Of a stretch of DNA of 64,000 bases, positions 1 through 64,000 are shown in pieces. The position numbers and the translations under genes are program-made. Source of the stretch: a virus. Location of the stretch: the IMG/VR virus record IMGVR_UViG_3300042335_000796, positions 1 to 64,000 of that record. One strand, 5' to 3'. The notes beneath the pieces were generated by a model. It saw only the letters and a program-made list of their open reading frames with translations, searched no databases and was not told the origin of the DNA. The stretch's first letter is position 1; each line of letters opens with the position of its first letter.

Positions 1-482
1 TTAAAATTTTGGGTAATGTTGATTTAAGTAAAAATCAAGAAATAACAACTCTTGGCAATTGTTATGCTGTTGGTGGTCATTTGTATTTAAATTGGTGCCA
101 AAATCTCGAATCACTTGGAAATTTAACCGAAGTTGGTGGTTATTTAGATTTAAGAGAGACAAATATCCAATCACTTGAAAGTTTAACTGCTGTTGGTGGT
201 AATTTGTATTTAGAAAATTGTACAAATCTCCAATCACTTGGAAATTTAACAGAAGTTGGAGGTAATTTAAATTTAAGATATTGTACAAATCTCCAATCAC
301 TTGGAAAGTTAACTGAAGTTGGTGGTTATTTAGATTTAAGAGAGACAAATATCCAATCACTTGAAAGTTTAACTGTTGTTGGTGGTAATTTGTATTTACA
401 AAATACACCAATAGCTAAGACAATGACAAAAAATGAAATAAGACAACAAGTTAATGTTGGTGGTAAAATTTATATGCTATGA
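1..482 (+). CDS. LRR-like repeat protein, array copy 1 (5'-truncated by window edge; 6 modules visible)
   Basis: Repeats of LxSLG/ExLTxVGGxLxL; the first ~126 nt are identical to copy 2 (from 597), so the true start lies upstream of the window; its TGA overlaps the next ATG. Confidence 0.85.
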   Translation, partial: KILGNVDLSKNQEITTLGNCYAVGGHLYLNWCQNLESLGNLTEVGGYLDLRETNIQSLESLTAVGGNLYLENCTNLQSLGNLTEVGGNLNLRYCTNLQSLGKLTEVGGYLDLRETNIQSLESLTVVGGNLYLQNTPIAKTMTKNEIRQQVNVGGKIYML

Positions 483-1018
483 AAACTTTAATTAGAAAAC
501 TATTAAAAGAACAAGAAGAAATAATAACTCTTCCACCTATTATACATTTCGATAATGATTGGAATCTGGTATTGGAAGCGTCTGAAGGAAAACCATTTAA
601 AATTTTGGGTAATGTTGATTTAAGTAAAAATCAAGAAATAACAACTCTTGGCAATTGTTATGCTGTTGGTGGTCATTTGTATTTAAATTGGTGCCAAAAT
701 CTCGAATCACTTGGAAATTTAACTGAAGTTGGTGGTTATTTGGATTTAAGGGAGACAAATCTTCAATCACTTGGAAATTTAACCGAAGTTGGTGGTTGGT
801 TGAATTTATATTATTGCAAAAATCTCCAATCACTTGGAAATTTAACCAAAGTTGGTGGTTGGTTGAATTTAGAAAATTGTGCAAATCTCGAATCACTTGG
901 AAATTTAACCGAAGTTGGTGGTTGGTTGGATTTAAAAAATACACCAATAGCTGATACCATGACTGAAGATGAAATAAGACAACAAGTTAATGTTGGTGGT
1001 AATATTTATATGCTATGA
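479..1018 (+). CDS. LRR-like repeat protein, array copy 2 (5 modules)
   Basis: Constant N-cap MKTLIRKLLKEQEEIITLPP, 20/21-aa repeats, C-cap TPIADTMTEDEIRQQVNVGGNIY. Confidence 0.9.
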   Translation: MKTLIRKLLKEQEEIITLPPIIHFDNDWNLVLEASEGKPFKILGNVDLSKNQEITTLGNCYAVGGHLYLNWCQNLESLGNLTEVGGYLDLRETNLQSLGNLTEVGGWLNLYYCKNLQSLGNLTKVGGWLNLENCANLESLGNLTEVGGWLDLKNTPIADTMTEDEIRQQVNVGGNIYML

Positions 1019-1491
1019 AAACTTTAATTAGAAAACTATTAAAAGAACAAGAAGAAATAATAACTCTTCCACCATTTGAATATTTCGAATACGATTGGAA
1101 TCTGGTATTGGAATTAAGTGAAGGGAAACCATTTAAAATTTTGGGTAATGTTAATTTAACTAATAATCAAGAAATAACAACTCTTGGCAATTGTTATGCT
1201 GTTGGTGGTTGGTTGGATTTATATAAGTGCAAAAATCTCCAATCCCTTGGAAATTTAACAGAAGTTGGTGGTGATTTGGATTTATTTGGGTGTGAAAATA
1301 TCCAATCACTTGGGGATTTAACAGAAGTTGGTGGTGCTTTAAGTTTATATAATTGCGAAAATCTTGAATCCCTTGGAAATTTAACCGAAGTTGGTGGTGA
1401 TTTGGGATTGAGTTGTACACCAATAGCTGATACAATGACAGAATATGAAATAAGAAAACAAGTTAATGTTGGTGGTAATATTTATTTATAA
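1015..1491 (+). CDS. LRR-like repeat protein, array copy 3 (4 modules)
   Basis: Same caps; VGG motif recurs with a 21-aa period (GG at aa 64, 85, 106, 127). Confidence 0.9.
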   Translation: MKTLIRKLLKEQEEIITLPPFEYFEYDWNLVLELSEGKPFKILGNVNLTNNQEITTLGNCYAVGGWLDLYKCKNLQSLGNLTEVGGDLDLFGCENIQSLGDLTEVGGALSLYNCENLESLGNLTEVGGDLGLSCTPIADTMTEYEIRKQVNVGGNIYL

Positions 1492-1907
1492 TGAAAAAAT
1501 TAATCAGAAAACTATTAAAAGAACAAGAAGAAATAATAACTCTTCCACCATTTCATTATTTTGATAATGATTGGAATCTGGTATTGGAATTAAGTGAAGG
1601 GAAACCATTTAAAATTTTGGGTAATGTAGATTTAAGTTATAATCAAAAAATAACAACTCTTGGCAATTGTTATGCTGTTGGTGGTAATTTGGATTTATAT
1701 TTTTGCGAAAATCTTGAATCACTTGGAAATTTAACTGAAGTTGGTGGTTATTTGGATTTATTTGGGTGCAAAAATCTCCAATCAATTGGAAATTTAACAG
1801 AAGTTGGTGGTGATTTGTATTTACAAAATACACCAATAGCACATACCATGACAGAAAATAAAATAAGACAACAAGTTAATGTTGGTGGTAAAATTTATAT
1901 GCTATGA
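1491..1907 (+). CDS. LRR-like repeat protein, array copy 4 (3 modules)
   Basis: Same caps and repeats; TAATG overlap with copy 3. Confidence 0.9.
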   Translation: MKKLIRKLLKEQEEIITLPPFHYFDNDWNLVLELSEGKPFKILGNVDLSYNQKITTLGNCYAVGGNLDLYFCENLESLGNLTEVGGYLDLFGCKNLQSIGNLTEVGGDLYLQNTPIAHTMTENKIRQQVNVGGKIYML

Positions 1908-2443
1908 AAACTTTAATCAGAAAACTATTAAAAGAACAAGAAGAAATAATAACTCTTCCACCATTTCATTATTTTGATAATGATTGGAATCTGGTATTGG
2001 AATTAAGTGAAGGAAAACCATTTAAGATTTTGGGAGATGTTGATTTAAGTAATAATCAAGAAATAACAACTCTTGGCAATTGTTATGCTGTTGGTGGTTG
2101 GTTGAGTTTATTTAATTGCGAAAATCTCCAATCACTTGAAAGTTTAACTGTTGTTGGTGGAGATTTATACTTATACAATTGCACAAATCTCCAATCACTT
2201 GGAAATTTAACCAAAGTTGGTGGTAGTTTGAATTTAAGATATTGTACAAATCTCCAATCCCTTGGAAATTTAACTGAAGTTGGTGGTGATTTAGATTTAA
2301 GAGAGACAAATATCCAATCACTTGAAAGTTTAACTGTTGTTGGTGGTTATTTGGGATTGAGTTGTACACCAATAGCTAAGACAATGACAGAAGATGAAAT
2401 AAGACAACAAGTTAATGTTGGTGGTAATATTTATTGGTGGTAA
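1904..2443 (+). CDS. LRR-like repeat protein, array copy 5 (5 modules)
   Basis: Same caps and repeats; ATGA overlap with copy 4. Confidence 0.9.
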   Translation: MKTLIRKLLKEQEEIITLPPFHYFDNDWNLVLELSEGKPFKILGDVDLSNNQEITTLGNCYAVGGWLSLFNCENLQSLESLTVVGGDLYLYNCTNLQSLGNLTKVGGSLNLRYCTNLQSLGNLTEVGGDLDLRETNIQSLESLTVVGGYLGLSCTPIAKTMTEDEIRQQVNVGGNIYWW

Positions 2444-2452
2444 AATTTTTTT

Positions 2453-2561
2453 TAATTAAAAAAGTAATATTAATAATTATTAATATTAATAATAATATTA
2501 TATTAATAATAATTTATATATATATATATATAAATAAAATAAAAAAAATAATTAAAAAAGT
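2453..2561. other. Pure A/T tract (2465-2559) flanked by 13-bp direct repeats TAATTAAAAAAGT; candidate unwinding element/origin
   Basis: No G or C between 2464 and 2560; repeats at 2453-2465 and 2549-2561; internal (TA)n palindrome. The function is inferred. Confidence 0.5.
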
Positions 2562-2594
2562 CAATAGTTTTTTGAAAAAAAATCATAACACTAA

Positions 2595-2653
2595 TATTTA
2601 TATTAAAAGGTATCATAAACACCTTTGTTAATATAATTAACACAAATGTTTAT
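2595..2653 (+). promoter_or_regulatory. Putative late-promoter motif TATTTATA plus a leader hairpin upstream of the tail tube gene
   Basis: TATTTATA at 2595-2602; imperfect inverted repeat ATAAACA-cc-TTTG-TTAAT/ATTAA-ca-CAAA-TGTTTAT at 2615-2653. Confidence 0.45.
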
Positions 2654-2684
2654 ATAAAAAAATAGATATAAAAGAAAAAATATA

Positions 2685-3173
2685 ATGGCTGATTTATTAA
2701 TGAAAATGCCCATACCTTATGAACCTAAAAGACAAAATAGGTTTATTTTAAGGTTTCCATCCACATTAGGAATAAATGAATGGTTTGTTGAAACTGCAGC
2801 AAGACCAAGTTATAAAGTAAATGCTACAGAAATTCAATTTTTGAATACTTCAACATATGTTGCTGGTAGATTTAATTGGAACCCTATTACTGTTAAATTT
2901 AGAGACCCTATAGGTCCATCAGCGTCTCAAGCTATTATGGAATGGGTTAGACTTTGTACTGAATCTGTTACAGGTAGAATGGGGTATGCTGCAGGGTATA
3001 AGAAAAATGTTGATTTAGAGATGTTAGACCCAACTGGTGTTGTTGTTGAAAAATGGATACTTGAAGGTACTTTCTTAGAATCCGTTAACTTTGATTCATT
3101 ATCATATTCTCAGGATAGTATAGCAAGTATTACAGCAAGTCTTAGAATGGACCGTTGTATTCTTGTTTATTAA
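2685..3173 (+). CDS. Tail tube protein (T4 gp19-like)
   Basis: 162 aa; EPKRQNRF, AGRFNWNPITVKFRD, MLDPTGVVVEKWILEG are typical of large-myophage tube proteins. Confidence 0.85.
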   Translation: MADLLMKMPIPYEPKRQNRFILRFPSTLGINEWFVETAARPSYKVNATEIQFLNTSTYVAGRFNWNPITVKFRDPIGPSASQAIMEWVRLCTESVTGRMGYAAGYKKNVDLEMLDPTGVVVEKWILEGTFLESVNFDSLSYSQDSIASITASLRMDRCILVY

Positions 3174-3230
3174 TTTATTTTTCTAAACCCTTTACAACCA
3201 AAATTTAAATTCATATATTTATATATATAT

Positions 3231-4808
3231 ATGGATTTAAATTTTTTTTTATTAAATAACAAATCAGGATTTAAAACTAAGGAAGCTTGGTTTAAAAAGA
3301 ATTATCCTGATGAATATTTAGATATTTTAGACTATTCAAAAAACATTGATTGTTCATTTAAAGAAAGAATTTGGTTTTATTTTAATAAAACCATTGAACG
3401 ACCTAAATGCTTCAATTGTAAAAATGAATTAAAATTCAACGAAAGATTCGATAATCCATATTCAGAATTCTGCTCAATACAATGCTTTAACTCAAATAAA
3501 GAAGAAATGATTAAAAGGCAAGTTAAAACATTTAATGAAAAATATGGTGTAGATTTTTACCCCAAATGTAGTGATTTTATTAAAAAACAAAAAATAACAA
3601 AACATCAAAGATATGGGAATGAAAATTATGTTAATGTTGATAAAATAAAGGAAACTAAGAAAAAAAGATATGGTAATGAAAATTATACTAATATTGAAAA
3701 ATATAAAATAACTTGTATATCGAAATATAATACTGATAATTATTCAAAGTCTAATCATTATAAAGAAATAATTAATAAAAAATATTCAGAATTATATCCT
3801 AATATAAATTTTATAGAAATTAATAAAAGTTTTGTAAAAATTCATTGCCATAAGTGTAATTCTAATTATGAAATATCAAAACAATTAATATATGAAAGAA
3901 ATTTAAGAAATTATGAAATATGTATAAATTGTAATCCTATTGATGTTTCTAAAAGAAGTGGTTATGAAGATGAAATTATACAATTCTTAATTAAAAATAA
4001 TATTGAAATTATCAAAAATTATAAATTTAATAATTCAAAAAAAGAGATAGACATATTTTTACCAAAATATAATTTAGGTATTGAATTTAATGGGTTATAT
4101 TGGCACTCAGAACTATTTAAGAGTTCAACATATCATCTTGATAAAACGGTTTTAAGTAAAAATGAAAATATTGATTTACTACACATTTTTGAAGATGAAT
4201 GGATTTATAAAAAAGAAATTGTTAAATCAATAATTTTAAATAAATTAGGTATTTTAACTGAAAAAATAAATGCTCGAAATTGTGTAATTAAAGAAGTTTC
4301 ATATAATGATTCAAAAGATTTTTTAGAAAAAAATCATATACAAGGAAATGTTAAATCAAGTATTAGATTAGGATTATATTTTGAAAATGAATTAGTTTCA
4401 TTAATAACATTTTCAAAAGGTCGTATAATTATGGGTGGTAAAAGTGATGAATTTGAACTAAATAGGTTTTGTAATAAACTTAATACAATTGTTGTTGGTG
4501 GATTTTCTAAACTTTTTAAATTTTTTACTAAAAATTATAAATTTAATAAAATTATTTCATATTCAGATATAAGATATTTTAATGGTGGAATATATCTTAA
4601 AAATGGTTTTAAATTTATACATCAAACAAATCCAAACTATTGGTATATTGTTGGCGACTTAAGAATGCATAGATTTAATTTTAATAAGAGAAAATTAATT
4701 TCTATGGGTTACGATTCAAATAAAACTGAAAAAGAAATAATGATTGAAAGAAAAATATATAGAATATATGATTGTGGAAATATTAGATGGGAATATGATT
4801 TACAATAA
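3231..4808 (+). CDS. Free-standing homing endonuclease-like protein (Zn ribbons, TxxxKYG repeats, Vsr/PD-(D/E)XK-like nuclease domain)
   Basis: CFNC, CHKC, CINC; four Txxx(K/R)YG/N repeats; IDIFLPKYNLGIEFNGLYWHS...HIFEDEW; C-terminal RIYDCG. Confidence 0.75.
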   Translation: MDLNFFLLNNKSGFKTKEAWFKKNYPDEYLDILDYSKNIDCSFKERIWFYFNKTIERPKCFNCKNELKFNERFDNPYSEFCSIQCFNSNKEEMIKRQVKTFNEKYGVDFYPKCSDFIKKQKITKHQRYGNENYVNVDKIKETKKKRYGNENYTNIEKYKITCISKYNTDNYSKSNHYKEIINKKYSELYPNINFIEINKSFVKIHCHKCNSNYEISKQLIYERNLRNYEICINCNPIDVSKRSGYEDEIIQFLIKNNIEIIKNYKFNNSKKEIDIFLPKYNLGIEFNGLYWHSELFKSSTYHLDKTVLSKNENIDLLHIFEDEWIYKKEIVKSIILNKLGILTEKINARNCVIKEVSYNDSKDFLEKNHIQGNVKSSIRLGLYFENELVSLITFSKGRIIMGGKSDEFELNRFCNKLNTIVVGGFSKLFKFFTKNYKFNKIISYSDIRYFNGGIYLKNGFKFIHQTNPNYWYIVGDLRMHRFNFNKRKLISMGYDSNKTEKEIMIERKIYRIYDCGNIRWEYDLQ

Positions 4809-4835
4809 ACTAAATTTTATTATATTATAAATAAT

Positions 4836-5579
4836 ATGAACGAACAATTTCAAAATAATATTACTCTACCCCATGATATTGTAAAATTATCATCTGGCGG
4901 AATTTTTTATAAAAATAATAAGAAAAGTGTAAAAGTTGGATATTTAAGTGCTTCAGATGAAAATTTAATGTTAGCTGTTGGCAGTATTAAAGATTCATTT
5001 GTTTTAAGGCTTATTCGAGAAAAATTATATGAAATTGATATTAAGCCTGAAGAATTATTACAGGGAGATATTCAATCAATATTATTATTTTTACGCAATA
5101 CATCATTTGGTCCTGAATATACAACAACAGTTATTGACCCAATGACTAATAAACCATTTGAAGTTACAGTATTATTAGATGAGGTTAATTTTATAAAACC
5201 TAAAGTTAAGATTAATGAAGATTTAACATTTTCAACAATTTTACCTAAGAGTAATAAATCAATTAAATTAAGACCATTAACATATGGTGAAATTGAGGAA
5301 ATTAATATTGCGGCTGATAGGTATCCTGATGGAATGATTGCGCCAGTAAATACTTGGAAACTTAATAAAATGGTTGTTGAATTAGATGGTAATAATGATT
5401 TAAGTTATGTTTCAGAAACTATTTCAAAATTACCAATAGCTGATGCGAAATATATTCGTAAATTCATGCTTGAAAATGAACCAGGATTAGATTTAACAAA
5501 AGAAGTTACAGCCCCATCAGGAGTAAAAGTTCAAGTAAAACCGAACTTTGGGGTTGACTTTTTTCGTCCTTTCTTCTAA
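4836..5579 (+). CDS. Baseplate hub/tail assembly chaperone (T4 gp26-like)
   Basis: Lies between tube and tape measure; LSSGGIFY, FLRNTSFGPEY, EPGLDL, C-terminal DFFRP. Confidence 0.7.
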   Translation: MNEQFQNNITLPHDIVKLSSGGIFYKNNKKSVKVGYLSASDENLMLAVGSIKDSFVLRLIREKLYEIDIKPEELLQGDIQSILLFLRNTSFGPEYTTTVIDPMTNKPFEVTVLLDEVNFIKPKVKINEDLTFSTILPKSNKSIKLRPLTYGEIEEINIAADRYPDGMIAPVNTWKLNKMVVELDGNNDLSYVSETISKLPIADAKYIRKFMLENEPGLDLTKEVTAPSGVKVQVKPNFGVDFFRPFF

Positions 5580-5721
5580 TTATCGTGAGCTTCAATCTTG
5601 GGAATATTATATTTGTACAAGATATTTGAATGTTTCTTATACAGATTATTTAATAATGCCAATATATTTGCGTAAATTTTTAATAGAACAATATATTGAG
5701 TCTAAGACACCTAAAACTTAA
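5548..5721 (+). CDS. Small overlapping ORF absent from the ORF track (gp51-like/tail chaperone extension); probable +1 frameshift product
   Basis: The +1 frame is open 5539-5721: LGLTFFVLSSNYRELQSWEYYICTRYLNVSYTDYLIMPIYLRKFLIEQYIESKTPKT; it fills the gap before the tape measure gene. Confidence 0.65.
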   Translation: MGLTFFVLSSNYRELQSWEYYICTRYLNVSYTDYLIMPIYLRKFLIEQYIESKTPKT

Positions 5722-5750
5722 AAATGGGTATTTATTATTAAATAATAGAT

Positions 5751-7607
5751 ATGGCGGAACAGAATAATAGTTATATACCATCTGAAGATTTTAATGTAAA
5801 TAAATTAATACCTTCTTTAGCTGCAGCTATAAAGAATGAGTTTTATGCTTCATTAATAGGTGATGTGACAGATACTTTTCAAAGTATTGAAAATTCAATA
5901 ATAAATATCACTAAGCAATTTGGTGGTGGACGTGAAATGTCTAAAGCTATTGAAAGAAATTTTGCAGATGCTACAATTCAAGTAGGTCAATTAGGTGGTA
6001 CATTAAAAGATATTGAAGCAATACAAGTTAGTGTAATTAAAGCAACTAATACACAAACAATATTAAATGGCGAAGCATATGCATCACTTTATGCAACATC
6101 TAAATTAATTGGCGATAATACCAAAGATGCAAGTCAAGTTGTCGGTGAAATGATTCAAAATATTACAAAAGTTGGTTATGGTTTATATGATACTACAAAG
6201 CAATTATCAACAGTAATTGATTTAGCAAGACAATATGGATTATCAACTACATCAATATATTCACAATTAAAAGATAATATTTCTGCAGTTAATTTATACA
6301 ATTTTGATAATGGTGTTCAAGGATTATCAAAAATGTCAGCACAAGCTGCAATGGTTAAAGGTAATATTAGTGACACTTTAAAATTTGCTGAAAAAGTTTT
6401 TTCACCAGAAAAAGCTATAGAAACTGCAGCATCATTTCAAAGACTTGGGGTTCAAGTTTCTGAATTACTTGACCCATATTCATTAATGGATATGGCAAGA
6501 AACAGACCTGAAGATTTACAAAAATCGATTATTGAAGCAACCAAAGAGTTAACATATTTTGATGAAAAAAATAATAGGATTTCAATATTACCTGGTTCAC
6601 AAGAAAGATTAAGAGAACTTGCACCAGTTCTTGATATGAGTGCAGATAAGCTTGCAGAATTAGCAATTAATTCAGCTAATTTAGAAAGAAAACTTAAAAC
6701 AATTCAGTTTAAAGATTTCATGAATGAAGATGATAAAACATTAATTGCTAATTTAGCACAAATGAAAGATGGTAAATACGTAATTGATGTACAAGGTGTT
6801 GAAAAAGATGTTGTTACTTTAGATGAAAAAGATATTGAAGCCTTGAAAGTTGACCCTGATAAGTCAGCCATTCAATTACAAAGAGAATCAAATGGTAGTT
6901 TATTAAATATACAAAATGATGTTGCAGCGATTAAAACAGCAACAGCTGTTAGATTTTCAACAAATGAAGAATTAAAACAAGTTGTTAAAACTTTAAGTGA
7001 AAAAGCTTTTATAGCTACAGAAACTATAGCCACGGGTGTTGGGTTTAAAAGGCAAATATCTGGAGAAGGTGAAGGATTATACAGTGATATTGATGTTAAA
7101 AATTTCATTAATGATAAATTAGGTGGAACTATTAGAGAATTTTATGCAACTTTTACTGGTGAAAGGTCGCCTATGGAAGTTCTTGAGAATTTAAAAACTG
7201 CACTTACAGGAACTTTTGAATCAATAACAGGTTTTATCAATGATATTCCTAAAAATTATGAAGAAGCTAAAAAAAATATGCGAGAAATTGACCCAGAATA
7301 TGGTAAATTTCCAAATGATTTTGAAAAATCAACTAAAGAATTAAAAGAAAAAATATTGGGTTCAAATGTTTCAGAATCAACAAACAATACAAACAGTAAT
7401 AATTCAACTGCAAAAACTTTAACTGAACCTACACAAATAAATTTAGTTCATACGCATAATATAAATATCAATGGACAAAATTTACCACAATTGGTTGCAA
7501 ATATTCTAAATAGTTCTGAAATGATTAGTACATTAGATTTGAATATGAGTAAATATAAGGAAGAAGTTAATAATTTAATTGGTAAAAATATAGAAATGAC
7601 TGGTTAA
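5751..7607 (+). CDS. Tape measure-like protein
   Basis: 618 aa, helical and Ala/Gln/Leu-rich; follows the tube and chaperone genes. Confidence 0.65.
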   Translation: MAEQNNSYIPSEDFNVNKLIPSLAAAIKNEFYASLIGDVTDTFQSIENSIINITKQFGGGREMSKAIERNFADATIQVGQLGGTLKDIEAIQVSVIKATNTQTILNGEAYASLYATSKLIGDNTKDASQVVGEMIQNITKVGYGLYDTTKQLSTVIDLARQYGLSTTSIYSQLKDNISAVNLYNFDNGVQGLSKMSAQAAMVKGNISDTLKFAEKVFSPEKAIETAASFQRLGVQVSELLDPYSLMDMARNRPEDLQKSIIEATKELTYFDEKNNRISILPGSQERLRELAPVLDMSADKLAELAINSANLERKLKTIQFKDFMNEDDKTLIANLAQMKDGKYVIDVQGVEKDVVTLDEKDIEALKVDPDKSAIQLQRESNGSLLNIQNDVAAIKTATAVRFSTNEELKQVVKTLSEKAFIATETIATGVGFKRQISGEGEGLYSDIDVKNFINDKLGGTIREFYATFTGERSPMEVLENLKTALTGTFESITGFINDIPKNYEEAKKNMREIDPEYGKFPNDFEKSTKELKEKILGSNVSESTNNTNSNNSTAKTLTEPTQINLVHTHNININGQNLPQLVANILNSSEMISTLDLNMSKYKEEVNNLIGKNIEMTG

Positions 7608-7648
7608 AATTAAAATTGAACTATTTATTTAAAAAATAATAAAGATAA

Positions 7649-10600
7649 ATGCCAAGTCCTTTAGATTTTCCATCAACAGCAAGTTTTAGAAATGCTTTAA
7701 TAGTAAGGAATTTAAGTCCATATTCAGTTCCTGGAGTATATTCACCACCAAGTGGACCAAGAATATATGAAGTAATTCAAAGAGATTTACCAGTTATTGA
7801 TTCTGATGATAATTTAATTTTAAATGACCCTTTTGCGGATATCTTATATCCATTAAATGCTTATGGACCATCTGGCGGTTACAATAAAAATATTAATGCA
7901 GGTAATTTAGCAAATACAAAAACTAATTTAGGTGAATATGATTATTCAGATGCGAATTTATTAATTAATAGTGAACAATTTACTAAAGACTCATTTAATA
8001 ATAATATATTTAATCCGTCACCAAATACTTCAACATTTACTGTTGGTAATACTATTCAGCCAAGAACTGGTCCAACTGTTCAATTTTATACTAATTATGG
8101 CGTTCCAACTTCTTTTGTTCCATCATCATATTCACCATATCAACTTTTATTACAAGATAATCCTCAAGGTACTAATGGAAGATTATCACAAGATTCATAT
8201 TTAGCGAGACTTGGTGCAACAACATTAAGAAACGAATTTAGAGAAAGAATTGCAAGAGAATTAACACAAAATACAATAGGTAGAGTTAATTTACCTAATG
8301 CTGTTTCAGACCCTATTGAAGCTTTACAAATTTTACAAGGTAAAAGACCACTTATAGAAAGAGATTGGGTAATTACAAGACCTTCAAATTTAGCATTAAG
8401 AGGCATAGATTTTACAGCAAGACTATCTGGGGCTTATTATCCATCATCACCAATTCCTGGTGAATATTTTCAATTTAGTGAACAGAATTTAAGTCTTTTT
8501 GGTCAGATATCTGCAGCGTTTAATAATGGTAAAACGCCATCTGGTGGTATTTTGGGTAAAGTTATGGGTTTACTTTCAAAAGAAAAAAATCCATCGCAAT
8601 TATTTTTGGATAATACTGGTGATGGTCAAAAATCACAATTATTTTATCTTCTTGATTATAACAAATATACGCCAACATATGAGCGTAGTAATTTGGGGCT
8701 TGTTAATACTGTAAGAGACTTTTTTAGAAGCTTATTGGATAAACCTTCTGAAGGTGGTTATTATGTTGGTAGTAAACAATCTGAGCCATCATTAATAAAC
8801 TCACCAAGTGGAGACTTGCCATTAAATTCTTTTGGTCAAGAAGTTCAGTCACCAGTATATGGTCCTGAAGTTTTAAGTAATTTATTTGAAGGGGACCAAA
8901 GATTAAAATTTGGATTTAATGGTAAAAGTTTAACAGATGGTGGTGGTATTGACGGTGGTTTTGTTTGGACTTCACAAAAGTACAATAATCCAGGATTTAA
9001 AGCGACTGTTGGTGGAGACCAAGGTCCTGAAGATTCTGAATTCAATTTGATTAAATCACAAATTGATTCATCAATATCTCAAAATTATAACTTTAAACAA
9101 GGTTCTATCTTAGATATTACACAAAGATTAGTTGATTCTACGCCAAATGGTTCTAAAAGATTATCTCACGTTGGTAATGCTATTAATCAATTAAGTAAGG
9201 TGTTTAATGATGGATATAAAGAAATAACTAAAGGGTCTAAAGTAATTGGATATACTAATCCATCTAAAGGCCAGTACGTTTCGTCAAATATTTATTGCAG
9301 AGTATTCACCAAAGATACGCCATATTATACATATGCAGATTTACAAAAAACTGATGGTAATATTCGAAAATTTACATATTCAATATTAGATAATACATAT
9401 AATTTAAATATTGCACCATTAAAAAATCCTGGTTCAACAAATATTGTAGATAATAAAGTTAAAAAATATATGTTCTCACTTGAAAATCTTGCATGGAGAA
9501 CATCAAATAGACCAGGATTTACATACGATGATTTACCAGTTTGTGAACGAGGCCCCAATGGTGGTAGAATAATGTGGTTTCCTCCGTATGATTTACAATT
9601 TAATGAGTCGGCAACACCATCATTTCAAGATAATGATTTTCTTGGAAGACCTGAACCAATATACACATATAAAAACACTAAAAGAACTGGTAGTGTTAGT
9701 TGGAAGATAATTGTTGACCATCCAAGCATATTAAATACCATTGTTAATAATGAATTAAGAAAAGAGACAAATACTGAAAATATTAATGCAATTGTTGATT
9801 CATTTTTTGCAGGATGTTTAAAATATGATATATATGAGCTTGCAAAACGTTGGAATACATTATCACCTAATGAATTATTTGAAATTCAAAAAATAATTAC
9901 TGATGTTAATTTAAAAGGTGAAGATTTAGACAATTTGAAAAAAAATGCTCAGAGTGTTAATTTACAAAATTCTGAACCAAATGGTGATAGTGGGGTAAAT
10001 CCAGATATTTCATCAAACAATATTAATATAATTAATTTTAGTAATTATGAAAATTTAGGATTTTATTTTGATAATGATTATCCAGACCCCAAAACTGAAA
10101 GGACAACGGCAACTGCTAATTTTCAAACTTGGTATAATACATATACATCGCCAAAAGATATTAAAAGATATCAAGATAACGCTAAAAACAAACAATCTGT
10201 TGATACATTTTTTGAAAAAGTAATAATTAATAATTACAATTATATTAATTCTGAATTATTAAATGCTATTCAAGAGTATTTTGAAAGTTTTATTAATGTA
10301 AATAATGATGGTGTAAAGCCAAATTTAAAAATATTTCTTAAAGGTTCAGCATCATCACCAAATACAAAAAATTATAACATTAATTTATCTAAACGTAGAA
10401 TAGATTCTGTAAAAAAATATTTTGAAACTATTCGTGATGGGTTTTTTAAACCATATGTTGATAACAAAAATTTAGAAATTTCTGAATCAGCTCTTGGTGA
10501 AGAAACAACTGTTACGCCACGTACAGTACCTTCAGATATTACTTATAATTCTTATAATTGTACGGATGCGGATACAAACAATGTAAATTATGATAAGATA

Positions 10601-12580
10601 TATTCTGTAGATGCTATGGCGTGTCGTAGAGTTGTTATTGATAAAATTGTAGCTTACTATCCACCACCAGTAAACATTAATACGCAAAATACGACACAAA
10701 ATAATGACCCTAATGAAGTTATTATAACACCGCCAAGGCCAACAGTAACAATTCAGCAAAAATTAAGAGATGGTATATCTAAAAAGATTTTAAGAAGATT
10801 ATTATCTGAATGTGATTATTTTGAATTAATTAAAGAATCTAATCCGATGTTTTATGATTCAGTTAAAGAAAAACTTAAATATTTTTCTCCAGCATTTCAT
10901 TCAATTACACCTGAAGGATTAAATTCTCGATTAACATTTTTACAACAATGTACAAGACCTGGTGACACAATACCAGTAATTGGTACAGATGGTAAACCAA
11001 AATATGATAATGCAACAAATACTAATTTTGGTGCACCACCTGTTTTAGTTCTTAGAATTGGTGATTTTTTTCATACGAAAATTGTTCCAACGGGTTTACA
11101 AATTGGTTATGACCCATTAGTTCTTGATATTAATCCTGAAGGTATTGGTGTTCAACCAATGATTGCTAAAGTTACATTAAATTTTAATTTTGTTGGTGGG
11201 CAAGGTCTAAAAGAACCGATTAATAAATTACAAAATGCCTTAAGTTTTAATTATTATGCGAATACTGAAATGTTTGACGAAAGAGCTGACGCTACTGATG
11301 ATTCGTATAAAGTATTTGATGAGGATTTAAAAAATGATATATTGTCCCAAAGTCAACCAGTATTACCTGTTAATAATAATATTGAAAATGCTGGTGGTCA
11401 AACAATTGGTACAATATTAACACAACAAAGTTTAGAAAATGGTATTTCAGGTACAACTTCATATCAAAAAATAATGGGAGCATTATTAACAGATGGTCAA
11501 ACATATATTGACTCAGTGTATAATAAATTTAATCAGATTATTACAAATTATAATTTACCATTGGTTAATTTGCTTACACAATCTGTTAAGTATAATACGG
11601 GTAATATTTTACAATACAGTGCGGAACCAAAGTCATTAAAAATTATTGGCAAATCTGATTCATATGAGTCATTAATAATTAGTTTAACTAATAAAATAAT
11701 TGATGAAATTGAAAAAGTTAATAGTAAAAATGATGATGGTTATGGTTTAATTAAAGAATTATATAATAATAATTGTAAAAAAACTTACATTAAACAATTT
11801 AAATTAAATTTAATTAATTATTTACTTAGATTACAAGAAAATGTTATATTAAATTTAACAGAGATTAATAATGAATTTGTATCTGTTCAACAAAAATTAA
11901 TTACAGATTTTTCAAAAATCGATTTTGTTGCAACATTAAGTGATGGTTATATTAATTCGAATCAAGATGCAATAGTATATAATCTATTATCAACAACTGG
12001 CGTTACACCAAATAGTAAATATGCTAATACATTAGATGAGTTAGTTGGTGACTATAAATTAAGTAGTGATAAATTAAATAGTTATTATCAATTATATAAT
12101 CAATATAATTTAGTTAATAAAGATATTACTATTAATAATCTTAGTATAGTAAACGAAATTGAAAATTTTAAATTCTTAGCAAATACTGATAAATTAGTAT
12201 ATGTTTTAATGTCAAATATTATTTTAAATAGTGAAGAGTTTAATAAATTTACTGATGCTGTTTTAAAAGATATTGAAATTGATATTAATTTAAGTACAAC
12301 AAATGTAAAAACAGTTTTTAATAACTATTTTAAGAATAAGGAACCAATATATCGAGGTCAATATAATAGTGATTTAACATATTTTAAAGGAATTACCTCA
12401 GAATATAATTTATTATATAAAAAATGGAGTCAATTTGATAACACGTCTAATAGAGTTTTTAATTTTAACAATTTTACACCAGCAACTGATGAACAAAAAA
12501 CGAGGATTCAAAATATATATAAAAACGGTAATTCAAATGAAGATACCAAAGTGTTTAATGGAAAAAATAAATTAAATTGA
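7649..12580 (+). CDS. Large baseplate/tail-tube initiator-like protein with an inserted OmpA-like domain
   Basis: FLGRPEPIYTYKNTKR and APPVLVLRIGDFF...PMIAKVTLNFNFVGG (gp48/gp54-like); GSASS...YNINLSKRRIDSV...CRRV (OmpA C-like). Confidence 0.65.
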   Translation: MPSPLDFPSTASFRNALIVRNLSPYSVPGVYSPPSGPRIYEVIQRDLPVIDSDDNLILNDPFADILYPLNAYGPSGGYNKNINAGNLANTKTNLGEYDYSDANLLINSEQFTKDSFNNNIFNPSPNTSTFTVGNTIQPRTGPTVQFYTNYGVPTSFVPSSYSPYQLLLQDNPQGTNGRLSQDSYLARLGATTLRNEFRERIARELTQNTIGRVNLPNAVSDPIEALQILQGKRPLIERDWVITRPSNLALRGIDFTARLSGAYYPSSPIPGEYFQFSEQNLSLFGQISAAFNNGKTPSGGILGKVMGLLSKEKNPSQLFLDNTGDGQKSQLFYLLDYNKYTPTYERSNLGLVNTVRDFFRSLLDKPSEGGYYVGSKQSEPSLINSPSGDLPLNSFGQEVQSPVYGPEVLSNLFEGDQRLKFGFNGKSLTDGGGIDGGFVWTSQKYNNPGFKATVGGDQGPEDSEFNLIKSQIDSSISQNYNFKQGSILDITQRLVDSTPNGSKRLSHVGNAINQLSKVFNDGYKEITKGSKVIGYTNPSKGQYVSSNIYCRVFTKDTPYYTYADLQKTDGNIRKFTYSILDNTYNLNIAPLKNPGSTNIVDNKVKKYMFSLENLAWRTSNRPGFTYDDLPVCERGPNGGRIMWFPPYDLQFNESATPSFQDNDFLGRPEPIYTYKNTKRTGSVSWKIIVDHPSILNTIVNNELRKETNTENINAIVDSFFAGCLKYDIYELAKRWNTLSPNELFEIQKIITDVNLKGEDLDNLKKNAQSVNLQNSEPNGDSGVNPDISSNNINIINFSNYENLGFYFDNDYPDPKTERTTATANFQTWYNTYTSPKDIKRYQDNAKNKQSVDTFFEKVIINNYNYINSELLNAIQEYFESFINVNNDGVKPNLKIFLKGSASSPNTKNYNINLSKRRIDSVKKYFETIRDGFFKPYVDNKNLEISESALGEETTVTPRTVPSDITYNSYNCTDADTNNVNYDKIYSVDAMACRRVVIDKIVAYYPPPVNINTQNTTQNNDPNEVIITPPRPTVTIQQKLRDGISKKILRRLLSECDYFELIKESNPMFYDSVKEKLKYFSPAFHSITPEGLNSRLTFLQQCTRPGDTIPVIGTDGKPKYDNATNTNFGAPPVLVLRIGDFFHTKIVPTGLQIGYDPLVLDINPEGIGVQPMIAKVTLNFNFVGGQGLKEPINKLQNALSFNYYANTEMFDERADATDDSYKVFDEDLKNDILSQSQPVLPVNNNIENAGGQTIGTILTQQSLENGISGTTSYQKIMGALLTDGQTYIDSVYNKFNQIITNYNLPLVNLLTQSVKYNTGNILQYSAEPKSLKIIGKSDSYESLIISLTNKIIDEIEKVNSKNDDGYGLIKELYNNNCKKTYIKQFKLNLINYLLRLQENVILNLTEINNEFVSVQQKLITDFSKIDFVATLSDGYINSNQDAIVYNLLSTTGVTPNSKYANTLDELVGDYKLSSDKLNSYYQLYNQYNLVNKDITINNLSIVNEIENFKFLANTDKLVYVLMSNIILNSEEFNKFTDAVLKDIEIDINLSTTNVKTVFNNYFKNKEPIYRGQYNSDLTYFKGITSEYNLLYKKWSQFDNTSNRVFNFNNFTPATDEQKTRIQNIYKNGNSNEDTKVFNGKNKLN

Positions 12581-12903
12581 TGTCAACATTATATTATAAT
12601 AGATACAATAATTTTTTAATTAATGGCCAACAAACCGTTGTACCATTTGTGAAGATTCCTTCAAAATCTACAGATAAACAATTTATTTATCGTCAAGGTA
12701 TTAGTAGATTAGATAAAATATCTCAAGAGTATTATCAGAGTCCTGTATTTGGTTGGTTAATTATGCTTGCTAATCCACAGTATGGTGGGCTTGAATGGAA
12801 TATACCTGATGGTTCTATATTGACAATTCCATTTCCTTTAATATCTTCTATTCAGGATTATGAATCTCAATTAAATAATTATTTCTTTTATTATGGTAGG
12901 TAA
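12580..12903 (+). CDS. Baseplate wedge protein (gp53/LysM-like)
   Basis: RLDKISQEYYQSPVFGWLIMLANP...IPDGSILTIP. Confidence 0.75.
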   Translation: MSTLYYNRYNNFLINGQQTVVPFVKIPSKSTDKQFIYRQGISRLDKISQEYYQSPVFGWLIMLANPQYGGLEWNIPDGSILTIPFPLISSIQDYESQLNNYFFYYGR

Positions 12904-15900
12904 TGAAAATATTCTTGTCGATTTTGACTGTCAAAACTTAATTTTAGTTAACCCAAATAAAGTTGTTAATGATTTTGGTGAAGTTAATGACAGATTAATT
13001 AATCATGAAAATTTAGTTTTTTATGCTAATTTAGAGTGCTCATTATTTCCAAGAACAAGACTTGCTGTAGGTTCAAATGGTAATTATAACAATGAAACAA
13101 TATCAATTGCTAAAGTAAATTTTTTAAAACCTGGTAATAAAACAAATTTAACAAATGAATATTTAGATGAGATTACTGGTTTAGATACTGTTAAAGGTAA
13201 AGGTGTCAATCAAATCATTGAAAAAACTAATAATCAATCCTCTGAAAAATATATTACGCAAACTGTAGAAAATAATATTGATACAGAATTATTAGGAATT
13301 ACTCAAATTGAGATTAATTCCAATTTAAGTTTTATGCCAGAAGTAACAATTCAAATGGAAGATATCCGTGGCAGAGCTTTATTTGAGAAAGGTGAAAATT
13401 CCCCATATTCAGTATTTTTCAATTATCCATATCCACTTTTTTATTTAACAGTAAAAGGCTATTTAGGCCAAGCAATTAAATATCAATTAGCATTAAGAAC
13501 ATTCTCAGCCAGATTTGATACTGAAAGTGGAAATTTTAAAATAACTGTTAAATTTTATACATATAAGTATAATATTCTTACAATGTTACCTATGAAGACA
13601 ATAATGAATGTGCCTTATATGTATCGAAAAAAATATCAAATTTCTCCAACAAATAATGCTAATTTACAGTCTTCAGCTAATCAGTTAAACCAAAATCGGA
13701 AACCAGTATCAGTAATAACTTCATCAAAAGGATATGAAAAAGTTAGAGAAGTTTATTCAGATTATAAATCTAAAGGGTTAATACCTGACAATTTTCCTGA
13801 AATAACAATTCAGGATTTATTAATTAGATTAGAAAATCTTGAGACATACATTTTGAATACTTTTACACAAGCTGATTTAATACCGTTAACAGATGCTAAA
13901 AATTATAGAACAACATTAAATAAATTTGAGGGTGAAGTTATATTATATAATCAAGTATCTTGGGTTAATAAGTATTTGAACACTAAAGATTTTTATAGTT
14001 ATAATAATAATAGAATATATACGTTTAAAAAAGAAATTGTTGAAAATGGATTAATTTCAAGAGCTTTAGTTGAATTAAAGGAAATAACCAATAAATACAA
14101 TGAAGAATTAAAAGAAAATAAAACATATGGATTAAATGGTAATTACACAATTAACAATAAAACAATTAATTCAAGTGTATATCAAAAAATAAAGGTTAAT
14201 AAAATTAATCCTTTATTAAATAATAAAGATTATGAAGAGTCTTACAAATTAAGATTTAATAAAAATCCATTAACAAATACTGAAGATTTTAATAGGTTTG
14301 TTAATGAAAGTAAGGTATTATTTTTATCATTACCAAATAATACATTTAATAGTACAATGTGGTTTTCATTTGATGGTAATGGTGAGTTTACTAAACAAAT
14401 TCAGTTAATGAATAATCGTTTAGATGAAAAACAACAATTAATTCAAAAAGAACTTACTGAGATTTTATCAACACGTCTTTCAAGTAGTGATGGTGGATTA
14501 GGTTTCAAACCAAGTATACGTAATATTCTTGCTGTAATATTAGCAAATACTGAAGCATTTATTAGACTTATGTGTGATGTTCATGAATCAGCTTGGGAAC
14601 AGCGTCAAAATAAATATAGACTTGAATCTATTATTGGTACAAATTCTACAGTATTATCTTCAGATTCTAAAGATAGAGTACAAATTGAAGGTGAAGAATT
14701 AAATCCAGTATATCCATGGCCTCAATATTTTAGAGAGACTAATGATGATAATGGTGAAAAGTATGAGTTAATGTATCCTGGGGACGCAACAGTTATCTCT
14801 AAAACTAAAGGATATTTATATGATGTATGGCCTGAAATTGAATTTATTGAAGAATTTTTAAAAGCTGATGTTTTAACAAAAGATGGTGGAAGTTTATCTG
14901 AAATAACACCTTATACAAATGCCCAATATGTTGTTAACAGAGTATCTTTAAATAGTATTGATTTTCCGACAAGTAATACAATATTTTCAAATAAACAAGA
15001 AAGTAAATTTCTTTATGAAATATGGGAAAGACTGTATTTAGCATCTTTTTATCAGAGATTTAACAAAAGGGGTGCTAAAAATAGAATAGCTGATGTAATT
15101 TCAGAATCTGAATTTATTAATATCCAAAAATCTCTTGGTGCAACATCACCAAGTTTAACTCAAAAATTAAAAAATTATGGATTTAATTCTACAAATTATG
15201 AATCAGTATTATATAATATTTCAAATAACGGTTTAGGAGAAAGTTGGCAAAAGTACATTAGAGGGGATTTTGCAACATCATATATTCAACAAGAAATTGA
15301 AAATAGTTTTGCAATATTTGATAAAGAATTATTAGATAATAACTCAAATGTTATCGAGCCAGAACCTACACAAATATCTAAATTACAAGATTATTTATTA
15401 AGTACTGAATCCAATAATTTTGAGTTTTTAGATACTGTTCCATATAATAACGATACATGGTATGTTAAAAATTTAGCAAATTCAAAAACTACAAGTATAG
15501 CGCAAACTTTCAATACTACACAAACATTATTTTATAATGTAAACAAAAAAATGATTTCAAATTTTACTCCAGAAATGTCAACTAATGAAGTTAGACCTGT
15601 TGTAAATTTTAATATATATAAAATTTTTAATATTGACCCTACGCCAACCCAAAATAGGCTATCAACATTTTATTCTGAAAAAACAAACGCTAAAATGTAT
15701 CCTACTGAAGGTTTTATTAATTATAGTGGAAATGTTTTACAAACCACATCAATATTAAATACTCCATATTTTATTAATTCAATTCAGGAGGGTGTAAACA
15801 ACTGGCTTAATGGTGATAAAAATCCATATAAAGCTGCAGCATATCTTTTCTTGAATAGTTTACCATTATCAACATTAAGAGAAAAATATAAAACATATAC

Positions 15901-18900
15901 ATCAAATGAAACAACAAATGATTTAGATTATATTTTTGCAACATTTAAAAAATATGGAGCCTTACACAAGGTACCATATGCTTTTATATTGAAGTACGGT
16001 TCTATATGGCATAGATATAAAAATTATGTAGAAAATGGTGTTGATATATTACAAAATGTTTTTACAAATTTTAGTGCACAAACAAATTATGACCCAATCG
16101 GTAATAGTTTATCAAAAGAGTATAATTTAATTATTAATGGTACTCCTAAAAAAATTGTAGCACAAAATACAACGACTGTTGGAGCAACAAGTTTAACAGA
16201 AATTAATGTAGGATTTTATCCAAAATTAATAAATGATTTTAGCGTATTTTTAAGGGGATATCAAATTTTTGATACATATTCAGATTCTGATATCCAATCA
16301 CAATTAAATGTTACAAATGGTTTTAATTTGGTTTTTGGTGATAGTTCATCATTTAATTTAGATGTTGGTTATGACCCATTAAATATAAACGATAGATTAA
16401 GATTCAAAACTTGGTCAGTATCTTTACAAGATTCATTATTAAATAAAACATATATTTTACCATCTTTTGGTACAAATATTAATCAAGTTTTAAATGAATG
16501 TATTGTTGATAATAAATTAAAGCAACCAATAAAAAATAACCCATCTATATTTAATGGTTCAGTAAGAACTTTTTGGTCTTTACCTAATTACGGTTATTTC
16601 AATAATTCGAATATCGTAATTGCAACACCTGAGCAGTATTTAAAACAAATTTTAACAGGCGAAAGCGAACAGCAAACATTTATTTTAAATAATTCAGATA
16701 ATTACACAAACATTGAAGAAATTTTTTCAATTTTTGACAGGTCGGCTTTAGACATTATGGAAACTGAATTTTTAAATTTTGCTAAATCTGAATATGATTT
16801 TGAAGTTCAGGGTGTATCAACATCATCAAGTGGAACAACTATTAATAAAATTATTATAGATTCTTTACCTAATAATACTGAAACAACATATAAAAACTTT
16901 CAATTATTAATAAAAGAATTATTATCCGTTAATCAAGTATCTTATACAAATTCTGAAAATTTTATTAATTCTAATAAACAAAGCCAATTAAATAATGCTA
17001 ATTTAATAATTCAGAAATTTATTGAATATGATGTAGTAATTAAAAATGGTAATCCTGCAAATTATAATCGTAAAGTGTTTGAAAGTTTTAGACAAAACAC
17101 TAACATTATTGATACCTTAACATATGAACCATATATTGAAAATAGTTTACCAACTATCGGTGGTACAACTACATTAGCACAATCTGTATTAGCATATCCT
17201 TCAGCTTGGAAAGCATTAAGAACTTATGTCGGATTTTCATCAATAGATGGTTTAAAATATTCTGATAATGGTAGTTTTTACACTGATTTCTTTGTTGATA
17301 TGAATATTGAGTTTAGTGAAAAATCTGTTAAAGAGTTGGCTCCACTAATTAAAGTGTATGCAACACAAAAAACAAAAAATAATGTTATAAATAGAAATCA
17401 ATTTGTTCAGCTTATTGAGAATTATTTAAATTCAGAACAAGAATTTTCAAATTTATTATTAAATAGTTTATTTCAAAAGGTAAATAAAAATTTACCAAAT
17501 GTTTCCGAAGCAAGTATTTCTGAAAAAACTACAGCTATAGATTCTGAAGTTACTAAATTACAATTATGGGAAAAATTTAAATCAATAAATGATTCTTGGA
17601 TTTCAGGATATGATTATAAGCAAACAACATTCTTAGAAGATGTTTTAATATTAGATAGAGCAAATCGTGATATTGGCAATGATATTTTAATTGACCCATA
17701 TAAAGTTAGAATATTGTTAACAGATATGAATGAAAGTGCTTCAGTATTCGCATATATTAACTCAATAATGACCAAGCATGACTTTGTTACAATGATGAGT
17801 CCAGGTTATGTTAATTTTTATAATGTTCAAGAAGTTCAGCGCAATTCAGTACCAAAAATTGAAGGTACACTCGAATTTGCTAATAATCTTTTTGGTACAT
17901 TTTTAAATGTTGATACCAGAAAAGCATCACCAAAGTTAATTTGCACATACATTGCAAAACCGAGTGAATACCCTAATATGGATAAAAATCAAACTTTCAG
18001 ATTTAAAAATGATGCATTTAAATTTGGTTGTGGTGGTGATAACCCATTACTTGATAAATTAAAAGATAAGCAAAATTGGGGATTAACTAACCGAGTTGTA
18101 GGATTTAATGTTGATATTGGGTTAAGAAATCAAAATATATTTTATAGATTTAATGTTAGCCAGGATTTAGGTAAACAAACTTTGGAATCCATGGAACAAG
18201 TTAATAGAATGATTAATCAAGCTAACGGTAAAAAAGTTGCGACACAAAACGTTTCTTTATGGAATTTTTACACAACAAGGTCTTATGAATGTGAAGTTGA
18301 ATCGTTAGGTAATGCATTAATTCAACCAACTATGTATTTTAATTTACAATATGTTCCAATGTTTAATGGTCCTTATCATATAAATGAAGTACGACATGTA
18401 ATTACACCAAGTTCATTTAGAACAACATTTAAAGGTATTAGACAACAAATTTTCGCATTACCTAAAATAAGTAATTATATTCAAAGTTTAACTAATCAAA
18501 TATTTAATGATTTAGTTAAGACAACAACGCAAAGCGTAAGTACAAATCCAACAAATAGTAATACTGGAACAACTCAAAATTCCCCAAGTAACCCAATAAA
18601 AAGAAATACTTTTAAAATTGATAATAATTCGAGTAATTGTTTAAGAATTATTAATAAAAAATTTACTAATTATATTTCTGTAGAAGAATCTGGAAGTAAA
18701 CTTAATATTACAGATGTTATTAATAAAATAAAAGAGCAGGTTACTATAGGGGGTAATTTAACAAATTCAAGAGTTTTAACATTTGTAACAATTTATTTAG
18801 CAACATATAATGATAATGTATTTACTACTTGGAATAATAATTTTTGTGGAGCAAGATTAGATGTAAATTGGAGGGGTAATTTGCAATTTTTCTTTAATAA

Positions 18901-19195
18901 AGAATTTATTTGTCAAATAGGTTCAGATGGTGTTTCTTATCCTTATGCAGTTTTTGATGATTTAAATATAATGCTTAAATTTATGGAGGCTTTTTGGCAA
19001 AATGTTTCAGGCACATTTTCAACAATAGACGCTCAAACAATTTTTGCAAAATGGAAAAGTAATTTCAATACATCTAATACTTTATCAGCTGGGGCCTTGG
19101 TTGATTATATAAATAAGAATCAGGAAGAATATAATTATTATTTAAAAGAAATTGAAAAAGCTCTTAAATTGGCAAAAGATAATTCATTGTATTAA
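12893..19195 (+). CDS. Giant baseplate hub protein (gp27/gpD-like ends) with a C-terminal lysozyme/GH73-like region
   Basis: 2100 aa; N-terminal LLGITQIEI...VTIQMEDIRG; CEVESLGNALIQP...FNGPYHINEVRHVI; C-terminal NNNFCG...YAVF. Confidence 0.55.
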   Translation: MVGNENILVDFDCQNLILVNPNKVVNDFGEVNDRLINHENLVFYANLECSLFPRTRLAVGSNGNYNNETISIAKVNFLKPGNKTNLTNEYLDEITGLDTVKGKGVNQIIEKTNNQSSEKYITQTVENNIDTELLGITQIEINSNLSFMPEVTIQMEDIRGRALFEKGENSPYSVFFNYPYPLFYLTVKGYLGQAIKYQLALRTFSARFDTESGNFKITVKFYTYKYNILTMLPMKTIMNVPYMYRKKYQISPTNNANLQSSANQLNQNRKPVSVITSSKGYEKVREVYSDYKSKGLIPDNFPEITIQDLLIRLENLETYILNTFTQADLIPLTDAKNYRTTLNKFEGEVILYNQVSWVNKYLNTKDFYSYNNNRIYTFKKEIVENGLISRALVELKEITNKYNEELKENKTYGLNGNYTINNKTINSSVYQKIKVNKINPLLNNKDYEESYKLRFNKNPLTNTEDFNRFVNESKVLFLSLPNNTFNSTMWFSFDGNGEFTKQIQLMNNRLDEKQQLIQKELTEILSTRLSSSDGGLGFKPSIRNILAVILANTEAFIRLMCDVHESAWEQRQNKYRLESIIGTNSTVLSSDSKDRVQIEGEELNPVYPWPQYFRETNDDNGEKYELMYPGDATVISKTKGYLYDVWPEIEFIEEFLKADVLTKDGGSLSEITPYTNAQYVVNRVSLNSIDFPTSNTIFSNKQESKFLYEIWERLYLASFYQRFNKRGAKNRIADVISESEFINIQKSLGATSPSLTQKLKNYGFNSTNYESVLYNISNNGLGESWQKYIRGDFATSYIQQEIENSFAIFDKELLDNNSNVIEPEPTQISKLQDYLLSTESNNFEFLDTVPYNNDTWYVKNLANSKTTSIAQTFNTTQTLFYNVNKKMISNFTPEMSTNEVRPVVNFNIYKIFNIDPTPTQNRLSTFYSEKTNAKMYPTEGFINYSGNVLQTTSILNTPYFINSIQEGVNNWLNGDKNPYKAAAYLFLNSLPLSTLREKYKTYTSNETTNDLDYIFATFKKYGALHKVPYAFILKYGSIWHRYKNYVENGVDILQNVFTNFSAQTNYDPIGNSLSKEYNLIINGTPKKIVAQNTTTVGATSLTEINVGFYPKLINDFSVFLRGYQIFDTYSDSDIQSQLNVTNGFNLVFGDSSSFNLDVGYDPLNINDRLRFKTWSVSLQDSLLNKTYILPSFGTNINQVLNECIVDNKLKQPIKNNPSIFNGSVRTFWSLPNYGYFNNSNIVIATPEQYLKQILTGESEQQTFILNNSDNYTNIEEIFSIFDRSALDIMETEFLNFAKSEYDFEVQGVSTSSSGTTINKIIIDSLPNNTETTYKNFQLLIKELLSVNQVSYTNSENFINSNKQSQLNNANLIIQKFIEYDVVIKNGNPANYNRKVFESFRQNTNIIDTLTYEPYIENSLPTIGGTTTLAQSVLAYPSAWKALRTYVGFSSIDGLKYSDNGSFYTDFFVDMNIEFSEKSVKELAPLIKVYATQKTKNNVINRNQFVQLIENYLNSEQEFSNLLLNSLFQKVNKNLPNVSEASISEKTTAIDSEVTKLQLWEKFKSINDSWISGYDYKQTTFLEDVLILDRANRDIGNDILIDPYKVRILLTDMNESASVFAYINSIMTKHDFVTMMSPGYVNFYNVQEVQRNSVPKIEGTLEFANNLFGTFLNVDTRKASPKLICTYIAKPSEYPNMDKNQTFRFKNDAFKFGCGGDNPLLDKLKDKQNWGLTNRVVGFNVDIGLRNQNIFYRFNVSQDLGKQTLESMEQVNRMINQANGKKVATQNVSLWNFYTTRSYECEVESLGNALIQPTMYFNLQYVPMFNGPYHINEVRHVITPSSFRTTFKGIRQQIFALPKISNYIQSLTNQIFNDLVKTTTQSVSTNPTNSNTGTTQNSPSNPIKRNTFKIDNNSSNCLRIINKKFTNYISVEESGSKLNITDVINKIKEQVTIGGNLTNSRVLTFVTIYLATYNDNVFTTWNNNFCGARLDVNWRGNLQFFFNKEFICQIGSDGVSYPYAVFDDLNIMLKFMEAFWQNVSGTFSTIDAQTIFAKWKSNFNTSNTLSAGALVDYINKNQEEYNYYLKEIEKALKLAKDNSLY

Positions 19196-19232
19196 TTTTT
19201 TTATTATATATGATATTTATAAATAAAATATT

Positions 19233-19457
19233 ATGGATATTCAAAATAAATTGGACAGTTACTTAAATAAAACAGGTAGATATACTGAAAAAACTACAGA
19301 AAATGGATTTAAAGAGGTTTGTGATTTAGACTCTGGGAATTGTTATACTATTAGAATGAAAGACGGATTAATTGAAAGAGTTGATAATACAATTAATCAA
19401 AATAAAAAAATTCAAGTAGAAACATCAACAGGTATGAAACAACTATTAATTGGATAA
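19233..19457 (+). CDS. Hypothetical protein
   Basis: 74-aa ORF with an upstream TATTTATA motif. Confidence 0.7.
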   Translation: MDIQNKLDSYLNKTGRYTEKTTENGFKEVCDLDSGNCYTIRMKDGLIERVDNTINQNKKIQVETSTGMKQLLIG

Positions 19458-19461
19458 TGCT

Positions 19462-20148
19462 ATGTTAAAAATTGATGAAAGAATTTTAGAAGAATTAAAG
19501 AGATATAATCAAATTAACAATTATATTTTTGAACAAGACACTGCAGCATTACCAGATGCTGAAGTTGATGCACCCTTAGATATTGCCGCACCAACTGATG
19601 CTACACAATCAGCACCAATTGATACAACTCAACCAACACCACCTGCAGATGTTGTACAACCAACACCAATTGATGTTGAATCAGACCCTGAAGTTGAAAA
19701 AGTTGATAATCAAGGAAATCCAGAAGGTTCTGAGGCGACAAGTGAAGATGGTACTGAAGAATTAGAAATTACAGATTTAGTAAATTCTCAAAATTCAATA
19801 ATTGAAAAACAAGATAATTATTTTAATCAATTGTTTAATCAATTATCAAATTTAGAAACTAAATTAGGTGAAATGGATAATTTAATTGATAAAATCAATT
19901 CTTTAGAAACTAAACTTGAAAAATATCGTCCAAAAACTCCACAGGAAAAACTTGAATTACGTAGTTTAGATTCAGGACCATTTAATCAGAAATTGACAGA
20001 TTTTTTTAATGATAAAGAGGTTGATATGGAAAAATCTGGTAAAAATGAATATGTTTTAACTGTAGATGATGTTAAAGACTTTTCAGAATCCGAAATTCAA
20101 GATACATTTGATGTAGATGATGAGGATGAGAATTTTGAGAAATTTTAA
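19462..20148 (+). CDS. Acidic coiled-coil protein, possible head scaffold/internal protein
   Basis: ATG at 19462; LEELKRYNQINNYIFEQ, then a Pro/Asp/Ala-rich linker and a coiled coil. Confidence 0.55.
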   Translation: MLKIDERILEELKRYNQINNYIFEQDTAALPDAEVDAPLDIAAPTDATQSAPIDTTQPTPPADVVQPTPIDVESDPEVEKVDNQGNPEGSEATSEDGTEELEITDLVNSQNSIIEKQDNYFNQLFNQLSNLETKLGEMDNLIDKINSLETKLEKYRPKTPQEKLELRSLDSGPFNQKLTDFFNDKEVDMEKSGKNEYVLTVDDVKDFSESEIQDTFDVDDEDENFEKF

Positions 20149-20156
20149 GCTACTTA

Positions 20157-20188
20157 TTTGACATTTTATAATTCTATAACTATACTTG
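20157..20188 (+). promoter_or_regulatory. Strong early/middle promoter upstream of the SSB gene
   Basis: TTGACA(20158)-N17-TATACT(20181); also reads TTTG-N20-TATACTTG, close to the Bacteroidota consensus. Confidence 0.7.
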
Positions 20189-20211
20189 TTTAGTAACAAA
20201 ATTATAAATAT

Positions 20212-21072
20212 ATGATGTCAACATTAGATTCAGTATTAGCACAGTATGATAAGGCTAATCAAAGTAGCTCTTCAGGACCTAAAATGTCTCAAGAGGAACG
20301 GTTAAAAAAGTATTTTGCAGCAATTCTACCTAAAAATCAATCTTCAGGTCAATTGAGGATTAGGATTCTTCCAACTAAAGATGGTTCTTCACCATTCGTT
20401 GAAGCGTATTTTCACGAAATTTATGTTAATGGTGAATTAACAAAATTGTATGACCCTTCAGGAAATGATAATGAAAGGTCACCATTAAATGAAGTATATG
20501 AAGAACTTATTTCAACTGGTAAAGAAAGTGATAAAAGTCTTGCTAACCAATATAAAGCTCGTAAGTTTTATGTTGTAAAAGTAATTGACCGTGATAACCC
20601 ACAAGATGGTCCTAAGTTTTGGAGATTTAAGCACAATTATAAAAAAGAAGGTGTTTTTGATAAAATCATTCCAATTTATAAGGCAAAAGGTGATATTACA
20701 GATGCTGATAAAGGCCGAGATTTGATTTTACAACTCGTTAAACAAAAAAATCCGAAAGGGGGTGAGTATGTGGCAATTCAGACAATTATGTATGATGACC
20801 CAGCACCACTTAGTGAAGATAAAGACCAAATGAAATCTTGGTTAGATGATGAATTAACTTGGAGAGATGTTTATTCTAAAAAACCTTTGGAATATCTCGA
20901 AGCAGTTTCTCTTGGTAAAGTTCCTAAATGGGATTCAGCTCTTGGTAAATATGTATATGGTGATTCAACAACATCAAATTCTACTTTTGGGGGTAAACAA
21001 ATTAATAATGTATCTACACCAGTAGTTGACCCTCAAGAGCAGGAGGAATCTGATGATGATTTACCGTTCTAA
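20212..21072 (+). CDS. Single-stranded DNA-binding protein (T4 gp32-like)
   Basis: IRILP...SPFVEAYFH, KFYVVKVIDR, KGRDL, acidic tail ending DDDLPF. Confidence 0.85.
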   Translation: MMSTLDSVLAQYDKANQSSSSGPKMSQEERLKKYFAAILPKNQSSGQLRIRILPTKDGSSPFVEAYFHEIYVNGELTKLYDPSGNDNERSPLNEVYEELISTGKESDKSLANQYKARKFYVVKVIDRDNPQDGPKFWRFKHNYKKEGVFDKIIPIYKAKGDITDADKGRDLILQLVKQKNPKGGEYVAIQTIMYDDPAPLSEDKDQMKSWLDDELTWRDVYSKKPLEYLEAVSLGKVPKWDSALGKYVYGDSTTSNSTFGGKQINNVSTPVVDPQEQEESDDDLPF

Positions 21073-21092
21073 TAAATATAAATAAAATGATT

Positions 21093-21128
21093 AATAGACA
21101 TGGGTTAATTCTCATGTCTATTTTTTTT
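21093..21128 (+). terminator. Rho-independent terminator
   Basis: AATAGACATGGG-ttaatt-CTCATGTCTATT followed by a T-run. Confidence 0.8.
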
Positions 21129-21142
21129 AAAAATAAAAATAT

Positions 21143-22147
21143 ATGGCAATTAAAAAAAATGATTTCGGTTCGATAAAAAAGAAGTTTTCAACTTCTGCTA
21201 AATATAAACCACAAAGATACTTTGATTTGGGTTCAGAGTTCTTGGATGCGGTTGGTATTCCTGGTCCAGCAATTGGACATTTAAATATGTTTCTCGGTCA
21301 TTCAGATACGGGAAAGACAACTGCAGCAATTAAAACCGCTGTTGCTTCACAAAAAATTGGTATTTTGCCTGTTTTTATTATTACAGAGCAAAAATGGAGT
21401 TTCGACCACGCTAAACTTATGGGTTTAGAATGTAAAGAGATTATTGACGAGGAAACAGGTGAACTTGATTGGGATGGTTTTTTTTTATTTAATAATAACT
21501 TCCAATATATCGAACAAATAACAGATTTTATTAATGATTTATTGGATGCGCAAGAAAAAGGTGATTTAGATTATAGCTTGTGTTTTATTTGGGATTCTGT
21601 TGGTTCGGTTCCTTGTCAAATGACATATGAAGGTAAAGGTGGTAAAATGCATAATGCAGCAACATTATCTGATAAAATAGGTATGGGTATTAACCAAAGG
21701 ATTTCAGGTTCAAGAAAGGCAGATTCTAAATATGAAAATACACTAATTATTTTGAATCAGCCCTGGGTCGAGCCAGCTGATAATCCATATGGACAACCTA
21801 AAATTAAAGCCAAAGGTGGTGAAGCAATTTGGCTAAATTCATCTTTGGTATTCTTATTTGGTAACCAAAAAAATGCAGGAACAACTAAAATTACAGCAAC
21901 AAAAGATAAAAGAACAGTTAAGTTTGCAAGTAGAACAAAAATTTCTGTATTAAAAAATCATATTTCAGGATTGGGTTATGAGGATGGTAAAATTATTGTA
22001 ACACCACACGGATTTTTAGCAGGTAAAGAAGCATCTGAAGAAAAGGCATCAATTGAAAAATACAAAAAAGAATATGCTGAGTATTGGAAAACAATATTAG
22101 GAGTTGATGGGGATTTTGATTTGAAAGAAGAAAAAGTATTAGATTGA
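21143..22147 (+). CDS. uvsX: RecA/UvsX-like recombinase
   Basis: Walker A GHSDTGKTT, ITE, Walker B FIWDSVG, ILNQ, KGGEA. Confidence 0.88.
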   Translation: MAIKKNDFGSIKKKFSTSAKYKPQRYFDLGSEFLDAVGIPGPAIGHLNMFLGHSDTGKTTAAIKTAVASQKIGILPVFIITEQKWSFDHAKLMGLECKEIIDEETGELDWDGFFLFNNNFQYIEQITDFINDLLDAQEKGDLDYSLCFIWDSVGSVPCQMTYEGKGGKMHNAATLSDKIGMGINQRISGSRKADSKYENTLIILNQPWVEPADNPYGQPKIKAKGGEAIWLNSSLVFLFGNQKNAGTTKITATKDKRTVKFASRTKISVLKNHISGLGYEDGKIIVTPHGFLAGKEASEEKASIEKYKKEYAEYWKTILGVDGDFDLKEEKVLD

Positions 22148-23169
22148 AAAAAACATTAATAATTGACGGATATAACATCTTAAAAATTGGCGTTAATGGT
22201 GTTAAAAATTATTATCATAATAATAAGCATATTGGTGGCATCTGGTATTTCATAACAACACTTAAAAACTTTATCGAAACCTATGATTTCGATAAAGTTG
22301 TTGTTATGTGGGATGGTGAAGATAATCGAATAGCAAGGAAATTAATATATCCCAAATATAAAGAAAAAAGACCTGAAGTTATTGAGGATGATGTGTATGA
22401 AGAATCTTTTAGATATCAGAAACATAGAGTTCAATTATATCTTGAGGATATGTTTGTCAGGCAAATTGATATTAAAGGGGTTGAAGCTGATGATTTAATA
22501 GCTTATTATTGTAGTATTGCTAAAGATGAAAAAATAACAATATTATCATCAGATACTGATTTATTACAATTAGTTTCTGAAAATGTTTCACAATATTCAT
22601 TATCAGTAAAAAGATTATTTAAAAAAGGTGATAAAATAAAGTTAAAATATTATGAATTACCTATTGAAAATGTTAAAACTTATAAAATATTGTCTGGTGA
22701 CAAATCTGACAATATTGATGGAATTTATTATTTAGGTGAAAAAACTTTTGTAAAATTATTTCCTGAAGTACTTGAAAGAGTGGTAACAATTTCCGATATT
22801 TTATCAAAAGCAGAACAATTATTTAATGAGGATAAAAACAACTCAGCTATAAATAATCTTTTAACTGGTAAAACAAAAAATGGTGTTTATGGTGATGAGT
22901 TTTTTATAATTAATGAACAGTTAATTGATTTATCAAAACCTTTAATTAATGACGATGGAAAAAATATTGTAGAGATGTATTATCGTGAATCATTAGACCC
23001 AAATGGTAGAGGGTACAAAAACTTAATGAGATATATGATGGAAGATGGATTTTTTAAATTTCTACCAAAAACTGATGATGTATGGATTAAATTAATAACA
23101 CCATTTTTAAAACTAACAAGAAAAGAAAAAAGAATATATGACAAACACGAAAGAACAAGAATTGGTTAA
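22144..23169 (+). CDS. 5'-3' exonuclease/flap endonuclease (T4 RNase H, PolI N-terminal-like)
   Basis: LIIDG, YPKYK, EADDLIA, SSDTDLLQL, GDKSDNIDGI..LGEKT; TTG start. Confidence 0.9.
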   Translation: MKKTLIIDGYNILKIGVNGVKNYYHNNKHIGGIWYFITTLKNFIETYDFDKVVVMWDGEDNRIARKLIYPKYKEKRPEVIEDDVYEESFRYQKHRVQLYLEDMFVRQIDIKGVEADDLIAYYCSIAKDEKITILSSDTDLLQLVSENVSQYSLSVKRLFKKGDKIKLKYYELPIENVKTYKILSGDKSDNIDGIYYLGEKTFVKLFPEVLERVVTISDILSKAEQLFNEDKNNSAINNLLTGKTKNGVYGDEFFIINEQLIDLSKPLINDDGKNIVEMYYRESLDPNGRGYKNLMRYMMEDGFFKFLPKTDDVWIKLITPFLKLTRKEKRIYDKHERTRIG

Positions 23170-23599
23170 GCTTGAATTTTTAATGAAATTGAACGATAAG
23201 ATTATTGTTCAAAGGTACTTCAATGTGAGAGAGTATAATCATGATGCAAAAAGCTCATATGAGTTATATGAATACATTAAATACCTGAAAGATGATATGG
23301 AAAAAGAATTGATTGACAGAACTGCATTATATATGCTTGAAAATATTGATGACATTATGGCTAATGAAACTATTTTAAATACTTCAATGACTGATGGGGT
23401 TGAGAATTTTAATATTTTTATTAAACATGGTGATAATATTATTATGCATAGAGAATTTAATGCTAAAATATATCCACCTAAAGTTAGGTACACTGTTGAT
23501 TTGAGACCTAAAGTTAAGGAAATTATGAAAAATCTTGTTGAAATTTTTTCATCAAAAAACTTGACTTACACATATCTTAATTACAATTTAGCTGGTTAA
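23138..23599 (+). CDS. Hypothetical protein
   Basis: 153-aa ORF within the replication operon. Confidence 0.7.
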   Translation: MTNTKEQELVKLEFLMKLNDKIIVQRYFNVREYNHDAKSSYELYEYIKYLKDDMEKELIDRTALYMLENIDDIMANETILNTSMTDGVENFNIFIKHGDNIIMHREFNAKIYPPKVRYTVDLRPKVKEIMKNLVEIFSSKNLTYTYLNYNLAG

Positions 23600-23623
23600 T
23601 TCAACCAATAAAAAAAAATATAA

Positions 23624-24997
23624 ATGAATTCTGATAAAAATTTTAATTATTTAGGTGAGAATTTTCAATTACAGCTAATCAATCAAATAATTCTTGATAA
23701 AGAATTTGCAAGAGCAATACTTGAAGTATTAAAAGTTAATTATTTTGAGAATAAATATTTCAAAATAATTATTCAAATGGTTAAGGAATATTATTTAAAG
23801 TATGATTCTTCACCATCTTTTAATACTTTAGAACAAATTTCAAAATCTGAAATAAAACAAGAATTAGCGTTAAATATTGTATTAGATACAATAAAGAAAA
23901 TTAAAGATGTTACATGTGAAGGTGTTGATTTTGTAAAGACAAAAGCTACTAAATTCTGCAAGCAGCAAGAATTACAAAAAGTTTTAGAATCTGCACAAAA
24001 ATTAATCGATAATGGTGATTTTGAGAATTATGATGTTCTTGAAAGTATGGTTAGGGATGCGTTACAAGTTGGCGATGTTAGACGAAATCTTGACAACGTA
24101 TTTTCAGATTTAGATAATGTTTTAAGCGAAGATTATCGAAATCCTATACCAACAGGTATTCAAGCATTAGATAATTTAATGAAAGGTGGTTTGGCTAAAG
24201 GGGAAGTTGGTCTTATCCTTGCGCCAACAGGAGTTGGTAAGAGTACTATTTTAACTAAGTTTTCAAACCATGCATTTAACTTGGGATATAATGTTTTACA
24301 AATATTTTTTGAAGATAATCCAAAAATTATTAAACGTAAACATTATACACTTTGGACAAAAATTAGTCCAGACGATTTATCATATAGAAAGGAAGAAGTT
24401 TTACAAAAAATTTCTGAAATTGAAGGTAATGCTAAGAATAAATTACATTTAGTAAAATATTCATCAGATAGTATGACTATGACGCAAATTAAAAATGAAA
24501 TTAGAAAGTTAATTGCTGATGGTAATAATATTGATATTGTTTTATTGGATTATATTGATTGTGTAGTTCCAGATATTCAAGGTGATGAGTGGAAGAGTGA
24601 AGGTACAGTGATTAGAAAATTTGAGGCTATGTGTCATGAGTTAGATATTGCAGGTTGGACAGCAACCCAAGGTAATCGAGGTTCAATATCTTCAGAGGTT
24701 GTTAATCATGACCAAATGGGTGGCACAATTAAGAAAGCACAAGTTGGTCATATTATTATAACAATTGCTAAAACACTACAACAGAAAGAACAAAAACTGG
24801 CAACAATTGCTATTACTAAATCAAGGATTGGTTCCGATGGAATAATTTTTGAAAATTGTAAATTTGATAATGAAATGCTTGAAATTGATACTGAAAATTC
24901 TATGACTTTTTTAGGTTTTGAAGACAAAAAAGAAGAGGAAAATAAAAATAGAATAAAAGATTTAATGGAAAAGCGAAAATTACGCACACAACAATAA
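23624..24997 (+). CDS. Replicative DNA helicase (DnaB/gp41-like)
   Basis: IPTG..LD...[24 protein letters not shown]. Confidence 0.92.
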
Positions 24998-25005
24998 TTA
25001 TATAT

Positions 25006-25953
25006 ATGGAAAAAATTTTAGTAGAAAATCCGAATAGGTTTGTAATATTCCCTATTGAACATAATGATATTTGGGAGTATTATAAAAAGCATCAGTCAGC
25101 ATTTTGGACTGCTGAAGAGGTTGATTTATCTAATGATATTAGAGATTGGGAAAACTTATCAGAAAATGAAAAATACTTCATAAAAAATATTTTATCATTT
25201 TTTGCGGCATCAGATGGTATTGTTAATGAAAATTTGGCTGAGAACTTCTACAGAGAAGTTCAATATCCTGAAGCCAAGTTTTTTTATGGGTTTCAATTAA
25301 TGATGGAAAATATTCATAGTTTAATGTACTCATTATTAATTGATACTTATGTATCAAATCCTAATGAAAAAAATGAGTGCTTTAATGCTATTGATAGATT
25401 ACCTGCAGTTAAGAAAAAAGCATCATGGGCTCTCAATTGGATTAAAAATGCATCATTTGAAGAAAGATTAATTGCATTTGTTGCTGTTGAAGGCATATTT
25501 TTTTCAGGGTCATTTTGCTCAATTTTTTGGTTAAAATCAAGAGGAATTATGCAAGGTTTATGTAATGCAAATGCTTTAATCTTTAAAGATGAAAATTTAC
25601 ATTGTGATTTTGCTATTCATCTTTTAAATAACCATCTACAAAATAAGCCAAGTGAAAAAGTTATAAAAGATATTTTACTTTCAGCACTTGAAATTGAAAA
25701 AGAGTTTATTACTGAATCTTTACCAGTTTCATTAATAGGTATGAATCAAAATTTAATGAGACAATATCTTGAGTTTATAACAGATGGTTTATTAATTAAA
25801 TTGGGTTGTAATAAAGTATTTAACGTTGAGCAACCATTCAAATTTATGGAACAGATTGCAATTGAAACTAAAGGAAATTTCTTTGAATCAAGAACAATTG
25901 AATATCAAAAAGCTAAATTAAACGAAACATTAACATTTACAGAAGATTTTTAA
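25006..25953 (+). CDS. nrdB: Ribonucleotide reductase class Ia beta subunit
   Basis: [44 protein letters not shown]. Confidence 0.97.
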
Positions 25954-25955
25954 AA

Positions 25956-28382
25956 ATGATGTCATTAAGAATAATTAAAAGAAACGGGGAATTACACTCA
26001 TTTAATCCTCAAAAAATTTATAACAGAATTAAAAGAACTGCTAAAACCTTAAATGTAAATTCTGAAGAAATTTTTATTAAAGTTGTCACATCATTACCAA
26101 CTGAAGGTGAAATTTCAACAAAAGAATTGGATAAATTAATTTATGAAATATCAGCATCATATACTGGTAGTCATCATGACTATTCTCGTTTAGCAGCAAG
26201 TATTGCAATATCTTCATACCATAAAGAAACTTTAGATAGTTTTAGTGAAACTATGAATATTTTGAACAGTGAAGGTGTTATTAATGATAAATTAATTGAA
26301 ATTATTAATGAATATGGTGCTGATAATATTGATTCATTAATTAATCATAATAATGATTACAATTTTGATTATTTTGCTTGGAGGTCATTAAGAGAAATGT
26401 ATCTGTTAAGAAAATCTGATGGTACATCATTTGAAAGACCACAACATATGTATATGCGTGTTGCATTATGGGTAACTAATAATTTAGAAGAGGCTATAGT
26501 ATATTATAATTCATTGTCTAAGCAATTGATTTCACCAGCAACGCCAATAATTATCAATTCAGGAACTAATATTCCACAATTGGCATCATGTGTTTTACAT
26601 TATAATGATGAAGATTCTCGAAATGGATTATTAAATACTCTTGATGATGTTTCAACATACTCGGCACATGCTGCTGGTATTGGCCTTTGCATGTCTAATA
26701 TTAGAAGTAAAGAAAGTAGAATTTCAACATCTGGGGGACATTCTGGAGGTTTGCTTAAGTATTTAAAAATTATAAATGAATCTTTACGTTTTTTTAATCA
26801 GCAAGGTAGAAGACCAGGTTCTGCAGCAATTTATATTGAACCTTGGCATAAAGATATTTTTGATTTATTAGATATTAAGAAAAACACAGGTGCTGAAGAA
26901 TTACGGGCTCGTGATTTATTTACCGCTTTATGGATACCAGATAATTTCATGAATGCTGTTAAAAATAATTCAGATTGGTATTTATTTTGCCCCAACGATA
27001 TTATAAAAGCTGGAATTAAACCTTTACAAGAATGTTATGGTGAAGAGTATGAACTTAATTATAAAAAAGCTGTTGATTTAGGCTTAGGTAAAAAAATTAA
27101 GGCCCAAGATGTTTGGACAAAAATTATCGAATCTCAAGTTGAAACGGGTGTTCCATATTTATGTTCAAAAGATAATGCAAATAATAAAACAAACCATCAA
27201 AATATTGGAGTAATTAAGCAATCTAATTTATGTAATGAAATTTATCAATATACTGATGAAAAAACTACAGCAATATGTACATTATCATCTTTAGTATTAA
27301 AAAATTATATTATTAATGGTGAGTTTAATCATAATTTATTATTTGAAGAAACAAGAAAAGTTGTTAGGGCTTTAAATCATGTTATTGATATTAATGCATA
27401 TTCAACTGTAAAAGGTTCAAAAGGTGGCCTTGAACAAAGAGCTATTGCTATAGGTACACAAGGTTTAGCTGACGTATTCTTTATTCTTGATTATATTTTT
27501 AATTCAGAAGAAGCTCGTAAATTAAACAAAGAGATTTTTGAAACTATTTATTTTGCTGCAATAACTGAAAGTAATGAATTATGTATTGAAGGAAATTATG
27601 CGCCATATTCATATTTTAAAGGTTCACCAATGTCAAATGGTGTATTTCAATTTGATATGTGGGGACTTGATTCCAAATCCTTGTCAGGAAGATGGGATTG
27701 GGAACTTTTAAAAGAAAGGGTTATTAAATATGGTGTTTGTAATTCATTGTTTACAGCACAGATGCCTGTAGCCTCTTCCGCTAAAATAACAGGTTCATAT
27801 GAGATGACAGAACCCGCACATTCTGCAATCTTTAATAGAAGAGTTGTTGGTGGTGAAATTATGATTGTTAATAAATATTTAATTAACGATTTTGAAAAAA
27901 TTGGTATATGGTGTGAGGAATTAAAGAATGAAATTATAATGAATGATGGTTCAATTCAAAATATAAATTTTAATAATTATCTTGAACAAGATGATAAAAA
28001 ATACAATTTTAAAATTTCAAGAATTGAGCATTTAATTAATAAGTATAAAACAATTTGGGAAATTTCACAAAAGTCATTAATTGAAATGGCTGCTGATAGG
28101 GCACCATTCATTGACCAATCACAGTCTATGAACATTTATATGGCAAATCCAACGTTATCTAAAATTTCATCATCACATTTTTATTCTTGGGAAAAAGGTT
28201 TAAAAACAATGTGTTATTATGTTAGAACTAAAGCAATATCAACAGGTGCTAAACATTTAGCTTTTGATATTTCAAAAGTTAAGCAAGAATTGCCAGAAAC
28301 ACCTAAAGTTGATTACACATATATGAATTTACCATCAAAACCTGAAAATTCACCGTTTGATTGTTTTGGTTGTTCGTCATAA
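25956..28382 (+). CDS. nrdA: Ribonucleotide reductase class Ia alpha subunit with ATP-cone
   Basis: IIKRNG ATP-cone, SPATP, QGRRPG, SNLCNEI, MPVASS, DQSQS, YYVR, C-terminal CFGCSS. Confidence 0.97.
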   Translation: MMSLRIIKRNGELHSFNPQKIYNRIKRTAKTLNVNSEEIFIKVVTSLPTEGEISTKELDKLIYEISASYTGSHHDYSRLAASIAISSYHKETLDSFSETMNILNSEGVINDKLIEIINEYGADNIDSLINHNNDYNFDYFAWRSLREMYLLRKSDGTSFERPQHMYMRVALWVTNNLEEAIVYYNSLSKQLISPATPIIINSGTNIPQLASCVLHYNDEDSRNGLLNTLDDVSTYSAHAAGIGLCMSNIRSKESRISTSGGHSGGLLKYLKIINESLRFFNQQGRRPGSAAIYIEPWHKDIFDLLDIKKNTGAEELRARDLFTALWIPDNFMNAVKNNSDWYLFCPNDIIKAGIKPLQECYGEEYELNYKKAVDLGLGKKIKAQDVWTKIIESQVETGVPYLCSKDNANNKTNHQNIGVIKQSNLCNEIYQYTDEKTTAICTLSSLVLKNYIINGEFNHNLLFEETRKVVRALNHVIDINAYSTVKGSKGGLEQRAIAIGTQGLADVFFILDYIFNSEEARKLNKEIFETIYFAAITESNELCIEGNYAPYSYFKGSPMSNGVFQFDMWGLDSKSLSGRWDWELLKERVIKYGVCNSLFTAQMPVASSAKITGSYEMTEPAHSAIFNRRVVGGEIMIVNKYLINDFEKIGIWCEELKNEIIMNDGSIQNINFNNYLEQDDKKYNFKISRIEHLINKYKTIWEISQKSLIEMAADRAPFIDQSQSMNIYMANPTLSKISSSHFYSWEKGLKTMCYYVRTKAISTGAKHLAFDISKVKQELPETPKVDYTYMNLPSKPENSPFDCFGCSS

Positions 28383-28404
28383 AATGGATAACTTTAGATA
28401 ATTT

Positions 28405-28431
28405 AAAAAACCGCAAACTGCGGTTTTTTTT
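28405..28431. terminator. Rho-independent terminator, probably bidirectional
   Basis: AAAAAACCGCA-aac-TGCGGTTTTTTTT. Confidence 0.85.
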
Positions 28432-28469
28432 ATTTATAAAAAAAATTGTTTCAGTATATTTATATACAT

Positions 28470-28931
28470 ATGGCAAATGGAAAAACATATGGAATTGATT
28501 TCCCATTTAATATTTCAGATAAAGGTCAGTATCTAAAATTAACTGAGACTGCAAATGATGAAATTAGGGCGAATTTAATTCATTTATTATTAACAAAAAA
28601 AGGTTCAAGATATTTTTTACCAGACTTTGGTACTAATTTATATGGATTTATTTTTGACCCATTAGATTCGCCAACATTTACATCTATTGAATCAGATATA
28701 AAAGAATCTTGTGAAAAGTATTTACCACAATTAAGAATAACTAATATTGAAATAACTGCTTTAGAATCTGAAGAAACTGATTCAATAATAACAACAAATG
28801 GTAATGATATTAATCGTGAATTTTTATTACCATCAGCAAATAAGAATGAATACACTGCAAAAGTTAGAATAGAATATGCTATAACAAATGATGTATTTAA
28901 TTCTAAAGACTTTTTAATTATTAATATTTAA
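28470..28931 (+). CDS. Baseplate wedge subunit (gp25/GPW-like)
   Basis: GIDFPF, LLLTKKGSRYFLPDFGTNL; start placed at ATG 28470. Confidence 0.88.
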   Translation: MANGKTYGIDFPFNISDKGQYLKLTETANDEIRANLIHLLLTKKGSRYFLPDFGTNLYGFIFDPLDSPTFTSIESDIKESCEKYLPQLRITNIEITALESEETDSIITTNGNDINREFLLPSANKNEYTAKVRIEYAITNDVFNSKDFLIINI

Positions 28932-28936
28932 CCATA

Positions 28937-30778
28937 ATGGCTGAAAAAAGAATATCGTATACTGTCAGAGATTTTCAATCTTTAAGAACTGAATTAATCA
29001 ACTTTACAAGAATATATTATCCAGATTTAATAGATAATTTCAATGATGCGGCAATATATTCAGCATTTTTAGACCTTAATGCTGCAATAGCAGATAATTT
29101 ACATTATCATATTGATAGAAGTATTCAAGAAACTGTTTTACAATTTGCTCAACAAAAATCCTCAATTTTTAATATTGCCAGAACTTATGGTTTAAAAATT
29201 CCAGGTCAAAGACCATCAGTAGCACTCGTTGATTTTTCAATAACAGTTCCTGCAAATGGTGATAAAGATGATGAAAGGTATGAAGGATTATTAAGACGTG
29301 GAGCTCAAGTTTTTGGTGCTGGTCAAATTTTTGAAACAGTTAATGATATTGATTTTTCATCACCATATAATGCTGAAGGTTTTCCTAATAGATTAAAAAT
29401 TCCTAATTTTGATTCCAATAGTAATTTAATTAATTATACAATAACTAAACGTGAAATTGTTGTAAATGGTGTAACTAAAGTTTTTAAACAAGTAATTACA
29501 CCTGCTGATGTAAAACCATTTCTTGAATTATTTTTACCTGAAAAAAATGTTTTGGGGGTGACTTCAGTAATACAAAAAGACGGGACAAATTATGCAAATG
29601 TACCAACAGCACAAGAGTTTCTTTCATCTGTTGGTAAATGGTATGAAGTTGATGCCTTGATTCAAGATAAGGTTTTTATTGAAGACCCAACTAAACCAAC
29701 AGACCAAGCAGGATTAAAAGTTGGTAAATATATAACAACAAATAACAAATTTATTACTGAATATACTCCAGAGGGTTTTTATAAATTAACATTTGGTGGT
29801 GGAAATACTTCTGCCGAAGAACAATTAAGAGAATTTGCAAGAACTGGTCTAAATGTTCAGCCTATGGAAAGATATTTAAATAATTTTTCTTTGGGTAGTG
29901 CATTGCAACCTAATACAACATTATTTATTCAGTATCGTGTTGGTGGTGGATTAGCGACAAACGTTGGTGTTAATGTAATTAATCAAATCGGTACTGTATC
30001 ATTTTTTGTAAATGGACCATCAGAAATTCTAAATTCTTCAGTTATAAGTTCACTAAGGTGTAATAATATTACTGCAGCGATTGGTGGTAGTGGTTTACCA
30101 ACAATTGAAGAGATTAGAAATTTTGTGGCTTTTAATTTTGCCGCACAAAATAGAGCAGTTACAATTAATGATTATGAATCAATAATTAGAAAAATGCCTT
30201 CACAGTTTGGGGCACCAGCTAAAGTTGCAATTCTTGAGGAAGATAATAAAGTTAAAGTTAAAATTTTATCATATGATGCTTCAGGGTCATTAACACAAAT
30301 TGTGTCGAATACTTTAATTAATAATATAGCAACCTATTTATCAAATTATAGGATGCTTAATGATTATATTTCAATTGAAACTGCAGAAGTTATTGATTTA
30401 GGTATGGAACTTTCAGTTGTTTTAGACAGCACACAAAACCAGGGGGTTGTCATATCATCAATTATTGATACAATATCTAATTATTTTAATCCTGCTGTCA
30501 GACAATTAGGACAAAACGTTAATATTTCTGAATTGACAAGGATTGTTCAGGGGCAAAATGGTGTATTATCTTTGGGAGAAATAAAAGTTTTTAATCTCGT
30601 TGGTGGACAATATTCATCATCAGAAACTTCAATGACATATTCTGACAATGCAACTAAACAAATTTCATTTGTTGATAATAACATTTTTGCATTACCAAAT
30701 CAAATATATCAAATAAGATTTCCTAATAAAGATATTACGGTTAGAGTTAAAAATTTTAAGACTATCAGCATTCAATAA
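28937..30778 (+). CDS. Baseplate wedge subunit (gp6/J-like)
   Basis: RDFQSLRTELI, AIGG...IEEIR...AQNRAVTINDY. Confidence 0.88.
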   Translation: MAEKRISYTVRDFQSLRTELINFTRIYYPDLIDNFNDAAIYSAFLDLNAAIADNLHYHIDRSIQETVLQFAQQKSSIFNIARTYGLKIPGQRPSVALVDFSITVPANGDKDDERYEGLLRRGAQVFGAGQIFETVNDIDFSSPYNAEGFPNRLKIPNFDSNSNLINYTITKREIVVNGVTKVFKQVITPADVKPFLELFLPEKNVLGVTSVIQKDGTNYANVPTAQEFLSSVGKWYEVDALIQDKVFIEDPTKPTDQAGLKVGKYITTNNKFITEYTPEGFYKLTFGGGNTSAEEQLREFARTGLNVQPMERYLNNFSLGSALQPNTTLFIQYRVGGGLATNVGVNVINQIGTVSFFVNGPSEILNSSVISSLRCNNITAAIGGSGLPTIEEIRNFVAFNFAAQNRAVTINDYESIIRKMPSQFGAPAKVAILEEDNKVKVKILSYDASGSLTQIVSNTLINNIATYLSNYRMLNDYISIETAEVIDLGMELSVVLDSTQNQGVVISSIIDTISNYFNPAVRQLGQNVNISELTRIVQGQNGVLSLGEIKVFNLVGGQYSSSETSMTYSDNATKQISFVDNNIFALPNQIYQIRFPNKDITVRVKNFKTISIQ

Positions 30779-30834
30779 TCTATTTAAGATTTCTCATTTC
30801 TTACTATTTATTAGTAAATTAATTTAAATTAATA

Positions 30835-33800
30835 ATGGGTAAATCGTATAGAATTAGAACCAAAGTTGGTTCAAATGAAAATATTAATATATTATTAGAA
30901 CAAGATTTTGAACAACTTGAAATTTTATCACTTAAAATACGACAAGATGATGTATATATACGTTCTTGCGCTGATTATGGAGTAATTACTGGTAGAGTAT
31001 TTTGTAATGGCGGATTTGGGGTTCCAAACGCTAAAGTTTCAATATTTATACCAATAAGTAATGAAGATGAGAATAACCCATTAATATCAACAATTTACCC
31101 ATACAAAACAGTTTCAGATGTTAATGAAGATGGTTTTAAATTTAATTTACTACCTTATGTTCCATCATATCCTGGACATGTACCAACGGGGACTTTTCCA
31201 TCAAGATTAGATGCAATTAATGACCAGAATGTTATAGAATTATATGATAAATATTATAAATATACTGTAACAACTAATGATAGTGGAGATTATATGATTT
31301 TTGGAGTACCTGTTGGTACTCAAACAATTGTAATGAATGTTGATTTATCTGATATTGGTCAATTTTCATTATCACCTCAAGATATTATTAGATTAGGTAT
31401 TGGTAATGAGTCACAAATTGATGGTTTAAATTTTAAATCGTCACCAAACTTTAATGAGTTACCACAAATTGTTGTAATAAATAAAGTTATTGAAGTTTCA
31501 CCATTTTGGGGTCAAGATGATGTATGTCAAATTGGTATTACAAGGTCAGATTTTGATTTGACAAATGAAGCTAATATTGAAATTCAACCAACAGCTGTTT
31601 TTATGGGCTCAATTTTTTCATCATCCGATACAAAATATTTGGGTAAAAATTGTAATATTAAAAATAGACAAGGTAATTTATGTGATTTGGTAACAGGCCC
31701 TGGAGAAATTGTAGCAATTAGGCAAACGGTTTTTAAAGATTCAAATGGTGACCCAATACTTGAACAACATTTATTAGATAACGATGGTAAAGTTATCGAT
31801 GAAAATGGCTCATTTTTAGTTGAGTTACCAATGAATTTAGAATATGTAACAACTAATGAATTTGGCCAGCAAATAATATCTTCAGACCCAAAAATTGGAA
31901 TACCAACAAAAGGTAAATATAGATTTAAGATTAAATATCAAACTGATAAAAATGGTACACCAATATTAAATGGTACAAGTACAGCAATTAAAGGTACAGT
32001 AAATCGTGCAAATTTTATCGTTCCACAAATTAGAGAATATGGCTGGATTGATTCAATAACTGACCCAGCAACAAAATTAATCGGCATTACTAATTATGAT
32101 TTATTTCAAAAATCATATGCTTTTAGTTTAGATTGGAATGACTATCCTGATAAAAATGCCGCAATTAATTGTGAAGATTTTTTTTATGAAATGGCGTATA
32201 ATAAAGTTTATACAACTGCACAATTAATTGATGAGTATAGGCAAGGCGGTGGTAGAGCTAAATTTTTAGGTATTAAAGAAATTTTAGATGATACTTGTGA
32301 AACAGAAAACAATAAGTTTCCAGTAAATGATGGGGTTAGAAATTTTGACTTTTTATTTTTCATTTTAAATATTTTTAATACGTTATTTACCAGAACAATT
32401 ATTACATTAATTCCAATATTACATTTAATAGCTATATTATGGCCAATTTTAAAGTGGGTATTATTTACTGTTATTGGTTCATTGTTTGGTTATTTGACTT
32501 ATTATTTTACTGCTGCAGTAATAACTTCTTTAGCTACGGTTCCCCCAGATGTTGCAGATTCAATACTTAATGGAGTTTTGGCAGCAATATTTGCAGGAAT
32601 TACTGTTGCATATTTTGTTAAAATTACGCCATTAGTTCCTAAATTCAAATTTAAAGGCTTATCATTACCAATGTTAAGTTATCCTGAATGTCAAACATGT
32701 TCATGTGATATAGATGATTTAGATGATGATGAAATTACCGACCAGTTAGCTGTTGTTGGTAATGAGTCAGAATTTAAAATTGGAAATTATACAATTTATA
32801 ATCGTTCAAATGGTTCAACAATAGCTGATTTAAATTCTAATACTACCTGGGCAGGATTAGTTGGGGATTTAGGTTCAACACAACCAGTTGGATTGGACCC
32901 TGATAATTATTCTGGAAGTCAAAGTAAAAAACAAGAAAAGTATAATGCTGATTTATTTGGTTTTAGATATGCTTTAGCGGGGTATCCGATTGGTGAAGAA
33001 ATGGGTACGCCAATTGTTAGAAACTATTCAGTGAGTAATAATGATAATAATAATTCATATTATTTAAGTAAAGATGTTACTTTATCACAATCGTTAAATT
33101 TAGCAAATTTAAGAAGTAGATATTTCACGCAAGAAAACATTATACAAACAACAGTAAATAATTCAACATTACCATTTACTGATAGTATAATGATTTTACT
33201 ATTAGACCAAAATAGTACATATCAATTTTCCCCAGGTACACTATTATCATTTGTTAATCCAAACGATAGTACAATTCTTAATGACCCAAATATTACTGGT
33301 GGTACATTAAATCAATTTGGTACAAATTCTATCACAGGTACCTCTGTTAGCACTAAATTAATTAATCAACAATATATTAAACCTGATGGAACAATTGGAA
33401 CATCAGTATTTAGTGTTAATAGCTCAATTACTGAGCAAGAATATTTATATAAAACTGGTATTGAATATTTCCAAGTTATAACTGGATTAACAACTGATTC
33501 AATAAATAATTTAATTACTGCTGGTAATTCATTATTAAAAAATTATTTATTAGATAAGAATCAAAGTATAACATATTTTAATCCTGATACAAATTCATTA
33601 AATACTGTAAATATTAACCCTTTAAAGTCTATTGGGGCTGACTCTTGGAAAAATTATGATGTTCTTATTTTAACTCGTGGTGTTGACCCATATACTGAGA
33701 AACAAAACATTAAATACGATTTATCTAAATTATTTGGATATTCTTTAGGTAGTGATACAATTACTGTTGAAGGTGAATATTTCTTAAATATTCCAATACA

Positions 33801-35796
33801 AGCAAATTCTGGTTCAGGTTCTTGGTTTAATGACTATAAAACTCCAGAATCACATATTGTATCATATACAACATCAAAAATATTTTATACACCATATAAT
33901 TTTAATGTAAGTGGTTCATATACTTCAGTTACGACAAATTCGTTAAGTTATTATTCATCATTAGATAAGAGCCAAGCATTATTCAAACCTGATGCTACAG
34001 CTTTAAGAGTTGAATATTTTACAAATCCTGATGGTGTTCAAGATGGTGTTAATAATCAAATATTTTTTGATTCTTTAAACAATATAAGACAAGGGATTAT
34101 TGAAGGTGGAACTTACATGGCAGCAAGTAATTTAAGTAGCATTGGTAATATTAGTGGATTATCTGCAAGAGTGTATTCACCAAAATATTCAACAATTTCT
34201 ACAAGCATTGGTGGACCAGCTCCAAAATTAGTTATGAGGTCTGATAGATTACCTACATCAGATATTGTTCAAGATAATAATAGTAATTCATTTGCCTTTA
34301 ATTTAAATGATAATTTTGCAATATACGTTATTAGTCAAAATGGTAATTCTGAAGTTATATCATTAGGTAATGACGATTCTAATGACAATTTAGAAGATTT
34401 TATTCAAAGAATGCCACAATTGGCTAATAGTGTTGGTTCAACCTTTAATTGTAAAGGTATGGTACCATTAAAATGTTATAAATCAACATCTACAGGTATT
34501 GTTGTAAAAACACCTTGTAAAGATAATGAAAACCCTGTAAGAGTAAAAGAAGGTTGTTATAAAATAATTCAAAAACCTTATATTTTAAATATAACGAAAG
34601 ACATTCAAAATATTATTGAATGGAATTCCAGATTTAGATTTACATTTGCTTTATGTAGAGATGTTGTATCGTTTACATTTGTTAATAATTGGATAAATGG
34701 TGGTTTATATATGTATTCATTCCAAAAAGATGATGTATATCCAAGCAATCCTAATAACACAAAATATAATAGTTTACCTGATTATAGATATTGTAAAAAC
34801 AATTTAGTCTTTCATGAACAAAGTAATTCTTTCTTTTATCGTGCAACACCATATATTAGTGGAAATACTACTTTTTATGGTAAGGAAGCCCCAAAAAATA
34901 TTTTTGGAGATTATTTTTCAGCATCTAACACAAAATTACTTGGTAACCCAACAACAATCACAGATTTGGGACCAAAATCAGATGTAATTAAACAATTGAA
35001 TTTTGCTAAAGAATATTTAGGGTATGTTGTTGATGCAATACCATCAACAACATATAATGACATTTCAGATGTTGTACAATTGTATGTGGTTTCAAGATTG
35101 ATTAATACTAATTTCTTAGAGCAACTTTTAAAGTTTAATGATGGCTCAATTAATAGTTTATTTAGTCGTCAAAATTATAGAATTGATGGTGATTTAGCAC
35201 AATTAATTAGTATAAATTCAGAATTTGGTGTTATACCATATTTTGGAGCAAACTATGCGGATTCAAATATATCATATAGTGAATTTAATAATAAACCAAC
35301 CATAGGAATATTTTATTCCGCAAATACTTTAGATAGGGATTATTTATCTCCAGGTAGAGAAACTTTTTATGATGATAGAACAAATTTTATATCTCAAAAA
35401 TATGGATTTAGAGACCAAAAAGTGCCATATTATTATTGGAATATTGAAAATACTGCAAAAATATTTGGAAATGAAAAAAATGATTGGTTAATAAAAAATA
35501 CTCAAAATGGAATAAGTTCAGTAAAATATCAATCTGTTGATAGATTATTTGCCAATAGTTTATCTAATCCGACATTCCCATCTGATATCCGTAAACCTTC
35601 TACAGAAATTCCTGGATATATTTATAACTCTAAGTTTTTAGGTACTGAAATAGTTTCTAATGCAGATTTGCCAAATAATTTTAAACAAAATATTCTTGTG
35701 GGTGCACCTTATCATTTTTATTTTGGATTAAAAATTGGTAAAACTTCAATGAATAAATTTATTACAAAATATATAAACAATATTGAACAATTATGA
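30835..35796 (+). CDS. Large virion structural protein with an internal multi-TM hydrophobic segment
   Basis: 1653 aa in the baseplate cluster; N-terminal GVPNAKVSIF/TTNDSGDY beta-sandwich; hydrophobic block at about 32340-32640. Confidence 0.55.
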   Translation: MGKSYRIRTKVGSNENINILLEQDFEQLEILSLKIRQDDVYIRSCADYGVITGRVFCNGGFGVPNAKVSIFIPISNEDENNPLISTIYPYKTVSDVNEDGFKFNLLPYVPSYPGHVPTGTFPSRLDAINDQNVIELYDKYYKYTVTTNDSGDYMIFGVPVGTQTIVMNVDLSDIGQFSLSPQDIIRLGIGNESQIDGLNFKSSPNFNELPQIVVINKVIEVSPFWGQDDVCQIGITRSDFDLTNEANIEIQPTAVFMGSIFSSSDTKYLGKNCNIKNRQGNLCDLVTGPGEIVAIRQTVFKDSNGDPILEQHLLDNDGKVIDENGSFLVELPMNLEYVTTNEFGQQIISSDPKIGIPTKGKYRFKIKYQTDKNGTPILNGTSTAIKGTVNRANFIVPQIREYGWIDSITDPATKLIGITNYDLFQKSYAFSLDWNDYPDKNAAINCEDFFYEMAYNKVYTTAQLIDEYRQGGGRAKFLGIKEILDDTCETENNKFPVNDGVRNFDFLFFILNIFNTLFTRTIITLIPILHLIAILWPILKWVLFTVIGSLFGYLTYYFTAAVITSLATVPPDVADSILNGVLAAIFAGITVAYFVKITPLVPKFKFKGLSLPMLSYPECQTCSCDIDDLDDDEITDQLAVVGNESEFKIGNYTIYNRSNGSTIADLNSNTTWAGLVGDLGSTQPVGLDPDNYSGSQSKKQEKYNADLFGFRYALAGYPIGEEMGTPIVRNYSVSNNDNNNSYYLSKDVTLSQSLNLANLRSRYFTQENIIQTTVNNSTLPFTDSIMILLLDQNSTYQFSPGTLLSFVNPNDSTILNDPNITGGTLNQFGTNSITGTSVSTKLINQQYIKPDGTIGTSVFSVNSSITEQEYLYKTGIEYFQVITGLTTDSINNLITAGNSLLKNYLLDKNQSITYFNPDTNSLNTVNINPLKSIGADSWKNYDVLILTRGVDPYTEKQNIKYDLSKLFGYSLGSDTITVEGEYFLNIPIQANSGSGSWFNDYKTPESHIVSYTTSKIFYTPYNFNVSGSYTSVTTNSLSYYSSLDKSQALFKPDATALRVEYFTNPDGVQDGVNNQIFFDSLNNIRQGIIEGGTYMAASNLSSIGNISGLSARVYSPKYSTISTSIGGPAPKLVMRSDRLPTSDIVQDNNSNSFAFNLNDNFAIYVISQNGNSEVISLGNDDSNDNLEDFIQRMPQLANSVGSTFNCKGMVPLKCYKSTSTGIVVKTPCKDNENPVRVKEGCYKIIQKPYILNITKDIQNIIEWNSRFRFTFALCRDVVSFTFVNNWINGGLYMYSFQKDDVYPSNPNNTKYNSLPDYRYCKNNLVFHEQSNSFFYRATPYISGNTTFYGKEAPKNIFGDYFSASNTKLLGNPTTITDLGPKSDVIKQLNFAKEYLGYVVDAIPSTTYNDISDVVQLYVVSRLINTNFLEQLLKFNDGSINSLFSRQNYRIDGDLAQLISINSEFGVIPYFGANYADSNISYSEFNNKPTIGIFYSANTLDRDYLSPGRETFYDDRTNFISQKYGFRDQKVPYYYWNIENTAKIFGNEKNDWLIKNTQNGISSVKYQSVDRLFANSLSNPTFPSDIRKPSTEIPGYIYNSKFLGTEIVSNADLPNNFKQNILVGAPYHFYFGLKIGKTSMNKFITKYINNIEQL

Positions 35797-37550
35797 TGGA
35801 TATTAAAATTATATTAGGTTCATTAAAGTATAAAAGTTCAGTAGACACTGATAATTTTATATCCGTACCATTTTTAAATAAAATTAAAGAGCTTGATGAA
35901 TTTGATAGAAATATTAATTATAATCTTGCGCAATTATTTGATGATGAAAGACAAGCATCATCAATATTTAGGATATCGGCAAAAATTGATTTTCTTTTTA
36001 AGAATGTATATTCAGGATTTACAAATTCATCAATTTTAAATTATAAACCATTTACTAATAATTTAGCATATGTTGATGCTGTAACTTCATTATTAACTAA
36101 TAATTGGGGTGGATATCCACAATATAGCGAATTTGATTTAATTAGGACTGATAATAAAGTATCAGGTTATACTACAAATTCTGGAACAACTCAACCACAT
36201 ATTAAATTTATTAATAAAAGTGCATCAACATATAATTGGACACAGTATATAACATATCCTTATGAAAACGATAATAATAAAAAGTTACAATACCATATTA
36301 CACAATCAAACAATCATATTTGGACATGTTCAGATGGAATACCTTTTTATATAAAAAGACCTTATACAATAAATGGACAACCTTGCATATCTTTTATTTG
36401 TCCAGTTAAACATAATTTAAAAATTGGCGATTGGGTTGAAATTGAATTTGTAAATCCTTGGAGCGGTTATAATGGGGTTAAAACTTTTCAAGTGTATTCG
36501 TTAGGTAATAATTCATACCAATCTGATGAATATATATTTAATATTTATGATATCGGGTTTACAGGGTTTACATTTTTAAATTTATCTAAAGGTACTTTTA
36601 AAAGAATTTTAGATATTGCTAATTCTGCAGAAACCAAATCAATATATTATGTTAGAAAGCATAAAGTATTAACTACCGTAAAAGATTCAGTATTAAATAA
36701 TGCTGGATATAATCTAAACCCTTTTAATGTTAAAAAACAATTTGAATATATTACTCCAGATAATCAAACACGGACATCAATCATTGAAAATAATCAATCA
36801 TATTTATTAAATTTTACAAAAGATATTGATATATCAAAGTACAAAGATAATCTAAATAGACCTTTAACACAATTATTTGTAACAATAATAAATAAAGGGT
36901 ATTTTGGGTGGTTTAATAGACCAATATCATCATCTAATTCAGGAATTAGACAAGGGTATTCATTTAATTTAACAAATTATATTTCACCATATTGGAGTTT
37001 AACAAATAATGCAATAAATAAAACAAATTTAATTGTTGATTCTTATATTAGAACAGAAGGTTCAACTAATTTTCAATTTTATTACACAAAAGATTTAAAT
37101 GCTGGGGATACTCTTGATGGTGATTATTGTGAATTTAATAAATTTGAACAAGAAGAAAAAGTTTTATCAAATTTGTATCATAAATTATATTTTAATCCTA
37201 ATCTTTTTAAAATTCAAAAAATCAGCACATCAAATCCTGAAGGTTATTATTATCAACCACACTATCCAATTACTTTAAGGGCCTATTCATCATATATTGA
37301 ACAAGACAGTATTAATAATTCAGCATCAGCACCAAATTATTCATATTTTTCAGAATATTCTCAAAATTTAATTTGGAGAGATATATACAATTATGGATTT
37401 ATAGATGATTCTGGAGTTGGTGTTGATTATCCATTTTTAAATGGTGCTCATTACCCAACAATAAACATAATATTTAGATTATTCCCTGAAGGAAATGTAA
37501 CTCAAAATATTACAACAATACAAAATCCAACAATAGATAATTGTGAATAA
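35793..37550 (+). CDS. Putative virion structural protein
   Basis: 585 aa, beta-rich; C-terminal WRDIYNYGF..GVDYPFLNGAHY; coupled to neighbouring genes. Confidence 0.55.
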   Translation: MMDIKIILGSLKYKSSVDTDNFISVPFLNKIKELDEFDRNINYNLAQLFDDERQASSIFRISAKIDFLFKNVYSGFTNSSILNYKPFTNNLAYVDAVTSLLTNNWGGYPQYSEFDLIRTDNKVSGYTTNSGTTQPHIKFINKSASTYNWTQYITYPYENDNNKKLQYHITQSNNHIWTCSDGIPFYIKRPYTINGQPCISFICPVKHNLKIGDWVEIEFVNPWSGYNGVKTFQVYSLGNNSYQSDEYIFNIYDIGFTGFTFLNLSKGTFKRILDIANSAETKSIYYVRKHKVLTTVKDSVLNNAGYNLNPFNVKKQFEYITPDNQTRTSIIENNQSYLLNFTKDIDISKYKDNLNRPLTQLFVTIINKGYFGWFNRPISSSNSGIRQGYSFNLTNYISPYWSLTNNAINKTNLIVDSYIRTEGSTNFQFYYTKDLNAGDTLDGDYCEFNKFEQEEKVLSNLYHKLYFNPNLFKIQKISTSNPEGYYYQPHYPITLRAYSSYIEQDSINNSASAPNYSYFSEYSQNLIWRDIYNYGFIDDSGVGVDYPFLNGAHYPTINIIFRLFPEGNVTQNITTIQNPTIDNCE

Positions 37551-38337
37551 TTATAAATTAATTTTAAATGTAAATTCAACCAAAGAATTAAATATACCAA
37601 TTCAAATGGATTGGGATTATTTGGATAGAAGTGATAGTTTAATCGATTTTGAACAAAAAACAATCAATGAAATAATAAATAATGATAAAGATTTTGAAGT
37701 TGAAAGGTTTTCACATGCTGGAAATTTAAATGATACTGAAATAAATTATAATTTTTATTTTGCACCATCTGGGGCAACTTCGGCAAATACAATATGGGAT
37801 AAATCATATATTACGCAAGGGTTTACACCAAATCAGATTTATTATTCGAGTAATAGTTTTGTTCGTTCATTTTTTAAATTAGATTTTTATGATACGACAA
37901 ATCAAAAAGACCAAAAAAACTATTTTACAATAATTTTAACGCCACCAAATAGTATTACGCCTGAAATTGCCGTAGCTACAAATTTTTTAAATGTTAAAAT
38001 TCCAACATTTAAAATGGATTACATCGGAAATAAAGAAGGATTTTTTATTTATTGGCTAAAGAATAGAGATTTCATCAATATTGATACTTTTTACATGACG
38101 GCTAAATTTTTTGATGCTAAAAATGGAATCTTTTATAAGATGATGAATAGACCACAATCAACATTAAGTGGTATAAATAAATTTAATTTTTCACAAGAAA
38201 ATTATTTTTATTATAAAGTCAAGTTAGATTATAGCACTTATCAATATAGTGTTTATGATATAAATAATCCATTAACTGAAGTTTTAGTTGGGGATTCATT
38301 AAATCCAATAAAATGGTACGAATATATTAACCCATGA
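37543..38337 (+). CDS. Putative virion structural protein
   Basis: 264 aa, GTG start, aromatic and beta-rich; cluster context. Confidence 0.55.
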   Translation: MNNYKLILNVNSTKELNIPIQMDWDYLDRSDSLIDFEQKTINEIINNDKDFEVERFSHAGNLNDTEINYNFYFAPSGATSANTIWDKSYITQGFTPNQIYYSSNSFVRSFFKLDFYDTTNQKDQKNYFTIILTPPNSITPEIAVATNFLNVKIPTFKMDYIGNKEGFFIYWLKNRDFINIDTFYMTAKFFDAKNGIFYKMMNRPQSTLSGINKFNFSQENYFYYKVKLDYSTYQYSVYDINNPLTEVLVGDSLNPIKWYEYINP

Positions 38338-39434
38338 TTGACGAAGATAAATATAGTATCAAGATATCCCCAGAAGTTTTAAGTGGTGATATTTTCAAAG
38401 TCTGTTATCCAAGTGGATTAACATATAATAGCGGATGTACATTTGTATATTCATCAATGACAAATGTTTTATCAGGTGGAACAAATGGGTCATCATTATT
38501 AACTGGATTAACAATACCAATTTTATTTAGACAAGTAGCTATAGATTTAGGATATTATTCAGTTTTTGATGGTGCAATAATTCAAAAAGATGTTGTAACA
38601 AATTTTGTATTTTCTGCAGTAACGGGATTTCCAAATACTTATTATGTTTATAATACCTCAGATGAATTAATTAATTTTTTAGAATTATCATCATATACTA
38701 TTGATTGGGGTGATGCTACAGTACCAACAGTTTTAACAACTACTTCACCAGATTTCATTTCGCATAATTATTTAAATAGTGGCGACTATACTATAAAATT
38801 AATACAAAACACTCCATGGGGTTTAAATATTGTTGAAAAAAATATAACAGTACCATATACTGGAAATACTATTCAAAACCCAAAAGGCACGGCATATTTT
38901 ATATCAAATGTTGGTTCCTGGTCAGCAACACCGATTTCATATGATTTTATTTTTAGTGGGGATTCTGAAAATTTTGTTGATAAACAAACAAGTAATAATT
39001 ATACAACAACACCATTTATTATAAGTGGGTTAACAAATTCGAGAATTCAAGAATTGTCACAATATGGTGTTAATAAATTTGTTTTACATAAGCCAATAAT
39101 TAAGCAGAATAAAGTTTTTGGCGTTATTAATTCTATAACAACAGAATTTACAGGTTATACGATAGATGGTGTAAACTATTTAGATTTTTCAAATGGTACA
39201 TCAATATTTATAGCTAATTCATCTGGTCTTACATCAAATTGGTTAGTTCAAGAACCAATAGTAAAAGATGAAAGTTTGTTAAATATTGTTTCAAATCCTG
39301 AAGTTCAATCAGATATTTATGTTGAACGTGGTAAAAGTAGTGTATTTGAAAATCTGGAAAGATTAGGTGAGATAAATAATTTAGGAAATTTAATTAATTA
39401 TGGTTATGGTTTTTATAAAATAAAACCGCAATAA
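38334..39434 (+). CDS. Putative structural protein with a PKD-like domain
   Basis: YTIDWGD...ISHNY..SGDYTIKL. Confidence 0.6.
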   Translation: MIDEDKYSIKISPEVLSGDIFKVCYPSGLTYNSGCTFVYSSMTNVLSGGTNGSSLLTGLTIPILFRQVAIDLGYYSVFDGAIIQKDVVTNFVFSAVTGFPNTYYVYNTSDELINFLELSSYTIDWGDATVPTVLTTTSPDFISHNYLNSGDYTIKLIQNTPWGLNIVEKNITVPYTGNTIQNPKGTAYFISNVGSWSATPISYDFIFSGDSENFVDKQTSNNYTTTPFIISGLTNSRIQELSQYGVNKFVLHKPIIKQNKVFGVINSITTEFTGYTIDGVNYLDFSNGTSIFIANSSGLTSNWLVQEPIVKDESLLNIVSNPEVQSDIYVERGKSSVFENLERLGEINNLGNLINYGYGFYKIKPQ

Positions 39435-39457
39435 AACTATTTATAAAAAAATAAGAA

Positions 39458-40366
39458 ATGGCAATAGGAAATTATGGCACAGTACGAAGTGCGGACATGA
39501 GTCCAGAAGATGTTGAAATAATATTACATTATACACCAAGCAGAGATGCTACAAGCAATTTTGTGCTTAAAACATTAAATGCTGCAAACATATTAAGACC
39601 CTATTTTAATAATACAGAAACAGGTGGTAATCCTGATATTGAAATTTTGGGTGGATTATATAATTTAAGATTACCTGCTGAAGAATTTAATCAGCTTGGA
39701 ATTTATACATTATATCTTCGTCCAGCGCAAATACGAACAACAATAACAGATTGTGGTGTATTATCTTCATTACCAAATGTTAAAGGCTTGATTATTGATT
39801 TAAATAATATCCCTACACAATTTAGAAATAAATTTGTGGCACAAGGGCTTGTGGGGTTTAGAGTTGAATACTTAAATAGTGATGGTACAAAAATACCAAA
39901 TTTTTTCAGAATAATAACTTCAAATTTTTTCTGTGAGCCTGTAACACAAAATTTAACAAATACTTCACAAAAAGCTATAAGATACAGATATGTTGATGGT
40001 GCAACAAATTTAATTTTTTGTACATTATCACCATCATCATCACCAACTAATAAACCTAATGCGACACCTTTTATTGGTCAACCTGCGCAAAGTATTATTA
40101 TTACAAATACATTTTTCAATCCTATTACTTTAGATATTGAAATGGTTGAATATGATACATCATCACTTGCAATTGCATTGTATGGTAATCAAACTAAATC
40201 AATTGATGATGGAATTTACACCATTTATGATTCAAATAATAATATTTATAAACAATATAATCTTTATGAAATTAGAGATGAGTTTAATAAATTATTGTTT
40301 GAAGTTAAGGAAGACCGTGGTAATAATATTGATTTCAGTAAAAACTTTATAAATATTACACAATAA
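39458..40366 (+). CDS. Putative virion structural protein
   Basis: 302 aa; upstream TATTTATA motif. Confidence 0.55.
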   Translation: MAIGNYGTVRSADMSPEDVEIILHYTPSRDATSNFVLKTLNAANILRPYFNNTETGGNPDIEILGGLYNLRLPAEEFNQLGIYTLYLRPAQIRTTITDCGVLSSLPNVKGLIIDLNNIPTQFRNKFVAQGLVGFRVEYLNSDGTKIPNFFRIITSNFFCEPVTQNLTNTSQKAIRYRYVDGATNLIFCTLSPSSSPTNKPNATPFIGQPAQSIIITNTFFNPITLDIEMVEYDTSSLAIALYGNQTKSIDDGIYTIYDSNNNIYKQYNLYEIRDEFNKLLFEVKEDRGNNIDFSKNFINITQ

Positions 40367-43332
40367 TGGCTAATAATTTTTTCAGATATCCTCCAAGACC
40401 TTCAAGTGGTAATGGTACATTTTCAGATAATATAGTTGGTTTACAAACTGTTGATGGGGGTGGTTTAACTCAAGGTAATTTTGAGTTTACAACATCTATT
40501 ACTGAAAAAATTAATCGTGAGTTTAATACTGGGGTATTTAGTAATCCAATATCATTAAATGATTTAGATTTAAATACTGTTCAAGAGGCGAAAACTATTA
40601 TTGCTAAAGAATTTAAAGTATATCCTAATTATGATTTAAGTGAGGTTACAAAATTTAATTTATATGGGTCATTAACTAAAAGATTATCAGTATCAATACA
40701 AAAAATTATTAATTTTTTTCCAGCATCTTTAGATGTTAGATTAATAAATTCAGACTTTTCAACAGGGTATACTGTAATCAATGTTGTGTATGATTCAATA
40801 GAAAATACTACAACATTCAACATTGATGTAATAAAATTAAATAACCCATTTGATATTGATTATTCAAAAAATGCTGAACGAAATATTTCTGCAAGAGAAT
40901 ATGTAGTATCACCATTAAGAAATTTAACAAAGGAATTTAGGAAATATTCAATTTTTGTTGATGATATTGAATATGATATTTTAATGTTTAGTCCAACTAA
41001 TTCATTATTTCGTGGTCAATTAGAAATTATTGTTAGTGGTAATCCGTTTCCTGGTGAATATTTTTCAGTTAAAGACTTTATAATAAAACCTAATACATTT
41101 TATACTGAAAAAACATTTACTGAAGCATTTGATGAAGTTGAAAGATATCTACTTAATAGACTAATAACGCCAAAATATACTGCACAATTTCAAATTCCTA
41201 AAGAAACTGATGAAGGTTTAAATTATATAAGTTATGAAAACGTTACTTGGCCATTAGAAGGTTCATGGAATTTAGATATAAGAACATTATCTTTTGATAA
41301 TTATTTAAGTAAGATTAGTACAATTGCATCTGATTTAGATACATATCGTACTAATCTAATTTCACGATTTTTAGTAACAGATGCTTTTAAAGAATTTGAT
41401 ACTGATGACCAAAGGGTTTCAAAAATTCTTAACATTTACGGTAGAAGTTTTGATGAAGTTAAAAAATTCATTGATGCTTTAGCATTTATGAATTCTGTAA
41501 ATTATACAACTGGAAATGACATACCATCACAATTATTAAAAAATTTAGCAGAAACATTAGGTTGGAGTACAAATATATCCCCAATATCAGATAGTAATTT
41601 CTTAGATTCAGTTTTTGGGACAAATTCACCATCGATGTTTGGTGGATATTCAATCTCAGAAACACCAACAGAAATTAATTATCAATTTTATAAAAATTTA
41701 ATTCTTAATTCAGCATATCTTTTTAAATCAAAAGGGACTCGTAAGTCTATAGAAGGTTTATTAAGATTAATTGGTGCACCAGAATCATTGGTAGAATTTA
41801 ATGAATATATCTATATTGCTGGTCAACGAATTAATATGTCAGAATTTAACAATCAGTATGCAAGTATTTCTGGAGGGACATATAGTCAAGAGTTACCAGT
41901 TTTAGATAATAATTTAACATTTTCAATATATGGTAAAAAATACTCAGGATTCACATCTGAGGTTATTATATCAGATTCAGATACGTTACAAAGTGATTAT
42001 CCTGTTGATTCTGAAGGATATCCAAAGGCTCCTGAAGATACTGAAGATTTTTATTTCCAAAAAGGTGCAGGTTGGTTTGAGTTAGTTAAAACGCATCAGA
42101 GTCCACAAGTTATTAACCAAACAAATAGTGTTTTTACAGGTCAAACTTTTAGTATTCAAACACAATTTGAACCTTTTACATATGGCGAAAAGTATTTAGA
42201 AAGATTTAGGAGTTTTCCTAATATGACTTTAGGTTTTGATTTAAAAAGAGTTCCTGATAATAAAAAAAGCTGGGGTTATAATGATAATGGTTTAAGAACA
42301 AGTTTTGAAGGTAATCAAAATGCTTATTATTATGTTGGAGATGAAAAATTAGTATTAAATGTTAAGAATGTTGAGTTGTTTTTAAATCCAGCTCAAGGGC
42401 TATTATATGATGTTTGGAGTATGTCAAATAAATATAATTATCCTATACCAAGTTCTGGATTATCTACACCATATCCAACGCCTAATGGTATTGACTGGAC
42501 ATTTATAAATCCCCAACCAAATAAAAAAACATTTTTTGAATTTGCGCAAACGTTTTGGCAAAAAACTATAAATGTAAGAAATCGTTTTTATACATCTGAT
42601 GGTAAAACAAGTGGGTATCCTACGTTACAATCAATTTATTGGGATTATTTAAATTCTGGGCAAGCAATCAATGTGCCGAATGATAACTTTAATTATCGTA
42701 CAATGATAGATTATGTTCAAGGGTTAGGAGATTATTGGGTTAGATTGGTTGAACAGATGATTCCTGCAACAACAATTTGGCAAACAGGAACAAAATTTGA
42801 AAACTCAATATTTCATAGACAAAAATTTGTTTATAGATATCAACGCGGTTGTCAAATTATTCCAGTACCTTGTGAACCATGTATTATTGAAGGTAGTTTA
42901 TTTCCATATGATTGTGTTTTAGAGTCAATATCTTGTCCAATTTATCCATGGTTAAATGGAAATCCTTTAGTTAATTCTTTTTCGGATGTTTTATATCAAT
43001 CTTTAGTTAAATATTTAGCAACACAATCAAAATCAATAAATGATTGTTTAACAAATACTTTAATAACTGACTGGTATATTGATTTAAGAATAGATTCAAA
43101 TATTTTAATTCAACAAAAAATATATACAGGATTTGGTTTAATTGACATACCAACTAATGACTATTGGATAAATCAATTAAATATTTATTTACAGGATTTA
43201 GTTTATTCAGGTTATGATTATATTATACAAGATAATATCTTAACACTATTTAATTTAGGTTGTGAACCGTTTAACGCCAATAAAAACTTCCAATTAAATA
43301 TTGGTTTAGATTTTAAAATAACATGTAATTAA
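40366..43332 (+). CDS. Baseplate wedge protein (gp7/P2 gpI-like core)
   Basis: IPSQLLKNLAETLGW...LILNSAYLFKSKGTRKSIEGLLRLIG. Confidence 0.7.
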   Translation: MANNFFRYPPRPSSGNGTFSDNIVGLQTVDGGGLTQGNFEFTTSITEKINREFNTGVFSNPISLNDLDLNTVQEAKTIIAKEFKVYPNYDLSEVTKFNLYGSLTKRLSVSIQKIINFFPASLDVRLINSDFSTGYTVINVVYDSIENTTTFNIDVIKLNNPFDIDYSKNAERNISAREYVVSPLRNLTKEFRKYSIFVDDIEYDILMFSPTNSLFRGQLEIIVSGNPFPGEYFSVKDFIIKPNTFYTEKTFTEAFDEVERYLLNRLITPKYTAQFQIPKETDEGLNYISYENVTWPLEGSWNLDIRTLSFDNYLSKISTIASDLDTYRTNLISRFLVTDAFKEFDTDDQRVSKILNIYGRSFDEVKKFIDALAFMNSVNYTTGNDIPSQLLKNLAETLGWSTNISPISDSNFLDSVFGTNSPSMFGGYSISETPTEINYQFYKNLILNSAYLFKSKGTRKSIEGLLRLIGAPESLVEFNEYIYIAGQRINMSEFNNQYASISGGTYSQELPVLDNNLTFSIYGKKYSGFTSEVIISDSDTLQSDYPVDSEGYPKAPEDTEDFYFQKGAGWFELVKTHQSPQVINQTNSVFTGQTFSIQTQFEPFTYGEKYLERFRSFPNMTLGFDLKRVPDNKKSWGYNDNGLRTSFEGNQNAYYYVGDEKLVLNVKNVELFLNPAQGLLYDVWSMSNKYNYPIPSSGLSTPYPTPNGIDWTFINPQPNKKTFFEFAQTFWQKTINVRNRFYTSDGKTSGYPTLQSIYWDYLNSGQAINVPNDNFNYRTMIDYVQGLGDYWVRLVEQMIPATTIWQTGTKFENSIFHRQKFVYRYQRGCQIIPVPCEPCIIEGSLFPYDCVLESISCPIYPWLNGNPLVNSFSDVLYQSLVKYLATQSKSINDCLTNTLITDWYIDLRIDSNILIQQKIYTGFGLIDIPTNDYWINQLNIYLQDLVYSGYDYIIQDNILTLFNLGCEPFNANKNFQLNIGLDFKITCN

Positions 43333-45449
43333 TGGCAATATTTTATTCAACATCAATAACTGGAGATTGTCAGAATTTAAGTTCTGGTACAATTATTTTA
43401 TATCCTTCTGGAGGAACCTCTCCATATACTGTGGATTGGTATAATCCAAATTTAGGGGTTGATACTTTGGTTACGACAGGTTCTACAAGAACCTCGTTAT
43501 CAGCAGGAACATATCAAATTTTAATTACTGATTCAACAACACCAATAAATGAATATTTATATGTTAACTTAGTAATATCTTCAGGAGTTTGTACGTCAAT
43601 AGCAGCATCTAAAGATACAACATGTAATGATGAAAATGGTTCAATAACCGCAACAACTGTAAGTTCATATACACCAATTACTTATAATTTATATAGTCAA
43701 TCTTCAGGAAATTTAATACAATCATCAACAACATTTGATTCGTCTTATATTTTCAATAATTTAAGTGCTGATACATATTATATTGATGTATTTGATGGCG
43801 GTGGATGTTCAGGAAATACTGGAACATGTATAATATCACCATCATCAGCATTTACATGCGGATTATTTATTGTTAACAATTCAGGGTGCGCGGGTACAAA
43901 TTCTGGAGCATTATATGTTACAGGTCAAACTGGAACACCACCATATACTTATTTGTGGTCAACAAGTCAAACTACAGAATCAATAAAAAATTTACCAAAT
44001 GGTAATTATTCAGTTGTTGTTACAGATTCTAATGGTTGTTCAGTAACTTTAAGTACAAATATTGAATCAATATTACCGTTAGGTATTATTAACTTTGTTC
44101 AAAATCCTCCAACATGTTTTGATTCTAATGGGTCAATAACAATAAATGTTTCTGGGGGTACAGCACCATATTATTATCAATTATCAAATGGTTCTGGAAT
44201 AATTAGTTATTCAAGCTCATATACCTTTACAAATTTATCATCAGGTTTATATACCGCAACAATAACTGATGCAGCATTATGTACAACAAGTGGTTCTACA
44301 ACATTACTTTCACCAGATTCTTTTTCAGTTGTTGGGGTTGTTGTAACAAACTCAACGTGTTCACAAAATAATGGGGTAATTACAATTAATGTTCTTGGTG
44401 GTAATACACCTTATACATATAGTATTGATGATACTTTTGGTAATATTATAACATCGGCATCAACATCCCCAACAATACAATTTACAAATTTATCAAGTGG
44501 ATTTTATGTAGTTAAAATAACAAATTCAAGTGCATGTGAATATATTACTACAGTGTATGTTAACAATTCATCAACATTTAATGCTACAGCATCAAAAATA
44601 GATACAAGTTGTGGTTTAAATAATGGTGAAATTGCGTTAGAAGTTTCAACAAATGGTATATATACATATCAAGTAAATGATAATATAATTTCTAATACAA
44701 CACAGACAGGTGTTACATTTACAAATTTAGCATCTGGTTTATATAATGTTTTAATTACAGATTCTTCAGGTTGCACATTTAATACATCAGTTTTAATACT
44801 TTCAAGTTCGCCAGTTGAATTCGGTTTTAATACTGTTGAATGTGGTTCAGGTTCAGAAGGTGCTATAACAGCATTAATTACAAATGGTGTACCGCCTTTC
44901 ACATTAAATTGGTCATCAAATGTTGGGGGCCAATCTGGAATTTATGTTACAGGTTTAACTGCTGGCACATATACATTGACAGTAACAGATAATAATAATT
45001 GTTCGTTAACAAAATCAACAGAAATAACTTGTAAAGAATCAAATGTTACATATGAATTATTTAATATTTGTGAAGGTAATTTTATTCAAACAGAATCTTC
45101 TAAAACTGGATTAATTCAATTATTAAATCAGGGTTTTGATGATTTAATTGATACTGAAACTGATTGTCGATTACAAAAAGCAGATTTTACAATTATAGTT
45201 GAAGTTGGGGTAACTCAATATTCATCCACTTTTTATACATCAACATCATTATTAGATGTACCAACTGATGAAGATTATGCCAACACATTGAATAACATAT
45301 TAATTGGAATAACAGGTATTGGTGTAGTATTTATTGAACCTTTAACTAATAGTATTAAAATAAACACCGATTGTGAGAAAATTCTTGCAAATAATAAAAT
45401 TAAAATATCATTAAAAATAACTTATGATATTTGTTGTGTAAGTTTATAA
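43332..45449 (+). CDS. SprB-repeat, Cys-rich fibre/adhesin-like protein
   Basis: About 7 repeats such as TC..NGSITINVSGGTAPYYY...FTNLSSGLYTATITDAALC. Confidence 0.75.
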   Translation: MAIFYSTSITGDCQNLSSGTIILYPSGGTSPYTVDWYNPNLGVDTLVTTGSTRTSLSAGTYQILITDSTTPINEYLYVNLVISSGVCTSIAASKDTTCNDENGSITATTVSSYTPITYNLYSQSSGNLIQSSTTFDSSYIFNNLSADTYYIDVFDGGGCSGNTGTCIISPSSAFTCGLFIVNNSGCAGTNSGALYVTGQTGTPPYTYLWSTSQTTESIKNLPNGNYSVVVTDSNGCSVTLSTNIESILPLGIINFVQNPPTCFDSNGSITINVSGGTAPYYYQLSNGSGIISYSSSYTFTNLSSGLYTATITDAALCTTSGSTTLLSPDSFSVVGVVVTNSTCSQNNGVITINVLGGNTPYTYSIDDTFGNIITSASTSPTIQFTNLSSGFYVVKITNSSACEYITTVYVNNSSTFNATASKIDTSCGLNNGEIALEVSTNGIYTYQVNDNIISNTTQTGVTFTNLASGLYNVLITDSSGCTFNTSVLILSSSPVEFGFNTVECGSGSEGAITALITNGVPPFTLNWSSNVGGQSGIYVTGLTAGTYTLTVTDNNNCSLTKSTEITCKESNVTYELFNICEGNFIQTESSKTGLIQLLNQGFDDLIDTETDCRLQKADFTIIVEVGVTQYSSTFYTSTSLLDVPTDEDYANTLNNILIGITGIGVVFIEPLTNSIKINTDCEKILANNKIKISLKITYDICCVSL

Positions 45450-45452
45450 AAA

Positions 45453-45671
45453 ATGAGTTCACAAATTATAATTAGCGGAATAACTGGAACATCACCATAT
45501 AATATATATGTTTGTGATACTCTCGGAACTAATTGTCAATATATTGGGGTATTTACAACAGTGCCACAGACAATTATTTTGCCATCAACTTTTACATATG
45601 CTCCAGCAGTTTTAATTAGAATTATTGATTATAATTTATGTGTAATGGAGCAAATTAAAACTTGTACATAA
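45453..45671 (+). CDS. Small Cys-containing beta-module protein (paralog A)
   Basis: ITGTSPYNIYVCD..GTNCQYI...IIDYNLC. Confidence 0.7.
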   Translation: MSSQIIISGITGTSPYNIYVCDTLGTNCQYIGVFTTVPQTIILPSTFTYAPAVLIRIIDYNLCVMEQIKTCT

Positions 45672-45685
45672 TATATTTAGAATAA

Positions 45686-45907
45686 ATGGCTAAACAAATA
45701 ACAATTACAAATATTGTTGGTACTGAACCCTATAATATTTATTTATGTGATAATTTATATAATAATTGCATCTATATAGCAACAATATCAAATATTGATA
45801 TTCCATATAATTTTATTGTTCCTACGGCTTTCGAAGCATTATCTACAGTTGGTGTTAAAATAATTGATGCAAATAACTGTGAAATTAAAGACACTATAAC
45901 AATTTAA
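45686..45907 (+). CDS. Small Cys-containing beta-module protein (paralog B)
   Basis: IVGTEPYNIYLCD..YNNCIYI...IIDANNC. Confidence 0.7.
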   Translation: MAKQITITNIVGTEPYNIYLCDNLYNNCIYIATISNIDIPYNFIVPTAFEALSTVGVKIIDANNCEIKDTITI

Positions 45908-45909
45908 TT

Positions 45910-47166
45910 ATGACAATTTTTGTTTCGGGATGCTGTGATAATAAAGTATATAAACTTAAATCAGAAACTTCTTTAAATGTTGGTAATGTTATAAGTTTAA
46001 ATCCTAATAATTATTGCTATACAGCAATAAATCAACCATCTTTTCAAACATCATTTAGTATTTTAGATGATAGTTTAGGGTTTTCAGTATTAAGTGGTGT
46101 AACTGGATGTACAAGTCAATATTGTTTACCTTGTTCAGGATATACTGGAACATCAACAACTAACGAATGTAATGTAATTACATTATTTAGCCTTGGTGTG
46201 GAGTGTGTTTCAGTAAATCCAACAATATCAAATCCAAATAGTGGAATTTTGTCTGTTAATGTAACAGGTGGAACAGCCCCATATACAATAATTTGGGAGT
46301 CTCCAAGTGGCCAAACTTTTACAGGTCAAACAATATATAATAAAAGTGAAGGATTTTATAAAGTAACAGTGTATGACAAATGGAAAGATTATGTTGTTGT
46401 TACAGGATGTACATTAGCATTACCAACAGATTGTGTATTTAGCGGTAGTGTTGTACCATTCTATACGCCAACAGCAACTCCAACACCGACACCTACACCT
46501 ACACCAACAGCAACACCTACGCCAACTGTTACGCCAACCCCAACACCTACGCCAACATCTGGGCCAATCCCAACTCCAACAGCGACTTCAACAATAACTT
46601 GTACACAATGGTATTATTCAACAAACTTTGGTGAAGATACGATAAATTATGTTGATTGTGCGGGTGTAACACAAGCTTTAGTAATTTCACAATATGAAAG
46701 TGGATTTATTTGTGTTAGAGATGGTAGTCCAGCACCATATTGGTCAATAAATATACCAGGTAATATTTTAACAGCTCTTGGATACGCTTGTGTACCAGCA
46801 ACAACAACAACAACAACATTATCATTTACGCCAATTATATTATATTCTGCAGTAACAATTAGTGGAACTAAATATGTATTAACAGGTGAGACCAGTGAAT
46901 TAGCTGTTAAAAATTTATGGAATGATATAAATAAAGCCTCAGACCATGGTTATACATTCTATATAACAACAGGATTTGCTACAGGGGTACAATTATATTA
47001 TTTAGATTTAATGGCATTACAATATTATCCATGGACAGATGGTGGCTATTGGGTTGCTGCACCGACTGTTGGAAATCCAATAGGGTTATTAGTTAATGGT
47101 GATAAATATGTTGTAACATTAAATTCTGGTAGCGTTGATACCATAACAAATTTTAATAGTATATAA
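45910..47166 (+). CDS. Cys-rich fibre-like protein with an SprB-like repeat and a Pro-Thr linker
   Basis: VTGGTAPYT; (PT)n linker; poly-Thr. Confidence 0.65.
   Translation: MTIFVSGCCDNKVYKLKSETSLNVGNVISLNPNNYCYTAINQPSFQTSFSILDDSLGFSVLSGVTGCTSQYCLPCSGYTGTSTTNECNVITLFSLGVECVSVNPTISNPNSGILSVNVTGGTAPYTIIWESPSGQTFTGQTIYNKSEGFYKVTVYDKWKDYVVVTGCTLALPTDCVFSGSVVPFYTPTATPTPTPTPTPTATPTPTVTPTPTPTPTSGPIPTPTATSTITCTQWYYSTNFGEDTINYVDCAGVTQALVISQYESGFICVRDGSPAPYWSINIPGNILTALGYACVPATTTTTTLSFTPIILYSAVTISGTKYVLTGETSELAVKNLWNDINKASDHGYTFYITTGFATGVQLYYLDLMALQYYPWTDGGYWVAAPTVGNPIGLLVNGDKYVVTLNSGSVDTITNFNSI
46465..46593 (+). repeat. Low-complexity Pro-Thr coding repeat
   Basis: TPTATPTPTPTPTPTATPTPTVTPTPTPTPTSGPIPTPTATST, with varied wobble bases. 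Confidence 0.9.
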
Positions 47167-48497
47167 TGAATCAATATTATACAATACAAATAACTGGTGG
47201 AACACCAATAGGTACTTATAGCATATTTTATAATACTATTGGCGTTGGGAATTATGCATTATTATATCCAACATTAAATATCGCATCAGGAATTACTTTA
47301 TCAGAATTAATTACTGGAACAACCATTCAAGTTCCAGAACCAACTAATAAAATATATTTATTCAATGAAAATTGTTCAACATTTCAAGAATTTATTGTAT
47401 CACCACCAGATGAACAATATCCATGTTTATGTTTAACAATTACGGAATTGTCACCACTGAGTACAACTTCATTAGATTTTTGTTATTCAGGGGTTACAAC
47501 AAATTCTAAACCTGAATATACAAATTCAAGTGGATATACAATATATTGGAATACTTTAGGTTATTGGGAATTAAGTGGATATACAATTAATGGTGGGTCA
47601 ACAGTTTTAAGGTCAACATATTCAAGTAATATTCCAGATTCTGCTTGGAATGCTTATGGGTTAAATGCATTTAATTATTCAATAAATGTTATACAAGGAG
47701 AATGTACATCACAAATTACACCAATATTATTGAAGTTAGATTTAAATGTTCCAACATGTGAGGGAATTTCTGATGGTTCAGTTATAGCGTTAGCAACAGG
47801 TGGTAGTGGAGGATTTACATATTCGTTGGATGGAATTTTATATTTAAATAATACAGGAATTTTCACAGGTTTAAGTGGTGGAACATATACAATATATGCT
47901 AAAGATTCTATTGGTTCAATATATAATCAATCTTTCACAATAAATTCACCAACAATTAATTATATATCTATAGGTGCAAATTCAACAACACAAATCAAAT
48001 TATATACTCTTGGTAATATGTCGTATTATTTGGTTAATATAATTTATGATACAAGTACAATACCTTCAGGTACAACTGTTGTTGTTAATTTACAAGAAGT
48101 TATTAATTTAACATATAGTGAACCTGGACAAGTTCTTTTTGATACGTCATTAATTAAAGTTTTTAAAAATAGTTCACAATTAAGTCTTACAACATCTGGT
48201 TCAACAGCGTTATCAATAGCTTCACCATTACCATGTAATCCATTATTATTTAATAAGTATGTTGGTAATTCGATATATAATTATAATAATATTAGTTTAC
48301 AAAAAGGTGATTCATTAATTGTTGAAGCAATTTACGGAATTGATGTTGATACTAATGGTGGTGTTAGTGGTAGTTGTATAACACAAGCACAAGTAAATGT
48401 TGAATCAAACTTAACAATTGTATCATATGATTGCACATGTTGTGAAATTAATAACATTTCAATAACAGAAAATGGAATACCAATTATTTATAGTTAA
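47166..48497 (+). CDS. Cys-rich fibre-like protein with an SprB-like repeat
   Basis: PTCEGISDGSV..ATGGSGGFTYSLDG...FTGLSGGTYTIYAKDS. Confidence 0.65.
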   Translation: MNQYYTIQITGGTPIGTYSIFYNTIGVGNYALLYPTLNIASGITLSELITGTTIQVPEPTNKIYLFNENCSTFQEFIVSPPDEQYPCLCLTITELSPLSTTSLDFCYSGVTTNSKPEYTNSSGYTIYWNTLGYWELSGYTINGGSTVLRSTYSSNIPDSAWNAYGLNAFNYSINVIQGECTSQITPILLKLDLNVPTCEGISDGSVIALATGGSGGFTYSLDGILYLNNTGIFTGLSGGTYTIYAKDSIGSIYNQSFTINSPTINYISIGANSTTQIKLYTLGNMSYYLVNIIYDTSTIPSGTTVVVNLQEVINLTYSEPGQVLFDTSLIKVFKNSSQLSLTTSGSTALSIASPLPCNPLLFNKYVGNSIYNYNNISLQKGDSLIVEAIYGIDVDTNGGVSGSCITQAQVNVESNLTIVSYDCTCCEINNISITENGIPIIYS

Positions 48498-48510
48498 ATG
48501 AGAAATTAAA

Positions 48511-50727
48511 ATGGGATATATAATTAAAAATACTTCAGGTTTATTAAATACAAGAATCACAGATATGGGTAGAAAAAAACTATCCGAAGGTAGATTTAAT
48601 ATTAGTTATTTTCAAGTTGGTGATAGTGAAATATTATACAATTTAATACCTAATTATAATCAAGCTGATAACTACGTTTTGGAGCCAGCATATAACGCTC
48701 AAAATGGGGACCAACAACCTCAAACAAATAAAGCTAATATAAAATATCCAATAAAAGTGCAAGGGCCAGTTGTTGTAGTTGCCAGTGATAATACTTATGG
48801 AATACCTTTTAGAGATTCTCAAGTTAGTCCAGTATTCAATACTGCAGCACCAAAAGGATTTTTTAGTGGAAGCCCAAGCGGATACACAGCATATACTTCA
48901 TCAGCATATACAATCACTTCAAATTATATGGTTGAAATGTGTTCATTATGTGGAACTGATATTATGACAATAATTCCAGATTTTTGTTCACCAACAACTG
49001 GAACGCCATCAGTAAATGATTTTGTAACAATATTTTTTGATGCTTCTGGAAGTTGTGGTAATATTGTTGGAGATTTCCCAATATTAACATATAAAGTACA
49101 AGGTGTTACAGGAACAACAATTCAAGTAGACAGAAATCTACCATATTTTAGTGGAATAAGTTGTTGCGGTAATGCCAGAGCAATTTTCTATCCATCAGGT
49201 ATGACAGTTTTATACGATACTGCAACACCTCAAGGATATTGGCCACCAAATGTTTTAGATTTTGAAACAATATGTGAAATTAGTGAAATTGATGTTCCAG
49301 TCTGGAATATGAATATTCCATGGTCAGTAAATCCTGCAGGATTATTATCAACTGTAAGTGAAGGATTTCAAAAATTTGGTTCACGAGAGTATTTGGGAAC
49401 TAAAGAATATTTAGGGTATCAATCCATATCAGGTCAAAGTTTTTATGTTACACCTATTTTTACATCAGAAACTACTAACACGTATTTTTATAATTCATTT
49501 GATGAACCAATTTTTGTACAACCTTATGAGCAAAAAACGATAGCAATTGTGCATTTTACAAATAACGCTATTGATACATTTTATGGTGAAAAATTTGCAA
49601 CTGAACCTTTTGATATTGGTGCATTGGACCCAACAGGATTTGCAAGGAATTTTAAAGTAACGATACCTTGGTTAATGTGGCATAAGACAAAAACTGGAAT
49701 AATGGGTGAAACTTTTTATATTGACCCACAAGTCGGTTCTGAAAATTACTTAGATATCAAATATATGAAATCAAGTAGGAATGAAGACATGAATGAACCT
49801 GGCTTAAGATATTATCATTTATGGGATACACATCTTAATGATGATTCCAATCCAAGTAGGGTTGGTAAAGTTTTTCCAGATTTAAAAATTATTGTGTTTG
49901 ATGATGAAGAAATTGTTGCAGCAATGTCATATAAAGCAAATCGAAATTGGACATTACCAGCCCCTAAATTATTTTTGGTAACACCAAATACTTGTGATAC
50001 AACAGATGATGATTTTGGGTTGCTTGGTAATAATGATGAATATTTATATGTCACATATAGATTTAATACAACAAGTGGTTTAACAAACTCATTACACTGT
50101 AATTATTACGTTAAAATTCAGGGACCATCTGAAGATTGTACGACATCAAGACAAGATGTTTCAGTTAAATTTGGTGACGAGTTTTTTTTCCTAAAAGATT
50201 GTTGTCCACAAGGGTATAGTGCTAACGAATTTATGATATTAGCACAAGTTGTTACAGGTTCAACAACTCAACCTGACCCTGAAAACTGGAGAATTATTGA
50301 TTATACTAACCAATTAAGTGGGTCGTCAATAAATGGATATATTCAAGCTTCAGGAATGACAGCATCAACATTTACAATATCATACAATCAATATAATAAT
50401 GCTGGAATATATAATTTGGCCGATTATTTAACATTACCTGTACCATTTGGTGAAGAATTTAAATTAAATTTTGGGGATGAATATTATTTTTATGGTAACA
50501 TTCAAACTGATATTCAAGCAACAATTTATGAAATGAAATATTTGTGTAATTTACAACAAACACAATTTTTAACCAGTACAAATCCTACTTGGACATTAAA
50601 TGATGATATTTATATTACTGAAATTGGCTTATTTGACTCTGATAAAGATTTAATGGTAATCACTAAATTACAACAACCTGTAAAGAGACAAGGAACTCAA
50701 CAGTTTGCTATTAAATTAGATTTTTAA
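48511..50727 (+). CDS. Tail collar/fibre-attachment-like structural protein
   Basis: N-terminal ITDMGRKKL..YFQVGD and C-terminal YITEIGLFD..LMVITKLQQPVK, resembling a split tail-collar fibre domain. Confidence 0.6.
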   Translation: MGYIIKNTSGLLNTRITDMGRKKLSEGRFNISYFQVGDSEILYNLIPNYNQADNYVLEPAYNAQNGDQQPQTNKANIKYPIKVQGPVVVVASDNTYGIPFRDSQVSPVFNTAAPKGFFSGSPSGYTAYTSSAYTITSNYMVEMCSLCGTDIMTIIPDFCSPTTGTPSVNDFVTIFFDASGSCGNIVGDFPILTYKVQGVTGTTIQVDRNLPYFSGISCCGNARAIFYPSGMTVLYDTATPQGYWPPNVLDFETICEISEIDVPVWNMNIPWSVNPAGLLSTVSEGFQKFGSREYLGTKEYLGYQSISGQSFYVTPIFTSETTNTYFYNSFDEPIFVQPYEQKTIAIVHFTNNAIDTFYGEKFATEPFDIGALDPTGFARNFKVTIPWLMWHKTKTGIMGETFYIDPQVGSENYLDIKYMKSSRNEDMNEPGLRYYHLWDTHLNDDSNPSRVGKVFPDLKIIVFDDEEIVAAMSYKANRNWTLPAPKLFLVTPNTCDTTDDDFGLLGNNDEYLYVTYRFNTTSGLTNSLHCNYYVKIQGPSEDCTTSRQDVSVKFGDEFFFLKDCCPQGYSANEFMILAQVVTGSTTQPDPENWRIIDYTNQLSGSSINGYIQASGMTASTFTISYNQYNNAGIYNLADYLTLPVPFGEEFKLNFGDEYYFYGNIQTDIQATIYEMKYLCNLQQTQFLTSTNPTWTLNDDIYITEIGLFDSDKDLMVITKLQQPVKRQGTQQFAIKLDF

Positions 50728-50767
50728 AATATTTACTAAAGAATTTTATTTTTTATATTAAATATAA

Positions 50768-51367
50768 ATGAAACTAAAATTAAAAAACAATCCTAAAATA
50801 TTGGGGCTTGATGTTTCAACAACAACAATAGGTTGGGCTTTATTTGATGTTGTTACTCAAGAACTATTAGAATTAACACATATTTCGCCAAAATCCAAAC
50901 CAAAGAAAGAAAATAAGATGGAAGAGCTTTTGGTTAAGGCTAAAATGTTTAGGACAAAATTGGAAGAATATAAAAATCTTGGGATTACATATATTGTAAT
51001 TGAAGAGCCGTTATTACAATCAAATAACATTTATACTGTTGGTACCTTGTTAAGGTATAATACTCTAATTATGAAAGAGTGTTATGATGTCTTAGGTATA
51101 ATACCAGATTTTATATCTACATATAACTCAAGGAAATTTGCATTTCCAGAATTGGTTCAAAAAAATGATAAAGGTAAATTTGTATTGTTTGGCGGATTAC
51201 CAAAAAATATTGATAAAAAACATATAATTTGGGAGAAAGTTGCACAAAGGGAACCACAAATAACTTGGTTATATACAAAAAATAATACATTAAAAAAAGA
51301 AAATTATGATTCAACTGATGCATATTCTGCAGCACTTGGCTACATGAAAAGTAAAAATATTTGGTAA
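50768..51367 (+). CDS. RuvC-like Holliday junction resolvase
   Basis: ILGLDVSTTTIGWA, IVIEEP, YDSTDAY. Confidence 0.8.
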   Translation: MKLKLKNNPKILGLDVSTTTIGWALFDVVTQELLELTHISPKSKPKKENKMEELLVKAKMFRTKLEEYKNLGITYIVIEEPLLQSNNIYTVGTLLRYNTLIMKECYDVLGIIPDFISTYNSRKFAFPELVQKNDKGKFVLFGGLPKNIDKKHIIWEKVAQREPQITWLYTKNNTLKKENYDSTDAYSAALGYMKSKNIW

Positions 51368-51396
51368 TTTGATTTTATTTACCTAATATTGTAGTT

Positions 51397-52290
51397 GTGA
51401 ATGAAAATGAGTCTATTATTGAGATACTAAATGAATTTCTTGGCGAACCAAAACATGTAAATGATTATCAAACACAAATTCAGTATAATTGTCCAATTTG
51501 TGATGACGGTAGAAAAAAAGGTAATCTTGAAGTTAATATAGAAGAAGAAGTCTTTCATTGTTGGTCATGCGGAGATGAAAATGGTACTCATGGTGTAATA
51601 TCGAAATTATTCGATATGTTTGGTAATAAAAAATTAAAAAAGTTATATAATTTAATTAAACCTGAAGATAAAAAACCTATAAAGCGTGAAAAGAAAGCTT
51701 TACAATATCCTGAAGGATATATTAAATTTTCAGAGTCTAATCCAAGATATCCTATACATAATGAAGCATTAAATTATTTATACCGTCGTGGAGTAACTGA
51801 CGAAATTATAAATAAATATGATATTGGATATACTGCATTAGGTAAATATATGTATCGAATAATAATACCATCATATGATTCAAAAAATAAATTAAACTAT
51901 TTTATCGCAAGAGCCTGGGGTAAAACAAAGTTTAAATATTTAAATCCTGACGCTGAAAAAGATTTAATAATCTTTAATGAAAATAAGATTGATTGGGATA
52001 AAGATATATATATTGTTGAAGGGGTATTTGATTCAATTTTTATTGAAAATTCTATACCTTTATTAGGTAAACATTTATCTGAATTATTATTTAATACCTT
52101 ATATAATAAAGCAAATGGAAATATTCATATTTGTTTAGATGGTGATGCATATAAAGATGCTTTATTAATATATCATACCATAAATGGTGGTAGATTATAT
52201 GGAAAAGTTGTTTTATATAAATTTCCAAAAGATAAAGATGTTTGTGATTTAAAAGGTGATATTAGCAGATATAAAATAATAATACTATGA
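51397..52290 (+). CDS. DNA primase (Zn finger + TOPRIM)
   Basis: CPIC...FHCWSC, YLYRRG, RIIIP, KYLNP, IVEGVFD, LDGDA. Confidence 0.92.
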   Translation: MNENESIIEILNEFLGEPKHVNDYQTQIQYNCPICDDGRKKGNLEVNIEEEVFHCWSCGDENGTHGVISKLFDMFGNKKLKKLYNLIKPEDKKPIKREKKALQYPEGYIKFSESNPRYPIHNEALNYLYRRGVTDEIINKYDIGYTALGKYMYRIIIPSYDSKNKLNYFIARAWGKTKFKYLNPDAEKDLIIFNENKIDWDKDIYIVEGVFDSIFIENSIPLLGKHLSELLFNTLYNKANGNIHICLDGDAYKDALLIYHTINGGRLYGKVVLYKFPKDKDVCDLKGDISRYKIIIL

Positions 52291-53150
52291 AATTAACAAA
52301 AATTGCACAAGAAATTAGAGAAATAATTCGAGACAAACAACTTGAATATAATTTAACGTTTGATGAGGAAACTCACACATATACGATGAAAGATATTGAA
52401 GGTAATATTAGAAGTGATTGGTATTCAGTGTCTAAAGTTCTTAAGTTTTTTTACGAAGAGTTTGATTCATATAGCATATCACTCAAAAAGGCAAATGGTA
52501 ATATATTTGAACAAGAAAAATTATTAAAGGAATGGGGTGATGCTGGAACATATAGTACACAAATGGGGTCAAGAACTCATTATATTTTAGAAAACCGTGC
52601 TTTGGAATTATTTAAACTAAATAAAAATGTTAGACAACCAATATATGATTGTAATGAAGAACAAATACTAAAAAGCGATTCTATGGTATATTCTGGAATT
52701 AAGTATTTAAATCTAATGAAAGAACGTGGGGCTGAATTAATTGACACCGAAATGGTTCTCGGAAGCCCACATTTATGTTATACAGGTCAACCTGATAAAT
52801 TATGGTTGATACCTAATGCTGAAAAAACTGAATATGGTGTTGTAATTACTGATTGGAAGACAAATAAACCTAAAAATTTTGAGGTTAATAGGTGGACAAA
52901 ATCGATGTATAAACCATTTAACAAATATCCAAACAATGCTTTAGGTCATTATTATTTACAATTACCATTTTATGTTAAACTTTTTATTAAAATGTTGGAA
53001 AACACTAAATATTCTAATCTAAAGTTTTATGGTGGTGTTGTAGTATTATTAAAGGAAGATAAAACTTATAAAGAATACAAAGTTCCTAAAGATATTATAA
53101 CAACAGTAATGAATTTAAATATTCAAGATTATTTGATAATTAATAAATAA
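52287..53150 (+). CDS. PD-(D/E)XK exonuclease
   Basis: SVS, GSRTH, E...GQPD...DWKT, YYLQL..Y. Confidence 0.82.
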   Translation: MKLTKIAQEIREIIRDKQLEYNLTFDEETHTYTMKDIEGNIRSDWYSVSKVLKFFYEEFDSYSISLKKANGNIFEQEKLLKEWGDAGTYSTQMGSRTHYILENRALELFKLNKNVRQPIYDCNEEQILKSDSMVYSGIKYLNLMKERGAELIDTEMVLGSPHLCYTGQPDKLWLIPNAEKTEYGVVITDWKTNKPKNFEVNRWTKSMYKPFNKYPNNALGHYYLQLPFYVKLFIKMLENTKYSNLKFYGGVVVLLKEDKTYKEYKVPKDIITTVMNLNIQDYLIINK

Positions 53151-53168
53151 AAGCTTATTATTATAAAT

Positions 53169-53390
53169 ATGGATAAAGACTTAAGACCAAAAATTGACCT
53201 AAAAGAACAGCCAACAGTAAAATGTGAATTTTGTGGCTCAAGTTACTTCAAAGAAGTAACCATGTTAAAAAAAGTATCAAAGATTTTAACAGGAAGCTCT
53301 GAAGACACATATGTACCTTTTAGTGTGTACATGTGTAATAGTTGTAATTATGTGAACTCGGATTTTAAAGTTTTTGGGGATGATAACTAA
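53169..53390 (+). CDS. Small zinc-ribbon protein
   Basis: CEFC...CNSC. Confidence 0.75.
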   Translation: MDKDLRPKIDLKEQPTVKCEFCGSSYFKEVTMLKKVSKILTGSSEDTYVPFSVYMCNSCNYVNSDFKVFGDDN

Positions 53391-54165
53391 TATTGTACAT
53401 TTTTCCGACCTACACATTAGAATATTTAAGTATCATGAATTATATCGTGATATTTTGAAAAAAATGTTTACTGAATTTAGGAAAATTAATCCTGATAGGA
53501 TTGTTTTTACTGGAGATTTGGTACATTCTAAAAACCAATTAAGCCCTGAATTAGTTGAAATGGTTATATGGACTTTAAGTGAGAGTTCAAAGATTGCTAA
53601 AACAATTCTTATTAGCGGTAATCATGATTTTCTAAATTCAAATCTTGAAAGACTTGATACATTATCACCAATTATCTCAGCATTAAACAATGATAATATT
53701 GTTTATTATAAAGATAGAGGGGTTTATGAGGATGAAAATGTTTCTTGGTGTGTTTATTCACAATTTCAGGGTAATGTTCCACCAGATATTAAAGACGCAA
53801 AAGGTTTTAAAATTGGTTTATTTCATGACCCAATTCAAGGATTAAAAACTGATTTGGGGTTTGATTTTGGTGAACATGCATATGATATTGAAAAATTTGA
53901 TGGTCTTGATATTGTTTTATGTGGTGATATACATAAACGAGCCACATTTAAAATACCAAATGGTAAACTTGGAGTGATGATTGGGTCAACAATACAACAA
54001 AATTTTGGTGAGTCAGTTAAAAATCACGGATTTGGTGTGTTTAATATACCGAATTATAAATATGAGTTTGTTGATATTGATAATCCAAGACCTTTTCTAT
54101 CATTTAAAATTAATGGAATAAAAGATATTGAGAATGGAACAGAAAAACTTGTCAATCTCGGATAA
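53380..54165 (+). CDS. Mre11/SbcD (gp47-like) metallophosphoesterase nuclease subunit
   Basis: SDLH, TGDLVH, GNHD, FH, GDIH, GSTIQQNFGE. Confidence 0.9.
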   Translation: MITNIVHFSDLHIRIFKYHELYRDILKKMFTEFRKINPDRIVFTGDLVHSKNQLSPELVEMVIWTLSESSKIAKTILISGNHDFLNSNLERLDTLSPIISALNNDNIVYYKDRGVYEDENVSWCVYSQFQGNVPPDIKDAKGFKIGLFHDPIQGLKTDLGFDFGEHAYDIEKFDGLDIVLCGDIHKRATFKIPNGKLGVMIGSTIQQNFGESVKNHGFGVFNIPNYKYEFVDIDNPRPFLSFKINGIKDIENGTEKLVNLG

Positions 54166-54472
54166 TGAAATAGTAAATGATGTTCTTCAATATGTTTTAT
54201 TAAATGATATTAAAGATATTGATTCATTTACATTGACATGTTTTAAAAATGGATATTTTATCCAAAAATATGGACTATTAAATGAGGAAGCTTCAATAAA
54301 TATTAAATCAGAAGATAATAAAGAATTACAAAATAAAATAAACATGTTAACAGAAACAATTCAGCATTTAAAACGTGAAGTTTTAAATAAAGATAATGTT
54401 ATAAAAGAACAACAAAACAAAATAGATAATTTAAGTCAAATTATTTCAAATAAATTATTAAAATTCACATAA
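54134..54472 (+). CDS. Hypothetical coiled-coil protein
   Basis: ORF overlapping the previous gene; C-terminal heptads. Confidence 0.65.
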   Translation: MEQKNLSISDNEIVNDVLQYVLLNDIKDIDSFTLTCFKNGYFIQKYGLLNEEASINIKSEDNKELQNKINMLTETIQHLKREVLNKDNVIKEQQNKIDNLSQIISNKLLKFT

Positions 54473-54474
54473 AA

Positions 54475-54813
54475 ATGGAAAAATTTATAATATGGTCAAT
54501 TATGCTTTATGGAATCAGTAATATACTTGTTTACGGTTCTATATTAAATAGCTTTAGAAATTTTATTGAAAAAATTGGAAATTCTACTATATTAATTATA
54601 AGTCCAATTTTTAAGTTTATCAGAGAAATGCTTAAATGTATGATGTGTACACCTTTTCATTTAGGTTATTTGTCAACTTTTTTTATTTATTCGCCAACAT
54701 TTGAATATTTTTCATTACCTTTGTACTATTCTTGGATATTAGATGCTGGGATAGCTTCAGGGGTTGTTTGGGGGATAAATTCAATAATAGAATGGTTTGA
54801 AAATAAACATTAA
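54475..54813 (+). CDS. Small membrane protein with a CxxC motif (DUF1360-like)
   Basis: Three hydrophobic segments; MLKCMMCTPFHLG. Confidence 0.6.
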   Translation: MEKFIIWSIMLYGISNILVYGSILNSFRNFIEKIGNSTILIISPIFKFIREMLKCMMCTPFHLGYLSTFFIYSPTFEYFSLPLYYSWILDAGIASGVVWGINSIIEWFENKH

Positions 54814-54830
54814 TTTAATATATACATAAC

Positions 54831-55067
54831 ATGCCAAAATCAAGAAAACGCGGTGGTGACAAAGTTCACAGAAGAAGAGTTCAAAATAGAAATAAAAATA
54901 TCGACACAATGATGAAAACCCAACAAAAATTATTTGAACGAGCAATGCTTGAACAAATAAATAAAGTAAGAAACTCAAGTGGTGACACATCAAATGATAT
55001 AACCACAAGTCAAAATATTAAGTTAAATACTGAGGGTTTTAACACAAATCTTGCAACAGATTTATGA
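54831..55067 (+). CDS. Small basic hypothetical protein
   Basis: MPKSRKRGGDKVHRRRVQNRN. Confidence 0.65.
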   Translation: MPKSRKRGGDKVHRRRVQNRNKNIDTMMKTQQKLFERAMLEQINKVRNSSGDTSNDITTSQNIKLNTEGFNTNLATDL

Positions 55068-57391
55068 TAGATATTGATAAATTAGATAATCCATACGTCC
55101 AGGTAATTTGGGAAGATTATTCTGAAAATTTTACACAAGAACAAATTAAAAGTGTAAAACAATATTTTCAAAATAAATACAACACAAATAATGTTAATGT
55201 AATATCTAAAATTAAAAATGATATTATTAATGAAACTCAGCAAACTGTTGATGTTTCAATTAACATTATGGATAAAAACTATCAAAAAGAATTAATTAAA
55301 AATTATTTAGTTAGTAAAAATTTTGATAGTTACCAAGAAGATATTATAAAATTAGATAATGAAGTTGAAAACAAAATTGCAGCATCAACAGATGATGTAT
55401 CAGCATTTAAAAAATGGTATATCAAAAGAATTGAGTTTTCAAATTTCTTATCATATGGGGATAATCAAGTTTTAGATTTTACAAAATGTAATGGTTTAAC
55501 TGTTATTAAATCAACACCAGAGAATTTTGGAGGAAAAACCGTAATATCTACAGATTTATTGTTGTTTTTATTTTTTAACACAACAACTAAAACATCAAAG
55601 GTTGAAGATGTGTTTAATAAATTTACAGAAAAAGATTATGTTAGAGTAAAAGGTGAAATTACAATTGATGGTGAAGATTATGTAATTGAAAGAAACTTAG
55701 AAAGGAAAAAAAGTAAATCTGGAGATTATAACATAAAAACTTATTTAGAGTTTTTCAAAAAATTACCAAATGGTGAATTACAAAATTTTACAGGTGAACA
55801 AAGAAAAGAAACAGAAAATTTCATCAAAAATTCAATTGGTGAACAAAATGATTTCTTAATGACAATTTTGACCACAGCTTCAAATCTTGAAGAGCTTTTA
55901 GAATCAAAACCAACAACGAGGGGTCAAATTCTTTCAAGATTTTTGGGTCTTGAGTTCTTAAAGAAAAAGGAAGAAGTTGGTAAAGAATTTTATTCTGAGT
56001 TTTCAAAAAGTATGTTATCAAATATATACAATATTGAACAACTTAAACAGGAAATTGAAAATAATCTTGATAAGATATCTGAATATCAAGCTGAAATTAA
56101 TCAAGCAAAGGTTGTAATTGAAGATATTACTGAAAAACTAACTACAGGTAAAGATTATAAGGATAATCTTCTTAAAATGAAGTATAACGATATTGACAAA
56201 GATTTGTTAATATTGAACCCTGAACATATCAAAAAAGAGATTGATAGTATAAAATATCAGCTTGATAATTCAATACGTGAGCTTGAAAGTTTTGAATTAA
56301 TTGAGCCTTCAGAATTTTACAATGAAGATATTCACGATAAAATTAAGTCAGATATAAATGAGGTTTATAGAAATATTGTTGATGTTGAATCAAAAATAAA
56401 AGATATTAAAACTTTACAAAATTCTGTCAGTGGTGGTGTTAAATGCGAACATTGTGGAATTGATTTAATTAACGCAGCTATAACGCAATCTAAAATTTCA
56501 AATTTAGAATCTTTAACAATAAATCATGAGGAATTAAAATCTAAAATGGATGAATTATCGGCAAAAGATAATGAGTTTTTAAAGATTAAGAGAGATTTCG
56601 ATAAATATGAAAAAGATAAACTAATTAAAGTCCGTTTAGAATTAAATGTTGAAAGTAATAATTTAAAATATTTAAAAAATGTTGAATTATTAAATCGGTA
56701 TAATGATGTACAAGATAAAATTTCTAAAAATAAAGAAATTGAGGCTAAATTAATTAAGGCAAACCTTAGAATTGATGAATTAGAGCGTGATAAAAAGTCT
56801 AAAGAGTCAATTATTACCAGTAATCAAGTCATGATTAAAAATATTCAAGAAAAGAATGTTAAAAACAATGACTATATTATTAAAATAGGTAAAGAAAACG
56901 AGAGGGAAAAAATATATAAAATATATTCAGAAATTTTTGGTAAAAATGGTATTACTAAAAATATTATGAAAACTATGATGCCATTAATTAATTCAGAACT
57001 TCAGCGTTTATTACAAGATAGTGCATATTTCAAACTTGAAATCAGAATTTCAGATAAAAATGAAGTAGAATTTTGGATGATAGACAATTCAACGGGCGTT
57101 GAAAAACTAATGATTTCTGGGTCAGGATACGAAAAAACTATAGCATCATTAGCATTGAGGGCTGTTCTTAGTAAAGTTTGTTCACTACCTAAACCAAATA
57201 TTATTGTAATGGATGAAGTTTTTGGTAAAATATCAAACGAAAATCTTGAAATGGTTGGTGAGTTCTTTGTAAAAATAAAAGAATATTTTGAAAAAGTTTT
57301 CGTAATCTCCCATAATCCGCTTGTAAACAATTGGGCTGATAGTATTATCAGCATTGAAAAAATTGATAATATTAGTTGTGTTACTCAATAA
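55064..57391 (+). CDS. Rad50/SbcC (gp46-like) ATPase with an N-terminal extension
   Basis: IEFSNFLSYG, ENFGGKT, coiled coil with CEHC hook, SGYE signature, IVMDEVFG, ISH. Confidence 0.9.
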   Translation: MIDIDKLDNPYVQVIWEDYSENFTQEQIKSVKQYFQNKYNTNNVNVISKIKNDIINETQQTVDVSINIMDKNYQKELIKNYLVSKNFDSYQEDIIKLDNEVENKIAASTDDVSAFKKWYIKRIEFSNFLSYGDNQVLDFTKCNGLTVIKSTPENFGGKTVISTDLLLFLFFNTTTKTSKVEDVFNKFTEKDYVRVKGEITIDGEDYVIERNLERKKSKSGDYNIKTYLEFFKKLPNGELQNFTGEQRKETENFIKNSIGEQNDFLMTILTTASNLEELLESKPTTRGQILSRFLGLEFLKKKEEVGKEFYSEFSKSMLSNIYNIEQLKQEIENNLDKISEYQAEINQAKVVIEDITEKLTTGKDYKDNLLKMKYNDIDKDLLILNPEHIKKEIDSIKYQLDNSIRELESFELIEPSEFYNEDIHDKIKSDINEVYRNIVDVESKIKDIKTLQNSVSGGVKCEHCGIDLINAAITQSKISNLESLTINHEELKSKMDELSAKDNEFLKIKRDFDKYEKDKLIKVRLELNVESNNLKYLKNVELLNRYNDVQDKISKNKEIEAKLIKANLRIDELERDKKSKESIITSNQVMIKNIQEKNVKNNDYIIKIGKENEREKIYKIYSEIFGKNGITKNIMKTMMPLINSELQRLLQDSAYFKLEIRISDKNEVEFWMIDNSTGVEKLMISGSGYEKTIASLALRAVLSKVCSLPKPNIIVMDEVFGKISNENLEMVGEFFVKIKEYFEKVFVISHNPLVNNWADSIISIEKIDNISCVTQ

Positions 57392-57406
57392 AATGTGCTA
57401 ATTTTG
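57376..57406 (+). promoter_or_regulatory. Bacteroidota-consensus promoter
   Basis: TTG(57376)-N20-TAATTTTG(57399) matches the TTG/TAnnTTTG -33/-7 boxes. Confidence 0.55.
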
Positions 57407-57414
57407 CCACATAT

Positions 57415-57969
57415 ATGATAAATTCAAATATTAATAATAAGTATCTACTATTTGTATTCGGAGACTTTAACCAACCAACAGCCAAATTTATTGCTGATTT
57501 TATAATAGATTTAAACAAAATAACTGTTACTAAATTTTATAAATTAAATTATGGATATGTTTACAATTTTTCATCATTAATTGATTTTAATGAGTTAAAA
57601 AGAATGGTAAATATATCTTTTAAAGAACAAAAAATTAGTAATACATTTTTTCTAATTCAAACTAATAATTCAATACATGTTGAAATTCCTGAAGATTTTA
57701 ATTTCTTAGAGCTTGAGAATATAAATTGTGAAGATGTTGAATCAGATTATGAAATATCTTATAAATTTACATATGATTTTTGCAATGATGATGAGGATGA
57801 TGAGGATGATGAGGATGATGAAGATATTGTTAGAATGATTAAATCATTTAGTGAAAAATCTAAAAGTCGTATAAATTTAGATGATATTTTAGATAAAATT
57901 TCAGAATTTGGAATAAATTCCTTAAATAAATTTGAATTAGACTATTTAAATGATTATAAAAACAAATGA
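57415..57969 (+). CDS. Hypothetical protein with an acidic DDE repeat and a C-terminal DUF6576-like motif
   Basis: Likely ATG at 57415; DDEDDEDDEDDED; LDDILDKISEFGINSLNKFELDYL. Confidence 0.6.
   Translation: MINSNINNKYLLFVFGDFNQPTAKFIADFIIDLNKITVTKFYKLNYGYVYNFSSLIDFNELKRMVNISFKEQKISNTFFLIQTNNSIHVEIPEDFNFLELENINCEDVESDYEISYKFTYDFCNDDEDDEDDEDDEDIVRMIKSFSEKSKSRINLDDILDKISEFGINSLNKFELDYLNDYKNK
57787..57825 (+). repeat. (GATGATGAG)n coding microsatellite
   Basis: Three perfect 9-bp units and one variant unit. Confidence 0.9.
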
Positions 57970-58787
57970 AAAATTCTAATAATTACACGAAGAGTACTTC
58001 AACCCAAATATCATTTAATCAGAAAGATATTTATACATATCTCAAAGATTTAAGAAAAATTAATGTTTTAAATCCTGAAAGGGAAAAAGAACTTGCAAAT
58101 ATAATGAATTCAGATTCTGTTACTGAAAAGCAAAAACTTGAAGTTGAAAGAGAGCTTGTTGAGGGTAACTTACGATTTGTTATTACTATAGCTAAACAGT
58201 ATCAAAATCAAGGATTGGAGTTATCAGATTTAATAGCAGAGGGTAACCTGGGATTAATTAAAGCTATTAAAAACTTTGATTGGTCTAAAGATATTAGATT
58301 TATTTCTTATGCTGTATGGTGGATTAAACAGTCAATTTTGCAATGTTTAAGTGAGCATTCAAGGATAATTAGATTACCTGTCAATATTGTTCAAGAAATG
58401 CAAAGAGAAAAAAGAAAAGTTGACTCTGGAGATTCAGAAGAATCTGAAAAATTTGCAATGTTGCCAACAGTAACGTATCTTGAAAATACTATTAATGAAG
58501 AGGGTGATAGTTTGATTGATTTAATTGTTAATGATAATGCAACATTGCCTGATAATAGTTTTAATAGTAGTGAAGAACTACATAAAAAAATGTTATCAAT
58601 ATTGAATGTTTTAGATAGTCGGGAACGTATAATTATCGAAGATTATTTCGGATTATCTGGCAATACTAAAACTCTGGAAGATATTGGGGAAGACCTTGAT
58701 TTAACAAAAGAACGTGTTAGACAAATTAAAGAAAAAGCACTCAGAAAATTAAGAAATGAGTCAGAATTTTTATTTGATTATATTTAA
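57966..58787 (+). CDS. RNA polymerase sigma-70 family factor (Bacteroidota RpoD-like, no region 1.1)
   Basis: NLRFVITIAKQYQNQGL...DLIAEGNLGL, FISYAVWWIKQSI, IRLP, TLEDIG..LTKERVRQIKEKALRKL. Confidence 0.95.
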   Translation: MKNSNNYTKSTSTQISFNQKDIYTYLKDLRKINVLNPEREKELANIMNSDSVTEKQKLEVERELVEGNLRFVITIAKQYQNQGLELSDLIAEGNLGLIKAIKNFDWSKDIRFISYAVWWIKQSILQCLSEHSRIIRLPVNIVQEMQREKRKVDSGDSEESEKFAMLPTVTYLENTINEEGDSLIDLIVNDNATLPDNSFNSSEELHKKMLSILNVLDSRERIIIEDYFGLSGNTKTLEDIGEDLDLTKERVRQIKEKALRKLRNESEFLFDYI

Positions 58788-58791
58788 TATT

Positions 58792-59076
58792 ATGAAAACA
58801 ATTATAAAAAACAACATCTTAACAATTGCATTAACAATTTCATTATTATCTTTTTTTAAAAGTTGCTCAGATTCCAGGCACTTGTCAAAAATTGAAAAAG
58901 ATATTAAATCAATAAAAGATTCAGCATATACTAAAACAGAATTTCAAAAAGAGTTAGAAATAATGGGCCTTGAAGCTGAACATCGAATGATTGAATCAAC
59001 AGATAGAAAGATGCTTGATTTAACAAGACAAGATTCTATTAGAAAAGCTATAAAAGAACTTAAGAGTCAAAGATGA
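58792..59076 (+). CDS. Membrane-anchored/lipoprotein-like coiled-coil protein
   Basis: ATG at 58792; hydrophobic N-terminus ending FFKSC. Confidence 0.55.
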   Translation: MKTIIKNNILTIALTISLLSFFKSCSDSRHLSKIEKDIKSIKDSAYTKTEFQKELEIMGLEAEHRMIESTDRKMLDLTRQDSIRKAIKELKSQR

Positions 59077-59735
59077 GTTGGTTTCAAAAAAATTTAAAAA
59101 CCATACTGTACATTGCATTTGTAATACCAATTCTTACAGTAGCTTTTGTATCAATTTCACATGTTACTAAATGGTATGGTATTTCAAATCCCGCATCCTG
59201 GGCGATGTATCTTTCAGTAGGTATTGAGATTGCTGCATTATCGGCTTTAGCAGCATTATCAGCAAAAATGGGTAAAAAAGTATATTTCCCATTTGGTGTT
59301 GTAACATTAATACAGTTTATTGGTAATATTTTCTTTTCATATCATTACATTGATGTTAATTCAGAACTATTTAAAGATTGGGTAGATTTAGTTAATCCAC
59401 TTATTAGTTTAACTGGGGTTGAGTCTGGTGATATTTTAGCGCATAAAAGATTCATTGCGTTAATTTCTGGAGGGATGTTACCATTGATATCTTTATCATT
59501 CTTACATATGCTTGTAAAATTTGAAGAAAATAATGATAATACTTCAAACAAAGTTTTAAATACTGATGATACACCATCTATAGAAAACGTAGAAAAAGAA
59601 ATTATTGTAGAGTCTGAAAATTTGGAACCAATTGCTGAACCTGAATCTAATACTGAAATTGTTTCTACGGATAGTCAAGAAGATAATGGTACACCTAAAA
59701 TTAGAAGATTAACATATAAAACAAATAATGAATGA
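59073..59735 (+). CDS. Four-TM membrane protein with an acidic tail (possible holin/lysis-related)
   Basis: Four hydrophobic segments; next to the amidase-like gene. Confidence 0.55.
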   Translation: MSWFQKNLKTILYIAFVIPILTVAFVSISHVTKWYGISNPASWAMYLSVGIEIAALSALAALSAKMGKKVYFPFGVVTLIQFIGNIFFSYHYIDVNSELFKDWVDLVNPLISLTGVESGDILAHKRFIALISGGMLPLISLSFLHMLVKFEENNDNTSNKVLNTDDTPSIENVEKEIIVESENLEPIAEPESNTEIVSTDSQEDNGTPKIRRLTYKTNNE

Positions 59736-60324
59736 AAATTTTAATCTAAATCATTTAGAAACTTTATATATTAATAATGATAAGAAACAAATTATCCTAA
59801 CTAATACGTTAAGAGATATTTCATATTACATATTAGAACTTACAAATCGTAAAACTGGGTATTTCAAAAGAATACCCAATTTTATTATTGGTAGAGATGG
59901 TAAAATATACGAAATCATAAAACCTAATTATTATACTAAATATTTTAATAATGATTGGTTAAATAAAAATTCTATAGTAGTTTCATTTGAAAATGTTGGT
60001 TGGTTAAAAAATAATCCATTAAATAATGAATATATTAATTGGGTGGGTGATATTTATAATGGATTAGTATTTAAAAAACGATGGAGAAATTATATTTATT
60101 GGGAGCCGTATAAAGACATTCAATTACAGGTTGCTGCAGAGTTGTGCAGTACTTTGGTTGAAGAGTTCTCAATAGATAAAAGATGCGTTCATCATAATAC
60201 TAAGATAAATGATTATATGAAATATAATGGAATTTTAACGAGGAGTAATATATCTCAATATTATACGGATGTTAATCCTTCTTTTAATTTTGAAACTTTT
60301 ATAAAATTATTAAAATATGACTAA
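59728..60324 (+). CDS. N-acetylmuramoyl-L-alanine amidase-like (Amidase_2 fold), possibly catalytically degenerate
   Basis: IPNFIIGRDGKIYE, NKNSIVVSFEN, Y..IQL...ELC, TDVNPSFNF; the usual IILH motif reads IILTNT. Confidence 0.65.
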   Translation: MNENFNLNHLETLYINNDKKQIILTNTLRDISYYILELTNRKTGYFKRIPNFIIGRDGKIYEIIKPNYYTKYFNNDWLNKNSIVVSFENVGWLKNNPLNNEYINWVGDIYNGLVFKKRWRNYIYWEPYKDIQLQVAAELCSTLVEEFSIDKRCVHHNTKINDYMKYNGILTRSNISQYYTDVNPSFNFETFIKLLKYD

Positions 60325-60895
60325 GAATAATCAATACGACGAAATTAAAAAATTATTACAGGCATCTAATAAGATGCTATCAAATAAAAATTTGAATGAG
60401 AATTTAAGTAAAATCAGAAATCAATACAGAATATTAAATGAACAAGAAGATTCAGCAATAGCTCGAATTAATCCAATAAAAGATATTGAGAAAGATATTG
60501 AACAAACTTCTAATAAAAAAGATAAACAGCAATCATACAAAATTTCAGGAAATATCATTACTTTACATGGTAAAGAAAAAAATCAGCTCGAATTAACAAG
60601 CGATGAAAAAAGTGCGTTCCAAGAAACTATGAATGAATTTAAAGAAGAAGTTAGCGAACTTGTTGATTTTGAAATTTTAAATTTATACACCAATAATGTT
60701 GAATGGGGTGGTCAAATTTATGATTTAGATATTAAATTTTATTATACCATAGGTGAGAATAATGGAATTTATATTAACGGTGATATGATAAAAGCTGATG
60801 ATGAATTTTTAACAGTTTTGGATAAATTAAAAATATTCTATGAAAAATTTAAATCTAAATGGGGTAGAATTTTAGCAAATAGAAAATTGTCATGA
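60317..60895 (+). CDS. Hypothetical protein, possible head-internal protein
   Basis: N-terminal YDEIKKLL...LNE...RILNEQ. Confidence 0.6.
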   Translation: MTKNNQYDEIKKLLQASNKMLSNKNLNENLSKIRNQYRILNEQEDSAIARINPIKDIEKDIEQTSNKKDKQQSYKISGNIITLHGKEKNQLELTSDEKSAFQETMNEFKEEVSELVDFEILNLYTNNVEWGGQIYDLDIKFYYTIGENNGIYINGDMIKADDEFLTVLDKLKIFYEKFKSKWGRILANRKLS

Positions 60896-61473
60896 AAAAA
60901 AATATTAATTTAAAAAATTGTATAATTGGTTTATTATTATTAGTTATAATATTTTTGAAATTCTGCTCAAAACCTGAAGTAATTACAAATCCTAAAGTAA
61001 TTACTAATACGCAAATTGATACATTTTATAAAGATACTGGTAGTATAGTTTATAAAAAAGGTAAAAATCTTATTATTAAAGATAGTATAAGATTCGAAGT
61101 ACCAGTTGATGTTGACACAAATAAAATCTTAGAAGAGTTTTATACTCAATACATTTATAATGATACGTTAAATCTTGTAGATTCTTTAGGATATGTTACA
61201 GTTATTGATACAATATTTAAAAATAGAATATATTCCAGAAAATATGAAAGTAATATTCGACAAAAAATAATTAAAGAGGTTTTTTATGTTCAAGAACCTA
61301 TAGTTAATGAATATTATCTGGGGGCAAATATTGGTTTTAATTATTTAGGAACATCATTTATATTTAAGAATAAGAATAATAAAATGTATAGCCTTGGATT
61401 AGGAATAACACCAGATGTTAATAAAAAAATGTCAACTTTAATAGTTGGTGGTATTTATTATAAAATAAAATAA
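60892..61473 (+). CDS. Membrane-anchored protein with C-terminal amphipathic beta-strands (candidate spanin)
   Basis: N-terminal TM ending LKFCS; C-terminal YYLGANIG...YSLGLG...VGGIYYKIK. Confidence 0.5.
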   Translation: MKKNINLKNCIIGLLLLVIIFLKFCSKPEVITNPKVITNTQIDTFYKDTGSIVYKKGKNLIIKDSIRFEVPVDVDTNKILEEFYTQYIYNDTLNLVDSLGYVTVIDTIFKNRIYSRKYESNIRQKIIKEVFYVQEPIVNEYYLGANIGFNYLGTSFIFKNKNNKMYSLGLGITPDVNKKMSTLIVGGIYYKIK

Positions 61474-61475
61474 TT

Positions 61476-61721
61476 ATGGCTTTAACCGATAGCGATAAAA
61501 GAGAACTTGAGATTATGATGAGAAAAGAAATTAAAGATTTTTTTGGTCATAATACTATGAGACAATTTGAAGAAAAATTAATGGATAATATTGCTAAAGA
61601 AATAAAAAGAGGTAAGCTTGAAGACGATATAAAAGATATTGTTGTCAGAGTTTTTAGAGAGTTTTATAACTTTATGTGGACAAACCGAAGTTATTGGGAA
61701 TCAAGAATTAAAACAGCATAA
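61476..61721 (+). CDS. Hypothetical protein
   Basis: 81-aa helical ORF. Confidence 0.7.
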   Translation: MALTDSDKRELEIMMRKEIKDFFGHNTMRQFEEKLMDNIAKEIKRGKLEDDIKDIVVRVFREFYNFMWTNRSYWESRIKTA

Positions 61722-61723
61722 TT

Positions 61724-62344
61724 ATGGCAGACTTAGTTAATAATTTAAAAACTCAGCTTGGTAAAGAATTTAGCAATGCTGATGCGTTTTCAACCACTGA
61801 TGGTTCATCAACATATAATAATATAATTTCATCATTAGCTGAAGAAGATATTGAAGAAGAATGGTCTGAAAAGTATAAAAAGAGTATTAATTGTGATAAA
61901 CCTAAAGGTTTTAGTCAAAAAGCATATTGCACAGGTAAAAAGAAAAAAACTGAAAATACTGAAGCGACAGGTGCAGCATCAGCTGGAGGGTTTGAAGCAC
62001 CATTATTCTCAAATCCCAGTAAAGTTGAAACTAAAGAGGCTACAGGGTCAAGTTCATCAGGTTCATATGAAACACCTAAAATATGGGCTAAATCCCAAAA
62101 CAAAAATGATTGGAGAGGTAAATCTAAGCCACAAATTCCAGGGGGTAAATTTGTAACAATAAAAGAAAAATGTAAAACTTTTCCATATTGTAATCAGGGA
62201 GATATTAAAGCTTTAAAAATATATGAAAATGATATTTTAAAAAAGGTTATTACAAAAATTTCAAAGCAGAATAACATATCTGAAAATATAATTAAAGCGA
62301 TTATCCAATATACTCTTGAAAACAATAAATCAAAATTAATTTAA
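61724..62344 (+). CDS. Modular low-complexity protein, possible head-internal protein
   Basis: WSEKYKKSINCDKPKGFSQKAYC; two EATG.SS/AG..E.P repeats; CKTFPYC. Confidence 0.6.
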   Translation: MADLVNNLKTQLGKEFSNADAFSTTDGSSTYNNIISSLAEEDIEEEWSEKYKKSINCDKPKGFSQKAYCTGKKKKTENTEATGAASAGGFEAPLFSNPSKVETKEATGSSSSGSYETPKIWAKSQNKNDWRGKSKPQIPGGKFVTIKEKCKTFPYCNQGDIKALKIYENDILKKVITKISKQNNISENIIKAIIQYTLENNKSKLI

Positions 62345-62387
62345 ATTAATTAACTAATTTTATTAGTTAACAGATATTTATATAAAA

Positions 62388-63419
62388 ATGTATCGCATGA
62401 ATAAGCAAAATATAACTAACGAAATTAAAGATAGAATTTTAAACGAATCTATTAATAGTAGAATTGAAGAAATAACTGGAAAAATCATGTCAAAAATTAA
62501 CGAATTTGGAGGTAGTCCACAAATTTCAAATCAACCTACAGATATGACTGAAAAACTTCATGGAGGTCAAAAAAAGATTGATGTCGCAGCACCAAAAGGT
62601 AAAATTACAAAAGCTGATTTTGAAAAATTACGTAAATCTAAAAAAATGGAAACTGATGAAGGTAACGCTTTTACTGGTGAGTTAGCCAAAGCTAAAAAAG
62701 CTGGTAAAAGTTCTTTTATGTTTGATGGTAAAAAATATCCAGTTAAAGAATCTAAAAAAACTGAATATATTTTATCTGAAGATAAATTAATAGATTTAAT
62801 TGAGAGGGTTATTTTGGAACAAAATAAGGCAAAAGGTTTAGCAGCGACTGAGAAAGTATTGAGAGCGGATAAAAATATTAACTCAAAAGCTCTTAAAGAT
62901 GTTAATAAAAAAATGAAAGATTATTTAAAACCAATGACTAAAGGTTCATATGAAACTAATCCAGATTTTTACCCAAAAACTAACTCAGATTTTAATAAAA
63001 CTGAAAAGAAAGCATATAAAGCTTCTGACGCAGTTGAAGAATATATTGAAAACTTCGCATATGCACCAGGTATGGAAAATTTACAATATGACGAAATTGC
63101 ACCAAATGAAAAATGGTTAGAAAAGACTATTGAAGGGGACTCTACAACTGGTAATAATCCAAAATGGGCAAATGCTGTAGATACTGGTCTTGGTAAAAAA
63201 ATTAATGCGAAAAGAAAGAAAAATCTATATGGCCAAGAAAAAAATCGTTCATATAATAGAGTAAAACAACCTGTAGATGTTGCTGGTGAATCCAAGGGGT
63301 CGAAATCTTTAGATAAGATGTTTAAAAAATTAAATACCGAGTCTAAAGATGCTGTCAAGTTAAATGAAGAATTTAATAAGATTAGTAATTTAATTAATTA
63401 TGATACAAAAACTCAGTAA
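62388..63419 (+). CDS. Lys/Glu-rich modular protein, possible prohead core/internal protein
   Basis: ILNE, KLHGGQKKID..GKITKADF, LIERVILEQ, LNEEFNKISNLINY; upstream TATTTATA. Confidence 0.6.
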   Translation: MYRMNKQNITNEIKDRILNESINSRIEEITGKIMSKINEFGGSPQISNQPTDMTEKLHGGQKKIDVAAPKGKITKADFEKLRKSKKMETDEGNAFTGELAKAKKAGKSSFMFDGKKYPVKESKKTEYILSEDKLIDLIERVILEQNKAKGLAATEKVLRADKNINSKALKDVNKKMKDYLKPMTKGSYETNPDFYPKTNSDFNKTEKKAYKASDAVEEYIENFAYAPGMENLQYDEIAPNEKWLEKTIEGDSTTGNNPKWANAVDTGLGKKINAKRKKNLYGQEKNRSYNRVKQPVDVAGESKGSKSLDKMFKKLNTESKDAVKLNEEFNKISNLINYDTKTQ

Positions 63420-63432
63420 TTAATTATATATT

Positions 63433-63897
63433 GTGCAATTTATTTCAGAAGAAGATTTAAATACTTGGATATTATCTAATAATATAGTTATTGAAAAAAA
63501 TCAATTATTTTTTGATTTTTGTTTAACATTATTTAATTTTATTAAAACAACATACTTAGGTAATAAAGAAGTTGTTAATGAAACTTCAATAGTGTTAACT
63601 GAAAATGATAACTTTAAACATTTTGAATGGTGCTGGAGACAAACAATTGAATTATTTAAGTATGAAAATATTATTTTTAATTCTGATGGTAATCATTTGA
63701 ATTTTTTTTACAATATATTTAATAAACTTTACTATTTATCAGATAAAATTACAGAAAATAATATTGAATTATACTTCACCGATTTATTTAATTTAGAAAT
63801 ACCTTTTACTGAATATGAATTAAATAAATACATTGAGATTTATAAAGTATTAGATACAAATCTTAATATATGTAATATCTTGACTTTTACAAAATAA
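63433..63897 (+). CDS. Hypothetical protein
   Basis: 154-aa ORF with a GTG start; start position uncertain. Confidence 0.6.
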   Translation: MQFISEEDLNTWILSNNIVIEKNQLFFDFCLTLFNFIKTTYLGNKEVVNETSIVLTENDNFKHFEWCWRQTIELFKYENIIFNSDGNHLNFFYNIFNKLYYLSDKITENNIELYFTDLFNLEIPFTEYELNKYIEIYKVLDTNLNICNILTFTK

Positions 63898-63908
63898 TCA
63901 TTTATTAT
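63880..63908 (+). promoter_or_regulatory. Sigma70-like promoter for the next gene
   Basis: TTGACT-N17-TATTAT. Confidence 0.5.
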
Positions 63909-63940
63909 TTTAACGTAATAAACAAGATAAATTAAATATT

Positions 63941-64000
63941 ATGGGAGAAACAAAAACATTCGAAGTTATTAGTCAAAAATTTCAAGAATTAACTGAAAAT
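63941..64000 (+). CDS. Start of a CDS running off the window (MGETKTFEVISQKFQELTEN...)
   Basis: ATG at 63941, open to the window end, preceded by a promoter-like motif. Confidence 0.55.
   Translation, partial: MGETKTFEVISQKFQELTEN

What the first reader, a model, noticed from the sequence alone, without database searches (positions are those of the whole stretch)
1..2443. VLR-like repertoire: tandem phage LRR-like genes built from shuffled variable cassettes between constant caps
Seen: at least 5 translationally coupled paralogs share a near-constant ~60-aa N-cap and ~24-aa C-cap but hold 6, 5, 4, 3 and 5 modules of 63 or 60 bp (23 in total). The scaffold (NLxSLGNLTEVGG) is nearly invariant. 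Variation concentrates at the x positions of GG-x-L-x-L-x-x (HLYLNW, YLDLRE, NLYLEN, NLNLRY, WLNLYY, WLDLYK, DLDLFG, ALSLYN, NLDLYF, WLSLFN, DLGLSC) and is rich in Y/W/F/D/N/R. Established: in LRR solenoids the x positions of LxLxx form the concave ligand-binding sheet, and lamprey VLRs diversify by assembling such cassettes between fixed caps. Inference: the phage maintains a combinatorial library of protein binders, for example against host defence proteins or receptors. This is the best candidate in the window for an undescribed system.
Basis: partly seen in the sequence, partly recalled or inferred. Interest (0 to 1): 0.92.

Follow-up and report, generated by a model that had tools for sequence, protein, structure and literature searches.

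The report
Phage arrays of shuffled solenoid binders
An uncultured giant T4-like phage carries at least nine tandem copies of a small repeat protein whose framework stays fixed while one surface and the number and order of its repeat units change fast, which suggests an evolving set of protein binders, perhaps loaded into the phage head, though no function has been tested.

Summary
Window 3-2443 has one truncated and four complete overlapping genes with 6, 5, 4, 3 and 5 units of 63 or 60 bp between a constant ~62-aa N-cap and ~25-aa C-cap. The other end of the same 91.5-kb contig has three more genes and a fragment, so there are at least nine genes in at least two arrays.

The proteins model confidently (pLDDT 94) as straight beta-solenoids of the receptor-L-domain/LRR type. 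Variation sits at x4, x6, x8 and x9 of VGG-x-L-x-L-x-x (pN/pS about 2 against 0.15-0.47). Two relatives' arrays show the same pattern. Unit types recur in different orders, so units are truly shuffled.

The VLR analogy applies only to the architecture. All genes are complete germline genes and no reverse transcriptase was found. Homologous recombination plus diversifying selection explains the pattern, as in plant R-gene clusters.

New here: every copy starts with a short leader ending in (L/I)-x-E, the T4 head-protease cut motif. Unrelated proteins of related phages share such leaders, and those phages encode a gp21-type protease. Capsid loading and injection, as for T4 internal proteins, is therefore plausible but unproven. 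This scan had already noted such leaders on other DNA. The family is viral-only and uncharacterised.

The parts
1..127 (+). Contig start; exact 127-nt copy of window 597-723, which marks an assembly break inside the array
   Evidence: this is the longest exact repeat in the arrays. All internal exact repeats are 108 nt or shorter.
3..482 (+). W0p: 5'-truncated family gene (159 aa read) with 6 units and the C-cap
   Evidence: Pfam Recep_L_domain E 6.5e-10, 39.6 bits.
479..1018 (+). W1: complete gene, 179 aa, 5 units. Leader MKTLIRKLLKE at 479-511.
   Evidence: AF2 model pLDDT 94.3, beta-solenoid, residues 1-13 of low confidence. Best structural match FlrP 8z5u, Z 13.1.
1015..1491 (+). W2: complete gene, 158 aa, 4 units
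   Evidence: Compared with contig L016, the sequence is identical up to about window position 1100 and then diverges abruptly.
1491..1907 (+). W3: complete gene, 138 aa, 3 units
1904..2443 (+). W4: complete gene, 179 aa, 5 units; last gene of this array
2444..2684 (.). AT-rich spacer after the array, with a T4-late-promoter-like TATAAATA at 2529-2536 ahead of the tail tube gene
   Evidence: 39 TATAAATA sites in the window against 27.6 expected
2685..3173 (+). Tail tube gene (T4 gp19-like), the downstream neighbour of the array
   Evidence: PHROG 4542, E 5e-26. In relative L020 an array follows the tail sheath gene directly.

Best explanation
These genes belong to a large, virus-only multigene family of small (14-25 kDa), acidic, rod-like beta-solenoid proteins of the receptor-L-domain/LRR type. 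Each protein has a fixed scaffold: N-cap, hydrophobic ladder V1-L5-L7-C10-L13-L16-L19, and C-cap. One face, built from x4, x6, x8 and x9 of every turn, is free to vary and is the likely target-binding surface. New variants arise in the germline in two ways. Point substitutions on that face are favoured by diversifying selection. Homologous or unequal recombination among the 60/63-bp units and the near-identical caps changes the number and order of units and moves segments between arrays. The genome thus holds a standing panel of at least nine different binders in at least two arrays. Each protein starts with an 11-residue amphipathic leader ending in L-K-E. I infer that this leader works like the T4 capsid-targeting sequence: it loads the protein into the prohead, a gp21-type protease removes it, and the thin solenoid is ejected with the DNA to bind variable host proteins early in infection. 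Shown: gene anatomy, fold class, position-specific variability with an excess of non-synonymous change, shuffled unit order, the leader motif and its sharing with unrelated proteins, and the protease gene in relatives. Inferred: binding, packaging, cleavage, injection and the identity of the targets. The confidence given is for the whole statement. For the repertoire-by-recombination-and-selection part alone I would say about 0.75, and for the capsid-loading part alone about 0.4.
For: Anatomy and unit counts. Fold: Pfam PF01030 above threshold in 3 of 5 copies; AF2 pLDDT 94.3, pTM 0.87; profile match to FlrP 8z5u at E 6e-13; VIA Z 13.1 to FlrP, 10-11 to LRR domains, 8.8 (rmsd 2.7) to IGF1R/IR L1. 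Variable face: entropy and pN/pS 1.99 against 0.15-0.47. Among unit pairs at least 90% identical there are 52 non-synonymous and 6 synonymous changes at x4/6/8/9 against 37 and 46 elsewhere. The pattern is replicated in a close relative's 8-gene array (1.63 against 0.47) and in a distant 282-kb relative with 20-aa units (1.65 against 0.38). Shuffling: 26 of 33 units have their best match at another ordinal position, and unit types occur in opposite orders (FG then YY/YK in E1 and E2, the reverse in W2; RY then ENC in E3, the reverse in W0p). Recent exchange: L016 is 100% identical to window 315-1100 and then diverges into a different unit set and a different downstream gene. Contig L018, from another sample, has that same downstream arrangement. 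Leader: residues 1-13 are a detached low-confidence helix. 111 of 112 family members have [LI]xE within residues 3-20, against 83 +/- 4.4 in shuffles. In G001, 19 ORFs start MK(x)IIITE; five are LRR genes and the rest are mostly unrelated small proteins, with synonymous codon variation and unrelated upstream DNA. The window's own leader type occurs on non-LRR ORFs in L038, L042, L049, L063 and L083. A gp21-type protease (PF03420) is present in G001, G002 and G003. T4 precedent: gp21 cuts after L/I-X-E; a 10-residue CTS loads otherwise unrelated internal proteins; IPI* is an injected inhibitor of a host restriction enzyme (PMC9026906, PMC3012670).
Against: No experiment or proteome shows packaging, cleavage, injection or binding. 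The window's own contig is only about 31% complete and contains no head genes or protease, so the protease is shown only in relatives. [LI]xE is short and common in such leaders: 74% of shuffled leaders have one. The proteins are strongly acidic (pI 4.1-4.9). I judge that less obviously suited to packing against DNA. pN/pS among repeat units within one genome is not a classical dN/dS, unit pairs are not independent, and gene conversion of the scaffold could inflate the contrast. I could not obtain model coordinates, so exposure of the variable residues rests on strand periodicity and the DSSP string, not on computed accessibility. Short-read assembly of such arrays can produce chimeras. The earlier notes of this scan that read such leaders the same way are not independent evidence.
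Confidence: 0.5

Rival explanations
1. Virion-surface adhesins. The constant N-terminal part docks the protein on a tail, baseplate or capsid site and the variable solenoid face recognises host surface structures. The panel would then widen or shift host range.
For: One array lies inside the tail gene block, between the sheath gene (relative L020) and the tube gene (window). Late-promoter-like motifs lie nearby. In the chimallivirus Goslar, paralogues with a shared N-terminal module carry carbohydrate-binding or LRR/beta-helix domains and are proposed to act in host recognition (bioRxiv 10.64898/2026.04.21.720040).
Against: Other arrays lie next to a terminase gene, a sigma factor gene and a Mom-like gene, so there is no fixed link to tail genes. 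The proteins are small monomer-like rods with no predicted fibre or oligomerisation domain. The same leaders head many unrelated small proteins, which fits a sorting tag better than a docking domain.
Confidence: 0.17
2. Intracellular effectors that are not packaged. The proteins are made during infection and bind host or phage proteins in the cytoplasm (host takeover, anti-defence or regulation). The leader is only a conserved N-terminal helix with some other role.
For: There is no signal peptide. The proteins are acidic and soluble-looking. Structural neighbours include LRR domains of injected bacterial effectors that bind host proteins, such as YopM, XopL, IpaH and SspH1. Nothing demonstrates packaging.
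Against: This reading does not explain why the same short leader, conserved at peptide level and ending in the protease motif, heads many unrelated proteins in phages that have a gp21-type protease.
Confidence: 0.2
3. True VLR-like or DGR-like diversification. Units are copied or mutated into an expressed gene during the infection cycle by a dedicated enzyme, giving within-population somatic diversity.
For: The only support is the shared architecture: variable LRR units between constant caps, and a tyrosine/tryptophan/aspartate-rich variable face.
Against: All genes are complete and translationally coupled. There are no cap-less cassettes and no incomplete recipient gene. No reverse transcriptase was found in G000, in the 96%-complete G001 or in G006. 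Variation is not restricted to adenine-templated codons. The caps are not the cysteine-knot LRRNT/LRRCT caps of VLRs.
Confidence: 0.03
4. Neutral repeat expansion or assembly artefact. The arrays would be selfish or slippage-driven duplications, or graph chimeras, with no selected binding role.
For: Both contig ends, and many relatives' contig ends, fall inside arrays. The abrupt switch in L016 could be a chimera.
Against: All frames are intact. Scaffold codons show purifying selection (pN/pS 0.15). The same site-specific pattern appears in three independent arrays. The family has thousands of intact members in many samples. Internal exact repeats are shorter than the 127-nt contig-end repeat.
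Confidence: 0.05

Closest known systems
Receptor L domain (Pfam PF01030; L1/L2 of insulin/IGF1 receptors, domains I/III of EGFR) and short bacterial LRR solenoids such as Vibrio FlrP (PDB 8z5u)
   Same: The repeat signature is the same: I/V-x-G-x-L-x-I/L-x-x-N/C-x-x-L, about 20-21 residues per turn. The fold is a straight right-handed beta-solenoid. Pfam hits are above threshold, the profile matches FlrP at E 6e-13, and VIA Z is 13.1 to FlrP and 8.8 to IGF1R L1.
   Different: These are stand-alone cytoplasmic phage proteins of 138-221 aa with their own N-cap, C-cap and N-terminal leader. They have no signal peptide, unlike FlrP, and no cysteine-rich or receptor context. They occur as multi-copy tandem arrays.
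Phage T4 internal proteins (IPI, IPII, IPIII) with their capsid-targeting sequence, and the hyperplastic IP loci of T-even phages
   Same: Small, diverse proteins encoded in variable loci share a short N-terminal leader ending in L/I-x-E. The phage clade encodes a gp21-type prohead protease (PMC9026906, PMC3012670).
   Different: There is no sequence similarity to the T4 IPs. The cargo here is one repeat-protein family in many copies with a modular, recombining binding face. Leaders come in at least two types, of 7-13 residues. Packaging and cleavage are untested.
Plant NLR and receptor-like R-gene clusters (from my own knowledge, not checked here)
   Same: Tandem arrays of LRR paralogues, hypervariable solvent-exposed x residues of xxLxLxx under diversifying selection, and changes in unit number by unequal recombination. 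This is the best evolutionary analogue.
   Different: The kingdom, fold subtype, protein size and role differ: plant host receptors against a virus-encoded family.
Lamprey and hagfish variable lymphocyte receptors
   Same: Variable LRR units lie between constant caps, and the binding face is rich in aromatic and acidic residues.
   Different: VLRs are assembled somatically by cassette copying into an incomplete germline gene. They use 24-residue LRRV units with disulphide-bonded LRRNT/LRRCT caps and form a curved, concave sheet. None of these features is found here.

Membership tests
Receptor L domain / L-domain-type solenoid (PF01030) | Match to the Pfam model above its gathering score (21.8 bits) | tested here: met
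   Scores are 39.6, 29.5 and 23.5 bits for W0p, W1 and W4. W2 and W3, which have fewer units, score 16.7 and 16.9 bits, below the cut-off.
Receptor L domain / L-domain-type solenoid (PF01030) | Right-handed beta-solenoid fold with about 20-25 residues per turn | tested here: met
   AF2 pLDDT 94.3 with short strands recurring every 20-21 residues. VIA Z 8.8 at rmsd 2.7-2.9 to IGF1R and IR L1, and Z 13.1 to FlrP. Foldseek's top PDB hits are IR L1, but only at E 0.012.
Canonical leucine-rich repeat (LxxLxLxxN/CxL) | Spacing of the conserved segment and a match to the Pfam LRR models | tested here: inconclusive
   LRR_4 and other LRR models reach only E 0.15-0.6. The spacing V1..L5.L7..C10.N12L13 fits the L-domain signature better. 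Structurally, many LRR domains align at Z 9-11.
Lamprey VLR system | An incomplete germline gene plus flanking cap-less cassettes assembled somatically | tested here: not met
   All nine genes or fragments carry caps in frame, and no loose cassettes are present.
Lamprey VLR system | Cysteine-knot LRRNT/LRRCT caps and 24-residue LRRV units | tested here: not met
   Units are 20-21 residues. The caps hold one Cys (N-cap) and none (C-cap). TLR4-VLR chimeras match only at E 0.025-0.29.
T4-type capsid-targeted internal proteins | Short N-terminal leader ending in the gp21 cleavage motif L/I-x-E | tested here: met
   The window's genes start MKTLIRKLLKE. 111 of 112 family members have the motif in residues 3-20, against 83 +/- 4.4 in shuffles.
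T4-type capsid-targeted internal proteins | The same leader heads otherwise unrelated proteins of the phage | tested here: met
   This is met in relatives: 19 ORFs in G001 and dozens in other contigs, with synonymous codon variation. In the window's own 91.5-kb contig only two weak non-LRR candidates were seen.
T4-type capsid-targeted internal proteins | A gp21-type prohead protease (Peptidase_S77) in the same genome | tested here: inconclusive
   The protease is present in relatives G001, G002 and G003. It is absent from the window's own contig, which is about 31% complete and has no head genes.
T4-type capsid-targeted internal proteins | The protein is found in the mature head, trimmed at the motif, and injected | not testable with these tools
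   This needs virion proteomics or an isolate.
Diversity-generating retroelement target | A reverse transcriptase and a template repeat near the variable region | tested here: not met
   No PF00078 match in G000, G001 (96% complete) or G006, while the control genomes did match.

The most novel reading that the evidence does not exclude
Giant T4-like phages of this clade keep a recombining panel of rod-shaped solenoid binders. A clip-off leader loads them into the capsid and they are injected with the DNA to neutralise variable host defence proteins. This would be a virus-encoded, germline-diversified counterpart of antibody-like LRR receptors, and its unit shuffling would create new specificities.
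Probability: 0.22. Interest if true: 0.85.

Novelty: new variant of a known kind. Interest (0 to 1): 0.62.

Why it matters
If the reading holds, phages would have their own modular binder scaffold that evolves by unit shuffling and surface hypermutation. It would be delivered at the moment of infection, which would extend the T4 internal-protein idea from a few proteins to a whole repertoire. It would give a handle on which host proteins are contested in uncultured lake phage-host systems. It would also offer a small, stable, length-tunable natural scaffold for protein engineering. Even without the packaging part, this is a clear case of position-specific diversifying selection and cassette shuffling in a virus-only gene family with thousands of members and no known function.

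Tried and rejected
(1) Circular closure of the contig. The contig end and start join in frame with only 3 nt missing. I rejected closure for two reasons: the tail sheath gene expected upstream of the array (as in L020) is absent from the contig, and the contig start is a 127-nt exact repeat typical of an assembly break.
I could therefore not inspect the 286-kb and 183-kb contigs that carry P0024, P0076 and P0112, and I used IMG/VR records instead.
The scan with N-cap patterns found no relative in 185,579 species genomes. Only those two patterns were tested.
(4) Among isolated and GenBank phages, only one weak unannotated match was found (EBPR podovirus 1, 29.5% identity). A leader-bearing non-LRR protein had no match.
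(5) PHROGs, NCBIfam and PADLOC gave no family for these proteins.
(6) Foldseek found nothing in the PDB at E 0.001 or better. VIA-align was needed.
(7) Fused forms (KTSC and PcfJ-like N-termini) gave no functional clue.
(8) DGR was rejected.
(9) The long ORFs on the opposite strand across the arrays (for example 597-947 on the minus strand) are mirror frames of the repeat, not genes. This judgement comes and was not tested further.
(10) I could not read model coordinates, so no solvent-accessibility calculation was made.
Full report
**What is there.** The first 2.4 kb of the window holds one 5'-truncated and four complete genes on the + strand: 3-482, 479-1018, 1015-1491, 1491-1907 and 1904-2443. 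Their stops and starts overlap by 1-4 nt. Each complete protein has three parts:
- a ~62-aa N-terminal part that is about 92% identical in DNA between copies;
- a run of 21-aa units (20 aa in a variant that lacks the Cys);
- a ~25-aa C-cap.

The last unit of each gene is a half unit fused to the C-cap. Tandem Repeats Finder sees the 63-bp period.

**The array is larger than the finding says.** The window is the first 64 kb of a 91,523-bp viral record that CheckV rates about 31% complete. The other end of that record (89593-91523) carries three more complete genes with 5, 7 and 6 units and a 38-aa fragment of a fourth.

The two ends could be joined in frame with 3 nt missing, but I do not think the record is circular, for three reasons:
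- The first 127 nt of the contig are an exact copy of 597-723, the mark of a k=127 graph break.
- In a relative, an array follows the tail sheath gene directly, and in the window the array precedes the tail tube gene.
- The sheath gene is absent from the whole contig.

The genome therefore has at least two arrays and at least nine genes. Both arrays are cut by the assembler.

**Fold.**
- Pfam gives Receptor L domain above threshold for three of five copies.
- An AlphaFold2 model of W1, built on 104 homologues, has pLDDT 94.3 and pTM 0.87. It has short strands every 20-21 residues, two C-terminal helices, and a detached, low-confidence N-terminal helix at residues 1-13.
- A family profile matches a solved structure at E 6e-13. 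That structure is FlrP, a 21.5-kDa periplasmic LRR solenoid bound to the rod of the Vibrio polar flagellar motor.
- VIA-align gives Z 13.1 to FlrP, Z 9-11 to many LRR domains including those of YopM, XopL, IpaH and SspH1, and Z 8.8 at rmsd 2.7 to the IGF1R and insulin receptor L1 domains.
- The conserved spacing V1-G3-L5-L7-C10-N12-L13 is the L-domain signature.

These matches establish the fold, not the function.

**Where the variation is.** Over the 41 units of the contig, entropy is 2.0-2.7 bits at x4, x6, x8, x9 and x11 and at most 1.2 bits elsewhere. V1, L7, C10, N12, S15 and L19 never change.

| Array | pN/pS at x4/6/8/9 | pN/pS elsewhere |
|---|---|---|
| This contig (41 units) | 1.99 | 0.47 (all other columns); 0.15 (core scaffold) |
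| Close relative L012, 8 genes | 1.63 | 0.47 |
| G001, 282 kb, 20-aa units | 1.65 | 0.38 |

Among the 40 unit pairs that are at least 90% identical, the four x columns carry 52 non-synonymous and 6 synonymous differences. The other 17 columns carry 37 and 46 (odds ratio 10.8; the pairs are not independent).

L5 and L7 are core residues of a strand that DSSP places at unit positions 5-6. So x4, x6 and x8 must point outward on one face. The variable residues are rich in W, Y, F, H, D, N and R.

**Shuffling.** About eight unit types recur. For 26 of 33 full units, the nearest unit in another gene sits at a different ordinal position. The order itself differs between genes: FG then YY/YK in E1 and E2 but the reverse in W2, and RY then ENC in E3 but the reverse in W0p. 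Insertions and deletions alone cannot explain this.

A separate IMG/VR contig, L016, is 100% identical to window 315-1100. It then diverges abruptly inside the N-cap of the next gene into a six-unit gene, followed by a Mom-like gene instead of W3, W4 and the tail tube gene. A contig from another sample, L018, has the same six-unit gene and the same neighbours. This indicates recent exchange between arrays or strains, or else a graph chimera. Short reads cannot tell these apart.

**Distribution.**
- The word-indexed search listed 338 small homologues, all unnamed.
- The exhaustive search found 3,425 cluster representatives at E up to 0.001. Most of the long ones share only the repeat.
- At least 68 IMG/VR loci carry the family, often as arrays of 2-8 genes and often at contig ends.
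- The ESM Atlas has about 30 neighbouring clusters, almost all of whose taxon-assigned members are viruses (one cluster 97%, the others shown 100%).
- No relative was found in 185,579 prokaryote species genomes with two N-cap patterns.
- Only one weak match exists among 50,697 phage records.
- Arrays lie next to different genes: sheath/tube, terminase, a sigma factor and a Mom-like gene.
- No paper on such phage arrays turned up.

**The leader.** A note of this scan on the same window suggested that the N-terminus resembles a capsid-targeting signal, and I tested that idea.
- In the 96%-complete relative G001, the five family genes and a set of mostly unrelated small ORFs (19 ORFs in all) start MK(x)IIITE. 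Their codons vary synonymously and their upstream DNA is unrelated, so the conservation is at the peptide level.
- The window's own leader type, MK-x-LI-R/K-K-I/L-L-K-E, also heads non-LRR ORFs in five other contigs.
- Of 112 family members with a full N-terminus, 111 have [LI]xE within residues 3-20, against 83 +/- 4.4 in shuffled leaders. The Glu clusters at positions 7, 11 and 13.
- G001, G002 and G003 encode a Peptidase_S77 (T4 gp21-type) prohead protease, followed in G001 by an acidic scaffold-like gene.
- In T4, gp21 cuts after L/I-X-E. The first 10 residues of IPIII suffice to load a protein into the head. The otherwise unrelated internal proteins share only this tag, and IPI* is an injected inhibitor of a host restriction enzyme (PMC9026906 and PMC3012670).

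The parallel is close, but packaging, cleavage and injection are untested. The window's own contig lacks the head module. Other notes of this scan reached the same reading on other genomes. That is not independent evidence.

**What it is not.** It is not a VLR-type or DGR-type somatic system. All genes are complete, and no reverse transcriptase occurs in G000, G001 or G006. The closest evolutionary analogue is a plant R-gene cluster. The closest functional analogue is the T4 internal-protein loci.

**Verdict.** The proteins are acidic (pI 4.1-4.9, against a median of 5.7 for the contig's ORFs). As thin rods whose length, not width, grows with unit number, they could in principle pass through a tail channel. 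That last point is my inference only.

Noticed in passing
window 3231-4808 (+): A 525-aa homing endonuclease gene (PHROG 3339, E 1e-115) sits between the tail tube and baseplate hub genes, 0.8 kb downstream of the array. A 2026 paper in the library (PMC13096335) reports that a T-even homing endonuclease promotes segmental amplification of anti-defence loci. A link to this array's expansion is only a thought.
   Followed up: no
G000 89593-91523 (outside the window): A second array of the same family lies at the other contig end: 178, 221 and 201 aa, plus a 38-aa fragment. It is preceded by an overlapping 270-aa ORF with no Pfam, PHROG, NCBIfam or PADLOC match.
   Followed up: partly
window 1-2443, minus strand (e.g. 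597-947, 1160-1435, 2112-2372): Long open frames on the opposite strand mirror the repeat (recurring NHQL.LNFQVI). They are most likely non-coding shadows of the repeat rather than genes.
   Followed up: no
window, 39 sites (e.g. 2529, 4826, 19218, 20203, 21077, 40348, 53162): The T4 late-promoter hexamer-like TATAAATA is enriched (39 sites against 27.6 expected; none of 100 shuffles reached 39). Several + strand sites lie just upstream of structural genes.
   Followed up: partly
G000 77062-77358 and 68248-69657 (outside the window): Two non-LRR ORFs start with MKIIITE-like leaders (MKNFLITEKQ.., MKKIIFSEN..). They are possible further leader-tagged proteins in this phage.
   Followed up: no
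L014 8511-10025: In a close relative, the gene after the terminase large subunit (probably the portal) contains what looks by eye like an intein with a homing-endonuclease-like insert. This was not checked with any tool.
   Followed up: no
L087 6400-8760 (G001), minus strand: A cluster of small ORFs (70-86 aa) is rich in repeated S-V-x-x-S-V motifs and lies just upstream of the G001 LRR island. It appears to be another multi-copy family of unknown role.
   Followed up: no
L012 9012-9554: An ECF-type sigma factor gene (Sigma70_r2 and r4_2) directly follows the 8-gene array of a close relative.
   Followed up: partly
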